Source: an uncultured delta proteobacterium (GTDB lineage Bacteria; Myxococcota; Myxococcia; Myxococcales; Anaeromyxobacteraceae). Taken from it: 64,000 bases of DNA. The stretch is taken from positions 192,001-256,000 of the forward strand of contig CAWFDF010000011.1 in assembly GCA_963814585.1 (NCBI GenBank), written 5' to 3'. The translations under genes were made by a program, and so were the position numbers. Below are positions 1 through 64,000 of this stretch, piece after piece (the first letter of the stretch is position 1; the number at the start of each line of letters is the position of its first letter). Below the pieces are notes generated by a model. It was not told the DNA's origin and did no database searches. It worked only from the letters and a program-made list of their open reading frames with translations.

Positions 1-744
1 GAGGTGCGGGCCGGTGGAACGGCCGGTGGAGCCGACGCGTCCGATCAGCTGGCCGCGCCGGACGGAGGCGCCGGCCTTCACCTCCAGGCGCGAGAGGTGG
101 AAGTAGGCGGTGAAGACGCCGGCGCCGTGCCAGAGCAGCACCGTGTTCCCCGACATGTAGCAGTCGCGGGCCAGCACCACCTCGCCGTCGCCGGCGGCGC
201 CCACCGGGTCGCCCGTGGCGCCGGGCAGGTCCAGACCGTAGTGAACCCCCTCGGCCTTGCCGTTGTAGACGCGCTGGTCGCCGAAGCGGCTGGAGGGCTC
301 CACGTCGAGGGGGACGGTGAATGGCCCGATGAGGAGCGGGGGGCCGAAGGGCCGGTCGTAGGCCTTCCGGAGCGCCGCCTGGTCGAGCGCCATGCGGCGC
401 CTCGCCTCGGCCGGCGGCTCGATGAACCGGGGCGGGACCGAGAGCGTGGTGGAGGCGAACCCCGGTGGCACCAGCTCGAGCGGCGGGGCGAAGGGGAGCC
501 CGTCGGCCATCACCTCCACGGTGGCCGGGCCGGGCACGGCCTCGGTGGGGAGGGGCGCCACCGCCAGCCAGCGCCGCTCCCCGGCAGGCCAGAAGCGCAA
601 GGGGCGGCCAGCCAGCGTCCCCGAGGGGAGGGTGGCGGCGTCGCGCACCGAGACCAGCACGGCGTCGCCAGGCCGGGCGCGCTCCGGCGCCACCACCGCG
701 GAGGGGGCCGCCAGCAGGAGGGCGAGCAGCAGGGCTCCGGTCAG
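1..744 (-). CDS. M23 family metallopeptidase (runs off the window's left edge; start codon uncertain)
   Basis: Manual minus-strand translation gives ...GNTVLLWHGAGVFTAYFHLS...VRRGQLIGRVGSTGRSTGPHL, the M23/LytM motif region, with an N-terminal hydrophobic LTGALLLALLLAA. Not in the ORF track. Confidence 0.85.
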   Translation of the reverse strand, partial: MTGALLLALLLAAPSAVVAPERARPGDAVLVSVRDAATLPSGTLAGRPLRFWPAGERRWLAVAPLPTEAVPGPATVEVMADGLPFAPPLELVPPGFASTTLSVPPRFIEPPAEARRRMALDQAALRKAYDRPFGPPLLIGPFTVPLDVEPSSRFGDQRVYNGKAEGVHYGLDLPGATGDPVGAAGDGEVVLARDCYMSGNTVLLWHGAGVFTAYFHLSRLEVKAGASVRRGQLIGRVGSTGRSTGPHL

Positions 745-1223
745 CGGCGCCTCGTGGTCAGCCCCAGCACGCCGCGCAGCTTCTCCATGATCCGGAAGTA
801 CTCGCTGCGGGTGTACGGCCGGTTGAGGACGTGGAAGTCCTTCTTGGCCAGGCCGACGCAGCCGAAGCAATACGTGCAGTCGGAGCAGTCCCGGCAGAGC
901 ACCAGGTAGGAGGAGCCGGCGCAGTTCTCGGATCGCTCGCAGTAGGCGCTGTCGTGGCAGCCGGCGCAGTCGTGGCAATGGGTCAGGTGCGAGGAGGCGC
1001 GGCAGCCGGTGCAGTGGGTGCAGCGATGGCAGGCCTCGCAGTCCGTGCAGAACATGCAGGAGACGCAGGCCCGGCACCTCTCGCAGCGGACCGAGCCCGG
1101 GTTCTCGGCGCTCCCCTCGTGGGCCTCGAGCAGCGCCTGAAGGGCGGCGTCGAAGCCGCGGCGATCGAGCCCGTCGGGCGGCAGGGAGGGGTCCGGCGAG
1201 GCCAGCGCGCGGGAGGCGACCAT
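741..1223 (-). CDS. Cys-rich CxxCxx hexad-repeat protein
   Basis: C-terminal 160 aa of ORF 741..2921, from ATG 1223; 13 six-residue units (CERCRA CVSCMF ... CFGCVG) with 20 Cys. Confidence 0.8.
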   Translation of the reverse strand: MVASRALASPDPSLPPDGLDRRGFDAALQALLEAHEGSAENPGSVRCERCRACVSCMFCTDCEACHRCTHCTGCRASSHLTHCHDCAGCHDSAYCERSENCAGSSYLVLCRDCSDCTYCFGCVGLAKKDFHVLNRPYTRSEYFRIMEKLRGVLGLTTRRR

Positions 1224-1279
1224 GCGGGGATCCTGCCCCGGTTCCCATCCGAAGTGAATTCGACGGCCGGCCATCAGGC

Positions 1280-2299
1280 TCAGGCGCCGCCCGGGCGCCG
1301 CAGCGCGCAGGTCCGGCAGACCGGGTGGTCCTCCTGGCCGGCGGCGAAGCGGGCCAGGGCCCGGCCGCTCCAGATGGCGGCGAGCGGCTGCGCCATGACC
1401 GTGCCGAAGTCGCCCAGCTCGCCACGCCAGGCGGCCGGGTGCGGGCAGGGGGCGAAGGCCCCGTCGTGGAGGACCCAGGCCTCGCGGCCGACGAAGGGGC
1501 AGGGGCCCGGCGGCGACGGCGGGCCGGCGAGCGGCGCCACGTTCTGCAGCTCGACCGTCCGCCCGCCGGCCTGGGCCTCGGTCGCGCTCCGCCGCATGGC
1601 CTCGACCGCCCGGCTCCAGCGGGCCCGGCCGGCCTCGCTGGCCGGCAGGGCCCGCGGCTCCAGGTGCGGCACGCGCGGCTGGAGCTGGTTCACCTTGACC
1701 CGGTCGACCCCCAGCGAGGCGGCCAGCGCCACCAGCGCGCCCAGCTCGTCGACGTTGCCGTCCTGCGCCGTCACCTGGAAGGAGAGGCGGCAGCGGTGGC
1801 CGGTCCGGGCCGCGACCTGGTCCCGCGCCGCGGCGAAGTCGCGCACGCCGCGGACGGCGGCGTCGAAGTCGAGCCCGGCCATGATCGACCCGGCGGTGGC
1901 GGCGCAGGCGCCGTTCCAGGAGACCTTGACGTCGCCGCAGACGGGCGCGAGCCGTGTCCCCCAGCCGCGCCCCCCGCGCCCGGGCCAGGTGCCGTTGGTG
2001 GTGACGTTGAGCAGGACACCGGCGGCGGCGCAGGCGTCGGCGAGGGCGTCCAGCCCGGCCCAGAGGAGCGGCTCGCCCATGGTGGAGGGGATCACCTCGC
2101 GCAGCGTCCCGGCGCCTCGACCCTCCGCCACCAGGGCGACCGCCAGGGCCGGCTCCATCCGCCGCGGTGGACGTCCCGGCGCCGGCTCCAGCCGGGCGCG
2201 GCCGCACTCGCACATGTCGCAGGCGAGGTTGCAGTCGTCGGGGTCGGTGACCAGGGTCAGGCGCCAGGGACCGCCCGGGGTGGGGAGGTTCGTTGACAA
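1280..2299 (-). CDS. Radical SAM protein with C-terminal SPASM/twitch-like Cys cluster
   Basis: CNLACDMC (CxxxCxxC), GEPLL, VTTNGT, C-terminal CPF...PC...CRTC; probable TTG start at 2299. Confidence 0.85.
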   Translation of the reverse strand: MSTNLPTPGGPWRLTLVTDPDDCNLACDMCECGRARLEPAPGRPPRRMEPALAVALVAEGRGAGTLREVIPSTMGEPLLWAGLDALADACAAAGVLLNVTTNGTWPGRGGRGWGTRLAPVCGDVKVSWNGACAATAGSIMAGLDFDAAVRGVRDFAAARDQVAARTGHRCRLSFQVTAQDGNVDELGALVALAASLGVDRVKVNQLQPRVPHLEPRALPASEAGRARWSRAVEAMRRSATEAQAGGRTVELQNVAPLAGPPSPPGPCPFVGREAWVLHDGAFAPCPHPAAWRGELGDFGTVMAQPLAAIWSGRALARFAAGQEDHPVCRTCALRRPGGA

Positions 2300-2302
2300 C
2301 CC

Positions 2303-2318
2303 GTCTGTTGTAACGGAA
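2303..2318. promoter_or_regulatory. Degenerate copy of the sulfur-gene palindrome upstream of the XRE-cupin regulator
   Basis: GTCTGTTGTAACGGAA, 2 mismatches to KTCCGYTAWARYGGA, next to TTGACA (2293-2298). Confidence 0.5.
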
Positions 2319-2330
2319 AAGTCGTCCACC

Positions 2331-2993
2331 ATGAAGAGCACGCGCGAGCGCGGCACGAAGAAGGGGCGCGGTCGGTCCGCACCCGAGCCGGAGTCGGTGG
2401 CTCCCGAGCACCGCGAGTCGCTCGGCGCCACCGACCTCACGCCGGTGGTCGGGACCAACCTGCGGCGGCTGCGCGGCCAGCGCGGCCTCTCGCTGGAGAA
2501 GCTCTCCAAGCTCTCCGGGGTGTCGCGCGCCATGCTCGGCCAGATCGAGCTGGGCCAGAGCGCGCCGACCATCAACGTGCTCTGGAAGATCGCCTCGGCC
2601 CTCGGCGTCCCGTTCTCGGGCCTGATCAGCGCGCGCAGCGAAGGGGGGCTCCACGTGCTGCGGGCCGCCCAGGCCAAGCTCCTCACCAGCCACGACGGCT
2701 CCTTCAGCTCGCGGGCCCTCTTCCCCTTCGACTCGCCGCGCCGGGTGGAGTTCTACCAGCTGACGGTGCGGCCGGGCGGGATGGAGCGGGCCGAGGCCCA
2801 CAACCCGGGCACCACCGAGAACCTGGTGGTGGCGCAGGGGCAGGTGGAGATCGAGGTGTCGGGCCGCCGCGAGCCGCTCGAGGCCGGCGACGCCATCGTC
2901 TTCGAGGCGGACGTCCCCCACGTCTACCGGAACCGCGGCGACCGGGACGCGGTCATGTTCCTGGTCATGACCTACGCGGACACCGTCGGGTAG
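2331..2993 (+). CDS. XRE-family HTH regulator with C-terminal cupin (SutR/PuuR-like architecture)
   Basis: NLRRLRGQRGLSLEKLSKLSGVSRAMLGQIELGQSAPTINVLWKIA (HTH_3) plus cupin EAHNPGTTE...GDAIVFEADVPHVY. Confidence 0.92.
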   Translation: MKSTRERGTKKGRGRSAPEPESVAPEHRESLGATDLTPVVGTNLRRLRGQRGLSLEKLSKLSGVSRAMLGQIELGQSAPTINVLWKIASALGVPFSGLISARSEGGLHVLRAAQAKLLTSHDGSFSSRALFPFDSPRRVEFYQLTVRPGGMERAEAHNPGTTENLVVAQGQVEIEVSGRREPLEAGDAIVFEADVPHVYRNRGDRDAVMFLVMTYADTVG

Positions 2994-2998
2994 GGGCC

Positions 2999-4408
2999 AT
3001 GGGCGTCCCCATCGGAGTCCTCCTCGTGCAGCGCGGCGCCGCCACCCAGGTGCAGGTGGACCGGGCGTGGCGGGAGGCCAAGGAGGCCGGCGAGCGGCTC
3101 TGCTCCCGGCTCCTCAAGATGGGCCTCGACGAGGCCCTCCTGGTCGGGGCGCTGGCCGAGCAGCAGCTCGGCCCGGGGGTCGACCTGTCCCGCTGCATCG
3201 TCGACCTGGCGCTGCTCGAGCTGGTGCCGCGGACGGTGGCCGAGCAGGATCTGCTGCTGCCGCTCTCCGACGAGGGCGGGCGGATCCACCTGGCCATGGT
3301 CACGCCGCACGACCACCGGCTGCTCTCCGAGGTCCGCTTCGTGACCGGGCGCGAGGTCTCCGGCTACGTGGCCATCGACTTCGCGCTCCACCAGGCCATC
3401 GCCGAGGCCTACGACGCCCGGGAGCGGGGCGAGGAGGTCTGGCGCGGCCACGCCGCCGGGGCCGGCCTGCCGCCGCTGCTGGCGGCCGTGATTCCGGGTG
3501 GCGCGGAGGAGGCGGAGGTCGGCGAGGAGATCATCCTCGAGGTGGAGGCCGCCCCGCTCGGCGAGGAGGCCGGGACCCTGCTCGAGGAGGAGTCGCCGGC
3601 CGCGGCGGAGGCCCCCCCGGTCGAGGTGCCCATCGAGGTCCGGCCGGCGGGCCGTCGCACCGTGCTGGTGGTCGACGACGAGCCGGAGATCAGGCTGCTG
3701 CTGCAGCGGTCGCTGGAGAAGCACGGCTACGCGGTGGAGACCGCCAGCGACGGGGCCCAGGCGGTCGCCAAGGCCGAGGCCCTGGTCCCGGACCTGGTCC
3801 TGCTCGACGCCATGCTCCCCAAGGTGCACGGCTTCGAGGCCTGCCAGCAGATCAAGGCCTCGCCGCGCTGCCGCCACGTCCCGGTCATCATGATGACCGC
3901 CATCTACCGGGGCTGGCGCTTCGCCCAGGACGCCCGCGACACCTACGGCGCCGAGGACTACATCGAGAAGCCGTTCCGCTTCGACGACGTGCTGCGCCGC
4001 ATCGACGCCGTGCTGGAGGCCACCGCCACCCGCTCGCGCGGCGACAGCGCCGCGGCCGCGGCCGAGCTGGCGCGCGGCAAGGAGATGATGCTGGCGAACA
4101 GCCTCACCGAGGCCCGGGCCGCCTTCGAGGCGGCCATCGCCGCCGACCCCTACTCGGCCGAGGCCCACGTGCTGCTGGCCCGGACCCTCCGCGCCGCCGG
4201 CGAGGCCTTCAGCGCCATGACGGCCTACGAGAAGGCGGCCGAGCTGCGCCCCGGCCACCTCCCCTCGCTGCGCGCCCTGGCGGCGCTCTACGAGGAGAAG
4301 GGCTTCCGCCGCAAGGCCACCGAGACGCTGGAGCGCGCCCTCGGCGCCGCCGGCGACGAGGCCACCCGCGCCGCCATCAAGCAGGACCTGATGGCGCTGC
4401 TGGGGTAG
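2999..4408 (+). CDS. Response regulator with N-terminal T2SSE_N/MshEN-like region, REC domain and C-terminal TPRs
   Basis: VLVVDDE...DLVLLDAMLP...YIEKPF receiver; N-term PIGVLLVQRG...IHLAMVTPHD; TPR-like C-terminus. Confidence 0.8.
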   Translation: MGVPIGVLLVQRGAATQVQVDRAWREAKEAGERLCSRLLKMGLDEALLVGALAEQQLGPGVDLSRCIVDLALLELVPRTVAEQDLLLPLSDEGGRIHLAMVTPHDHRLLSEVRFVTGREVSGYVAIDFALHQAIAEAYDARERGEEVWRGHAAGAGLPPLLAAVIPGGAEEAEVGEEIILEVEAAPLGEEAGTLLEEESPAAAEAPPVEVPIEVRPAGRRTVLVVDDEPEIRLLLQRSLEKHGYAVETASDGAQAVAKAEALVPDLVLLDAMLPKVHGFEACQQIKASPRCRHVPVIMMTAIYRGWRFAQDARDTYGAEDYIEKPFRFDDVLRRIDAVLEATATRSRGDSAAAAAELARGKEMMLANSLTEARAAFEAAIAADPYSAEAHVLLARTLRAAGEAFSAMTAYEKAAELRPGHLPSLRALAALYEEKGFRRKATETLERALGAAGDEATRAAIKQDLMALLG

Positions 4409-4450
4409 GGACCCCGCGCCATCGGCGGCTCGGACTCCAAGCCGCGCTGC

Positions 4451-4792
<342 letters not shown>

Positions 4793-4848
4793 TCACCTCG
4801 TTCGATGGCATCCGGTCGGTCGGCCCGCCGGGTGGGATCACGGTGAAA

Positions 4849-4864
4849 TGCAACTGCCGCGCCG
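4849..4864 (-). promoter_or_regulatory. sigma54 (-24/-12) promoter of glnB
   Basis: Minus strand CGGCGCGGCAGTTGCA = GG-N10-GC with TTGCA, 60 bp upstream of the start. Confidence 0.7.
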
Positions 4865-5039
4865 GGCGGATGGCCCGTGAGTCCCCGGGCTTGGCGGGCC
4901 GGCCGGGGCGCCGCGCGCGACGGGCAGGCCGTCCCTGCCCGCCGGGCGGGCAGCCTGGCGGGCCGCTGCGGCCAAAGGCCGTGGGCGGTGGGGGGGCGCC
5001 GGTGCTACCATCGGCGCCACGAGGGGGAGGGAGCCGCAC

Positions 5040-5459
5040 ATGACCTGGTGGGCCTGGGTGCTGTTGGGGATCGCGCTCCTGGTGGTCGAGATGGCGACGC
5101 CGGGGGGGCTCTTCGCCCTGTTCTTCGGCGCCGGGGCCATCGTGGTGGCGCCGCTGGCGGCCCTGGGCATGCCGGAGGCCTGGCAGTGGCTGGCCTTCTC
5201 CGTCGTCTCGGTGGCCACCCTGCTGGGGTTCCGCCGGCGGTTGACCCTGGTCCTGTCGAAGGGGCCGAAGGCCGCGGTCGAGCTGGTCGGCGAGCAGGCG
5301 CTGGTGCTGGTCGAGGTGGCGCCCGGTGGGGAGGGGCGGGTCGAGCTGCGGGGCGTGCCCTGGACGGCGCGGACCGCGGGTGGGGTGGCGCTGGCGGTGG
5401 GCCGGCGCTGCCGGGTGGAGCGGGTCGAGGGGTTGACGCTGTGGCTTCGCGCCGAGTGA
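5040..5459 (+). CDS. NfeD-like membrane protein
   Basis: Hydrophobic N-terminus, OB-fold-like GRVELRGVPWTA; directly upstream of an SPFH gene. Confidence 0.88.
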   Translation: MTWWAWVLLGIALLVVEMATPGGLFALFFGAGAIVVAPLAALGMPEAWQWLAFSVVSVATLLGFRRRLTLVLSKGPKAAVELVGEQALVLVEVAPGGEGRVELRGVPWTARTAGGVALAVGRRCRVERVEGLTLWLRAE

Positions 5460-5489
5460 CGGCGCGCACTTGAACCAGGGAGAGCACCG

Positions 5490-6464
5490 ATGCCAGGGCT
5501 TTATGTCTTGATCGCCGTCGCCGTCCTCGCCGTCATCGTGGTCGCCAAGACCGCGGTGGTGGTCCCGCAGCAGAACGCCTACGTGGTGGAGCGGCTGGGG
5601 AAGTTCCAGTCGGTGCTCGTTCCCGGCTTCCACATCCTGCTCCCCTTCATCGACGCCATCCGCTACCGGCACACCCTGAAGGAGCAGGCGCTCGACATCC
5701 CCGAGCAGATCTGCATCACCAACGACAACGTCCAGGTGGCCGTCGACGGGCTGCTCTACCTCAAGGTGCTCGACCCGGAGCGGGCCAGCTACGGCATCTC
5801 CGACTACTACTACGCCATCACCCAGCTGGCGCAGACCCTGCTGCGCAGCGAGATCGGCAAGATCACCCTCGACCGGACCTTCGAGGAGCGCGGCTACATC
5901 AACTCCCAGCTGGTGCAGGAGCTGGACAAGGCCTCCGGTCCCTGGGGCGTGAAGGTGCTGCGCTACGAGATCAAGAACATCACCCCGCCGCAGGACGTGC
6001 TGGCCGCCATGGAGAAGCAGATGCGGGCGGAGCGGGAGAAGCGCGCCGTCATCCTCAACTCCGAGGGCGTTCGCGACGCCGCCATCAACAACGCCGAGGG
6101 GCAGAAGCAGCAGGTGATCAAGGCCTCGGAGGCGGTCCGGCAGAAGCAGATCAACGAGGCCGAGGGCCAGGCGGCGGCCATCCAGGCCATCGCCGTCGCC
6201 ACCGCCGAGGGACTGCGCAAGGTGGCCGACGCCATCCGCTCCGAGGGCGGCGTGGAGGCGGTGCAGCTCCGCGTGGCCGAGAAGTACGTCGAGCAGTTCG
6301 GCCACATCGCCAAGGCGGGAAACACCATCGTGCTGCCGGCCACCCTCTCCGACGTCGGCTCGATGATCGCCCTGGCGACCAACGTCCTCAAGGGATCGGT
6401 GGCGGGCGAGGCGCCCAGGGCGACCATCGCCGTCCGCCCGCCGCCGCCGGCGCCGCCGACGTAG
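5490..6464 (+). CDS. SPFH/stomatin (QmcA-like) protein
   Basis: VVERLGKF...ITNDNVQVAVDG...WGVKVLRYEIKNI...QMRAEREKRA. Confidence 0.93.
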   Translation: MPGLYVLIAVAVLAVIVVAKTAVVVPQQNAYVVERLGKFQSVLVPGFHILLPFIDAIRYRHTLKEQALDIPEQICITNDNVQVAVDGLLYLKVLDPERASYGISDYYYAITQLAQTLLRSEIGKITLDRTFEERGYINSQLVQELDKASGPWGVKVLRYEIKNITPPQDVLAAMEKQMRAEREKRAVILNSEGVRDAAINNAEGQKQQVIKASEAVRQKQINEAEGQAAAIQAIAVATAEGLRKVADAIRSEGGVEAVQLRVAEKYVEQFGHIAKAGNTIVLPATLSDVGSMIALATNVLKGSVAGEAPRATIAVRPPPPAPPT

Positions 6465-6593
6465 CCCGGCGCCCCACCCGGCCCCACGGCCGGCGCGCCA
6501 TCCTGGCCGAGGGGCGCTGGCCGGCGACCCGGGGACGGCTCGTGCCCGCGCCTGGGCGGGGGCGGCGCTGGCTCGCGAGTCCGCGCCGGCGCG

Positions 6594-8267
6594 CTACCAG
6601 GGCGCGGGCCGGTAGTCCTTGTAGAAGTGGCCGGCCTGGTGCTGGCCGGTCTGGAAGCCCTCGACGATGGGGGCGACGATGCGGGCCGCGCCGTCGACGA
6701 TGTCGAGCGGCGGGCTGAAGGCATGCTCCTCGGCCTTGCGCGCCGCGATGTGGGCCGGGTCCTCGTCGGTCACCCAGCCGGTGTCGACGGCGTTGAGGCA
6801 GATGCCGTCGCGCCGGAGGTCCGGGGCGCTGGTGCGGACCAGCATGTTGAGCGCCGCCTTGGCCATGTTGGTGTGGGGGTGCTTGTCGGTCTTGAGGGCC
6901 CGGTAGAACTGCCCCTCCATGGCGCTCACCAGCACCACGTGGCGGGCCCCGTCGCCGCTGGTGGCCGTCCCTGGCGGCGGCGTCGCCGAGCGGACCATGA
7001 GCGGCTTCAGTCGGGCGGTCATGACGAACGGGGCGGTGGCGTTGACGAGCAGCACCTCGAGCAGCTCGTGCGTCGGCACCTCGTGGAGGGGGAGGCGCCA
7101 GGAGTTGGTGGCCCTCAGGTCCACCTGCTGGAGGTCCTGGTCGAGGAGGCCGTGCGGGAAGATCTCCAGCGACGGTGGCCCGGCGCCGGTGAGGAGCAGG
7201 TCGTCGTCGACGGCGGCCTGGGAGAGCTGGGCGGAGCGGGTCAGGCCGGCGGCGCTGCGGCGACCGGCGTGCTCGATCCGGAGCGCCTCGTCGCTGCGCA
7301 GCAGGCGCTGGACCGCCGGGGGGAGCGTCGCCGCAGGCCGGTGCTCGTCCTCGATGAGGTGGGCGTAGAAGCCGGGCGGTCGGCGCACCGTCTGGCAGGC
7401 GTTGTGGATCTGGAAGTCGAGGCGGGGGAGGGTCGCGTCGAGCCAGTGGCAGAGGTGCTCGACGCTGGGCGTGTGGCGCAGGTCGACACCGTGGACCAGG
7501 AGCCGGTCGCGCCAGGCCTCGAAGTCGGGCTCGGCGGCGTAGCGGGCGGCGGCGTCGCGCGGGAAGCGGGTGCAGGCCACCACGGTGCAGCCGGCGCGCA
7601 GCAGCAGGATGGCCGCCTGGTAACCGATCTTCACGCGGGCCCCGGTGACCAGGGCGACCCGGCCCCGCAGGTCCACCGTCGCCGTCCGGCGCAGCTCGTT
7701 CTCGTCGCCGCAGGCGGGGCAGAGCTGGTCGTAGAAGTGGTGGAGGCGCCGGTACTCCCGCTTGCACACGTAGCAGATCCGCGCCGCGTGGAGCTCGGGC
7801 CCCGCCTGCGCCGGCCCCGCCCCTGGAGCGGCGGGCGCCCAGGGCGGCACGCCTGCCGCCGGCGCGCCTGGCAGGACCGGCCACCAGCCCGAGGCGTCGG
7901 TGCCGCGCGCCGGCAGCGGAGGGAACGGCGTCCGGAAGACCGGCTCCTCGCGCAGGCGGCGGATCCCGCTCGAGCGGCGCAGGGCCGCGTCCCCCTCCTT
8001 GCGGGCCTGCTGCGCCTGGCGCAGCAGCGTCTTCTGGAGCCGCTTGCGCCCCTTCAGGTCCGGCCGGGCGATCTCGCCGGCAAAGCGCTGCAGCGCGCTC
8101 CGGGTCGCCTCGGCCACGGTCGCCAGCAGGGCCCGGTCGCCGGCCACGGCGGCGAGGGTCCGCACCGCGGCCTCGATCTCGGCGGGCGACGGCGCCGGCT
8201 CCACCGGCGAGGTGGAGGCGGCGGGGCGCGGGAACGGCTCGCGCTCGGAGGGGTCGGTGCTGGACAC
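6594..8267 (-). CDS. SDR-family oxidoreductase with N-terminal Cys4 zinc-ribbon
   Basis: CYVCK...CPAC, ALVTGARVKIG, HTNMAKAALNM, NAVDTGWVTDE; GTG start at 8267 inferred. Confidence 0.85.
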   Translation of the reverse strand: MSSTDPSEREPFPRPAASTSPVEPAPSPAEIEAAVRTLAAVAGDRALLATVAEATRSALQRFAGEIARPDLKGRKRLQKTLLRQAQQARKEGDAALRRSSGIRRLREEPVFRTPFPPLPARGTDASGWWPVLPGAPAAGVPPWAPAAPGAGPAQAGPELHAARICYVCKREYRRLHHFYDQLCPACGDENELRRTATVDLRGRVALVTGARVKIGYQAAILLLRAGCTVVACTRFPRDAAARYAAEPDFEAWRDRLLVHGVDLRHTPSVEHLCHWLDATLPRLDFQIHNACQTVRRPPGFYAHLIEDEHRPAATLPPAVQRLLRSDEALRIEHAGRRSAAGLTRSAQLSQAAVDDDLLLTGAGPPSLEIFPHGLLDQDLQQVDLRATNSWRLPLHEVPTHELLEVLLVNATAPFVMTARLKPLMVRSATPPPGTATSGDGARHVVLVSAMEGQFYRALKTDKHPHTNMAKAALNMLVRTSAPDLRRDGICLNAVDTGWVTDEDPAHIAARKAEEHAFSPPLDIVDGAARIVAPIVEGFQTGQHQAGHFYKDYRPAPW

Positions 8268-8402
8268 GCGCCCTCCATACCCGGAGCGCGGCGCGACGGG
8301 TAGGGGGGAGGGCGTGTTTCCCGCCGCAAGCGCCACGGACCCGGGGTGCCGACGCCGACGTTCCAGCGGCCAGCGCGGCCCGGGCCGGTTAGATGGTGGC
8401 GC

Positions 8403-8927
8403 ATGCCCATCCCCATCTTCGGCAAGGCCCACGAGGCCAGGGCCGGCGCCGACTTCACCTGGTTCGTCTACGGCTCGTCGCTCGACCGGGCCGCCTTCTC
8501 GGTCTGGGCCGGGAGCCACGGCTACGCCGTTCCCGACTTCTCCGGCGCGTGGCCGGCGCGGCTGCCGGGCTGGCGGCTCGCCTTCGACGTCGTCTCCAGG
8601 CACTGGGGCGGCGCCGTCGCCAGCCTGGCCGAGGCTCCCGGACAGTCCGTCGAGGGGCTGGCCGTCCCCTTGGCGGGCGCGGCCCGAGGCCTGGTGGAGC
8701 ACAAGGAGGGGGCGGTCTCCGGCCTCTATGCGGCCGTCGACGTGTCGATCGAGCCGCTGGCGGGTGGAGCGACCACGCCGGCGGTCGCCTACCGGGCTGC
8801 CGCCAGCCGACGGCTTCCCTCCGAGGCCCCGCCCTCGCCGGCCTACCTCGAGGTGATGATCAAGGGAGCCCGCGAGGCCGGTCTCTCGCCCGGGTGGCAG
8901 GCGCGGCTCCGGGCGCTGGCGATCTGA
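8403..8927 (+). CDS. Gamma-glutamylcyclotransferase-like protein
   Basis: FVYGSSLD, GWRLAF, PSPAYLEVMIKGA. Confidence 0.8.
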   Translation: MPIPIFGKAHEARAGADFTWFVYGSSLDRAAFSVWAGSHGYAVPDFSGAWPARLPGWRLAFDVVSRHWGGAVASLAEAPGQSVEGLAVPLAGAARGLVEHKEGAVSGLYAAVDVSIEPLAGGATTPAVAYRAAASRRLPSEAPPSPAYLEVMIKGAREAGLSPGWQARLRALAI

Positions 8928-8979
8928 CCCAGGGCCGGGGCGGCCCCGGGGGGACCGGCTTGACGGACGTGACGGTATC

Positions 8980-9519
8980 TCAGTACGGCCGGCCCCCGCT
9001 GTTTCCTCCAGGTCCGTAGTCGCAGACGACGGTGCTCCGGTAGGTGAGCGCCGGGCAGTCCCGCAGCGCGCAGCCCACGGCCCGGGTCGCCGCCCAGACC
9101 ACCTGCGTGTAGTGGCCGCAGACCTTCCCGGCGGCGCAGGTGTTGGTGGCGTAGGTGTAGTCCGCCACCTCGCCGGCCCAGGCGCTGACGGCATCGCTGG
9201 CGGTGGCGATCCCGGTCGAGGCGTAGATGTTCTCGCCGACGTAGAACGGGTGGCCGCTGCTCCGGTCCGGGTTGTGGTCGATCAGGCCGGTGGGCGCGGC
9301 CACGTCCACGCACCGGGCCGCCCAGGCCGCCGCGGTGGCCGCCAGCGCACCATCCCAGGCCAGCGGCGCGACCCCGACCCAGGCGCGGACCGCGTTGTGC
9401 GCCGCGGTGATGCCGGCCAGCTCGGGCGGCTCGCCGGCCGCGAGGTCGGCACCTCCTTCCTCGCCGCAGCCGGCGAGTGCCAGGGCCAGCACCAGCCCGA
9501 GAGGCCCGAGGATCCGCAC
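8980..9519 (-). CDS. CAP/SCP domain lipoprotein
   Basis: Lipobox LAGC, AHNAVRA, GENIY, CGHYTQVVWA, VVCDYGPGGN. Confidence 0.92.
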   Translation of the reverse strand: MRILGPLGLVLALALAGCGEEGGADLAAGEPPELAGITAAHNAVRAWVGVAPLAWDGALAATAAAWAARCVDVAAPTGLIDHNPDRSSGHPFYVGENIYASTGIATASDAVSAWAGEVADYTYATNTCAAGKVCGHYTQVVWAATRAVGCALRDCPALTYRSTVVCDYGPGGNSGGRPY

Positions 9520-9557
9520 GGCTCCACCCTCCGCGAGCCGGGCCGGTCTCGAGGCGG

Positions 9558-9845
9558 TCACGTACCGGGTCCCCGGTCGACGAGCCCCTTCACCATCCCC
9601 GCGCCCTCGAGAGCGGCGCAGGCGGCGTCCAGGTCGGCCCCGCGGATCCAGACCCCGGCGCCGCGGCGCGGGCGCCCGAAGCCGAACAGCGTCGCGCCGC
9701 CCACCTCCTCGACCTCGACGGCGAAGTCGAGGCCCGCGGCGTCGAGCGTCGCCTCGGCACCCTGGGCCTCGTCCAGCCCGAGCGCGAAGTAGACCCGCAC
9801 CACCTCGGTCCCTTCGCCGAACAGCTCGAGCGATCTCCGTGGCAT
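9558..9845 (-). CDS. Small hypothetical protein
   Basis: 95-aa ORF MPRRSLELF... with protein-like composition, filling the gap between neighbours. Confidence 0.6.
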   Translation of the reverse strand: MPRRSLELFGEGTEVVRVYFALGLDEAQGAEATLDAAGLDFAVEVEEVGGATLFGFGRPRRGAGVWIRGADLDAACAALEGAGMVKGLVDRGPGT

Positions 9846-9920
9846 CCGTTCCTCCCGGGCGGAGCGTACCCCAGCGCGGCGCCGCGGGGGCGACCCCGGC
9901 TGGGCCATCCTGTCGCGGCC

Positions 9921-11056
9921 ATGAGCCACTCCTTCCATCACCTCCTCCTCGCCGCCGCGCCAGGGATCCTCGAGGAGCACCTGCCCACCGCGCTGCTGCG
10001 CCCCGGACCGGGCGGGCTGGCGCTCTGGCAGTGGCTGGCGCTGCCGGTGGCCGCCGTCCTGTCGCTGGCGGCCGGCTGGCTGCTCGGCTGGTTGACGCGG
10101 AGGCTGTTCGCCCACCTCTCCTCCCGGACCTCGGCCACCTGGGACGACGAGATGGTGGCGGCGCTGGCTGGACCGGTGATGCTGCTCTGGGCGCTGCTGG
10201 TGGCCGGCGGGCTGCGTCCCCTCCTGGCGCTCGAGGGGAGCGCCGCCAATCTCAACGGTCGGTTGCTCAAGGCGGGCTTCTTCCTGGCGGCCGCCTGGGG
10301 GGCCTTCCGGGCCATCGACGTGGCGTTCCGCGCGCCGCTCGATCCCTCGTCACCGGGTCTGGGCGGATGGCTCACCTTCTTCCGCAAGGCGGTCAAGGTG
10401 GCGGTGTGGCGCTCGGACTGGTCGCGGTGCTCACCGAGCTGGGCTTCCAGGTCACCAGCCTGCTGGCCGGTCTCGGCATCGGCGGCATCGCGGTGGCGCT
10501 GGCGGCCCAGAAGACGGTCGAGAACCTCATCGGCTCGGTCACCATCGGCCTGGACCGGCCCTTCCACGTCGGCGACGCGGTGCTGGTCGACGGCGTGGTC
10601 GGCGTGGTGGAGGTGGTCGGGCTCCGCTCCACCCGGCTGCGGACGCTGGATCGGACCGTCGTCACCATCCCCAACGGCAGGCTGGCCGACATGCGGATCG
10701 AGTCCTACGCGGCGCGCGATCGCTGGCGCATCGTCACCAGCCTGGGCCTGCGTTACGGCACCACCGCCGCCCAGGTTCGCCAGGTGCTGGCCGAGGTCGA
10801 GGCGGCGCTGCGCGACCACCCAGCGGCCGGCCCGGACGCCCCGCTGGTCCGCTTCGCCGAGTTCAAGGACTCTGGCCTGGCCATCGAGGTCCAGGGCTGG
10901 GTGCGGGCGGCCGACCAGCAGGAGTACGGCCGGATCCGCGGCGAGCTCTACCTGCGCTTCATGGAGATCGTGGAGGCGGCCGGGACCGGCTTCGCCTTCC
11001 CGACCCGGACGCTTCACGTCGAGTCGTTGCCGCCACCCGGTGCGCCGCCGGGCTGA
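9921..11056 (+). CDS. mscS: MscS small-conductance mechanosensitive channel, frameshifted near 10405
   Basis: TM part MSHSFHH...AVKVAV in one frame continues as ALGLVAVLTELGF...AGLGIGGIAVALAAQ...RPFHVGD...GLRSTRLRT...IPN...FAFPT in another. Confidence 0.85.
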
Positions 11057-11080
11057 GGCCCGCCCGCGTGGCCGGACAGG

Positions 11081-11117
11081 GAGAAGGCCCGGTCGCACGG
11101 AGCGTCCGGGCCTTCTC
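11081..11117. terminator. Hairpin between convergent mscS and tRNA-Ala
   Basis: GAGAAGGCCCGG...CCGGGCCTTCTC, 12-bp perfect stem. Confidence 0.6.
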
Positions 11118-11121
11118 GGAG

Positions 11122-11197
11122 TGGTGGAGCTGATCGGGATCGAACCGACGACCTCTAGAGTGCGATTCTAGCGCTCTCCCAGCTGAGCTACAGCCCC
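11122..11197 (-). tRNA. tRNA-Ala(CGC)
   Basis: GGGGCTGTAGCTCAGCTGGGAGAGCGCTAGAATCGCACTCTAGAGGTCGTCGGTTCGATCCCGATCAGCTCCACCA; 76 nt, anticodon loop ATCGCAC, CCA end. Confidence 0.97.
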
Positions 11198-11309
11198 GTG
11201 AAGAATTCCCCCGAGGTCCTTGAGGGATGCGTGACTTAGCGGGTCGGCCCGGACGGTGTCAAGCGTCGATTGACTCGCCCCAGACCCTACGCTAATCCTC
11301 GGGCGCCCC

Positions 11310-13576
11310 ATGCCCGCCCCCAAGAGACAGCTCACGGTCGCGGAGCTCGCCAGCCTCGAGCACGCGTTCGCCGCCGACCCCGCGTCCGATGCCTACCGCG
11401 CCCTCGCCGAGGCCTACCTGGCCGCCGGGCGGTACATGGAAGCGATGGTGGTCTGCAAGAAGGGGGTCAAGACCCATCCCGACGATCCCGCCGCCAAGGT
11501 GCTGCTGGCCAAGGTCTACGCCGATCAGGGCAAGGACAAGAAGGCGCTCGAGGAGCTGGCCCCGGTCCTCACCTCCTACCCGAACTACGTGGCCGGGAAC
11601 CTGCTGGCCGCCACGCTCCACCTGCGCGGCGGCGCCCGGGCCGAGGGCGAGGCGGCGCTGCGCCGGGCCGCCGAGGCGGGGCCGTCGGACCCCGACCTGC
11701 TGGCCGCCCTGGAGAAGCACGGCGTCCTCGCCGCGGCGGCCCCGCCGCCCCGGCCTCCCCCCCGGCCGCCGGGCCGCCGGTGCTCGGCCGCCTGAGCTCG
11801 CCCGGCGCGCCGGCGGCACCACCGGTGGCGCCCTCCGCGACGCCGGCCGCATCCCGCCCGGCGGCCCGGGAGCAGCCCATCCCGACGCCCCCGCCCATGC
11901 CTCGCGTCGGCGACGCCTATGCGCGCCAGCTGGCGGAGAAGTACGGCACCCAGACCTGGGGGCTCAACTCCCCCGGGCCCGCCCGGCCGCGCAAGGGGGC
12001 GAGCCGGACCACCGTGCTGGCCACCGCCGTGCTGGCGGTGGTGCTGGTGGTCTCCCTGGTGGCCTGGCAGCTCTTCGCGCGGGCCCACCGGCAGCAGGTG
12101 GAGGCCATCGCCGGGCTGCTCAAGGAGACGCAGGAGCTGGTGGGGCGCGACTCGTTCGGCGCCTACCGGACGGCCGCCGGGAAGAGCCACGCCATCCTCC
12201 AGCTGGACCCCGGCTCGCTGGCGGGTCACGCCTTCCTGGCCTACGTCGACGCGCTGCGCTTCATGGAGCACGCCGAGGGCGACGCGGTCCGAGGCGAGGC
12301 GATCCAGAACCTGGATGGCGGGCGGAAGCTGGGCAACCACTCGCACCTGATCGCCGCCGAGGCCTACCTCAAGGCGGCGACCGGCGACCTCCCCGGCGGC
12401 CTGGCCGGGCTGAAGGCGGAGCTGGAGGATCCGGCCCGGCAGACCGGCCTCCTCTCCGGCGCCATGGGCGTGCTGCTGATGGGCTCGGGCGATCTCGAGG
12501 GCGCCCGCGAGTGGCTGGCCCGCGCCCAGAAGCTCAACCCCAACGACGTGCGCATCGCGCAGCAGCTGGCCGAGCAGTACCGGCGCCGCGGCGAGGGGTA
12601 CGAGCAGCAGGCGGAGAACGCCTACCAGCTGGCGCTGCGGCTCCAGAAGGACCACGTCCCCTCGATGCTGGGGCGGGCCATGCTGCTGCTGGAGCGCGGG
12701 CTCTACGACCAGGCGGCCCAGCACGTCCAGGCGGTCCTGGCGGGCGGTGACGCGAGCCCGCGCCAGCAGGCCCTGGCCCATGCGGTGCGCGGCTCGGTCC
12801 TCTTCGCGCAGGGCAAGGCCACCGAGGGGACCGCCGACGAGCGGCGGGCGCTCGAGCTCGATCCCCAGAGCCCCGACCTGCCCTGGCTGATCGGCCGGCG
12901 GCAGCTGCGCGACGGCGAGGCGGCGGCGGCGGTGGCCTCCATCCAGCGGGCCGTGAACGGCGACGCCAGGCGGGTCGCCTTCTACGTCGACCTGAACCGG
13001 GCCCTGCTGGCGACGCCCGACGGCGGCAAGAAGGCCATCGACGTGCTGCAGAAGGCCATCGGGCGTGCCGGCGATCACCCGCGCCTGGCCCTGCTGCTGG
13101 GCGACGCCTACCGCGCCCAGGGCGACAGCGACCGGGCTCGCGGCCAGTACGAGCGCTCCATCCAGCTCGGCAAGCCCTACCCCGACGCCCGGGTGGCGCT
13201 GGCCCGGCTGTTCCGGTCGCAGAAGAACGTGCCGGCGGCGCTGGCCGAGCTGGATCTCGCCATCACCGAGTACGGGCAGGGCGGGGCCGGCAGCGCCGCC
13301 CAGGCCTTCGTGGAGATGGCCGACATCGAGCGCTCCCGCGGGTCGAAGGCCGAGCTGGTCTTCTCCCTCTACGTGAAGGCGCTCGACAAGGACCCGGCCT
13401 CCTGCGAGGCGCTCTGGAACGCCGGCAAGATGGGCTGGGACGCGGCGCGCGGCCGTGACGAGGAGTCGAGGAAGGCCCGCGACACCGCCCGGGCCCGCCT
13501 CGAGCGCTTCCTGCAGGTCTGCCCGCGCGACGTCAACGTGACGGCCGCCAGGTCGATCATCGCGGCGCCGAGGTAG
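11310..13576 (+). CDS. TPR-repeat membrane-anchored protein, frameshifted near 11740-11765
   Basis: N-terminal TPR ORF 11310..11795 and C-terminal TM+TPR frame ending 13576 join through a Pro/Ala linker containing a C7 run. Confidence 0.75.
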
Positions 13577-14423
13577 GAGCGCCTCGCGAGAGCTGGTCCA
13601 CGTAGTGGACCAGCGCCCAGAGGTCGTCCTCGGGGAGCGCCCCCTTCCAGGTCGGCATGGCGGTGCCGCCCAGCCCGGCGGCGATGGCCCGGTAGAGGTC
13701 ACCGGTCCGGGCGGTGGGGCGGACCGAGCGCAGGGGACCCGACCGGAAGTCGGTGGCGCGGAGCGGGCGGCCGAAGTCGGAGCGGCTCTCGACCGGCTGG
13801 TCGGGGTGGAGCCGCGGCTCGGGGCTGACGCCTGCCTCGCGGGCCCACCTCGCCACCTCCTCGGCCCCGGCGTAGGCGGGGTGGCAGCTCTGGCAGCGGC
13901 CGAGCCCGTGGTAGACGACCCGTCCCCGGGCCGCAGCGGCGGCCTCACGGCCCACCCACGGGTCGGGAGAGACGGCCACCGGCTCCCCGGGCCGCTCGTC
14001 GCGAAAGCGCGGCGCCAGGGTCTTCAGGAACTGGACGATGGCGACCAGGTCGTCGTCGGAGACGTCCGTCCAGGCTCGCATGCCGGTCCCGGCCAGGCCG
14101 GAGCGGACGATGCGGACCACGTCCTCGTCGCGCCAGAGGGCGCCGGCCGGGACCGAGGCGAAGGAGACGATGCCGAGCCGCAGGTCGCGCGGCGGCGGAT
14201 CCATCCCGACCGCCTGCGGTCCCCGGCCGTCCCCGAGCGCGCCGTGGCACGGGCGGCAGGTGCGCATGAAGGCGTCGGCGCCGCGGTTGAGCGTGGCGGC
14301 CGTGACCCTCACGCCGCCGAGGACCTGGTCGGACTCGAAGCGCGGCACCTCGTAGTAGGCGCAGCCGGCCAGGGCGATCAGGCCGAGGGCGCCCAGGCGC
14401 GCCGGGAGGGCCGGCGGGCTCAC
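13557..14423 (-). CDS. Di-heme c-type cytochrome lipoprotein
   Basis: Lipobox LAGC; CRPCH and CQSCH; GTGMRAW and GTAMPTW Met-ligand motifs. Confidence 0.88.
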   Translation of the reverse strand: MSPPALPARLGALGLIALAGCAYYEVPRFESDQVLGGVRVTAATLNRGADAFMRTCRPCHGALGDGRGPQAVGMDPPPRDLRLGIVSFASVPAGALWRDEDVVRIVRSGLAGTGMRAWTDVSDDDLVAIVQFLKTLAPRFRDERPGEPVAVSPDPWVGREAAAAARGRVVYHGLGRCQSCHPAYAGAEEVARWAREAGVSPEPRLHPDQPVESRSDFGRPLRATDFRSGPLRSVRPTARTGDLYRAIAAGLGGTAMPTWKGALPEDDLWALVHYVDQLSRGAPTSAPR

Positions 14424-15121
14424 TTCGCCGCGGCCGCCTTGGCCGCCGCGGCGGCCTCCCTGGCCTCGCGGACCCGCACCTCCCGGTCCAGCTCCTCCAT
14501 GTAGTCCTTCTTGATCGCCCTGGGCCTGCTGTCGACCCGCAGGTCCTTGACCGTCACCGGGAGCGTGGCCTTCACGCCCTCGACGTCGACGGTGGCGGTG
14601 GTCCTACCGGGGCCGGTGGCCCAGAGCTGGCCGCGGGTGTCGCCGCGGCAGACCTCCTCGTCGTCGCAGCGGGTCAGGACCATCCGGCCCGTCACCGGCG
14701 AGCCCTGGTCGTCGTAGGCCTGCAGCTTCACGGCCAGCGGCCGGCAATCGTCGGCCAGCTCGAGCGCGGCCGCCTCCTGGCCGAGCACCACCCGGGCCAC
14801 CACGCGGACCGAGACCGGGGCCGAGGCCAGCACGTCGCCGATGGCGCAGCGGATGGTGGCGGCACCCGGGCCGGCCGAGGAGACGGTGGCGTCGTTGCCG
14901 CGGGCGGTGACGGTGGCCACCTTCGGGTCCGAGCTCGACCAGTCGCAGCGGGCGTCCGGGAGCGGCTTGCCCCCCTGGGCGCGAGGCGTGGCGTGGAGGC
15001 TTCCGGACTGGCCGCGGCCGGAGAAGTGGAGCGACGCCGGCTCGAGCTCGACGCGAGCCGGGCCGCCGCAGGCGGCGAGCAGGAGGGCGGGCAGGAGGGC
15101 AGGCAGGGCAAGGGCGCGCAT
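14420..15121 (-). CDS. Ig-like (Big_2) domain lipoprotein
   Basis: MRALALPALLPALLLAAC lipobox; WSSSDPKVATV. Confidence 0.75.
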   Translation of the reverse strand: MRALALPALLPALLLAACGGPARVELEPASLHFSGRGQSGSLHATPRAQGGKPLPDARCDWSSSDPKVATVTARGNDATVSSAGPGAATIRCAIGDVLASAPVSVRVVARVVLGQEAAALELADDCRPLAVKLQAYDDQGSPVTGRMVLTRCDDEEVCRGDTRGQLWATGPGRTTATVDVEGVKATLPVTVKDLRVDSRPRAIKKDYMEELDREVRVREAREAAAAAKAAAAK

Positions 15122-15172
15122 GGCCCGGGCATGGTAGCGCGAGGTGGGGCCGACGCCTATGCTCCAGTCGGC

Positions 15173-16090
15173 ATGGCCGAGCCCGTACCATCCGTTCCAG
15201 CCGCCACGGTGAGACCGCCGGCCCGGGCCGTCCGGGCCGCCTGCGCGCTCTTCGACCGCCTGGAGAAGGTCTTCAACGGTGCGGCCATGCGGCACCTGGT
15301 GTCCGGCGTCCTCGTCGTCACCTTCGCCGCCTCGCTCCTCGTCATCGAGCTCGGCCGGCGAGGGGCGTTCGGGGGGAGGCTGCTGGCGGCGCTCCCCAGC
15401 AGCCACTTCCACGCGGTCGCGCTGGCCTTCAACCTCCTGCTCTCCTTCGAGGTGGCGGGCCTGGTCTTCGCCATCGTCCAGTCGGTCTCCAACGCCGCCG
15501 GGAGGCAGTTCGAGATCTTCTCGCTCATCCTGCTGCGCCGCTCCTTCGAGGCCTTCGCGGGGCTCGAGGAGCCGGTTCACTGGGGCCAGGCCGGGGAGGC
15601 CACGCTGCTCATGCTGGCCGACGCCGCGGGCGCCGCCCTCATCTTCGTGGCCCTGGGGCTCTACTACACGGTGCAGAAGCACCGGCCGCTCTCCGGAGAC
15701 CAGGGCGACCGCACCAGCTTCGTGGCGGCCAAGAAGCTGATCGCCCTGCTGCTGCTGGCGGTGCTGGCGGTGCTGGCCGGCCACGGGCTGTGGGACCTGG
15801 TGGTGCACCTCGAGGCCCACCCGTTCTTCGAGACCTTCTACTCGCTCCTCATCTTCGCCGACGTCTTGGTGGTGCTCATCTCGCTCCGCTACAGCGCCAG
15901 CTACCACGTGGTCTTCCGCAACTCCGGCCTGGCGGTCGCCACGGTGCTGCTGCGGCTGGCGCTGACGGCGCCACCACCCTGGAGCGGCCTGTTGGGCGTG
16001 GTGGCGGTGCTGTACGCGCTCGGCCTGACGTACGCCTACAACCGGTTCGCGCCGGCGGGGCGGGGGATGCCGATTGCCGAGCAGGGCTGA
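15173..16090 (+). CDS. Hypothetical multi-pass membrane protein
   Basis: About 8 hydrophobic segments in ORF 14993..16090, from ATG 15173. Confidence 0.7.
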   Translation: MAEPVPSVPAATVRPPARAVRAACALFDRLEKVFNGAAMRHLVSGVLVVTFAASLLVIELGRRGAFGGRLLAALPSSHFHAVALAFNLLLSFEVAGLVFAIVQSVSNAAGRQFEIFSLILLRRSFEAFAGLEEPVHWGQAGEATLLMLADAAGAALIFVALGLYYTVQKHRPLSGDQGDRTSFVAAKKLIALLLLAVLAVLAGHGLWDLVVHLEAHPFFETFYSLLIFADVLVVLISLRYSASYHVVFRNSGLAVATVLLRLALTAPPPWSGLLGVVAVLYALGLTYAYNRFAPAGRGMPIAEQG

Positions 16091-16339
16091 CGGCGCCCCC
16101 CGCTGGGCTCACCAGGCCCGGCAGGTCGGGATCCAGGGCGACCTCACCCTCGGCAGGGCTGGAGATCTTGAGGTTCACCTGGCGGTGATCACCACGGCGA
16201 GCTCGGTGAAGGGCCTCATCGGCCGGCGCCTATCGACCTGAAGAGGTCGACCGCGAGGCCCGAGCCGAGGGCGCTCCCGCATGGGGCCATTCCCGCCTGC
16301 CCGGCCCGGCGACGCCTATCATCGGCCCGAGGGGGATGG

Positions 16340-19120
16340 ATGACCGAGCGGACGCCGCCCCGGCCGTGGGCGACCGGCATCGAGCCGCTGCTGCGCGAGC
16401 TCGGGACCGGCCGGCAGGGACTGCCCGCCGCCGAGGCGGCCAGCCGGCTGGTCCGCGACGGCCCCAACGAGCTGCCCGAGCCGACCCGCGACTCCGCGCT
16501 GCGCGAGCTGGCCGGCCAGTTCACCCACTTCATGGCGCTGCTGCTGTGGGCTGCCGGCATCCTGGCCTTCGTCTCCGGCACGCCGGAGCTGGGCTGGGCC
16601 ATCTGGGCGGTGGTGCTGATCAACGGGGCCTTCTCCTTCTGGCAGGAGCGGCGGGCCGAGCGGGCCCTGTCGGCGCTTCGCCACCAGCTGCCGCAGGCGG
16701 CCCGGGCCTGGCGTGACGGCCACCTGGCCTTGCTGCAGGCGCGGGAGCTGGTGCGGGGCGACGTGGTGGAGCTGGCGCTGGGCGATCGGGTCCCGGCCGA
16801 CGCCCGGCTGCTCGCCGCCGACCGGCTGCGCCTGGATCTCTCGCTCCTCACCGGCGAGTCGATGCCGGTGAGCCGGGCGCCCGAGGAGTCCGAGCCGCTC
16901 TGTGCGCTCGCCGAGGAGGCCGGCTCGGTGGTGCTGGCCGGCGCCAGCGTCGTGAGCGGGCGCGGGCGCGCCGTGGTCTTCGCCACGGGCCGCGCCACCG
17001 CGCTCGGCCAGGTGGCCCGGCTCACCGCCGGCGTGGTTCGCGAGCCGTCCACCCTCTCGGTGCAAGTGGCCCGCCTGGTCCGCACCATCACCGGGCTGGC
17101 GGTCGGGATCGGGCTGGTGGTCTTCGCCCTCGGCTACTGGCTGGTCGGCTTCACCATCCCCGAGGCGCTCCTCTTCGCCATCGGCATCGTGGTGGCCAAC
17201 GTGCCCGAGGGGCTGCTCCCAACCGTCACCCTGGCGCTGGCCCTGGGAGTGCAGCGGATGGCGAAGCGGCGGGTGCTGGTGCGGCGGCTACCGGCCATCG
17301 AGACGCTCTCGGCGGTGTCGCTGGTGGCCACCGACAAGACCGGGACCCTCACAGAGAACCGGATGACGGTGCGCGCCGCCTGGACGCCGGACGGCGGCGC
17401 CCCCCTCGGCGCCGACGCCGGCAACGGCCGGCTCCACCACCTGCTCGCCGCCGGCGCGCTCTGCACCGAGGCGGCCACGGTGGCCGGCCCGGGCGAGGCG
17501 CGCGCGGTGGCGCGGGATCCGCTGGAGGCGGCGCTGCTCGAGGCCGCGCGGTCCGCCGGCCTGGAGCCGGTGGCGCTGGCCACCCGCTCGCCACGGCTCC
17601 ACGACATCCCCTTCGATCCGGCCCGGCGGCTCATGACGGTGGTGGTGCGCTGGGGCGAGCCTGGGGACTGGCCGGCCTTCGGGGCGACCGCGGCGGTGGT
17701 GAAGGGGGCGCCGTCGGTGGTGCTGGCCCGCTGCCGGTGGGAGCTGCGCGCCGGGGCGGTGGTGCCGCTCGAGGCCGCCGAGCGGGCCGCCGCCGAGGCC
17801 GAGGCCGACCGCCTGGCGGCGGCCGGCCACCGGGTCCTGGCGGTGGCAGGCCGCGACGCGGCCGGCGGGGCGTCCGACGCGGCGCTGGAGCAGGACCTCG
17901 TGCTGCTCGGCCTGCTCGGCGTCGAGGATCCCCCTCGCCGCGGCGTGACCGAGGCGCTGCGGCGCTGCCGCGAGGCCGGCATCCGCGTGGTGATGGTGAC
18001 TGGCGACGGCCCCGTCACGGCCCTGGCGGTGGCCCGCGAGGTGGGGCTGGGGGACGACGGGCTCAGGGCGGTCACCGGCGCCGAGCTGTCGGCCCTGGGC
18101 GACGAGGCGCTGCGGGCGCTCCTGCGCGACCCGGCACCCCGCCTCTTCGCCCGGGTGCTGCCCGAGCAGAAGCTCCGGCTGGTGAAGGCCTGGCAGTCGA
18201 TGGGCGAGGTGGTGGCGGTCACCGGCGACGGGGTCAACGACGCCCCCGCGCTGCGGGCGGCCCACGTGGGCATCGCCATGGGGGCCTCGGGCACCGACGT
18301 GGCCCGCGCCGCCGCCGACCTGGTGCTGCTGGACGACGACCTCGCCAGCCTGGTCTCGGCCATCGAGGAGGGGCGCAGCCTCTTCCGCAACGTCCGCAAG
18401 TTCCTCGCCTACATCCTCACCTCCAACGTGCCGGAGCTGGTGCCGTTCCTGGCCATGGTGGCGCTGCGCATCCCGCCGGCCCTCACCATCCTGCAGATCC
18501 TGGCCGTGGATCTCGGGACCGACATGGTGCCGGCGCTGGCCCTGGGCGGCGACCCGCCCGAGCCCGGGCTGATGCGCCGGCCGCCCCGCCCCAAGGACGC
18601 GCCGCTGCTCGATCGCCGCTTGCTGCTGCGCGCCTACCTGAGGCTGGGCGGCGTCCAGGCCCTCTGCGCCATGGGGGCCTACCTGGCCATCTGGGCCCTC
18701 CACGGCGTCGACCTCGGCGGGATGCGGGAGGCGGCCACCGCCATCATCGGCCACGCCGCCGACCCGGCCTTGTCGGCGCTGCAGCGCGAGGCCACCAGCG
18801 CGGCGCTGGCCACCATCGTCTTCTGCCAGATGGGCAACCTCTTCGCCTGCCGCTCCGAGCGGCTCTCGGCCTTCTCGGTGCGGGGCCGGAACCCGCTGCT
18901 CAAGTACGGGCTGGCCGTCGAGGCGGTGCTGCTGGTGGCGGTCCTGTACCTGCCGCCGCTGCAGGGCGTCTTCGCCACCGCGCCGCTGCCGGCGCTGCTG
19001 TGGCCGGCGCTGCTGCTCGGCCCCGTCCTCCTGCTGGCGGTCGACGAGTCGGCCAAGTGGGTGGGCCGGCGGCGCCGGGCGCGGCGCGCGGCGGGCTACA
19101 GCCTCGGGGCCACCTGGTAG
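16340..19120 (+). CDS. Cation-transporting P-type ATPase (P2C-like signatures)
   Basis: LTGES, VANVPEGL, DKTGT, TGD, GDGVNDAPAL, TSNVPE, DLGTDM. Confidence 0.95.
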   Translation: MTERTPPRPWATGIEPLLRELGTGRQGLPAAEAASRLVRDGPNELPEPTRDSALRELAGQFTHFMALLLWAAGILAFVSGTPELGWAIWAVVLINGAFSFWQERRAERALSALRHQLPQAARAWRDGHLALLQARELVRGDVVELALGDRVPADARLLAADRLRLDLSLLTGESMPVSRAPEESEPLCALAEEAGSVVLAGASVVSGRGRAVVFATGRATALGQVARLTAGVVREPSTLSVQVARLVRTITGLAVGIGLVVFALGYWLVGFTIPEALLFAIGIVVANVPEGLLPTVTLALALGVQRMAKRRVLVRRLPAIETLSAVSLVATDKTGTLTENRMTVRAAWTPDGGAPLGADAGNGRLHHLLAAGALCTEAATVAGPGEARAVARDPLEAALLEAARSAGLEPVALATRSPRLHDIPFDPARRLMTVVVRWGEPGDWPAFGATAAVVKGAPSVVLARCRWELRAGAVVPLEAAERAAAEAEADRLAAAGHRVLAVAGRDAAGGASDAALEQDLVLLGLLGVEDPPRRGVTEALRRCREAGIRVVMVTGDGPVTALAVAREVGLGDDGLRAVTGAELSALGDEALRALLRDPAPRLFARVLPEQKLRLVKAWQSMGEVVAVTGDGVNDAPALRAAHVGIAMGASGTDVARAAADLVLLDDDLASLVSAIEEGRSLFRNVRKFLAYILTSNVPELVPFLAMVALRIPPALTILQILAVDLGTDMVPALALGGDPPEPGLMRRPPRPKDAPLLDRRLLLRAYLRLGGVQALCAMGAYLAIWALHGVDLGGMREAATAIIGHAADPALSALQREATSAALATIVFCQMGNLFACRSERLSAFSVRGRNPLLKYGLAVEAVLLVAVLYLPPLQGVFATAPLPALLWPALLLGPVLLLAVDESAKWVGRRRRARRAAGYSLGATW

Positions 19121-19524
19121 AGCAGCAGGTAGACCGCCACGCCGGTGGCCGAGACGTAGAGCCAGATGGGGACGGTGATCCGGGCGATGCGGCGGTGGTG
19201 GTCGAAGCGGCCCTTCCATCCGAGGAAGAGCGAGCGCAGCGCCATGGGCGCCACGGCGGCGGCCAGCAGCGTGTGGCTGACCAGGATGGCGAGGTAGAGC
19301 CAGCGCACCCAGCCTTCGCCGGGGAACCGGTGCGTCCCGGTGAGCGCCACGCGGGTGAGGTAGCTGGCCAGGAAGGCCGCCGAGACCGCCACCGCGCCCA
19401 CCATGAGGCGGCGATGGCGCTCGCGGTCGCCGCGCCGGATGGCGCGCCAGCCGAGCAGCACCAGCACGCCGGCGCAGGCGTTGAGCAGGGCGTTGAGCGG
19501 GGCGAGCGCCTCGCCGAGGCTCAA
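19096..19524 (-). CDS. DUF420 family membrane protein
   Basis: LNALLNA...HRRLM...FLASY...HRRIARITVPIWLYVSATGVAVYLLLY; TTG start overlaps the ctaB stop. Confidence 0.85.
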   Translation of the reverse strand: MSLGEALAPLNALLNACAGVLVLLGWRAIRRGDRERHRRLMVGAVAVSAAFLASYLTRVALTGTHRFPGEGWVRWLYLAILVSHTLLAAAVAPMALRSLFLGWKGRFDHHRRIARITVPIWLYVSATGVAVYLLLYQVAPRL

Positions 19525-20435
19525 CGGACGGCACCGACGAAGAGGGCCGCCATGAGCACCGTCAGGTAGAGGAGGGTGGCGAGGAAGATGCGCCGCGCCC
19601 ACCGGTTCGACTCCCCCTGGAGCCGCAGCCCGGTCAGCGCGTAGCCGGTGAAGGCCACCGAGGCGGCCGCGGCGATGCCGCCGTAGGCCCAGCTGGCCAG
19701 CCCCAGCGCCACCGGGAGGAGCGAGGCCGGGAGGAGGAGCAGGCTGGTGCCGGCGATCCAGCTGCGCGCCACCCGGTCGCCGTGGACCAGCGCGAAGACC
19801 TTCATGCCGCCGCGGGCGTAGTCCTCCTTGAGGTACAGCGAGATGGCGATGAAGTGCGGCAGCTGCCAGGCGAGCAGCAGCAGGAAGACCGCGATCCCGC
19901 CCAGGTCGGCGTGGCCGGTGACCGCCGTCCAGCCCATCAGCGGGGGGATGGCGCCCGGCACGGCGCCGACGAAGAGCGCCAGCGAGCTGCGCCGCTTCAG
20001 CGGCGTGTAGACGGCGACGTAGGAGACCAGCGCCAGGAGGGCCAGCCCGGCGGTGAGCGGGCCGGCCACCAGCGCCAGCACCGGCACCGCGAAGGCCGGG
20101 ACCGCCAGCCCGAAGGCCAGCGCCAGCAGCGGATCGAGCCGGCCGGCCGGCAGCGGCCGGGAGCGGGTCCGGTGCATCAGGCCGTCGCTCTCCCGCTCCA
20201 GGTAGCTGTTGAGGGCGTTGGCGGCCCCCACCACCGCGGCGGTGCACAGCACCGTGAGCAGCGCGCGCGCCGGGTCGATCCGGCCCGGGGCCAGCCACAT
20301 GCCGCCGGCGGTGGTGAGCAGCACCAGCGAGGCGAGGCGCGGCTTGGAGAGCAGGACGAGCTCGCGCCCCAGCGCCAGGGGCGCGGTGACGTATCGAGCC
20401 GGCGCCTGATCGGCGCCCGGGGCGAGCGGGGTCAT
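19521..20435 (-). CDS. ctaB: Protoheme IX farnesyltransferase (heme O synthase)
   Basis: LSKPRL, NSYLERESDGLMHRTRSRPLP, YTPLKR, GAIPPLMGW, WQLPHF. Confidence 0.95.
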   Translation of the reverse strand: MTPLAPGADQAPARYVTAPLALGRELVLLSKPRLASLVLLTTAGGMWLAPGRIDPARALLTVLCTAAVVGAANALNSYLERESDGLMHRTRSRPLPAGRLDPLLALAFGLAVPAFAVPVLALVAGPLTAGLALLALVSYVAVYTPLKRRSSLALFVGAVPGAIPPLMGWTAVTGHADLGGIAVFLLLLAWQLPHFIAISLYLKEDYARGGMKVFALVHGDRVARSWIAGTSLLLLPASLLPVALGLASWAYGGIAAAASVAFTGYALTGLRLQGESNRWARRIFLATLLYLTVLMAALFVGAVR

Positions 20436-21352
20436 GGGGCGGTCTCCGGCGCCAGCTGGGGCGCCCGCGGGTGGGCCGGCGCCGGGACCGAGGCGCCGCG
20501 CGGTCCGAGCAGGAAGAAGAGCGTGAGCTGGTTGGCGAGCAGGGCGGCGCCGACGGCGAGGTGGAGGGCCACGATGGGGAGCGCGACGTAGCTGGCGACG
20601 GTGAGCAGCCCCAGCGTCACCTGCGCCGCACCCAGCACCGGCCCGAGCGCGGCCAGCCGGCGCCGGATGGGCGGGCCGCCGGCGGCCTGTCGCCAGGTCC
20701 GCAGCGCCGAGACGGCCACCAGCCCCGCCACCGCGTAGCCGAGGAGCCGGTGCGCCATGTGGACCTGCGCCGGTCCCCAGGACGGCCAGGCAATCCCCTC
20801 GCAGAGGACGAGGTCGGTGCCGCAGGCGAGCGCCGAGCCGGTGTGGCGGACCAGGGCTCCGACCACGATCTGCGCGTAGATGGCTGCCGCGGTCAGGCCG
20901 ACCAGCCCGCGGTCGACCGGCGCCGCCCGGGGGGCCGCCGGGCGCAGCCGGTGGGCGAGGTAGAGGAGGAGCGAGAAGAAGGCCATCGAGGTGGCCAGGT
21001 GGCTCGCCGAGACCAGGAGCGGCAGCCTGTAGACGACGGTGATGGCCCCGAGCGAGGCCTGCACGCCCACCAGGGCCACGGCGGCGAGCGAGAGCCAGCG
21101 CAGCTCGCGCTCGCGCCGGGCGAGGTGGACCACCACCGCCAGCGCCACGGTGAGGACGGAGACGCCGAGCGCCGCCAGCCGGTGGCCGTGCTCGTAGAGG
21201 ATGCCCCCCTGCATGGGCGGGAAGACCATGCCATTGCACAGCGGCCAGTCGGGGCAGGCCAGCGACGAGCCGGTCGGGTGGACCAGCCCCCCGATGACCA
21301 GGAGCAGGAAGGTGGCCGCGGCGGTGGCGGTGGCGAAGCGGTACTCGCGCAT
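20432..21352 (-). CDS. ctaA: Heme A synthase (COX15/CtaA)
   Basis: GSSLACPDWPLCNG, EHGHRLAA, GALVRH, HMAHR. Confidence 0.92.
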   Translation of the reverse strand: MREYRFATATAAATFLLLVIGGLVHPTGSSLACPDWPLCNGMVFPPMQGGILYEHGHRLAALGVSVLTVALAVVVHLARRERELRWLSLAAVALVGVQASLGAITVVYRLPLLVSASHLATSMAFFSLLLYLAHRLRPAAPRAAPVDRGLVGLTAAAIYAQIVVGALVRHTGSALACGTDLVLCEGIAWPSWGPAQVHMAHRLLGYAVAGLVAVSALRTWRQAAGGPPIRRRLAALGPVLGAAQVTLGLLTVASYVALPIVALHLAVGAALLANQLTLFFLLGPRGASVPAPAHPRAPQLAPETAP

Positions 21353-21455
21353 GGTGCGTCCGGGATATAGGAGTGGACCAGCCGGGGGTCAACGGAGGTT
21401 TCAGGTGCCGGGCGGGTCGGCCTCGACTCCCCCACCCCGGGCCAGCGAGGCTCCC

Positions 21456-22121
21456 ATGTCCATCCGCTCCGCCGCCACCGCCCTGTGCCTGCTCCTCGCC
21501 CCGCCGCCCGTCCCGGCCGGGGAGGTTCGGGGCCAGGTCCGCTGGAGCGCGCCGCCGCCCCCCCCGGCGACCGTGGAGACCGACCGCGACCGGTCGGTCT
21601 GCGGACCGGCGGTGGCCGAGGAGTCGGTGCTGGTGTCCGGCGGAGGCCTGGAGAACGTGGTGGTCCGGATCGAGGTCCCCGGGACCAGGGCCGAGCCCCG
21701 CACGCTGGTGCTGGACCAGCAGGGGTGCCGGTACCGGCCGCGGGTCCAGGTGGCCGCCCCCGGCTCGACGCTGGAGCTTCGCAACGGCGACCCGGTGCTG
21801 CACAACGTCCACGGCTACCTGGGCGCCGCGACCGCCTTCAACGTGCCCATGCCGACGCCGGGCGGGAAGTCGCCGCGGCTGCTGGCGCGCCCGGGCGTCA
21901 TCCGCATCGCCTGCGACGTGCACGCCTGGATGAGCGCCACGGTCCTGGTGACCGAGACGCCGCACGTGGTGGTGACCGGGGCCGGGGGGCGCTTCGAGCT
22001 GAAGGCGCTCCCGGCCGGCTCCTGGCAGGCGGTGGCCTGGCACGAGAAGCACGGCGAGAGGCGGGTGGTGGTCGAGGTGCCCGCCACCGGGGCGGTGGAG
22101 CTGGCGTTCAGCTATCCCTGA
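21456..22121 (+). CDS. Secreted cupredoxin-like/carboxypeptidase-regulatory-like protein
   Basis: Signal peptide; LDQQGCRYRPRV, NGDPVLHNVH, CDVHAWM. Confidence 0.75.
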   Translation: MSIRSAATALCLLLAPPPVPAGEVRGQVRWSAPPPPPATVETDRDRSVCGPAVAEESVLVSGGGLENVVVRIEVPGTRAEPRTLVLDQQGCRYRPRVQVAAPGSTLELRNGDPVLHNVHGYLGAATAFNVPMPTPGGKSPRLLARPGVIRIACDVHAWMSATVLVTETPHVVVTGAGGRFELKALPAGSWQAVAWHEKHGERRVVVEVPATGAVELAFSYP

Positions 22122-22148
22122 GCCACGCCGGGGAGGGACGGCGGGGCA

Positions 22149-22403
22149 CTAGTCGTCATCATCGTCGTCGTCATCGTCGTCGTCGAGCTCCTCGTCGACC
22201 TCCAGCTCCTCGTCGACCTCGGGCACGACCGGCTCGACCGGCTTGGCGGCGCGCGAGCGCTTCTCCGGCGGCGCCTTGAGCGCCGGGCTCTCGCGCTGGT
22301 CCGCCCGGCACTTGGGGCAGACCGGGACGGGCTTCTTGAGATCGTAGAACTTGGTCGAGCACTTGTAACAGGTGTGCTTGGAGCCGAGGTCCTTCGCAGG
22401 CAT
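22149..22403 (-). CDS. FYDLN acid-domain (TIGR02300-like) protein
   Basis: LGSKHTCYKCSTKFYDLKKPVPVCPKC plus a poly-Asp tail. Confidence 0.88.
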   Translation of the reverse strand: MPAKDLGSKHTCYKCSTKFYDLKKPVPVCPKCRADQRESPALKAPPEKRSRAAKPVEPVVPEVDEELEVDEELDDDDDDDDDDD

Positions 22404-22508
22404 GATTCCCCTCGCGGTGGCGGAGCATGGCGCCTTTAGCGTGGCGTGGAGGCTCGCGTCAAAGGAAAAGCGAGGCGCCGGTCCGGCGCGAAGGGACGGG
22501 ATGGGCCG

Positions 22509-23366
22509 ATGGTGGACGTGGAGAGGCTGGAGCGGAGGATCATCCGGGACACGGCGAGAGCCATCGCCGACTTCTCCCTCATCGGCGAGGGGGACCGGAT
22601 CCTGGTGGCCTGCTCGGGTGGGAAGGACAGCTACACGCTGCTCCACGTGCTCCTGCGATTGCAGGAGCGGGCCCCCATCGACTTCTCGCTGGTGGCCGTC
22701 AACCTCGACCAGGGGCAGCCCGGCTTCCCGGGCCACGTCATCGAGGAGCACTTCAAGGCCGTCGGCGTCCCCTACCGGATGGTGAGGCGCGACCTCTGGG
22801 CCCAGGTGCAGCGGCTGGTCCCCGAGGGCAAGACCGCCTGCTCGGTCTGCTCCCGCTTCCGCCGCGCCGCCCTCTACGACGTGGCCGTGGAGCTGGGCTG
22901 CACGCGAATCGCCCTCGGCCACCACCGCGACGACTTCGTGGAGACGCTGCTGCTCAACGCGCTCTACGCGGGGTCGCTCAAGGCCATGCCGGCGCTGCTG
23001 CGGTCCGACGACGGCCGCAACACGGTGATCCGCCCGCTCTGCTACGCCCCCGAGGAGGAGATCGCCGCGTTCGCCGCGGCCAGGCGCTTCCCCATCGTCC
23101 CCTGCAGCGCCTGCGGCAGCCAGCCCCACCTGCGGCGCAAGCGGGTGAAGGCCCTGCTGGCCGAGCTCTCCAGCGAGCACCCATCGGTGAAGGCCAACCT
23201 GCTCAACGCCCTCGGCCACGTCGTCCCGGCGCACCTGCTCGACCGTGACCTGCTGGCCCGCCTCTCCACGGCCAGCGGCGGCGACCCCTGGATCGACGCC
23301 GAGGAGGAGCGCCCCCCCGACGTCGTCGCGGCGGACCTCCTGGTCCGTCCGATGGGAGCCGGGTGA
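22509..23366 (+). CDS. ttcA: tRNA 2-thiocytidine(32) synthetase
   Basis: SGGKDS PP-loop, NLDQGQPGFP, CSVCSRFRR, GHHRDD, CSACGSQ. Confidence 0.93.
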   Translation: MVDVERLERRIIRDTARAIADFSLIGEGDRILVACSGGKDSYTLLHVLLRLQERAPIDFSLVAVNLDQGQPGFPGHVIEEHFKAVGVPYRMVRRDLWAQVQRLVPEGKTACSVCSRFRRAALYDVAVELGCTRIALGHHRDDFVETLLLNALYAGSLKAMPALLRSDDGRNTVIRPLCYAPEEEIAAFAAARRFPIVPCSACGSQPHLRRKRVKALLAELSSEHPSVKANLLNALGHVVPAHLLDRDLLARLSTASGGDPWIDAEEERPPDVVAADLLVRPMGAG

Positions 23367-24043
23367 GCCCCGCGGCGAGGCGGCCGGGGTCGCGCCGCGA
23401 GCTGGCCGCGTTCATCGACCACACCGTGCTCGCCGAGTCGGCGACCGCGGCGCAGGTGGCACAGGCCTGCGAGGAGGCGCGCCAGCACGGCTTCGCCGCG
23501 GTCTGCGTCCGCGGCGTCCACGTCGCCGAGGCGCGGCGCCGGCTGACCGGAACTCCGGTCGAGGTGGCGGCGGTGGTGGACTTCCCGCTCGGCGAGGCCT
23601 CGACCACGGCGCGCGTGGAGGAGGCCGTCGCGCTGGTGGCGGCCGGGGCGGGCGAGCTGGACCTGGTGGCGCCGCTCCCGGCGCTGCTGGCCGAGCGCTG
23701 GGAGGCGGTCTTCGGCGACCTGCGCGCGGTGGTGGCGGCGGTGCCGGTGCCGGTCAAGGTGATCCTCGAGACCGGCGCCCTCGATCGCGACCGGATCGCG
23801 GCCGGGGCGGCGCTGGCGCGGGCCGCCGGCGCGGCCTGGCTCAAGACCTCCACCGGCTTCGGCCGCGGCGGGGCCACGGTGGAGGCGGTGGCGCTGCTGC
23901 GCGCGGTGGCCGGCGGCGCGCTGGGCGTGAAGGCCTCCGGCGGGGTCCGGACCACCGAGCAGGCGCTCGCCCTGATCGAGGCCGGGGCCAGCCGGCTGGG
24001 GGCGTCGGCGTCGCTGGCCATCCTGGCCGGCTGGCGCGACTGA
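23363..24043 (+). CDS. deoC: Deoxyribose-phosphate aldolase
   Basis: IDHTVL, VKVILET, KTSTGF, VKASGGVR. Confidence 0.95.
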   Translation: MSPAARRPGSRRELAAFIDHTVLAESATAAQVAQACEEARQHGFAAVCVRGVHVAEARRRLTGTPVEVAAVVDFPLGEASTTARVEEAVALVAAGAGELDLVAPLPALLAERWEAVFGDLRAVVAAVPVPVKVILETGALDRDRIAAGAALARAAGAAWLKTSTGFGRGGATVEAVALLRAVAGGALGVKASGGVRTTEQALALIEAGASRLGASASLAILAGWRD

Positions 24044-24127
24044 GGGCCCGGCGGGAGGCCCGCGGGGCGGCGAGACCCGGCGCCCCTCGCCTGGGCCCGC
24101 CGCAGCGGGCTCGAGGGCGTGGCGCCA

Positions 24128-24541
24128 TCAAGGCTTCGGGGGGCAGGTCTCCAGGCTGAGCAGCACCGGGCCCTTGGCCGGCAGGATGACCTTGGTCTCG
24201 GGGGAGCAGAGGGCGCCGGCCCTGGCGGAGACGACGATCAGGCCGGCCGGCCCCTTGCCGACGCCGGCCGGGTCCGGCTTGCTGCCGCCGATCCCCGAGA
24301 CCATGAGCCAGAACCGCCCGGTCTCGTCGGTGGTCTGGCTGCCGGCCACCTCCCTGGCGCCGGAGACCGTCACCACGGCGCCGGCGACCACGGCGCCGCC
24401 GGCGAGACGCCGCGCCTCCCCGACGACCTCGTAGGTGTGGCGGGAGGGGTCGGGGTCCTCACCGGCCGGCAGCTTGAACGCCGAGCAGCCAGCGGTGGTG
24501 GCGAGCGCGGCGAGCAGCAGCAGGTGGTCGGGGCGTGGCAT
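24128..24541 (-). CDS. Hypothetical lipoprotein
   Basis: MPRPDHLLLLAALATTAGC lipobox; beta-rich mature region. Confidence 0.65.
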   Translation of the reverse strand: MPRPDHLLLLAALATTAGCSAFKLPAGEDPDPSRHTYEVVGEARRLAGGAVVAGAVVTVSGAREVAGSQTTDETGRFWLMVSGIGGSKPDPAGVGKGPAGLIVVSARAGALCSPETKVILPAKGPVLLSLETCPPKP

Positions 24542-24608
24542 GGGGGGAAGCGTGACACGCCCGCCGCCCCGGCGCCACGGCCTCCGGTGGGGCGCGGGAC
24601 CACCCGCC

Positions 24609-25760
24609 TCAGCGGCCTGGGGGCGGCCCCACCTCGGCGGTCCAGCGGGTGAGCCCGCCGGCGAGGTGCCAGACCCGGGTGAAGCCGGCGTCGAGGAGCC
24701 GCCTCGCCGCCGTGGCGCTGCGCTGGCCCACCTGGCAGTAGAGCACGAGGTCCCGGTCACGCGGCAGGTCGGCGACGTGGACCTCGAGCTCGGAGAGCGG
24801 CGCCAGCCGGGCCCCGGGCAGCCGCGTGCGCAGCCACTCGTGCCGCTCGCGCACGTCCACCAGCTCGATGGGCGCCCTCGACGCCAGCAGCGCCGCCAGC
24901 TCGCCGGGCGTGTACTCGGCCACCTGGCCCGGACCAGGCCTGGCCGGGCCGGCGCAGAACGCCTCGTGGTCGGGCAGCTCCCGCAGCGTCCGCGTCCCGC
25001 AGGCCGGGCAGGCCGGATCGCGGGTCAGCCTGAGCGACTGGAAGCGCATGCCGAGCGCGTCGACCAGCAGCAGCCTCCCGACGAGCGGCTCGCCGATCCC
25101 GAGGATCAGCTTGATCGCCTCGGTGGCCTGGATGACCCCGAGCAGGCCGGGGAGCACCCCGAGGACGCCCCCCTCGGCGCAGGAGGGGACCAGCCCGGGC
25201 GGTGGTGGCTCGGGGTGGAGGCAGCGGTAGCAGGGGCCGTCGGCGGTGGCGAAGATCGAGGCCTGTCCCTCGAAGCGGAAGATCGAGGCATAGACGTTGG
25301 GCCGGCCGGCCAGGACGCAGGCGTCGTTGACGAGGTAGCGGGTGGCGAAGTTGTCGGTCCCGTCGACCACCAGGTCGTGGGCGCCGACCAGCTCGAGCGC
25401 GTTCGATCGGTCGAGCCGCACGGGGTGGAGCTCGACCTGGACGTTGGGGTTGAGGTCGATCAGCCGGTCGCGGGCCGCGTCGAGCTTGGCGCGCCCCACG
25501 TCGCGAGTGCCGAAGAGGACCTGGCGCTGCAGGTTGCTGCGGTCGACCTCGTCGAAGTCGCAGAGCCCGAGGTGGCCGACGCCGGCGGCGGCCAGGTAGA
25601 GCGCGGCGGGCGAGCCGAGGCCGCCGGCGCCCACCAGCAGGACGCGCGCCTGCTTGAGCCGGCGCTGCCCCTCGGGGCCGACCTCGGGGAGGACGAGGTG
25701 CCTGCCGTAGCGGAGCAGCTCCTCGTCGGTCAGGGTGGGGAGTTCATCCGGGCCGGACAT
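24609..25760 (-). CDS. moeB: MoeB/ThiF adenylyltransferase with C-terminal rhodanese (MoeZ-like)
   Basis: RYGRHL, GAGGLGS, SNLQRQ, DGTDNF, CYRC/CPAC, rhodanese LYCQVGQRS. Confidence 0.93.
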   Translation of the reverse strand: MSGPDELPTLTDEELLRYGRHLVLPEVGPEGQRRLKQARVLLVGAGGLGSPAALYLAAAGVGHLGLCDFDEVDRSNLQRQVLFGTRDVGRAKLDAARDRLIDLNPNVQVELHPVRLDRSNALELVGAHDLVVDGTDNFATRYLVNDACVLAGRPNVYASIFRFEGQASIFATADGPCYRCLHPEPPPPGLVPSCAEGGVLGVLPGLLGVIQATEAIKLILGIGEPLVGRLLLVDALGMRFQSLRLTRDPACPACGTRTLRELPDHEAFCAGPARPGPGQVAEYTPGELAALLASRAPIELVDVRERHEWLRTRLPGARLAPLSELEVHVADLPRDRDLVLYCQVGQRSATAARRLLDAGFTRVWHLAGGLTRWTAEVGPPPGR

Positions 25761-26313
25761 GGCCGTAGTCTACCGGCCTGGCCGATTCGGCGCTGCGCCC
25801 CGAGGCGCTCCGCACCGGCAGCACCTGGCAGTCGGCGCAGGCAGCGGTGGCGAGGCGAGCCACCGCGTCGGTGGGCGGCGCGCCGCGCCAGGCCGCGAGC
25901 CCCTTGAAGAGCAGGCAGCCGACGCAGATCCCGGTGCCGGCGGCCAGCAGCGCCAGCGCCGCCACCGCGCCGCCCAGCGACAGCGAAACGGCCTGCCAGC
26001 CGAGCGCGCCGGCCAGGGTGGCCGCCGAGAGGAAGGTGAGTCCCACCTGGTTGGCGAAGCGGACCGGCCGGCTGTCCTCGAGCGGTCCCTCGCCGAGGCG
26101 CGGCTGCACCACCTCGAAGTAGAGGACGCAGGCCAGGCACCAGCGCCGCCCCAGCGACAGGCTGAGGAGGAGCTGGAGCGCCACCAGGCCGAAGAGCGGC
26201 CACCAGCCGGTGAGGACGCCGGCCAGGGAGACCAGCCCGACCACGGCCTGGTTGAGCCGGGGGGCCCGGGAGTCGATGACCTGGAGATCGCGGTAGGGGT
26301 GGGCGACGGGCAT
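25744..26313 (-). CDS. DUF4395 family membrane protein
   Basis: IDSRAPRLNQ, EDSRPVRFANQVG, GICVGC. Confidence 0.85.
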   Translation of the reverse strand: MPVAHPYRDLQVIDSRAPRLNQAVVGLVSLAGVLTGWWPLFGLVALQLLLSLSLGRRWCLACVLYFEVVQPRLGEGPLEDSRPVRFANQVGLTFLSAATLAGALGWQAVSLSLGGAVAALALLAAGTGICVGCLLFKGLAAWRGAPPTDAVARLATAACADCQVLPVRSASGRSAESARPVDYGHVRPG

Positions 26314-26332
26314 GGCGTGGCTCCTCGCCGGG

Positions 26333-27301
<969 letters not shown>

Positions 27302-27361
27302 GGAGGCCTCGGTGGCTCGGGTGGGCGGGGCGCGGCAGGCGACCCAGGGCTCGAGCGATGT

Positions 27362-27394
27362 GTCCGCTATAGCGGAGGGAAACCTTCCGTGCAA
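27362..27394 (-). promoter_or_regulatory. cysK promoter TTGCAC-N17-TATAGC with overlapping palindromic operator
   Basis: Perfect 14-bp palindrome TCCGCTATAGCGGA (27363-27376) centred on the -10. Confidence 0.75.
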
Positions 27395-27473
27395 GGGGAT
27401 CATCCTGGCCGCGGCGTGCAGGGGCCACGAAATCTGGAGAAAAGCGAGTATTTGCGGGTGAGCGGACCTGGAG

Positions 27474-27507
27474 TTGCGCGCCGCCGTCGGTTCCGCTAAA
27501 GCGGAAC
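27474..27507 (+). promoter_or_regulatory. metB-like promoter TTGCGC-N17-TAAAGC with overlapping palindromic operator
   Basis: GTTCCGCTAAAGCGGAAC (27490-27507), an 18-bp palindrome with one central mismatch. Confidence 0.75.
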
Positions 27508-27603
27508 ACCCGCTGACGCCCCGCCCGGCCCGGACGGGCTCCGCTGCGCACCGCCACCGCCCCGAACCGCCGTCCCCGCCCACTGCCACCGCCGAAGGCG
27601 ACC

Positions 27604-28884
27604 ATGACCGAAGACCAGCACCTCGACGCCAACGTCCCCGGGAACCCCGCCTACCACTTCACCATCCTGCCGGCCGGCTCGCCCGGCCGGGTGGGCTGGG
27701 CCCGGCGCGCGGCGCTGGTCCCCGGGGCCGGGCTGGCCACCCGCTGCGTCCACGCCGGCGTCCAGCCCGACCCGGCCTACGGCGCGGTGATGCCGCCCAT
27801 CTACCTCTCCTCCACCTTCGCCTTCCGCGACGTCTGCACCAACGCCGGCTACGACTACACCAGGAGCGGCAACCCGACCCGCGCGGCGCTGGAGGAGGCC
27901 ATCGCGCAGCTGGAGGGAGGCAGCGGCGCCACCTGCACCACCACCGGCATGGCGGCGGTGACGCTGGTGCTCAACCTGCTCCCGGCCGGGAGCCACATCC
28001 TCGCCACCATCGACTGCTACGGCGGCACCTTCCGGACGCTGGAGCACCTCAAGGTCGCGGCCGGCCTCAAGGTCACCTACCTCGATCTCGCAGACCTGGC
28101 GGCGGTCCGGGAGGCGCTCGCGCGGGAGACGGCGCTGGTCTGGATCGAGACGCCCTCCAACCCGCTGCTGCGGCTCACCGACATCGCGGCGGTGGCGGCG
28201 CTGGCGAAGGCCCGAGGCGCGCTCACCGTGGTGGACAACACCTTCCTCTCCCCGGTGCTGCAGCGCCCCTTCGAGCACGGCGCGGATCTCGTGGTCCACT
28301 CCACCACCAAGTACCTGAACGGCCACTCCGACGTGGTGGGCGGCGCGGTGGTGGCGGCCCCGGGGCGGACCGCGCTCCTGCAGCGGATCCAGTCGATGAA
28401 CAACCTGCTCGGCACCTCGCAGAGCCCGCACGACTGCTTCCTGGTGCTGCGCGGCCTGAAGACCCTGCTGCTCCGCATGAGGGCCCACGAGGCCGGCGCG
28501 CAGCGCGTGGCCCAGTTCCTGGCGGCCCACCCGGCCGTCGACGAGGTCTTCTACCCAGGCCTGCCGGGCCACCCGCAGCACGCCCTGGCGAAGCGGCAGC
28601 AGGACGGCTTCGGCGGCATGCTCAGCTTCGAGCTGAAGAACGGGACGCCGGGGCGGGTCAACCACGTGCTGCGGACGCTGCGCTGGTTCACCCTGGCCGA
28701 GAGCCTGGGCGGCGTGGAGAGCCTGGTGGCCCACCCGGCCTCGATGACCCACGCCTCGATGACCCCCGAGGCGCGGGCCCGGGCCGGCATCACCGACAGC
28801 GTCATCCGGCTCTCGGTCGGCATCGAGGCCCCGGATGATCTGATCGCGGACCTGAAGGAGACGCTGGACTCGCTGCCGGGGTAG
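27604..28884 (+). CDS. metB: Cystathionine gamma-synthase/lyase (trans-sulfuration PLP enzyme)
   Basis: [41 protein letters not shown]; synthase versus lyase specificity not resolvable by eye. Confidence 0.85.
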
Positions 28885-29091
28885 GGACCGGGACGAGGAT
28901 CGGCGCCTCCGGCGGCGTCGCCGGGTTCACCGGCGGCGCTCAGCGATCGGTGCGCCCGAGGCGTTGCCAGAGCAGGGTCGCCTCGAGCGGCAACCTGCCG
29001 AGCTCCAGCTCGACGGCGCCTCCCCCATTCGCGAAGTCTGACGTCAGAACTCGCGAAAGAGGGACCTCGGCCGGGTGGGTGTCTGCCGCCC

Positions 29092-30478
<1,387 letters not shown>

Positions 30479-30602
30479 GCTGCAATTGAATACCGGCGGG
30501 TCGTCTCCCCCGCACGGACGATCATCCGCGATGGCAGACAGACCGCGGCCCGGCCGGTCGAGGGGCTTCCGCTCCCCCGGGGTTCCGGTAGATTCGGCCT
30601 CG

Positions 30603-32411
30603 ATGCCACACCTCCGACCCCAGCCCCGCTCCGTGGGGGAGCTCTTCCTCGACCGGGTCGGCCAGACTCCCGACGCGCTCGCCTTCACCTACCCGGAGGG
30701 CCCGGCCTGGAAGAAGCTCACCTGGGCGGGCACCGAGGCGCGAGTGCGGGCCATCGCCAGCGGCCTGCGCGCCATCGGCCTCGAGCGCGAGGACGTGGCC
30801 GCCATCCTGGCCGGAACGCGGATCGAGTGGGTGCTGGCCGACCTCGGGGTCCTCTGCGCCGGCGGCGCCACCTCCACCATCTACCCGTCCTCCACCGCCG
30901 AGGAGTGCGCCTACATCCTGGCCGACTCGGCCGCCGCGGTCTGCTTCGCCGAGAACGAGGAGCAGGTGGCCAAGCTGCTCGGCCACCGCACCCGGCTCCC
31001 GGCGCTGACCAAGGTCGTGGTCTTCGACGGCGCCGCCTCGCCCGACGGCTTCGTCATGCCGCTCAGCGCCCTCGAGGACCTGGGGCGCGCCCACGATGGC
31101 TCCCACCCCGGCGAGTTCGAGGAGACCTGTGCGGCCGTCGAGGGCGACTCGCTGGCCACGCTGATCTACACGTCCGGGACCACCGGGCCGCCCAAGGGCG
31201 TCGAGCTGACCCACGCCTGCTGGGTGGAGCAGTCGGCCTCGATCGAGGAGTCGGGCATCCTCGACCACCCGGATGCCTCCCAGCTCTTCTGGCTTCCGCT
31301 GGCCCACAGCTTCGGCAAGATGATCGGCACGGCCCAGCTGCGCATCGGCTTCCCGACCGTGGTGGACGGACGCGTCGAGAAGCTGGTGGAGAACCTGGGC
31401 CGGTTCCGGCCGACCTTCGTCTGCGCCGTCCCGCGCATCTTCGAGAAGGTCCACGCCAAGGTGGTGCTCGGCGCCACCGACCAGGGCGGCCCGAGGGCCG
31501 CTCTCTTCAGGTGGGCCATCGAGGTCGGGCTGACGGTCTCGCGCAAGCGGCGCGAGGGGGAGGCGCCCGGGCCGATGCTGGAGGCGCGCTACCGGCTGGC
31601 CGACCGGCTGGTGTTCCGCAAGGTGCGCCAGCTCTTCGGCGGGCGGCTCAAGTTCTTCATCTCCGGCTCGGCGCCGCTCTCCCGCGAGGTGGCCGAGTTC
31701 TTCGACGCCATGGGGGTCGTCATCCTCGAGGGCTACGGCCTCACCGAGTCGTCGGCCGCCACCCACTGCAACCTGCCCTGGAACCGGAGGATCGGCACGG
31801 TCGGGCCGGCCCTGCCCGGCGTCGAGGTGCGGCTGGGACCCGACGGCGAGGTCCTCATGCGCGGGCCGTGGATCATGCGCGGCTACCGTGGCCGGGCCGA
31901 CGCCACCGCCGAGGCGCTCGACGGCGAGGGGTGGCTCCACACCGGCGACGTGGGGGTCCTCGACGAGCAGGGCCGGCTCTCCATCACCGACCGGAAGAAG
32001 GACCTGATCAAGACCTCGGGCGGGAAGTACGTCGCCCCCACCGAGCTGGAGAACCGGCTCAAGGCCGCCACGCCCCTGATCTCGCAGGTGCTGGTTCACG
32101 GTGACCAGCGCGTCCACGTCACCGCGCTGGTGACGCTCGACCCCGAGGCGCTGCGGCGGCTCTCCGCGCAGCGCACGCTGGGCGATCTCAGCGGTGAGCA
32201 GGCGGCCGCGCACCTGGTGGTCCACCAGCAGGTGCAGCTCGCCGTCGACCAGGTGAACGCCGGCCTGCCGCGCTACGCCGCCATCCGGCGCTTCGCCATC
32301 CTGCCGCGCGAGTTCGGCGAGGCGGAGGGCGAGGTGACGCCGTCGCAGAAGCTGAAGCGCAGGGTGATCGAGCAGCGCTACCGGGCCCAGCTCGACGCCC
32401 TGTACCGGTAG
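30603..32411 (+). CDS. Long-chain fatty acid-CoA ligase
   Basis: IYTSGTTGPPKG, EGYGLTE, WLHTGDVG, DRKKDLIKTSGGKYVAP. Confidence 0.93.
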   Translation: MPHLRPQPRSVGELFLDRVGQTPDALAFTYPEGPAWKKLTWAGTEARVRAIASGLRAIGLEREDVAAILAGTRIEWVLADLGVLCAGGATSTIYPSSTAEECAYILADSAAAVCFAENEEQVAKLLGHRTRLPALTKVVVFDGAASPDGFVMPLSALEDLGRAHDGSHPGEFEETCAAVEGDSLATLIYTSGTTGPPKGVELTHACWVEQSASIEESGILDHPDASQLFWLPLAHSFGKMIGTAQLRIGFPTVVDGRVEKLVENLGRFRPTFVCAVPRIFEKVHAKVVLGATDQGGPRAALFRWAIEVGLTVSRKRREGEAPGPMLEARYRLADRLVFRKVRQLFGGRLKFFISGSAPLSREVAEFFDAMGVVILEGYGLTESSAATHCNLPWNRRIGTVGPALPGVEVRLGPDGEVLMRGPWIMRGYRGRADATAEALDGEGWLHTGDVGVLDEQGRLSITDRKKDLIKTSGGKYVAPTELENRLKAATPLISQVLVHGDQRVHVTALVTLDPEALRRLSAQRTLGDLSGEQAAAHLVVHQQVQLAVDQVNAGLPRYAAIRRFAILPREFGEAEGEVTPSQKLKRRVIEQRYRAQLDALYR

Positions 32412-32450
32412 TCCCCGGCCCCTGCCGGCACCGGCGGCCGCGCGGGGGAG

Positions 32451-33644
32451 CTAACCCTTCCCGGGCATGGCGTCGCCTGGGAGCTTCGGCTCCCCGGACG
32501 GCGGCTCCTCGGGCGGGCCCTCGCGCAGCGCCTGCTTCATCCGGTCGAGGGAGGCCTGGGTCTCGGCCACGAAGCGGTTGTCCTCCACCCGGGCCCGGCC
32601 GGCCACGGCCAGCGTCTGCTCGTAGATGGCGATGGCCTTGGTCACCAGCACGCGGACCTTGCGCTTCAGCTCGATCCGGTAGGCCTCGGCCTGCTCGGCG
32701 TCCAGCCCGGGCGGCGGGGGCGCCTCGACCAGGGCGGCGTGGAGCGCGTCGTAGAGCTCGCCAATCCGGTAGCCGGAGGCCACGGCCCAGTCCCCGTTGC
32801 CCATGCGGATGGCGCGCAGGTAGTGGCCCTGCGCCGAGAGCAGCAGCGAGGCCTTGGTCTCGAGGTCATGCGCCAGCCGCGCCTCGTCGTCCCTGGAGGG
32901 GTCGAGCCGGACCGCGAGGAAGCGGGCCCGCTCGACCTCGCCCAGGTAGTACTGCGCCTGGGAGGGGTGATAGTCGTCGAGCCGCTCCTGCTCGCTCCCG
33001 GACCTCCACGCCGAGACCGCCAGCCGGAGGTGCTTCTCCGCGTCGTCGAGGCGTCCGCGCTCGAGCTCGACGATGCCGAGCTGGGTGAGGGCGCGGACGT
33101 GCTCGCCGGGAGGCAGGTCGTCACGGGTCGCCAGCCGGGTCAGCACCGCGGCGGCCTCCGCCAGCTCGTCGAGGTGGTAGTGGCACTCGGCGACGCGGAA
33201 GGAGGCCTCCCAGGCGCCGGGTCCGGTGGACCGCCGCTCCAGGGCCTGGAACCGCTCCAGCGCCTGCCGCCACTGCTCCAGCCGTTCGTGGGCCATGCCG
33301 CCGTCGAGGAGCGCGGTGACCACGTGCCTGGAGGCGGGGTGGAGGTCTACGAGGCGATCGAAGGCCGCGGCGGCCCGCCCGAACTCGCCGGCCGCCAGGG
33401 CGGCCCGCCCGATGGCGAAGAGCTCCTCGTCGTTCTTCCCGGCCAGCTCGAGGTCGACGGGCGTCACCTCGATCGGCTGCGGCTCGAAGGAGAGCTGGGT
33501 CGGGCCTGCCGGCGCCATGGCCGGGGAGCCGTCCGTGGCCGGGCAGGTCGGACAGGTCGAGGTCGCGGCCGGCCGGGAGGTGGCGCAGCCGGCCAGCAGC
33601 ACCAGCACGAGGAGGGCCGGGGAGCCGGGTCGAGAGGGAGGCAT
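32451..33644 (-). CDS. TPR-repeat lipoprotein
   Basis: Lipobox LLAGC; repeated TPR-like helices. Confidence 0.78.
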   Translation of the reverse strand: MPPSRPGSPALLVLVLLAGCATSRPAATSTCPTCPATDGSPAMAPAGPTQLSFEPQPIEVTPVDLELAGKNDEELFAIGRAALAAGEFGRAAAAFDRLVDLHPASRHVVTALLDGGMAHERLEQWRQALERFQALERRSTGPGAWEASFRVAECHYHLDELAEAAAVLTRLATRDDLPPGEHVRALTQLGIVELERGRLDDAEKHLRLAVSAWRSGSEQERLDDYHPSQAQYYLGEVERARFLAVRLDPSRDDEARLAHDLETKASLLLSAQGHYLRAIRMGNGDWAVASGYRIGELYDALHAALVEAPPPPGLDAEQAEAYRIELKRKVRVLVTKAIAIYEQTLAVAGRARVEDNRFVAETQASLDRMKQALREGPPEEPPSGEPKLPGDAMPGKG

Positions 33645-33733
33645 GGCTGGCACCCGGGAGGTCATACCGCGACCGGGCCACCGGCGTGGAGGGGGCGCCG
33701 GGGCGGGGCCTGCGGGGCAGCCTGGGAGGTCCT

Positions 33734-34855
33734 CTAGCCTCGCAGCCGCTCGGCCAGCGCGGCCAGGCCCACCAGGTCGTGGACGTCCACCTCGAGGCGC
33801 GGGACCACCGCGTGGGCGTCGGGCGCGACCGCCAGCAGCCTGGCCACCGCGGCGGCGTCGGCGCTGGCCATCCGCTCGTGCTCCTCCAGGGCCAGCGCCA
33901 GGCCGGGTGCCAGCCCGGCGTCGGCCTCGCCGAGCGCCGCGGCCAGCTCCGTCACGGTCGGCCGCGGCCGGCCGGCCGGCCAGAGGGACGCCGTCACCCG
34001 GTTGGCGACCGCGCCGGCGATGGGCATGCCCTCGGCCACCAGCCGATCATGGAGCGAGCGCGCCTCGGCGACGGCCCGCGTGCTCGGGCTGGCCACCAGC
34101 AGGAAGCCGGTGGTGGGTCTCGCCAGCAGCTCGTGGACGGCCGCGGCCCGCGCCTTGAAGCCCTCGTACATGCCCTGGAAGCTCCCCAGGAAGTCGCCGA
34201 GGTCGTGGAGCAGCTGCGCCCCGGTGAAGCGCGCCAGGGTCTTCACCACGAAGCTGCCCCCCAGCTGCGCCAGCCGGAAGCCCAGCCGCGCCCCGCGCGC
34301 CGGCGAGAGCAGCAGCGGCGCCTGGTCGTCTCCGAGGAAGTCGAGGATCCGGTCGGGCGCGTCGAGGAAGTCGAGCGCGTTGGCGGTGGGGGGCGTGTCG
34401 AGGACGATGAGGTCGTAGTCGCGGTCGGTGGCCAGCTCGTAGAGCTTCTCGGTGGCCATGTACTCCTGCGAGCCGGCCAGCGCCGCCGACATCTGCTGGT
34501 AGAGCCGGTTGCGCAGGATGCGGTCACGCCGCTCGGCGGTGGGGGCGTGGCGCGTCACCAGGTCGTCCCAGGTCCGCTTCACGTCGAGCATCATGGCGAA
34601 GAGCTGGCCTCGCGGCTCCAGCCCGGCCGCCGCGAAGGCCTGGTCCGGCACGCGGGTCTCGGCGTTGCCGAGCGCGCCGAGGCCCAGCGCGGAGGCGAGG
34701 CGCCGCGCCGGATCGATGGTGCAGACCAGCACCTTGCCACCGTCCAGGGCGCGGGCCAGCCCCAGCGCCGCGGCCACCGAGGTCTTGCCGACGCCGCCGG
34801 CGCCGACGCAGACCAGGACCCGCCGGCCGGTGATGGCGGCGCTCAGCCCAGCCAC
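33734..34855 (-). CDS. ArsA/Get3-family ATPase (second of pair)
   Basis: GAGGVGKT, TIDPARRLA, GSQEYMA, LDTPPT. Confidence 0.9.
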   Translation of the reverse strand: MAGLSAAITGRRVLVCVGAGGVGKTSVAAALGLARALDGGKVLVCTIDPARRLASALGLGALGNAETRVPDQAFAAAGLEPRGQLFAMMLDVKRTWDDLVTRHAPTAERRDRILRNRLYQQMSAALAGSQEYMATEKLYELATDRDYDLIVLDTPPTANALDFLDAPDRILDFLGDDQAPLLLSPARGARLGFRLAQLGGSFVVKTLARFTGAQLLHDLGDFLGSFQGMYEGFKARAAAVHELLARPTTGFLLVASPSTRAVAEARSLHDRLVAEGMPIAGAVANRVTASLWPAGRPRPTVTELAAALGEADAGLAPGLALALEEHERMASADAAAVARLLAVAPDAHAVVPRLEVDVHDLVGLAALAERLRG

Positions 34856-35799
34856 GGCGCTCGCTCCTTCCCGCCCTCGAGCGCGTCGGCGATCCGCTCC
34901 ACCTCGGTGGCGCCCCAGCCGACCGCCGCCACCAGCGGCAGGAGCGCCGTGGGGATGGGCAGCGCCGCCCGCAGCCGGGCCAGCTCGCGAGCCGCCGCCT
35001 GGGTCCGCACCGCGTGCAGGTGCGCCGCGGTCGCCGCCGGTCCCACCGGCTCCGGCGTGGAGGCGAGCGGGGCGAGCCGGGCCGACTGCGCCGCCGTGAA
35101 CTGCGGCTCGGGCATGGCGTTCACCAGCACCGCCGCCGGCGTGAGGCCGACCCGCTCCCGCAGCTGGGCGTCGAGCTCGATGGCCTCGGTGACCGGCATC
35201 TCCTCCGGCAGCGTGACGAGCACGGCGGTGGTGCGGGCCGGATCGACCAGCCAGGCCTGCATCCAATGGGCGTCGGCGCGGAGCGGCCCGGGCGGCACCA
35301 TGCCCAGCATGGCGCCGGGGACGCGCAGCAGCTGCACGGCGTGGCCGGTGGAGGGGGCGTCGATGATCACCTGGTCCCAGCGTGGCCGCCCACGCTCCTC
35401 GGCGCGCGCCTCGTGGAGGATCTTCCCGAGCATGACCAGCTCGCCGAGGCCGGGCACCACCCGCAGGAAGTGGCGCACCACCCGGTTCTCGAAGACGGCG
35501 TCGTAGAGCGCCCGGATTCTCACCACCTGCAGGCCGTACTCGCGCAGCGCGGCCGGCGGCGTCACGTCGACGGTGAAGATCCCGGGGCGCGCCTCCCGGA
35601 TGGTGGCGCCGGCCGGGGGGGCGCCGAGCAGCGGGGCCACCCGCTCCGCGGCGTTCACCTCGGCCACCAGCACCCGCTTGCCGGCGCGCGCCGCCAGCAA
35701 CGCCAGCGCGGCGGCGACCGTCGACTTGCCGGTACCACCCTTTCCGGTGACGACGACCAGGCGGCGGTCGAGGAGGTGGGCGGGTGCCACGCTTGACAA
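34843..35799 (-). CDS. ArsA/Get3-family ATPase (first of pair)
   Basis: GKGGTGKST, DAPSTGH, VTLPEEMPVTE. Confidence 0.9.
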   Translation of the reverse strand: MSSVAPAHLLDRRLVVVTGKGGTGKSTVAAALALLAARAGKRVLVAEVNAAERVAPLLGAPPAGATIREARPGIFTVDVTPPAALREYGLQVVRIRALYDAVFENRVVRHFLRVVPGLGELVMLGKILHEARAEERGRPRWDQVIIDAPSTGHAVQLLRVPGAMLGMVPPGPLRADAHWMQAWLVDPARTTAVLVTLPEEMPVTEAIELDAQLRERVGLTPAAVLVNAMPEPQFTAAQSARLAPLASTPEPVGPAATAAHLHAVRTQAAARELARLRAALPIPTALLPLVAAVGWGATEVERIADALEGGKERAPWLG

Positions 35800-35828
35800 G
35801 CTAGTGAGGGGAAGGGGACAAGTCCACC

Positions 35829-36173
35829 ATGCTCTTCGACGACGTGCTGAAGCACCCCGCCGTGAAGCAGGTGATCGCCTCGGGCGAGGAGCGGGCCACC
35901 CAGGTGGTGAGCAAGCTGCTCACCGACGAGCGGGTCACCCAGGGGTTGCAGGAGCTGCTGGCCGCCGCCGCCGCCGCGCGCGCCACCATCGAGTCGGGGT
36001 TCCAGGCGGCGATGCATGCCGCCAACCTCCCCACCGCGGAGGAGCTGCGGACCATGCGCCAGCGCCTGAGCGAGCTGGAGGCCCAGGTGGAGGCGCTCGA
36101 CAGCCGACTGAAGCAGGCCGAGGCGGCCGCCCCGGAGGCGCCCTCCGCGCCGCCGGAGACGTCGGAGCCGTAG
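35829..36173 (+). CDS. Small coiled-coil hypothetical protein (phasin/PhaE C-terminus-like)
   Basis: NLPTAEEL followed by the heptad LSELEAQVEALDSRL. Confidence 0.65.
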   Translation: MLFDDVLKHPAVKQVIASGEERATQVVSKLLTDERVTQGLQELLAAAAAARATIESGFQAAMHAANLPTAEELRTMRQRLSELEAQVEALDSRLKQAEAAAPEAPSAPPETSEP

Positions 36174-36233
36174 GAGCCGTCGCAGGAGCCCGGCGCGTCC
36201 GGAACGGTCGGTGCTGGCCGGCAGAGCCCTGAG

Positions 36234-36830
36234 CTAGGAACGGTCCTGCTCGTCGAGCTTCTTCTCCATCGACTCGATGCGCCGGGCGATGTCATCGAGC
36301 TGCCGCTTGAACTCGGGGAGGTTGTGGATGCCCTCGGCCGCGGAGCGGATGCGCTCGTCGAGCCTCTTCTGCAGCCCGGCCAGGGCCTCCTGCGAGGCGC
36401 TCACCAGCTCGCGGGCCTTCTCGCCGGTCTGCTGGCCACGCGCCACCAGGCTCTGGACGCGCTGCTCGGCGGCTTGACGGACCGCGTCGACGCGCTCGCG
36501 CAGGTCGCCCCCGGCGCCGCCCACCATCTGCTGGGCCACCTCGCTGCCCTGCCGGATCAGCCCGAGCAGCGTCTTCATGCTGGTGCGGGCGCTCTTCTTC
36601 TCCTCCTCGAAGATGATCTGGGCCAGCGTGACGGCGGTGAGGTCGTCCTTGGTCCGGTTGTCGATCACCTTCACCTCGCCGCCCGCCTTGATCATCTCTG
36701 CGATCTCGTCGAGGGTCACGTACCGGGACTCCACGGTGTCGTAGAGCTTGCGGTTGGTGTACCGCTTGATCACCTTCGGCGCGGTGCCGGAGGGCGAGGG
36801 TTCGGCGGCGGTCTCCAACTCGTCGGTCAT
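36234..36830 (-). CDS. PHA-synthesis-regulator (PhaR-type) DNA-binding domain protein
   Basis: KVIKRYTNRKLYDTVESRYVTLDEIAEMIKAGGEVKVIDNRTKDDLT; upstream TTGACA-N17-AACAAT on the minus strand (36872-36900). Confidence 0.88.
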   Translation of the reverse strand: MTDELETAAEPSPSGTAPKVIKRYTNRKLYDTVESRYVTLDEIAEMIKAGGEVKVIDNRTKDDLTAVTLAQIIFEEEKKSARTSMKTLLGLIRQGSEVAQQMVGGAGGDLRERVDAVRQAAEQRVQSLVARGQQTGEKARELVSASQEALAGLQKRLDERIRSAAEGIHNLPEFKRQLDDIARRIESMEKKLDEQDRS

Positions 36831-36942
36831 CACTACCCCCGGAAGGAATCCAAGTGCCTGCAACGCCAGGGATTGTTCTGGTGATGGCGCTTGGTGTCAA
36901 GCGTTTCGCGGTGTAGGCTCGAGCCAACCAAACGGTTCCGCA

Positions 36943-38412
36943 ATGATCGTCGTCTGCACCGGCTGCTCCGCCAAGTTCCGCGTCGCCGACGAGAAGGTCG
37001 GCCCGAGCGGCGCCAAGCTGCGCTGCTCCAGGTGCCGGACCGTCTTCAGGGTCCAGCGCCCGGTCGAGGTGCCCGCGCCGGCGGCGCCGGAGGTCGGCGA
37101 GGACCCCTTCCCGCCGGAACCGGACGTCCCGCTCCGCGCCACGCCGCCACCACTCCCCCGCCGCGCCACCACGCTCGACGCCCGGGCCGCCTTCGAGGTG
37201 GACCTGGAGCCGAACCTGGGCGCGGCGCCCGCTCCCACCGATCCGTTCGGCGCTCCGGTTGGCGCCGGGGCCGGCGAGGCCGGCAAGGCCTCGTCCCGGG
37301 ATCGAGCGCTGCAGGACGATCCGTTCGCCGCCGAGGCCGCCCTGGACTTCGAGGTGCCACCGCCGGCCGCCCTGGCGCCATCGGCCGTCCATGGAGCCGA
37401 CCTGGATCCCTTCGCCTCGCCCGGCCCGGCCGGGGCCGATCCGCTCGAGGGGTTCGGGGCGCCGGCGCCGGCCGCGACGGCGTTTCCGGTCGGGCCGGGC
37501 GCCGGCAACCTGCTCTCCCTCGAGGAGTTGACCACGCCGCCGGCCCGGCGGCTGTCGGTGTCGATCGGGCCGCCGCCCATGGCGGTGCTGGGAGCGACCG
37601 AGGATCCCTTCGCCGGCGTGGCGCCCCTCGAGGCCGGCCTCTCGGACCTGGACGACGGCGTGCTCGCCAGGGCCGTGCCCGCCAGCGGAGCTTCCCCCCG
37701 GCCGCCGGCGCCGCTGCGAGCCGAGCCGGACCTCGAGCCGCCACTCCAGCTCGATCCCTTTGGCGCCGCGGCCGTGGCCGCCGATCCCCTGGCGGTGGAC
37801 GAGCCTCGGCGGGCGGGGTCGCTGCCACCGGCCGAGCCGACCGGAGCGCTGCGGGTGGAGGTCCATGCCCTCCGGTTCCGCGAGGTGATGGTGAGCGCCA
37901 TGGCGCTGGCGGCGCTGCTGCTGCTGGCCCTGGCCATCCTGGTGGTCTGGCGCGGCGGCCTCTCGCCGGCCGAGGCCTTCCGCCCTTCGGCCATCCTCGC
38001 CGCGCTGGCGCCCCGGCCACCGGCGGGATTGCTCGTGGTCACCGGCGTGACCAGCGGGCTCTACGAACGGGCACGAGGGGCGCCGCTCCTCTTCGTCCGG
38101 GGCACGGTGCGCTCCACGGCGTCGACGCCGCTCGAGGGCGTACGGGTGGTCGTCGAGGTGGTGCGCGATGGCGCCGTGCTGGCCCGCGGCGACGTTCCGG
38201 CGGGCGCGGTGCCCGGTCCCGAGGCCCTGCACGGCGCGGTCGACGCGGCCGCGCTCTCCGAGGCCTACGCCGCGGTGGCCGCGGCCGGGCGGGCGCCGCT
38301 GGCTCCGGGGGCCTCGGCCCCCTTCCTGGCGGCCTTCGCCGACGCCCCGGCCGGCCTGGCCGGCGCGGCGCTCCGGGTCCGTCCGGTGGCGGGCGGGGCG
38401 CCGGGCCCGTGA
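36943..38412 (+). CDS. MJ0042-type zinc-ribbon protein with disordered linker, TM and DUF3426-like C-terminus
   Basis: MIVVCTGCSAKFRV...LRCSRCRTVF; Pro/Ala/Asp linker; single TM. Confidence 0.8.
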   Translation: MIVVCTGCSAKFRVADEKVGPSGAKLRCSRCRTVFRVQRPVEVPAPAAPEVGEDPFPPEPDVPLRATPPPLPRRATTLDARAAFEVDLEPNLGAAPAPTDPFGAPVGAGAGEAGKASSRDRALQDDPFAAEAALDFEVPPPAALAPSAVHGADLDPFASPGPAGADPLEGFGAPAPAATAFPVGPGAGNLLSLEELTTPPARRLSVSIGPPPMAVLGATEDPFAGVAPLEAGLSDLDDGVLARAVPASGASPRPPAPLRAEPDLEPPLQLDPFGAAAVAADPLAVDEPRRAGSLPPAEPTGALRVEVHALRFREVMVSAMALAALLLLALAILVVWRGGLSPAEAFRPSAILAALAPRPPAGLLVVTGVTSGLYERARGAPLLFVRGTVRSTASTPLEGVRVVVEVVRDGAVLARGDVPAGAVPGPEALHGAVDAAALSEAYAAVAAAGRAPLAPGASAPFLAAFADAPAGLAGAALRVRPVAGGAPGP

Positions 38413-39176
38413 GCTCCCCGTCCGTGGACGGGACCGTGGCGCTGGTGAAGGCGCTCACCGGCAGGCTGGCGGCGCTCGAGGAGGGACCGGCACGCTCGGG
38501 CGCGGCGGCGCGGGCCCTGGCCGGCATGCCCGCCGAGGCCGCGGTCCGGGTGGTGGCGGCGCTGGCGCGGAGCGCCCGGGCGGAGGCGCGGGCCGCCATG
38601 GCGGCGGTGGGCCAGGCGCTGGTCGGGCCCGACGCCGCGCTCCTCTACGAGCACCTCGCCGAGGTCTACGCGGTCGCCACCGAGCAGGACCTCCTGGAGG
38701 TCTCCAGCCTGCTGGTCTCCCCTCCGGCGCACCAGGCCTGGGTGCCGCCGCGCGACAAGGGAGACTCGCGGCTCGCTCCCCTGACGCTCGGTCACAAGAA
38801 GACCCTGGCCCGCTCCCACCGCGACCCCGACCTGCTGGCCCGCCTGGCCGCCGAGGGAGAGCCGTCGGTGGTGCGGGAGCTGCTGCGAAACCCGCTCCTC
38901 ACCGAGCCCTTCGCGGTCCGGATCGCGGCCCGGCGTCCCATGCGTCCTGAGACGCTGAGGCTGCTGGCCGAGTCGCGCCGCTGGCGGACCCGTCCGGCGG
39001 TGATGTTGGCGCTGGTGCGGAACCCGTACGCCGAGCCGGCGGTGGCGCTCAAGCTGGTCGCGGTGCTGCCGGCCGCCGAACTGGCCGAGGTGGGACGCGA
39101 CGCCACCGTCCACCCCCTGCTGAGGGCCACCGCGGCCCGCCTGGCCAGGGCCAAGTCCGGGGCCCGGGACGGATAG
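38409..39176 (+). CDS. Hypothetical helical-repeat protein
   Basis: GTGA overlap with the upstream gene; LTLGHKKTLAR...VVRELLRNP...LALVRNPY repeats. Confidence 0.7.
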   Translation: MSSPSVDGTVALVKALTGRLAALEEGPARSGAAARALAGMPAEAAVRVVAALARSARAEARAAMAAVGQALVGPDAALLYEHLAEVYAVATEQDLLEVSSLLVSPPAHQAWVPPRDKGDSRLAPLTLGHKKTLARSHRDPDLLARLAAEGEPSVVRELLRNPLLTEPFAVRIAARRPMRPETLRLLAESRRWRTRPAVMLALVRNPYAEPAVALKLVAVLPAAELAEVGRDATVHPLLRATAARLARAKSGARDG

Positions 39177-39281
39177 CGCCGCTCCGCGGATCACCAGCAC
39201 GCCTCCGCTGCCGGGTCGCGGGTGTCCCGCGCGGTGCTCGGCCTCACCCGCCCGGCGACGGCCGGGGTCAGGGGATGCGCT

Positions 39282-39476
39282 CTACCGGGGCGGCTCGCCC
39301 GACGCGCCAGGCGCCGCCGGCTTCTTCGGCGTCACGTCGATGGCGGGATCCTCGTTCACGCTCTTCTTGAAGTTCCGGATCGCCTTGCCGAGCCCGTCAC
39401 CCAGGGCCGGGATCTTGTTGGCCCCGAAGACCAGCAAGACGACGATCATGACGACGACCAGTTCACCCGTTCCCAT
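39282..39476 (-). CDS. tatA: Twin-arginine translocase TatA/E
   Basis: [37 protein letters not shown]. Confidence 0.93.
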
Positions 39477-39577
39477 GGTTCACTCCCACCCATCGTGGCC
39501 ACGCCGGTGGCTCGCGGCGCGGTAGCATAGTCGCGCGCCCCCGCGGGCGCCAGACGCCACCTTCGCCCACCGGAGCC

Positions 39578-40363
39578 ATGACCCTCCCGTTCGTTCCCGC
39601 CCCGCGCCGCGCCGGCCGGCTCCTGGTGCTCGGCCACCGGGGCTCGTCGGCGAGCGCGCCGGAGAACACGCTGGCCGCCTTCGCGCAGGCCTGGGCCGAC
39701 GGCGCCGACGGCGTCGAGCTGGACGCCTGGCGGTGCGCCACCGGCGAGGTGGTGGTGATCCACGACGAGGAGACGACCAGGACCTGCGGCGAGCGGCTCT
39801 CCGTGCCGGAGGCGCCGCTGGCGGCGCTGCGGCGGCTCGACGCCGGGAGCTGGAAGGGGGCGCGCTTCCGCGGCGAGCGGATCCCGCTGCTCGGCGAGGT
39901 CCTCGAGGCCCTCCCCGGCGCCGTCGTCAACGTCGAGCTGAAGGCGCGCGCCGGCCGTCCGGACCGGGCGCTGGCCGCCGCGGTGGCGGTCAGCATCGCC
40001 GGCGCCGGCGCCGGGGACCGGGTCATCGTCTCCTCCTTCGACTTCGGGCTGCTGCGGGCGTTCCGCGCCGCGGCGCCCCGGGTGGCCACCGGGCTCCTCT
40101 TCGAGGCCTCGTGGCACCTGCGGCTCCGCATCCCGCTGGCGGCGGCCTGGCTGCGACCGTCGACGCTGCACCCGCACCTCGGGCTCTGCACGCCGGTGCG
40201 GCTGGCGGGGTGGCGCGCCGGAGGCAGGGCGGTGATCGCCTGGACCGTCGACGACCCGGCCGAGGTGGGCCGGCTGGCGCGGGCGGGCGTGGCCGGGCTG
40301 GTCAGCAACGACCCGGGGGCCGCGCGCCGCGCCATCGAGACGGCGCTGGGCCGCGCTGGCTAG
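39578..40363 (+). CDS. Glycerophosphodiester phosphodiesterase
   Basis: GHRG, PENTLAAF, ELD, VIHD, NVELK, WTVDD. Confidence 0.92.
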   Translation: MTLPFVPAPRRAGRLLVLGHRGSSASAPENTLAAFAQAWADGADGVELDAWRCATGEVVVIHDEETTRTCGERLSVPEAPLAALRRLDAGSWKGARFRGERIPLLGEVLEALPGAVVNVELKARAGRPDRALAAAVAVSIAGAGAGDRVIVSSFDFGLLRAFRAAAPRVATGLLFEASWHLRLRIPLAAAWLRPSTLHPHLGLCTPVRLAGWRAGGRAVIAWTVDDPAEVGRLARAGVAGLVSNDPGAARRAIETALGRAG

Positions 40364-41361
40364 AACTCGAACCCGAACTTGAAGGCGCCGGCCAGCGACG
40401 ACTCGAGGCGGTAGGCCGGGTAGTCGGCGCTGGCCTCGTAGCTGCCGCCACCGAACCAGGTGCCCTCGATGGCCATGGTGACCGCGGCGGCCGTCATGCG
40501 CAGGCCGAGGGTGGTCCGGTAGAGGTTGCGGGTGAGCGAGGGGAACTCGGCGGCCGCGGCGACCACCAGGGCTGGCGGGGCCGGGGCGGGGAGGCCGCTG
40601 GCGTCGTAGTCGGGAGCGTAGCCGATGGGGTCGCTGCTGGCCTTCACCCGGAGCAGGCGGAAGGCCAGGTAGGGCGTCAGGCTGGTCACGGCGTTGACGC
40701 CGAACCGCTTCGACGTCACCAGCGTGAGATCGGTGCTGGAGAGGTTGAGGTCCTTCTGGCCGAGGAAGATGGTGTGGGCGGCCATCACCGCCACGTCCGG
40801 GATCTTCGCGTACCCCTCCTGGATGGCCCACTTCAAGGTGAGCTGGGCCGCCGCGTAGCTCGACTGGGAGATGTGGAGGATCCTCCCGCCCAGCTCCAGG
40901 CTGTAGGGGAGCGACTTGCGCACGTGGAAGGAGGGGACGACGAGCTGGGCCGGCGTCTTGGTCCGCGTCGGCCAGTAGTTGCGGGGGAAGGCTGGCGTGG
41001 CCGGAGCCGCCGGGAACGGCGGAGCGGTTCCCACCACCTCCTTGTGGACCTGCGTGTAGGCGACCTCCAGGTCGAACGCGAAGCCGGAGTGGCCGACGGT
41101 GGCGGCCGGCTGGAGCAGCGCCGAGGAGAGCGAGAGCGCCAGCTCGGAGCTGAGCATGGCGAAGCGCATGCGGGCGTCGGAGGCCAGCGCCTCGTCCTCC
41201 GGGGTGGTGGCGCAGGGCAGGCTGCTGCAGTGGGTCAGCGCCCACACGTAGGCGCTGGGCGGGCCGAGCCGGGTGATGTCCATGTCGAGCGGCTCGCCGG
41301 CCCGGGCCGGAGGCGCGGCGAGGGCGAGGACGGCGGCGAGGAGCGCCAGCGGACGACGCAT
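40360..41361 (-). CDS. Putative outer-membrane beta-barrel protein
   Basis: Signal peptide; alternating beta pattern; C-terminal FKFGFEF. Confidence 0.7.
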   Translation of the reverse strand: MRRPLALLAAVLALAAPPARAGEPLDMDITRLGPPSAYVWALTHCSSLPCATTPEDEALASDARMRFAMLSSELALSLSSALLQPAATVGHSGFAFDLEVAYTQVHKEVVGTAPPFPAAPATPAFPRNYWPTRTKTPAQLVVPSFHVRKSLPYSLELGGRILHISQSSYAAAQLTLKWAIQEGYAKIPDVAVMAAHTIFLGQKDLNLSSTDLTLVTSKRFGVNAVTSLTPYLAFRLLRVKASSDPIGYAPDYDASGLPAPAPPALVVAAAAEFPSLTRNLYRTTLGLRMTAAAVTMAIEGTWFGGGSYEASADYPAYRLESSLAGAFKFGFEF

Positions 41362-41442
41362 GCAACCTCCAGGGGGGAGACGAAACGAGGTTACAGCCCC
41401 GATTTCGCGGGTGTCAACGAATGGGGCGGGAGCGCGGGCGGG

Positions 41443-42495
41443 TCAGCGCGCCGCCAGGACCGCGCGCAGGTCGGCGGCGAAGGCCTCGAGGTCCGCGTCG
41501 GAGGTGTCCCAGGCGGTCATGAGGCGCGACCCGGCGCCGGCGATGAAGTCGTAGAAGCGCCAGCCGCGGGCCCGCATGGCGTCGGCCACGCCGGCGGGCA
41601 GGTCGACGAAGACCCCGTTGGCCTGGGGTGGGCGCAGCGGCGTGGCGCCGGGGATGGCGGCGAGGAGCCGGTGGAGCCGGCGGGCCTGGGCGTTGGCGTG
41701 GGCGGCGTGCCGGAGCCAGGCCCCGTCCCGGAGCATCCCCACCCACGGGGCGGCCAGGAAGCGCATCTTGGAGGCGAGCTGGCCGGCCTGCTTGCAGCGG
41801 TAGGCGAACTCGTCCGAGAGCGTCCGGTCGAAGAAGACCACCGCCTCGCCGACCGCCATGCCGTTCTTGGTGCCGCCGAAGCAGAGGACGTCGACGCCGG
41901 CGCGCCAGGTGACGTCGGCCGGGTGGCAGCCCAGCGAGGCGACGGCGTTGGAGAAGCGGGCGCCGTCCATGTGCACCTTGAGCCCGAGCTCGCGGGCGGT
42001 GGCGCCGACGGCGCGCAGCTCGTCGGGGGTGTAGACGCTCCCTTGCTCGGTGGCCTGGGTGACGCTCACCACCCTGGGCTTCGGGTAGTGGATGTCCGAG
42101 CGCTTCTCGACGAGGTGGCGGACGCCGGCGGGCGTCACCTTCCCCTCGGGGCCGGCCATGGTGAGGACCTTGGTGCCGTTGGAGAAGAACTCGGGGGCCC
42201 CGCACTCGTCGGTCTCGACGTGGGCCGTCTCGTGGCAGAGCACCGAGTGGTAGCTGCGGGTCAGCGAGGCCAGGGCCAGCGAGTTGGCGGCGGTCCCGTT
42301 GAAGACGAAGTAGACGTCGCAGTCGGTCTGGAAGACGCGGCGCAGCAGGTCGGCGGCCTCGGTGGTCCAGCGGTCGTCGCCGTAGCCGGGGGCGTGCCCC
42401 GTGTTGGCCTCCTGGATGGCGGCGAGGGCTTCGGGGCAGATGCCGGCGTAGTTGTCGGAGGCGAGCTGCCGGGCGGCGGGCGGGACGGGGGGCAT
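41443..42495 (-). CDS. ltaE: Low-specificity L-threonine aldolase
   Basis: ASDNY, NGTAAN, HMDGARF, GGTKNG, GQLASKMRF. Confidence 0.92.
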   Translation of the reverse strand: MPPVPPAARQLASDNYAGICPEALAAIQEANTGHAPGYGDDRWTTEAADLLRRVFQTDCDVYFVFNGTAANSLALASLTRSYHSVLCHETAHVETDECGAPEFFSNGTKVLTMAGPEGKVTPAGVRHLVEKRSDIHYPKPRVVSVTQATEQGSVYTPDELRAVGATARELGLKVHMDGARFSNAVASLGCHPADVTWRAGVDVLCFGGTKNGMAVGEAVVFFDRTLSDEFAYRCKQAGQLASKMRFLAAPWVGMLRDGAWLRHAAHANAQARRLHRLLAAIPGATPLRPPQANGVFVDLPAGVADAMRARGWRFYDFIAGAGSRLMTAWDTSDADLEAFAADLRAVLAAR

Positions 42496-42558
42496 GGAGG
42501 GGCGGGGTACCATGCGAGCGGATGGGAGTCCACGATGACGGATGCAGTTCGATGGTGG

Positions 42559-42601
42559 TTGACCTCCGCCCGGTCCACGTGTAATGGGATTAAGTCTCAA
42601 T
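42559..42601 (+). promoter_or_regulatory. sigma70-like promoter with overlapping Fur-box-like site
   Basis: TTGACC-N17-TAATGG; 19-bp AATGGGATTAAGTCTCAAT (42583-42601). Confidence 0.55.
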
Positions 42602-42653
42602 AAGCGATTCCGATGAACTACTCTGGGACAGGATGAAGGACGGGATGAACACG

Positions 42654-43403
42654 ATGAAGATCCGAGCCGCCATCATGGCAATTATTGCCATGATTCCAAC
42701 AGTTGACCTCGCCGACGAGCGCCCGTACGCCTTCACGTATGAGCCTACCGTCTCTGTAGCCGGTGAGAAGGAACTCGAGCTATACGAGACTTTGTATCAG
42801 TCCGACTCCTCAGGAAGCACCAGCCGGAGCTGGTACCACCAGCTCGAGATCGGCTACGGCATCACCGACCGGTTCGACCTGGCCGTCTACGGTGTCTTCC
42901 GCACCACCCCCACCGACGACTTCGAACCGGCCGCCGTCAAGGTGCGGGGGCGCTACCAGTTGCTCGGCAGCGACGCCCCGGTGGAGCTGGTGCTCTACGC
43001 CGAGGTGGCGAAGGCGTTCGTCGACGAGGAGCCGTGGGCCATCGAGGAGAAGCTGATCCTCGGCCGCACCTCCGGCAGGCTGACCTGGGCGGCCAACCTG
43101 ATCGCCGAGCAGGAGTTCCCTTCCGGCGGCGGCACCGAGATCAGCTTCGGCTGGTCGGCGGGCGCCGCGTTCGAACCGGTGGGCGGCCTGCGCCTGGGCG
43201 CCGAGACCTTCGGATCGCGCGCCGGGGACCTGGGCGGCACGGGAACGTGGAAGGCCTGGGCGGGGCCCACCGGCTCGGTCCTGCTCCCCTTCCTGGCGCG
43301 GGGCTCGATCAACAGCGCCTGGCTCACCGTCGGCGCCGGCTTCGGCCTCAACGAGGCCAGCGACCAGGTCCGGGCCCGCGCCATCATCGGCTGTGACTTC
43401 TGA
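42654..43403 (+). CDS. Secreted/outer-membrane beta-barrel-like protein
   Basis: Signal peptide; ADERPYAFTYE, LEIGYGITDRF, C-terminal Phe. Confidence 0.75.
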   Translation: MKIRAAIMAIIAMIPTVDLADERPYAFTYEPTVSVAGEKELELYETLYQSDSSGSTSRSWYHQLEIGYGITDRFDLAVYGVFRTTPTDDFEPAAVKVRGRYQLLGSDAPVELVLYAEVAKAFVDEEPWAIEEKLILGRTSGRLTWAANLIAEQEFPSGGGTEISFGWSAGAAFEPVGGLRLGAETFGSRAGDLGGTGTWKAWAGPTGSVLLPFLARGSINSAWLTVGAGFGLNEASDQVRARAIIGCDF

Positions 43404-43405
43404 TC

Positions 43406-43425
43406 GCGGCGGCTTCAGCCGCCGC
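43406..43425. terminator. Hairpin after the OM protein gene
   Basis: GCGGCGGC-TTCA-GCCGCCGC. Confidence 0.45.
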
Positions 43426-43459
43426 AATAGGAACCGGCCAGCACACGGGTCGGCTCTCC

Positions 43460-43870
43460 TGACGACACCTGGTCACCTGCGCCCCGGTTGCCGCCATGTT
43501 CTCCACCCATGCCGTCGCCGGCCGCACCGAGCCCACCCACCCGGCGCGAGACCTGGGCGCTGCAGGCCGGAACGGCGGTCGCTGGGGGGCTCTCGAGCTG
43601 CGCTCGGTGGTCGGGGGCCTGATCGGCGCCAGCGTGGTGGGTGGGCTGCAGGCGCGGCTCGCCAAGGGCGGCGCCAGCGCGCTCGACCTGACCTTCTACG
43701 ACCTGGGAGGAACGCTCGGCTCGCTGCTGCCGGGGCTGGCGTGGGAGCGGTGGGGCCGGCCCGGGGTGCTCACCGCCTGCATCGGCGCGGTCGCGATCGC
43801 TCTCGGAGCCAACGCGCTGCTCTGCGCCGGGCCGGGATCACGCCGCGTCTCGCGCGCCGACGGCAACTAG
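43460..43870 (+). pseudogene. Probable 3' remnant of an MFS transporter
   Basis: GGASALDLTFYDLGGTLGSLLPGLAWERWGRPGV resembles the final TM pair of YnfM-type MFS; N-terminal part absent. Confidence 0.45.
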
Positions 43871-44112
43871 TCGTTGGCGACGATGCGAGCCGCCGGCACC
43901 TCGAGGGCGCGGGCGATGGCCACCACCGTGGTGTAGGGGGGATTGCGGCCACCGCGCTCGATGAGGCTGACGTAGGCGACCGAGAGGTCGAGCTCCTCGG
44001 CCAGCGCGGCCTGGGTCACGCCCTGCCGGTGGCGCTCCTCGCGGATGCGCGCGCCGAGGTGAAGCAGCTCGGCCGGCCGGGTGTTCTTGCTCTTCTTGGA
44101 CTTGGAGCTCAT
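43867..44112 (-). CDS. Small XRE-family HTH regulator
   Basis: LGARIREERHRQGVTQAALAEELDLSVAYVSLIERGGRNP. Confidence 0.88.
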   Translation of the reverse strand: MSSKSKKSKNTRPAELLHLGARIREERHRQGVTQAALAEELDLSVAYVSLIERGGRNPPYTTVVAIARALEVPAARIVAND

Positions 44113-44231
44113 GTGGTTCCTTCCGAGACCATAACCGGCCTGATCATGCGCCGGTGCGGCTTGCCGCCGCGCTGCCCGCACTATACGACGGGTGCGATCC
44201 GGGTGCAGGGAGGAAAGCCCGGCGAGGCCGC

Positions 44232-46418
<2,187 letters not shown>

Positions 46419-46472
46419 GCCTCGATTTAACCGGCGGGGCGGGCCGCCGCCGCGGTCCGGCGACCTGGCCCC

Positions 46473-47885
46473 TCACCCCGGGGTGCGGCCGCCGCGCCCC
46501 GGCGAGGCGGCCAGCGGGACGATCTCCCGTGACGAGAGCCGCAGGAAGCGCCACAGCAGCGCCGCCGACACCGACACCAGGCCGACCACGAAGCCCCACC
46601 AGAGCCCGGCCACGCCGAGGTCGAGACCGTAGACGAACCAGAGCAGCGCCGGGGTGGCCAGCAGCCAGTGGCCGACCAGGTTGGCCACGAACGTGAAGCG
46701 GGTGACGCCGGCGCCGCGGAGCACGCCGGCCCCCGCCCCCTGCAGCCCGTCGAAGACCTGGAAGGCCGCCGCGATCCGCAGCAGCGGGACGGCCGCCGCG
46801 GCCACCGCCGGTTCGTCGGTCATGAGCCGCGCCAGCAAGCCGGGGGCGGCCAGGAAGACCAGGCCGGTGCAGGCCATGAAGGCGCCTGCGGCCCCGAAGG
46901 CGGTGAGGCCGGCGCGCCGGGCGCCCGCCCGGTCGCGGGCGCCGACGAACGTGCCCACCCGGATCGAGCCGGCGTTCCCGATCCCGACGGTCACCGTGAA
47001 GGTGAGCGTGGCCATGGCGAGGGCCAGCTGGTGGGCCGCCATGGGCTCGGCCCCGAGCCGGGCCGCCAGCACGCCGGCCAGCGAGAAGAAGGCCACCTCC
47101 GCCACCATGTGGAGGCCGGAGGGCAACCCCACCCGCGCGGCGCGCAGCAGCTCGTCGCGGTCGGGCCTCCGCTCGTGACGTGGGACGGGCGGCGCGGGGA
47201 CGGCCCGGATGGCGGCCAGGAGGATGGCCGACTGGACCACCAGGCTGAGGCTGCTGCTGATGGCCGCGCCTCCACCGCCCAGCGCCGGGAGCTGGCGCAG
47301 CGGGCCCGCCCAGGCCGGCAGCACGGCACCGCCGAAGACCAGCAGCACGCTGAGCGGGAGGTTCAGCAGGTTGGCCACCACGGTGGCCACCACCATCGGT
47401 CGGGTGTGGCCCGCCGAGGAGAGGTAGCCCCGCCCGCCCACGTAGAGGAAGAGGAAGGGGAGACCGGGCAGCCGCCAGAGGATGAAGGTCCCGGCCACCT
47501 CGGCCACCGCCGGCTCCACGCCGAAGGGGACGAAGGTGAGCGGCAGGAGCGCCATGGGCAGGGCCAGCGCCAGCGCCGCGATCACCGAGAGCGAGCCCCC
47601 CTGCCAGAGGAGCTTGCGCGCTCGCGCCGCGTCGCCGGCGCCGAAGGCCTGGGCGATGAGCGGGTCGAGCCCCATCATGAGCCCGATGCCGAGCACGGCG
47701 ACGGTGAAGAAGAGCGTGTTCCCCAGCCCGACACCGGCCAGCGGCACGGCGCCGGCGCGGCCCACCACGGCGGTGTCGACCACGCCCATGAGGGCCTGTC
47801 CGGCCTGCGCCGCCGCCAGTGGGGCGGCCAGCCGGCCGAGGGCGCGCAGCTCGAGGCGGACGGGCGTCGCGGGTGGGGAGGCCAT
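46473..47885 (-). CDS. MATE family efflux transporter
   Basis: GVVDTAVVGR, AAHQLA, QVFDGLQ...GVLRGAG. Confidence 0.92.
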   Translation of the reverse strand: MASPPATPVRLELRALGRLAAPLAAAQAGQALMGVVDTAVVGRAGAVPLAGVGLGNTLFFTVAVLGIGLMMGLDPLIAQAFGAGDAARARKLLWQGGSLSVIAALALALPMALLPLTFVPFGVEPAVAEVAGTFILWRLPGLPFLFLYVGGRGYLSSAGHTRPMVVATVVANLLNLPLSVLLVFGGAVLPAWAGPLRQLPALGGGGAAISSSLSLVVQSAILLAAIRAVPAPPVPRHERRPDRDELLRAARVGLPSGLHMVAEVAFFSLAGVLAARLGAEPMAAHQLALAMATLTFTVTVGIGNAGSIRVGTFVGARDRAGARRAGLTAFGAAGAFMACTGLVFLAAPGLLARLMTDEPAVAAAAVPLLRIAAAFQVFDGLQGAGAGVLRGAGVTRFTFVANLVGHWLLATPALLWFVYGLDLGVAGLWWGFVVGLVSVSAALLWRFLRLSSREIVPLAASPGRGGRTPG

Positions 47886-47963
47886 CGGGGGCGGCAAGAT
47901 ACCAGCCGGGCCGGGCCGCGGAGGTACTGGATCTCCGTTCAGCGTGTGGGTAGCATGCCGCCG

Positions 47964-48530
47964 ATGAGGGTTCTCGGCATCGATCCAGGCTCGCTCCGCT
48001 GCGGTTACGGCGTGGTGTCGCGCCAAGGCGGCCGGCTCACGGTGGTCGAGTCGGGGGTGTTGATCCCCCGGGTCCGTCCCATGGCCGAGCGGCTGGCCTT
48101 CATCCTCGAGGGGCTCGGCGAGGTCATCGCCCGGACGGCGCCGGCCGAGGTCTCGATCGAGCAGATCTTCGCGGGGATCTCGCCCCGCTCGGCGCTGGCG
48201 CTCGGCCAGGCTCGCGGGGTGGCCATGGCGGTGGCGGCGCGGGCCGGGCTCCCGGTCTTCGAGTACCAGCCGAGCGAGGTGAAGCTGGCCTTCACCGGCT
48301 CCGGGCGGGCCGGCAAGGCCCAGATGATGCAGACCGCGCACGCGCTGCTGGGCGTCGCGGCCGAGCTCTCCGACGAGGCCGACGCCGTGGCCCTGGCGGT
48401 CTGCCACCTGGCGCGCCGGCCGCTCCGGCTCGCCGTGGCGACGGCGGCGCGAGCCCCGGCCCCGGCCACCGCGCGCGCGGCGCTGGCGCGGCTCCGCCCG
48501 GCGCGGCGCGACCACCGGAGGCTTCCGTGA
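47964..48530 (+). CDS. ruvC: Holliday junction resolvase
   Basis: [27 protein letters not shown]. Confidence 0.95.
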
Positions 48531-49120
48531 TCGCGCGGCTCACCGGCGCGCTGGTCGAGAAGGGCGAGGACTTCGCCGTGGTCGACGTCCAGGGCGTCGG
48601 CTACCTGGTCCACCTCTCGACCGCCTCCTCGCTGGCCCTGCCGCCTCGCGGCGAGCGGGTGGCCTTGCGGACCATCACCCACGTCCGCGAGGATGCGCTC
48701 GACCTGTTCGGCTTCGCGACCGAGGAGGAGGAGGGCGTCTTCCGCGCCCTGCTCGCGGTGAAGGGCGTCGGACCGCGCGCCGCGCAGAAGATCCTCTCCG
48801 GCATCCCGCCGCGCGACCTCGCGCAGGCGGTGGCCCACGGCGACGTGGCGCGGCTCACCAGGGTGCCGGGCGTCGGCAAGAAGACCGCCGAGCGGCTGGT
48901 GGTCGAGCTGAAGGACAAGCTGCTGGCGCTGGCGCAGGCGGCGGGCCCGGTGGTGGCCGGCGCCGGCGGTGGCGTGCTCGGCCAGCTGGCCGCGGCGCTC
49001 GTCAACCTCGGGTACAAGCCGGCCCAGGCCGAGCAGGTGGCCGAGCGGCTGCGAGGCCAGGCCGAGGACATGGCGCTGGACGAGCTGCTGCGCGAGGCGC
49101 TCAAGGCCATCCGGGGGTAG
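48527..49120 (+). CDS. ruvA: Holliday junction DNA helicase RuvA
   Basis: [29 protein letters not shown]. Confidence 0.97.
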
Positions 49121-49158
49121 CCCGCCCGGTCGGCGGGACGTGGTAGGCAAGGAGCCGC

Positions 49159-50199
49159 ATGACCGTGAAGGCCATCCGCGACGTGAGCGCCGGGGCGCTG
49201 GAGGGGGAGGCGAAGCTGGAGCAGTCGCTCCGCCCCGCCACCTTCGACGAGTACGTCGGGCAGGAGAAGATCGTCGAGAACGTCAAGGTGTACGCGCGGG
49301 CCGCCCGGGCGCGCGGCGAGGCGCTCGACCACGTGCTGCTCTCCGGCCCGCCCGGCCTCGGCAAGACGTCGATGGCCCACATCCTGGCGCGCGAGCTCCA
49401 GGTCAGCCTCCACGTGACCAGCGGCCCGGCGCTGGTGAAGAAGGGCGACCTGGCCGGGCTGCTCACCGCGCTGCAGCCGCGCGACATCCTCTTCATCGAC
49501 GAGATCCACAGGCTCTCGCCGGCGGTCGAGGAGGCGCTCTACCCGGCCATGGAGGACTTCCGCTTCGACGTGGTGCTGGGTGCCGGGATCGGTGCGCAGA
49601 CCATGGAGATGAAGCTGGAGCGGTTCACGCTCATCGGGGCCACCACCCGGACCGGCCTGCTGGCGGCGCCGCTGCGCGACCGCTTCCCCATCCAGGAGCG
49701 GCTCGACTACTACGCCACGCCCGAGCTGAAGGAGATCGCCACGCGCGCGGCGCGCAAGCTGTCGCTCCCGGTCGAGGAGGCCGCGGTGGAGGAGCTGGCG
49801 GCCAGGGCCCGGGGGACGCCGCGCATCGCCATCCGGCTGCTGCAGCGAGCCCGCGACTTCGCGCAGGTGGAGGGCGACGGGCGGCTCACCCGCGGGGTGG
49901 TCGAGACCACGCTGCGCCGCCTCGACGTGGACGCGCGCGGGCTCGACGCCATGGACCGCCGCATCCTCGCCATCGTGATCGACACCTTCGGCGGGGGCCC
50001 GGTCGGCATCGACGCGGTGGCGGCGTCGGTGGGCGAGGAGTCCGGGACCATCGAGGACGTCTACGAGCCGTTCCTGGTGCGCGAGGGGTTCCTGGCCCGG
50101 ACGTCGCGGGGGAGGATGGCGCTGGAGGCCGCCTACCGCCACCTCGGCAGGATGGACGGGACCGGGCGGCCGGGCGGGGGGCAGGGCCACCTGCTCTAG
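49159..50199 (+). CDS. ruvB: Holliday junction DNA helicase RuvB
   Basis: GPPGLGKT, FIDEIHRL, LYPAMED, GATTR, RGTPRIA. Confidence 0.98.
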   Translation: MTVKAIRDVSAGALEGEAKLEQSLRPATFDEYVGQEKIVENVKVYARAARARGEALDHVLLSGPPGLGKTSMAHILARELQVSLHVTSGPALVKKGDLAGLLTALQPRDILFIDEIHRLSPAVEEALYPAMEDFRFDVVLGAGIGAQTMEMKLERFTLIGATTRTGLLAAPLRDRFPIQERLDYYATPELKEIATRAARKLSLPVEEAAVEELAARARGTPRIAIRLLQRARDFAQVEGDGRLTRGVVETTLRRLDVDARGLDAMDRRILAIVIDTFGGGPVGIDAVAASVGEESGTIEDVYEPFLVREGFLARTSRGRMALEAAYRHLGRMDGTGRPGGGQGHLL

Positions 50200-50407
50200 C
50201 CGGGTGCCGTGCCGTCGCCGAGACTCCGGCTCATGACAGGGATGTCATGGCCCGTGGCGCCATGTGTCAGGATTTCCGACGGCGACCGCGAGGGCTCCTG
50301 GACGGGGCGCACCCGGTGGCAGGGCCATCCTGGAGAAATCCGCTTGATCTCCAATGGGATGAGAGTCCTGCCAGGCATGCCAGTCCGTTCCCGGTGACGC
50401 CCTCCCG

Positions 50408-50423
50408 TGGCACGCCAGTTGCT
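50408..50423 (+). promoter_or_regulatory. sigma54 (-24/-12) promoter upstream of lpxC
   Basis: TGGCACGCCAGTTGCT matches TGGCACG-N4-TTGCW; upstream palindrome CATGACA-GGGA-TGTCATG (50232-50249). Confidence 0.8.
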
Positions 50424-50525
50424 AAGTACCGGCATCGCAAGAGCGGCCGCCACCTACGGCGACACCTCCGGGTGGAACACCGGAAACCAGGCCGCTGCGG
50501 GCAGCTTCAGGAAGGCGAGAAGAGC

Positions 50526-51449
50526 ATGGCTCACTGGAATCAGCGGACGGTTGCGAAGCGGGTCTCGTGCACGGGCGTCGGCCTGCACTCGGGCGCGCCG
50601 GTCACGCTCACCCTGGCACCGGCCCCGGCGGACGCTGGCGTCTCCTTCGTCCGGATGGACCTGGGCGTCGAGATCCCGGCCCGCTACGACCTGGTCGTCG
50701 ACACCAGGCTCTCCACCTCGCTGGCCGTGGGCAATGCCCGCGTCTCCACCGTCGAGCACGTCCTCTCCGCCCTGCAGGGCATGGGCATCGACAACTGCCG
50801 GGTCGAGGTGGATGGCCCGGAGATCCCCATCCTGGACGGGTCGGCCGCCCCCTTCGTCGCCCTCGTCAACGAGGCCGGCGTGAAGGTGCAGAAGGCCGCC
50901 AAGCGGTACGTCGTCATCACCCAGCCCGTGGAGGTCCGCGAGGGCGACAAGCTGGCCCGGCTCGAGCCGGCCGACGGCTTCTCCGTCAGCTTCACCGCCG
51001 ACTTCGGCCACCCCCTCATCACCAACCAGGGCTTCGAGGTGAACGTCTCCGACCGCTCCTACGAGCGCGAGGTGGCCCGGGCCCGCACCTTCTGCTTCCG
51101 CAAGGACATCGAGGCGATGCAGTCGATGGGGCTGGCCAGGGGTGGCAGCCTCGAGAACGCCATCGTGGTGGACGAGTACTCGATCCTCAACCCCGAGGGG
51201 CTGCGCTGGCCCGACGAGTTCGCCCGCCACAAGGTGCTCGACGCCATCGGCGACCTGGCGCTGCTGGGGCGGCCGCTGCTCGGCGCGTTCACGGCGGTGA
51301 AGGGTGGCCACGCCCTCAACCAGGCGCTGGTGAAGCGGGTCCTCACCGACCCGACCTGCCACCGCATCGTCCAGGTCTCGGAGGAGAGCGAGGGGGCTCG
51401 CGCCCGCCTGCCGGTCTCCGTTGGCGTCGAGTCGCGCCTGCCGGCCTAG
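50526..51449 (+). CDS. lpxC: UDP-3-O-acyl-N-acetylglucosamine deacetylase
   Basis: GVGLHSG, TVEHVLSAL, EIPILDGSA, ARTF, RHKVLDAIGDL. Confidence 0.97.
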   Translation: MAHWNQRTVAKRVSCTGVGLHSGAPVTLTLAPAPADAGVSFVRMDLGVEIPARYDLVVDTRLSTSLAVGNARVSTVEHVLSALQGMGIDNCRVEVDGPEIPILDGSAAPFVALVNEAGVKVQKAAKRYVVITQPVEVREGDKLARLEPADGFSVSFTADFGHPLITNQGFEVNVSDRSYEREVARARTFCFRKDIEAMQSMGLARGGSLENAIVVDEYSILNPEGLRWPDEFARHKVLDAIGDLALLGRPLLGAFTAVKGGHALNQALVKRVLTDPTCHRIVQVSEESEGARARLPVSVGVESRLPA

Positions 51450-51528
51450 CGCCCCGCCGCGTCCGGCTGCATCCCGCTGGGAGGCGCCCTTCGTGCGGCG
51501 GGGGGCCGATAGGCCCTAGACTGCGCCC

Positions 51529-52569
51529 GTGTCCATCGCTCCGCCGCCACTCCTGCGCGCCCCGGCCGACGCCCTCGGCCCCACCGGCGAGCCACGCCTG
51601 GGCCGCTACGCCGGGTCGATCGGACGGGTCCAGTTCGACTCGCTGGCGCCCGAGGGCCTGGTGGCGTCCCTGCGCCACGCCGCCCGGTCCAAGCGGTGGC
51701 AGCGCGCGCTCCTGGCGCTCCCCGGCCACCTGCTCTTCCTCGAGATCCTCGACGGCGGAACCCTGGCGGGTGGCTCGGCGTGGATCGCCGAGCGGGCCAG
51801 CGGAGAGGTGCTCTTCGACCGCGACGCCGGCGGCGTGACCGGTCTCAACGTCCATGTCGGGGAGCGGCCGGGCGCCGGGGCCCGCGCCAGCTTCACCGCG
51901 CCGGGGATGGCGCTCGGCCTGGAGCGGCGTGCCGATCGCTTCAGGCTCTCGGCCGATCTCGGGGACGCCCTGCGGCTCGACGTGATGCTCGACACCCGGG
52001 ACTCGCCCGAGCCCTTCTCCCTGGTGGCCGCCCTGCCCGAGGACGGGCTGCGCGCCGCCCAGCTGACCGGGCCCCTCCCCATCGAGGGGAAGCTCGAGGT
52101 GCGCGGCCGGAGGGTGCCGCTCCAGGGCGGCCTCGCCGTGCTGGAGTTCGGCGCCGGGATCTTCCCCCGGGAGGTGGGATGGCGGAAGGTGACGGCGGCC
52201 GGGCGGCTGCCCGACGGCCGGACCGTGGCGCTCCACGTCGTCGACGGGCTGCCGGGCGCCTCGAACCAGGACGGCGCCGACGACGTGCTGCTGGTCGGCG
52301 ACGGGCCGGTGGGGCTGCCTCCGGTGGTGGTGGAGATCGATCCCGGCACCGCCATCGCGCCGTGCCGGATCCTGTCGCCCGACGGCTCGGTGGATCTCAC
52401 CTTCCAGCCCGTGGCGGCGCACCGCGACGCCCGCGGCCTGTTGCTGGTGCGGCTGGCGACCACGCAGCTGGTCGGCGAGCTCTCCGGCACCGTCCCCGGC
52501 CCCGGCGGGCGGCCGCTGCAGATCAGCGGGCTGGCGTGCGTGCTCGAGGATCGGCTGGCGAAGTGGTAG
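51529..52569 (+). CDS. DUF2804-like hypothetical protein
   Basis: KRWQ, GIFPREVGW, DGSVDLTFQP, VLEDRLAKW pattern. Confidence 0.65.
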   Translation: MSIAPPPLLRAPADALGPTGEPRLGRYAGSIGRVQFDSLAPEGLVASLRHAARSKRWQRALLALPGHLLFLEILDGGTLAGGSAWIAERASGEVLFDRDAGGVTGLNVHVGERPGAGARASFTAPGMALGLERRADRFRLSADLGDALRLDVMLDTRDSPEPFSLVAALPEDGLRAAQLTGPLPIEGKLEVRGRRVPLQGGLAVLEFGAGIFPREVGWRKVTAAGRLPDGRTVALHVVDGLPGASNQDGADDVLLVGDGPVGLPPVVVEIDPGTAIAPCRILSPDGSVDLTFQPVAAHRDARGLLLVRLATTQLVGELSGTVPGPGGRPLQISGLACVLEDRLAKW

Positions 52570-52583
52570 GTCCGGCGTCTCCT

Positions 52584-52614
52584 CTTCCACCTTCACCTCC
52601 ACCTCCACCTCCAC
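52584..52614. repeat. Short (CTCCAC)n tandem hexamer
   Basis: cttccac cttcac ctccac ctccac ctccac just after a stop codon. Confidence 0.6.
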
Positions 52615-52907
52615 CGGCGGTCGACGCTCCGGTGATCGGGTGACGCCGATGGTGCCGGCGCCCGGGAACGCCACCGGCCGCGCCGCCACGCCGGGCGAGG
52701 CGCTGGCCCTCGTGGGTGCGAGACAAGTTCGGTGAGCAGCCGAATCCTTCCTCCCCGGGGAGGGTCGAACACCCCAGGGGCCGGCCGCTCGGCCTCGGGA
52801 CCGGGCCGGCCAGGCCCTGCCCGGGGGTGGTCGGGCGCCCCGCGCCTCGTTACGATCACGTCCCGGCCGCACGGCGGCCACCAGCACCCTGGCCACCAGG
52901 AGGTACC

Positions 52908-53294
52908 ATGCTCTTCGCCGCCCACCTCGTCGCCGCGCTCGTCACGTTCTCCGCACCCGTTGCCGGGGCGCTGCCTCCCCCCGGCCTCGTCGACGGCGCC
53001 ACCGCCCAGCAGCTCCAGGCGGGCGGCGTCACCGTCCTCGACGTGCGCTCGGCGCAGGAGTTCGAGAGCGGGCACGTGCCGGGCGCCCTCAACATCCCCC
53101 ACGACCAGGTGGCGGCCCGGAGCGCCGAGCTGGGCGCCAAGGACCGGCCGGTCCTGCTCTACTGCAGGAGCGGTCGCCGCAGCGGCCTGGCCGCCTCCGA
53201 CCTGGCCAGGCTGGGCTTCACCGCCCTCTACGACTTCAAGTCCATCAGCGCGTGGCCGGGCCCGGTGGACAAGGGTCCGGCGAAGGGGAAGTAG
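52908..53294 (+). CDS. Rhodanese-like protein
   Basis: AGGAGG RBS; LDVRSAQEFESGHVPGA, LYCRSGRRS. Confidence 0.9.
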   Translation: MLFAAHLVAALVTFSAPVAGALPPPGLVDGATAQQLQAGGVTVLDVRSAQEFESGHVPGALNIPHDQVAARSAELGAKDRPVLLYCRSGRRSGLAASDLARLGFTALYDFKSISAWPGPVDKGPAKGK

Positions 53295-53991
53295 AGCTCG
53301 GGGCGGGAGGGAGCGCCGCCCTCGCCTCGGCGAGCGCCCGCCGCAGCGCGCGTTTGGCCAGCAGGCCCACCACCGCCGTGAGCACGGCCAGCCCCGCCAG
53401 GAGCCCCCACGAGTCGAGGCGGAGGCCTTGCACCGCCTGGCGCGGGTCCGGCAGGAGCGAGCCCAGCCAGGCGTAGAGGATGGTCCCGGGCAGCATCCCG
53501 ACGAAGGAGCCGGCCGCGAAGTCGCGCAGGCGCAGCGGCGTGACCCCGACCACGTAGTTCAGCACCGGGAAGGGGACCACCGGGGTGGCGCGCAGCAGGG
53601 CCACCACCTGGAAGCCGCTGCGCCGGATGGCCTCGGCGATGATCGGCCACTCGCCCACCCGGGCGAGCCGGCGGGCCACCACGCCGCGCAGCAGCGTCCG
53701 CCCCAGCAGGAACGGGAGGCAGGAGGCGACGCAGGTGGCCGGTGCCGCCACCAGCACGCCCACCACCGGGCCGAAGGCGTGGCCGGCGCCCACGGTGATG
53801 GGGCCGGCCGGGAGCATGAGCAGGCCCGCCACCAGGTAGACCAGGGCGTAGGCGACCCGCCCGGCAGGCCCGCCCTCCCGCGCCGCGAGGAGGGCCTCGA
53901 GGATCCAGTCGGGCCGTCGCAGCACCGAGAAGGCCAGCGCCGCCAGCGCCAGGCCGACCAGCAGGAGCCGGACCAGGCCCCCGCGGACCAC
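53245..53991 (-). CDS. TVP38/DedA (VTT domain) membrane protein
   Basis: LLRATPVVPFPVLNYVVG, GSFVGMLPGT; GTG at 53991 overlaps the upstream TAG. Confidence 0.88.
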   Translation of the reverse strand: MVRGGLVRLLLVGLALAALAFSVLRRPDWILEALLAAREGGPAGRVAYALVYLVAGLLMLPAGPITVGAGHAFGPVVGVLVAAPATCVASCLPFLLGRTLLRGVVARRLARVGEWPIIAEAIRRSGFQVVALLRATPVVPFPVLNYVVGVTPLRLRDFAAGSFVGMLPGTILYAWLGSLLPDPRQAVQGLRLDSWGLLAGLAVLTAVVGLLAKRALRRALAEARAALPPAPSSTSPSPDPCPPGPATR

Positions 53992-54307
53992 TACCAGGTC
54001 CCGAAGCGGCGGGGGGGGCCGGAGACGCTCAGCCCGCGCGTCGGATCCGTCTTGCGGAGCCCCTCGGACACGGCCCAGCGAAAGAAGGCCCGGGACGCCG
54101 AGAGGCGCAGCCGCCGCGTCCCCAGCCCCGCGGCCGCCTCGACCCAGGCGCGGAGCTGGGCCCTGGTGACGCTGCGGACCCACGCGGCGTCGGGCTGGCG
54201 CCGCGCCCGCCACGCCAGCTGCAGCACGGCCCGAGCGTAGAGGATGGCGGTCCGCGGCGCGCTGCCGGCCGCATCAGGTGGTCACGGAAGCGGACGGCGA
54301 TGGTCAC
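53991..54307 (-). pseudogene. Stand-alone integrase SAM-like (core-binding) domain gene, one frameshift near 54272
   Basis: VTIAVRFRDHL/AAGSAPRTAILYARAVLQLA...VTRAQLRAWV...RRLRLSASRAFFRWAVSEGLRKTDPT resembles the XerC/D-type N-terminal domain. Confidence 0.65.
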
Positions 54308-54514
54308 GCTTTGCCACCTTGGGTCGAAACCTGCACGCGCGCGTGCTTGGGACAAACGCGCTTGCTCGGGCCTGATTCCGTAGAGATCGCGAGGGGCCCC
54401 AGGGGTCACCTCGTGCCCTCCTCGAGCTCGCGGGGCGGCCGCTGGGCTGCGAGCGCGGCGAGCTGGGCCACCTGGCCCCGGAAGGCCTCGGGGCGCGTCC
54501 AGGCGGCGAGGATG

Positions 54515-55148
54515 CGAGGAGCACCTCGAGGAGCGTGCTCTTGCCGTTGGCGCCGGTTCCGTAGAGCAGGAAGAGGGCGTGCTCGCCCACGCCGCCGGTG
54601 AGTGAGTAGCCGACGGCGCGCTGGATGAAGTCGCGGAGGCGCTGTTGCGCCCAGTGACGCGCTCGAGGAAGGTCGACCAGGCCGGGCAGCTGGCCGCGGC
54701 GTCAGTACTTCACCGGAGCCAGCCGGGTGATGAGGTCATCGGGCCGGTGAGGCCGGAGCTCGCCGGTGCAGAAGGTCGATGTGTGCCGTTCTCGACGTTG
54801 AGCGCCCACGGGTCGGCGTCGAGGTCCTCAGGGGTCAGGGCCAGCGTGGGGTTGGTGCTCGCAATCCGCAGCATCGCCTCGAGGGCGCGGGCGCTCTCGC
54901 TGGCGATGGCGTGACGCGCCTGGGCCTTCCGGTCGGCCTGGCTGTCCTCCTCGGCCGCCGCCGCGAGCCGCGCGCGCGTTGGCCTCGAGGGCGTAGGTCA
55001 TCACCCGGCGCTTCTCGTCGGCGCGCCATCGGGCGCTGTCCCAGAGGTGCCAGCGGTTCCAGCCGTGGACGTACCGAACGACCCCCCCGAACGTGTTCAC
55101 GAACAGCTCGGCATTGCCCGCCTCTGAGAGCTGGAACGGCTGCCCCAT
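54515..55148 (-). pseudogene. D5/P4-family primase-helicase fragment (frameshifted, truncated after Walker A)
   Basis: LSEAGNAELFV...RYVHGWNRWHLWDSARWRAD; LDADPWALNVENG; DDLITR; IQRAVGYSLTG; FLLYGTGANGKSTLLEVL. Confidence 0.85.
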
Positions 55149-55529
55149 CACCTGTACCTCCTCGGTCGGCCCGCCAGCGCCGGGTCGGATGCCACGCCGG
55201 CGTGCGGCTGGCCGCCGAGCACCACCAGGTCGAGGATGCCGTTGCGGTCCACGCGCACCAGCTGGCCGGTGGGCCCGACGTAGGTGCGCCCGCGGCTTCA
55301 GCAGCGCCGGCAACCAGGGGCAGGCCCGGCGCCAGCCAGGGGGGAGCGGCACCAGCTCGGGGTCGAAGAGGTCGGGCGTGGTCACTGGAGTTGCTCCGCG
55401 GCCAGGGGCTCCACGACGTCCACCGGGATCGCCCCGTCGGTCCCGAGCTCGACGAAGGCCTCGTGCCAGAGCACGACGGCGACGGACGGGCCGGCCTTCT
55501 TCGGCCGCTCGCGGCGGATGACCACCAGC

Positions 55530-56677
55530 GGCGACGCCGAGCTTCTCCGACCAGTAGGAGCGGGCGGTCCGCCGGAGGTCGTGCGGCGTCCAGTGCGGCA
55601 TGACCAGCTGCTTCGCCTTGAAGAGCTCCCGGACGTGGCGCGACAGGGCCGTGTCGCTGAGCCGGCCGGTGGCGCTGGAGTGGGGCGGTCTTGAAGACGA
55701 GGTGCGATCCGGCTGTCGTGCCGGGCGCTTCCGGTGCCTGCAGCTTCTCGAAGGCGGTCCACCGCCGCGCGGCGAGAGCGGCACCACCTCGTCGCCGATG
55801 GAGGCGTGCATGGTGGCCTTCCGGTCGGCCTCCGGGATGGTCCAGAGCCCGGCCTCGAGGTCCACGTGCTCCCAGCGGGCGCGGAGCAGCTCGCCGGTCC
55901 GCTTGCCGGTCAGGAGCAGCAGGAGCAGCGCCTGGCGGCCCACCTTGGCGTCCTCGCGCGCACGGGCCGGCGAGGGCGGCGAGGAGCTGCTGCAGCTCCT
56001 CCGGCGAGAGCACGCGCTGGCGGGGCGGGCGCTCGACGGCGCCCAGCGGCGCGGGGCCTGAGGCCCTGGAAGGGCGAGGCGTCGAGGACGCCCAAGCTGC
56101 AGGGCGAAGTTGAACATCTGGCCGAGCAGCCGGTGCGTCCTCGATGCCTGGGTCGCGTGGCCGTCGGCGGCGATGTCCTCGATGACGCGCGTGCCACGCC
56201 TGCTTCGGGCGACGTTCCGCACCCTGAGGTTCTTGAAGCCCGTGCGGCCGCTGGAGGACGAACCGCTTGAGCTCCGCTTCTCGGCTGCGCGGGGGTGCTT
56301 GCGGTGGCCCTGCGAGCGACGCCTGGAACTTGGTCACCAGGCGTCGACGGTCATCTCGTCGGGAGGCCGGCGACCTGGTCGAGGCCCGACAGGCCGCTGC
56401 GCGCCCGGCTCCGCAGCTGCTCGAGCCGCTCGCGGGCCGCCGCCAGGCCGAGGTCGGGATAGCGACCCAGGACCGTCAGGCTCTGCTTCCCGCCGGCCTG
56501 GTCGGTAGAGCACCCAGGTGACGGTGCCGCTCTTGCCGAGGCGGGCGCGCAGCCCGGGGCGGTCGCTGTCGCCCCACTCCTCGCGCTCGCTCGCGGCGCT
56601 TGCCGAGCTGTTCGCGCAGCCACGACTTCTGTGAAGCGACGCACGCGGGGGCGTCGTGTAGGCTTGGGCTCGACCAT
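55530..56677 (-). pseudogene. Tyrosine integrase with N-terminal arm-binding domain, multiply frameshifted, C-terminus missing
   Basis: DSDRPGLRARL, LGRYPDLGLAAARE, RQRVLSPEEL, LLLTGKRTGELLRARWEHVDL, WTPHDLRRTARS; no downstream His/Tyr box. Confidence 0.88.
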
Positions 56678-56763
56678 CGTGCCTCCAGCAAGGCCCGCTG
56701 GTTCTGGGGCTCCCGGCTGGCAGGCCGGGAGCCCCTTCTTCTGGCCTCGAGGGTTACGAGGTC

Positions 56764-56864
56764 CCGGGATGAAACCGCGCCTCCTGGGATGAAACCTGGG
56801 ATGAAACGTTCACGCGACCAGGAGCGTACAAGGCCGGTCTGACGCGAACAATCCTTCATCCCGG
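56764..56864. repeat. Putative integrase arm-type binding sites
   Basis: GGGATGAAAC at 56766, 56786 and 56798, plus inverted TTCATCCCGG at 56855-56864, between the integrase start and the att repeat. Confidence 0.7.
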
Positions 56865-56945
56865 AAGCCCTATCGCACGCCTGCGAGTATCTGCTGACCT
56901 GGATCGCAGGCAGGATCGGGCGGATGCGAAGTCCCGAAAACAGGG

Positions 56946-58220
56946 TTACCACGTCCCGAACCGCCTGCGCGCCTCGGCGGTGAGCGCGTCACGCTGCGAC
57001 GGGTGCGCGATGGCGATGAGCGCCGCGGCCCGCTGCCGGAGGTTCTTGCCCCACAGGTCGGCGATGCCGTGCTCGGTCACCACGTAGTGGACGTGGGCGC
57101 GGGTGGAGACCACGCCGGCGCCGGGCTTCAGGTAGGAGACGATGCGGGACTCGCCCTTCGGGGTGGTGGAGGGGAGCGCGATGATCGGCTTCCCGCCCTC
57201 CGAGAGCGCCGCGCCGCGCATGAAGTCCATCTGGCCGCCGACCCCGGAGTAGAGGCGGTCGCCGAGGGAGTCGGCGCAGACCTGCCCGGTCAGGTCGACC
57301 TCGAGGGCGCTGTTGATGGCGATGACCTTGCGGTTGCGGCGGATCACGGCGGTGTCGTTGACGTAGGCGATGTCGAGCATCGACACCTGCGGGTTGTCGT
57401 CGATGAAGTCGTAGAGGGCGCGGCCGCCCAGCGCGAAGCCGGCCACCACCTTCCCCGGGTAGACGGTCTTGGCCTCGCCGGTGATGACGCCGCGCTCGAC
57501 CAGGTCGACCACGCCGTCGGTGAGCATCTCGGTGTGCATGCCCAGGCGGCGGTGATCGCGCAGGCCGAGCAGGGTGGCGTTGGGGATGGCGCCGATGCCG
57601 AGCTGCAGGCAGGCGCCGTCCTCGACCAGCTCGGCGCAGTGGAGCCCGATGGCCTTCTCCGCCTCGGTGAGCGGGTGGTGGGTCTCCTCGGGGATGGGGT
57701 CGTCGACCAGGACCAGGAAGTCGATGTCGTCCTGGTGCAGGATGCCGTCGCCGTGGGTGCGCGGCATGTTGGGGTTGACCTGGGCGATGACGGTGCGGGC
57801 CACCTCCACCGCGGCGCGGGTCACGTCGACCGAGACGCCCAGCGAGCAGAAGCCGTGCCGGTCGGGGGGCGAGACCTGGATGAGGGCCACGTCGAGCGGC
57901 AGCACGCCGGCGCGGAAGAGCTGCGGCACCTCGGAGAGGAAGACCGGAAGGTAGTCGGCGCGCCCCTCGTTGACGGCCTGCCGGACGTTGGCGCCGACGA
58001 AGAGGGCGTTGACGCGGAAGCTCCTGGCCATCTCCGGGGCGGCGTAGGGCGCGGCCCCCTCGGTGTGCAGGTGGACCACCTCGACCACCCGCAGCTCGTC
58101 GGACCGGGCCGTCATGGCGGCGATCAGCCGCTGCGGCGCGGCGGCGACGCTGTGGACGAAGACGCGGTCCCCGGACCGGATGACGGCGACGGCTTCCTGG
58201 GCGGTGACGGTGCGGGACAT
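56946..58220 (-). CDS. Acetyl-CoA hydrolase/transferase (4-hydroxybutyrate CoA-transferase-like)
   Basis: LQLGIGAIP, HTEM, INSALEVDLTGQVCADS, SGVGGQMDFMRGA, VVTEHG. Confidence 0.93.
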   Translation of the reverse strand: MSRTVTAQEAVAVIRSGDRVFVHSVAAAPQRLIAAMTARSDELRVVEVVHLHTEGAAPYAAPEMARSFRVNALFVGANVRQAVNEGRADYLPVFLSEVPQLFRAGVLPLDVALIQVSPPDRHGFCSLGVSVDVTRAAVEVARTVIAQVNPNMPRTHGDGILHQDDIDFLVLVDDPIPEETHHPLTEAEKAIGLHCAELVEDGACLQLGIGAIPNATLLGLRDHRRLGMHTEMLTDGVVDLVERGVITGEAKTVYPGKVVAGFALGGRALYDFIDDNPQVSMLDIAYVNDTAVIRRNRKVIAINSALEVDLTGQVCADSLGDRLYSGVGGQMDFMRGAALSEGGKPIIALPSTTPKGESRIVSYLKPGAGVVSTRAHVHYVVTEHGIADLWGKNLRQRAAALIAIAHPSQRDALTAEARRRFGTW

Positions 58221-58325
58221 GAAGCGCGGTGCTCCTCGGCTGGATGGGGTGCGGCACGATACCAGCGCTGCCGTCCGGGTGGGAATCGATCCGGCGGAAG
58301 GCCGGGGCCGGTCCGGCCGGGGCGT

Positions 58326-59186
58326 CTAGCGGAGGTCGAGGGCCAGCTTGACGGCCAGCGCCAGCGCCGAGAGCACGGCGACCCGCCGGACCAGCGCGTC
58401 GCCGCGGCGCACGGCCAGGTGCGCCCCCAACCAGGCCCCGCAGAGCTGGCCGGCCGCCATGGGGAGGGCCACCGGCCAGACCACCACGCCGCGCCAGGCG
58501 AAGAGGCCCAGCGCGGCCAGGTTGGAGGCGAAGTTGACCACCTTGGCGCCGGCCGAGGCGCGGGCCAGGCCGTCGCCGAGCAGGGCCACGAAGGCGACGA
58601 TCAGGAAGGTGCCGGTGCCGGGGCCGAAGAAGCCGTCGTAGGCGCCGATGGCCAGGGCGATGAGGCCGGCCAGGACGGGGCGGGCGGCCTCCCGGTTGGG
58701 GGCGGTGTGGGGTGGTGCCGTCACCTGCGGGGGTGGTGCTGCGGCAGGGGTCGAGGTCCCGCCGCCAGAATCCCCACCGCCCGGCGAGTGCGCTCCGTCC
58801 CGGGGGGCGGACCGCGGCGAGCGCCGCAGCCCGATGAAGAGGGCGGCGGCGGCCAGCAGCACCAGCACGATCGGCTTCAGCCTGTCGGACGGGACCGCCA
58901 GCACCAGCGCGGCGCCGAGCGCCGAGCCGAGCAGGCCGAGCGGGAAGCCGACCCGGGCCCGCGCCGGGTCGATGAGTCCGCCGCGCCAGAACCTCACCAG
59001 GGCGGCGCCGGAGCCGAAGACCGACTGTCCCTTGTTGGTGCCGAGGGCGAGGTGGGGGGGCAGGCCGGCCGCCAGCAGCGCCGGGACGGTGAGCAGCCCG
59101 CCGCCGCCGGCGATGGCGTCCACCAGTCCGGCGGCGAAGGCGACCAGCGTCAGGGCGGCGATGGTGAGCGGGGAGAGGGAGGGCAT
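58326..59186 (-). CDS. TSUP (TauE/SafE) family transporter
   Basis: AGLVDAIAGGGGL, ALGTNK, YDGFFGPGTG, AKVVNFASN. Confidence 0.92.
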   Translation of the reverse strand: MPSLSPLTIAALTLVAFAAGLVDAIAGGGGLLTVPALLAAGLPPHLALGTNKGQSVFGSGAALVRFWRGGLIDPARARVGFPLGLLGSALGAALVLAVPSDRLKPIVLVLLAAAALFIGLRRSPRSAPRDGAHSPGGGDSGGGTSTPAAAPPPQVTAPPHTAPNREAARPVLAGLIALAIGAYDGFFGPGTGTFLIVAFVALLGDGLARASAGAKVVNFASNLAALGLFAWRGVVVWPVALPMAAGQLCGAWLGAHLAVRRGDALVRRVAVLSALALAVKLALDLR

Positions 59187-59250
59187 CGGCGAGTCGCTGG
59201 CGGAGCGAGGGGGGCCTGGGCCGTGGCGAGGACTCGAGGGGGCCCGGCGC

Positions 59251-60297
59251 CTACCCGCGTCCCGCCACCTCCAGCAGGTCGGAGAGCACCGCGTAGGCGG
59301 TCTGGTCGACGCCACCGGCGCCTTCCCAGAGCCCGACCTCGCCCAGGAGATCGGTCTCCAGCACCAGCACGCCGTCGGCGTCCGACGAGGCCAGCAGGTC
59401 GCCGAGCGGAAGCTCCTCGGGAGCGACGCGGGCGGTGACGCGGCGACCAGCGCGGCGGGCGCGGGCCACCAGCCGCCAGCGCTTCCCCTCCTGCGTCGCC
59501 TTGGCCACCGCCTGGGCGGTGACCTGGCGGACGCTCACCCGCTCCACGTCGACGGGGCGCAGCGCGGCGCCCATGAGCGCGTTGGCCAGCGCGCAGGCCT
59601 TCACGGCCGCGTCCCAGCCGTCGAGGTCGAAGGCGGGATCGGCCTCGGCCACGCCGGCGGCCTGGGCCTCGGCCAGCGCCACGTCGAACGGCACGCCAGC
59701 CTCCAGGCGCGAGAGGATCCGCGTGGTGGTGGCGTTGAGGACGCCGCGGAAGCCGAGCACCTCGACGCCTCGCAGGCAGCGCCCGGCCAGGTTGAAGACG
59801 GGGAGGCCGTCCATCACCGCCCCCTCGTGGAGGTAGCGGACGCCGTGGCGCCGGGCCAGCACCTGGAGGCGGCGCTCGGCGTGGGCCACCGGGCCCTTGT
59901 TGGCGGTGACGACGTGGAGGCCACGCCGCAGGGCCGCCGCCACGTGGCCGGTGGCCGGCTCGCCGGCCAGCGGCTCGAGGGGGGAGAGCTCGACGAGCAC
60001 GTCGCAGGGCGCGCCGGCGACGAGGGCGCGGGTGGACGGGACCGGCCTCCCGCGGTGGAGGGGCGCCAGCGACTTCCCCGCGCGGACCAGGGCCAGGGCG
60101 CGCCGCAGGGGGAGCCCGCGCGGATCGACGGCCAGGCCATGGTGGGCGGTGGCGATGGCGGTGACCCGGACGGCGACGCCGGCGCGGCGCAGGATGCGGC
60201 CGTAGGGGCCGCCCAGCAGCTCGGCGAAGCGGCGAGCGACGTTGCCGAAGCCCACCAGGGCGAGGCGCAGGGGGCGGAGGCGGCGGGCGGTGGCCAT
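59251..60297 (-). CDS. hom: Homoserine dehydrogenase (no ACT domain)
   Basis: GFGNVA, HVVTANKGP, GVLNATT, AEADP..DLDGWDAAVK. Confidence 0.9.
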   Translation of the reverse strand: MATARRLRPLRLALVGFGNVARRFAELLGGPYGRILRRAGVAVRVTAIATAHHGLAVDPRGLPLRRALALVRAGKSLAPLHRGRPVPSTRALVAGAPCDVLVELSPLEPLAGEPATGHVAAALRRGLHVVTANKGPVAHAERRLQVLARRHGVRYLHEGAVMDGLPVFNLAGRCLRGVEVLGFRGVLNATTTRILSRLEAGVPFDVALAEAQAAGVAEADPAFDLDGWDAAVKACALANALMGAALRPVDVERVSVRQVTAQAVAKATQEGKRWRLVARARRAGRRVTARVAPEELPLGDLLASSDADGVLVLETDLLGEVGLWEGAGGVDQTAYAVLSDLLEVAGRG

Positions 60298-60379
60298 GCC
60301 CGCCGAGCCTACCGCGGCGGGCGCGCCCGCGGTGACGCCTGTGGAGCGGCCCGGAGGCGCCGGCCGGCGGCGGCGCCCG

Positions 60380-61678
60380 CTACCCGAGGAGCAGCCGCCG
60401 CTCGTCGGCGAGCACCGAGGCCAGGAAGGCGGTGAAGCGGGCGCCGGCGGCGCCGTCGATCACCCGGTGGTCGTAGGAGAGCGACAGCGGCAGCATGAGC
60501 CGCGGCCGGAACTCGGATCCGTTCCACTGCGGGCGCATGGTGGACCTGGAGACGCCGAGGATGGCCACCTCCGGCGCGTTGATGATGGGCGTGAAGGCGG
60601 TGCCGCCGATGCCGCCGAGGCTGGAGATGGTGAAGCAGCCTCCCTGCATGTCGGCCGGGGAGAGCTTCCCGGCGCGGGCCCGGGCCGCCAGCGCGGCCAC
60701 CTCGCGGGCGAGCTCGATGACGTCCTTCCGGTCGGCGTCGCGGACCACCGGGACCACCAGGCCGCCGGGGGTGTCGGCCGCGAAGCCGAGGTGGAAGTAG
60801 CGCTTGAGCACCAGCGTCTCGCCGTCGATCGAGGCGTTGAAGTCGGGGAACTGCCGCAACGCCGCCACGCAGGCCCGGATCAGGAGGGCGAGCAGCGTCA
60901 CCTTGGCGCCGCCCTCGCCCTGCTCCCGGTTGAGCTGGACGCGGTAGGCCTCGAGGTCGGTGATGTCGGCCTCGTCGACCTGGGTGACGTGCGGGATCAT
61001 CGCCCAGTTGCGGGCCAGGTTGGCGCCCGCGAGCTTGCGGAGGCGCGAGAGCGGCCGCGGCTCGACCGGGCCGAACGAGGCGAAGTCGACCTTCGGCCAG
61101 GGGAGGAGGTCGAGGCCGCCGCCCGGGCGTGGCCCGGCGCCGGCCAGCGCGGCCTTCACGAAGGCCTGGACGTCGTCGCGGAGGATCCGGCCGCGCGGCC
61201 CGGTCCCCGTGACGGCCGCCAGGCCGACGCCCAGCTCGCGGGCGAAGCGGCGGACCGACGGCGAGGCGTGGACCATCCCGCCGGCCGGTCCGACGGCCGG
61301 CTTGCCGGCCGGCGCGGAGGCCGGCGCGGTGTCAGGCGTCGGGGCCGCCGCCACGGAGGGTGGCGGGGCCGAGGCCGGTGCAGCCACCTTCGCGGGTGGG
61401 GCGGGCGGCGTGCTCGCCGCACCGGCGGGCGCCACGGCGGCCGCGGCCTCCAGCACCAGGATGAGCGAACCTTCCTTCACCCGGTCCCCCGGCTTGAGCT
61501 TCACCTCGCGCACCGTGCCGCCGGCGGGGGACGGGACGTCGAAGGTGGCCTTGTCCGACTCGAGCGTGAGGAGCGGCTGGCTCTCGGCGACGGCGTCGCC
61601 CGCCTTCACCAGCACGTCGGTCACGCCGGCGTCCTTGACGTCGCCGATGTCGGGGACCCTGACCTCGATGGTGGGCAT
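60380..61678 (-). CDS. aceF: Pyruvate dehydrogenase E2 dihydrolipoamide acetyltransferase
   Basis: Lipoyl LESDKAT, HASPSVRRFARELG, LSYDHRVIDGA. Confidence 0.95.
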   Translation of the reverse strand: MPTIEVRVPDIGDVKDAGVTDVLVKAGDAVAESQPLLTLESDKATFDVPSPAGGTVREVKLKPGDRVKEGSLILVLEAAAAVAPAGAASTPPAPPAKVAAPASAPPPSVAAAPTPDTAPASAPAGKPAVGPAGGMVHASPSVRRFARELGVGLAAVTGTGPRGRILRDDVQAFVKAALAGAGPRPGGGLDLLPWPKVDFASFGPVEPRPLSRLRKLAGANLARNWAMIPHVTQVDEADITDLEAYRVQLNREQGEGGAKVTLLALLIRACVAALRQFPDFNASIDGETLVLKRYFHLGFAADTPGGLVVPVVRDADRKDVIELAREVAALAARARAGKLSPADMQGGCFTISSLGGIGGTAFTPIINAPEVAILGVSRSTMRPQWNGSEFRPRLMLPLSLSYDHRVIDGAAGARFTAFLASVLADERRLLLG

Positions 61679-61680
61679 GT

Positions 61681-64000
<2,320 letters not shown>

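Follow-up and report, generated by a model that had tools for sequence, protein, structure and literature searches.

The window analysed here is a 64,000-nucleotide stretch of a genome assembly from an uncultured member of the Anaeromyxobacteraceae, and it contains the remnant of a satellite-like element with a truncated integrase and a truncated primase. The element probably integrated by recombination at the very end of a CoA-transferase gene, replacing its last codons, and later suffered internal and right-arm losses and a fusion at arginine codons. The host gene (56946..58220, on the minus strand like all genes, junctions and core-like sequences described below) is intact and encodes a 424-residue acetyl-CoA hydrolase/transferase (PF02550 and PF13336) resembling 4-hydroxybutyrate CoA-transferases, which are its best matches in the PDB (E 7e-153). 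It has no frameshift relative to its counterpart in genome G002 of the same genus. On the other side of the element lies a gene for a membrane protein of the DedA/VTT family (53245..53991; PF09335, E 1.6e-21). Its GTG overlaps the preceding TAG, as had been noted in the initial annotation. The homologous GTG in G001, which is free of any overlapping upstream gene, supports it as the start codon.

Both ends of the element encode the peptide RRFGTW followed by a stop, as the initial annotation had described. The left junction, attL (56946..56966), is the end of the host gene and reads AGG CGG TTC GGG ACG TGG TAA; the right junction, attR (53991..54011), reads CGC CGC TTC GGG ACC TGG TAG and is followed by TG. 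The two copies are 2,955 bp apart and share the sequence TTCGGGAC, while 5 of 21 positions differ (16/21 identical). Nowhere else in the 4.34-Mb genome is RRFGTW-stop encoded, and the repeat is therefore not a matter of chance.

The insertion was established by comparison with unoccupied sites. Contigs from three of four sequencing runs (X1, X2 and X6, from two of three studies) skip the 2,955 bp and are joined at 54011|56967. The X2 contig has no mismatch over 53600-54011, and that of X1 has one in 399. The comparison left out 13 of the 19 runs listed (share below 0.2), two further runs with no shared words, and runs X3 and X4 (share 0.34). The predicted join of the two genes, TTC GGG ACC TGG TAG TG, is found exactly in G002 and in the three runs, and the CoA-transferase gene directly adjoins dedA in 4 of 12 same-genus genomes. 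The insertion is site-specific and lies in the last codons of a metabolic coding sequence. Coding sequences that serve as attB are not unusual. The DNA between the two genes in G001 and G012 was considered as a possible element and rejected, having neither an att duplicate nor similarity to the element. No attP joint was found among the matches listed from the assembled contigs of the four runs.

The same site has been used repeatedly by related tyrosine-integrase elements in several genera. Genome G020, from another genus, carries a 4,428-bp element between perfect 27-bp repeats (27/27), and the corresponding site is empty in G097. The metagenome contig L104 encodes an intact integrase of 442 residues (PF13356, PF22022 and PF00589) directly after the end of the acetyl-CoA hydrolase gene, the arrangement that the initial annotation had proposed to look for. 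Genome G036 has a scar at the same position. The expectation that homologous integrases share the site holds for G020 and L104 and fails for the close integrases of G107 and L106, which use other sites. Candidate second copies in G071 and G030 turned out to be contig overlaps or strain variants rather than attL/attR pairs, and none of the 20 stretches examined in that check matched an integrase.

The initial annotation had placed the crossover within the 8-bp core. This is not supported by the same-species empty contigs, which hold the full right-hand 21-mer including CGC CGC. The right copy is therefore the host's original end, identical in the empty contigs, and the left copy, whose 21 nt those contigs lack, came with the element; the net exchange thus took place upstream of the 8-bp core. 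As the marker alleles show, the element brought synonymous versions of the last seven codons, the original end was displaced to a position before dedA together with the dedA start, and the net exchange falls at 56967 or upstream of it. The target gene is restored by element sequence: the host protein ends in RRFGTW like its relatives, and the enzyme is unchanged because the imported codons are synonymous. AGG CGG occurs in none of the 12 other same-genus genomes. It is also present in L104; since four genomes of genus g10 have it as their native allele, the L104 occurrence does not independently prove that it moves with the element.

Two observations count against an upstream exchange. It requires a 6-bp overlap or one tolerated mismatch. 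Furthermore, the arm-repeat spacing is shared with the G107 sister element (79 versus 80 nt on the left and 142 versus 143-144 nt on the right) and puts the right end of the G107 identity block level with the Trp/stop 7-mer rather than the upstream codons. The integrase might instead cut at the 7-mer that follows TTCGGGA (Thr/Ser-Trp-stop). In that case TTCGGGA would be a core-binding site, and branch migration, heteroduplex repair or some earlier event would have shifted the upstream markers. The agreement in arm spacing with G107 on both sides, within 1-2 nt, speaks for this reading, as does the nearly equal offset at which the identity blocks end in G107 (20 bp) and in G020 (27 bp). According to the available text of PMC7466150, varied attL/attR combinations can result when att sites are mismatched. 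However, a cut at the 7-mer should leave the host allele in attL and put the element-type allele on the left side of attR, the reverse of what the window contains. Nor does it account for the 13-19 bp of identity found on the non-restoring side, and at the four occupied sites the bases to the right of the 7-mer show no conservation. We regard it as unlikely. In G020 the identity block extends from 19 nt ahead of the Trp/stop 7-mer to the stop, as would be expected of a replacement sequence, and its left end is flanked by an inverted repeat, GAACCT/AGGTTC.

A second core-like copy, TTTCGGGA-N7-TCCGCC (56919..56939), follows the first core at a distance of about 22 nt. All 13 motif positions agree in the window's genome (G000) and 12 of 13 in G036 and L104, compared with 8 or fewer in the other 44 scored rows; the copy in G020 is shifted by one base. 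A pattern for the doubled core matched only G000 among 92 family genomes, the pattern being too strict. Further inside are four repeats of the form TTCATCCC(A/G)G (56764..56864), one inverted (56855-56864) and three direct (starting at 56805, 56793 and 56773). Exact copies number 29 in the whole genome, and the repeats, putative arm sites of the integrase, are conserved at matching spacing in L104, G020 and G107. There is no such repeat within 2,500 nt to the left of the window's attR, while G020 has one at 80 nt and G107 at 79 and 91 nt. Thus the right-arm repeat is missing from the window's copy. A short likeness of the form AGCG..TCTCCG between the attR flanks of the window and G107 was set aside, as the spacing differs and the window's copy is accounted for by the coding of the ORF at this junction.

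The integrase gene (55533..56677), next to attL, begins 270 nt past the stop codon of the host gene. Its product is a tyrosine integrase with an N-terminal arm-binding domain (PF13356 and PF00589, with the assignment supported by a tree) and is 75% identical to the L104 integrase. The match stops at residue 380 of 442, so that the C-terminal 62 residues are missing together with the LGH and RTY motifs, taken to be catalytic; the window's integrase is thus catalytically incomplete. The cut gene is joined to the 3' end of another ORF (55382..55522), for which no PHROG family was matched, at an internal deletion junction near 55530 where the alignment to L104 breaks. Next come a small frameshifted ORF (55148..55385), which matches nothing in domain-family and PHROG searches but shows weak similarity to its positional counterpart in the partial contig L105, and the 5' part of a D5/P4-family primase-helicase gene (54515..55148; D5_N, E 2.9e-8). 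The primase is cut right after the Walker A motif and matches positions 55-96 of the 304 in TIGR01613 (E 1.1e-11). In L105, a close relative, the order is integrase, ORF, AlpA/HTH_17, small ORF and D5/P4 primase. A scan of genome contigs for relatives returned only G107, and none were found in viral contigs with the G107 integrase, the integrase alignment or the SAM alignment as queries. The 20 phage integrase matches listed are all about 27% identical or less.

These comparisons suggest a sequence of events in which an element with an arm-type tyrosine integrase, small ORFs and a D5/P4 primase would have recombined into the last CoA-transferase codons. The window's copy would later have lost the integrase C-terminus, the excisionase region, the primase C-terminus and the right arm. 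Such a copy is presumably no longer able to excise itself.

The last deletion may also account for the second RRFGTW-stop. An ORF of about 105 codons, with one frameshift near 54272, runs into the host-derived RRFGTW-stop at attR (53991..54307). It resembles the SAM-like N-terminal domain of integrases: 59 of 100 residues are identical to the stand-alone protein P0004, and a match to Phage_int_SAM_1 falls below the cut-off. P0004 ends in GPRRRRV, and its alignment to the ORF stops at the two arginine codons at 54011-54006. With the homologues lacking FGTW ends and the right end lacking the arm repeats of the sister elements, the second RRFGTW-stop looks like a deletion fusion at the arginine codons, probably one that joined the arginine-codon tail of the ORF to those of the host; the frame would then be kept automatically. 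A point against a deletion is that the ORF and P0004 (105 residues) are similar in length, so that little of it need have been lost.

The initial annotation had proposed an exchange in TTCGGGAC that left both the host gene and an element ORF intact. In this model attP is dual-coding and both genes keep RRFGTW-stop, an Mx8-like use of an att site within a gene. The 8-bp identity, the reading frame of the ORF and its length, near that of P0004, speak for this model, as does the divergence of the homologues immediately beyond the conserved GVSV motif, which would fit ends close to a junction. Yet it requires a host allele AGG CGG, seen in 0/12 same-genus genomes and 0/3 empty contigs. None of the three close homologues ends in FGTW, so the ORF does not look like a conserved element gene with a C-terminus set by recombination; no arm site lies beside attR, and no such ORF is found at attR of G020. 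The ORF was found only in G000 among 363 genomes of the order, with no hit in G020 or G107, and was found neither in 400 genomes sampled from the phylum nor among phages. Furthermore, its frame across the junction hangs on a run of eight C in an error-rich stretch. The model is accordingly improbable. We give an equally slim chance to the idea that the ORF is a genuine gene overlapping the att site and encodes an integrase core-binding domain on its own, with a C-terminus written by the att junction. Such a protein might modulate recombination, perhaps as a directionality factor or a competitor, and the integrase clade would be one that switches between protein-gene targets with 3' (CoA-transferase) and 5' (FHA/sigma-54 activator) replacement.

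The window's integrase contains 16 frameshifts and no stop codons, with 68/48/128 substitutions at the three codon positions. These figures are from a codon-aware count; the raw DNA gap count (30) was discarded as a measure of error because it overstates, the more distant G107 pair also giving 22. Similar insertion-rich patches occur in housekeeping genes of the same assembly. The 1-2 nt indels in the element thus appear to be errors of a locally poor long-read consensus, not decay. No contig bridging either element junction was found among the matches listed from the four runs, and the assembly is therefore the sole witness of the occupied copy; that the internal deletions could be assembly artefacts counts against the preferred explanation. 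A mosaic assembly, in which one or a few noisy long reads of another strain or species were stitched in, would make artefacts of both the internal deletions and the right junction. It would explain the frameshift density (six Viterbi events in the element against three in the other 61 kb of the window), the nearly perfect match of the flanks to empty-site contigs and the finding that no contig listed covers an element junction. It is very unlikely, as both flanks are of the same species and meet precisely at the known attB, patches of error also occur in ordinary single-copy genes, and site use in G020 and L104 is independent of the window's copy.

Replacement of the end of a protein gene by attP is a well known mechanism, with icd, fis and dusA as textbook cases. 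In the available text of PMC10111431 and PMC13626634, the gene stays functional when e14 integrates at Escherichia coli icd/icdC or PICIs at fis and hpt. The window shares with these the insertion in a coding sequence, the replacement end, the displaced original end at attR and synonymous differences between the copies; it differs in its target, a Myxococcota CoA-transferase, in the short replacement (about 21-27 bp) and in being defective. The G107 sister element, which is inserted in an FHA/sigma-54 activator gene, in its 5' part, and provides a substitute start in frame, resembles the dusA islands, which replace 5' ends (PMC4482086, as far as its available text goes), whereas the window's element uses a 3' end. 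As described in part of PMC4701971, the attP of the myxobacterial phage Mx8 lies inside the active integrase gene, and on integration 13 residues take the place of a 112-residue C-terminus. The window likewise has an element ORF ending at an att junction in a myxobacterium, but this ORF is separate, SAM-like and non-catalytic, and its fusion is probably a by-product of deletion.

In the L105 gene order and in small size the element is like PICI, P4-like and PICMI satellites. Unlike them, it has no known helper phage, and no psu/delta/sid, capsid-morphogenesis or terminase gene was seen, with no complete element in the comparison. P4-like satellites are defined by the psu-delta-sid operon, alpA, epsilon and the alpha primase in the available text of PMC10085698; only a primase fragment is present in the internally deleted 2,955 bp. 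Of the PICI set scored (integrase, AlpA-like regulator, primase, capsid morphogenesis and small terminase), two of five components occur as fragments in the window and three of five in the partial contig L105, and three alone are ambiguous (PMC10085698, same text). PICMIs combine int, alpA and primase at fis in the portion of PMC10803314 available, while the window's element is not at fis and lacks alpA.

A literature search, with the TIGER/Islander tables and supplements outside its scope, found no earlier description of a CoA-transferase gene as a target of this kind. The end of a conserved metabolic gene joins the integration hotspots, and few mobile elements have been described from the family concerned. 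The L104 integrase, with its mapped site, could be developed into a tool for integrating DNA in Anaeromyxobacteraceae without altering the target enzyme. Two integrases that are 68% identical use different protein genes in opposite geometry, a 3' end and a 5' part, and offer a natural case for the study of target change.

The end of the CoA-transferase gene is a real protein-gene integration site that has been used repeatedly, and the copy of the element in the window is defective. Both junctions encoding RRFGTW and a stop codon are present on the minus strand as the initial annotation gave them. The left copy, attL (56946-56966), and the right-hand 21-mer, attR (53991-54011), differ at 5 of 21 bases, have a spacing of 2,955 bp, and are the only two places in the whole genome (G000) where this peptide and stop are encoded. 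According to a domain search the target gene product is an acetyl-CoA hydrolase/transferase of 424 residues, and its nearest PDB relatives by sequence match are 4-hydroxybutyrate CoA-transferases. Its top NCBIfam score lies below the cut-off. The gene downstream of the element codes for a VTT/DedA protein.

The gene end was compared in 29 other genomes, drawn from the best 30 CoA-transferase loci of a genome search. The dedA gene begins no more than about 12 nt past the CoA-transferase gene in 4 of 12 same-genus genomes (one of these 12 loci offered just 53 nt of flank) and in 0 of the 17 others. The empty join that had been predicted, TTC GGG ACC TGG TAG TG, was found exactly in G002. Four of 19 listed sequencing runs were compared at the site, and in contigs of X1, X2 and X6 position 54011 is joined to 56967 without the intervening 2,955 bases. 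X1 and X2 come from one study and may include the source of the window's own assembly; on the dedA side X1 differs from the window at 1 of 399 bases and X2 at 0 of 412. X6, from a second study, matches at about 95-96%. In G001 and G012, dedA lies kilobases from the CoA-transferase gene, with foreign-looking DNA between the two (L033:230-5040 in G001; 1.7-6.9 kb after the CoA-transferase gene on L034, contig C25 of G012). The G012 insert region includes a duplicated dedA fragment, and no att duplicate was found in either interval. The CoA-transferase-dedA interval seems to be insertion-prone.

Homologous integrases occupy the same site, as anticipated, in G020, a genome of another genus, and on a metagenome contig, L104. 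The G020 element (L031:15256-19709) is 4,428 bp long, is flanked by perfect 27-bp repeats and has both att sites and the arm repeats; its matching empty site is present in G097. It retains about the first 55 codons of the same integrase, carries a 422-aa Fic protein and three ORFs without assigned function, and could be mobilisable in trans. On L104, an intact 442-aa integrase lies immediately past the gene end. In G036, about 130 nt past the CoA-transferase stop (L032:2160-2290) resemble the element's left end and match 12 of 13 motif positions. None of the 44 other rows that were scored exceeds 8; of the 49 rows in all, 2 lacked sufficient length, and there are a few duplicates. No integrase lies behind this stretch, which is likely a scar. 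Among 92 genomes of the family, searching by DNA at E below 1e-10 gave matches only in G000, G020 and the same-family genome G107, labelled Anaeromyxobacteraceae; the site is therefore seldom occupied.

A tree built from all 32 integrase rows places the window integrase with those of L105 and L104 (support 98/95) within a six-member clade (100/100). Its long branch is due to frameshifts. Many of the more distant rows adjoin tRNA or tmRNA genes. The sister integrase of G107 is 68% identical to that of L104, and its element interrupts an FHA/sigma-54 activator gene about 29 codons from the gene's start. The two junctions (L044:2093-2147 and L137:1491-1597) have a 20-bp block in common; the element gives the 3' part of its target a replacement start in frame, and the 5' part meets a stop soon past the junction. 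Two more clade members, L106:2400-3820 and L076 (G100), are found at other sites; the L076 copy is without its 5' part and adjoins a gene of opposite orientation.

According to PMC10111431, attP usually carries a replacement that keeps a targeted protein gene functional; the targets named include icd, fis and hpt. The e14 copies at icd/icdC differ synonymously (PMC13626634), 18 genes serve as integration targets of streptococcal ICEs (PMC4701971), and dusA islands replace a 5' end (PMC4482086). The window element is like the icd/fis-type replacement islands in how the target gene stays functional. By the satellite definitions in PMC10085698 and PMC10803314, it is not shown to belong with P4, PICI, PICMI or Mx8-type systems. 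The available part of PMC11610982 names only Mx8 and Mx9 among myxobacterial att sites. No CoA-transferase attB was found named in the literature excerpts searched, although island tables may already list the site; in the one paper that matched a full set of search terms, the enzyme is cargo.

The entire right-hand 21-mer is the empty-site allele, and among 12 other same-genus genomes AGG CGG occurs in none and CGC CGC in six. The left copy therefore arrived with the element, placing the net exchange at or upstream of 56967. The G020 identity block likewise begins upstream, at an Ala codon next to an inverted repeat. Against upstream exchange, four genomes of genus g10 have AGG CGG as their native allele, the overlap there requires 6 bp or one mismatch, and the arm spacing indicates another place: arm distances are 79 and 142 nt in G107, compared with 80 and 143-144 nt in G020 and L104 when measured from the Trp/stop 7-mer that follows TTCGGGA. 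Exchange within the 8-bp core common to both junctions, the original proposal, is selected by neither allele markers nor arm spacing. These two lines of evidence point to different cut sites, and mixed products are possible when att sites mismatch (PMC7466150).

Past attL, the window element first has another core-like copy and four TTCATCCC(A/G)G repeats. Then come the integrase, which is 75% identical to that of L104 and covers residues 1-380 of 442, the tail of an ORF, a small ORF, a D5/P4 primase represented by its 5' part, and a SAM-like ORF. In L105, a close relative, the order is integrase, ORF, HTH_17/AlpA, small ORF and primase, so that the window copy lacks at least two internal segments. 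The second core-like copy (56919-56939) and the bases following it look similar, by eye, to host DNA at the G107 target site on the element's strand; the copy may be what is left of an earlier core. Shortly before the integrase start lies an inverted repeat rich in G+C (56690-56730) that is conserved in L104 and G107 and is possibly regulatory.

The last ORF, which the initial annotation took for an element gene kept intact, is a stand-alone integrase N-terminal (SAM-like) domain. Most of its 32 matches are longer XerC-like proteins aligned along their N-terminal domain. Its close homologues have 105, 135 and 129 residues and none ends in FGTW; there is no sign of a conserved tail among them. 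As the ORF is near full length, a preserved element gene keeps a low probability. P0004 ends in GPRRRRV, and its alignment with the ORF halts at the two Arg codons of attR. Together, P0004, P0035 and P0041 form a small family of such domains (105-135 aa) with variable C-termini. Among 363 genomes of the order the ORF was found in one, the window's own. Arm repeats lie 79-91 nt left of attR in the sister elements; on that side of the window attR none was found over 2,500 nt, and allowing 2 mismatches gave none over 430 nt. These findings are most simply read as a deletion joining two runs of CGC codons, which would keep the frame automatically and give the SAM-like ORF its RRFGTW-stop.

The window integrase has 16 frameshifts and 0 stops across 375 codons, compared with 0, 0, 0 and 2 in controls and 0 in the host gene. 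Its substitutions by codon position (68/48/128) favour third positions. A codon Viterbi analysis of 6 of the 18 G000 contigs averaged 0.77 events for every 3 kb and counted 6 in the element. Equally dense patches, mainly of insertions, were seen by the same method in ordinary genes (identities judged by eye) at C10:58000-59700, C3:125300-128500, C3:325100-329300 and C9:1-6000. The extra base at 56625 is absent from related-integrase contigs of X1 and X2, and that at 56590 is also absent in X1. We infer from these comparisons that the small indels reflect assembly error rather than decay, whereas the large deletions may stem from assembly error or from real loss. Given such patches outside the element, pseudogenes annotated in this assembly deserve distrust. 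At the start of C11, the contig that contains the window, a stretch of 31-41% G+C (C11:1000-13000), with fragmented genes and many frameshifts, is atypical of the genome and possibly represents mis-joined foreign sequence.
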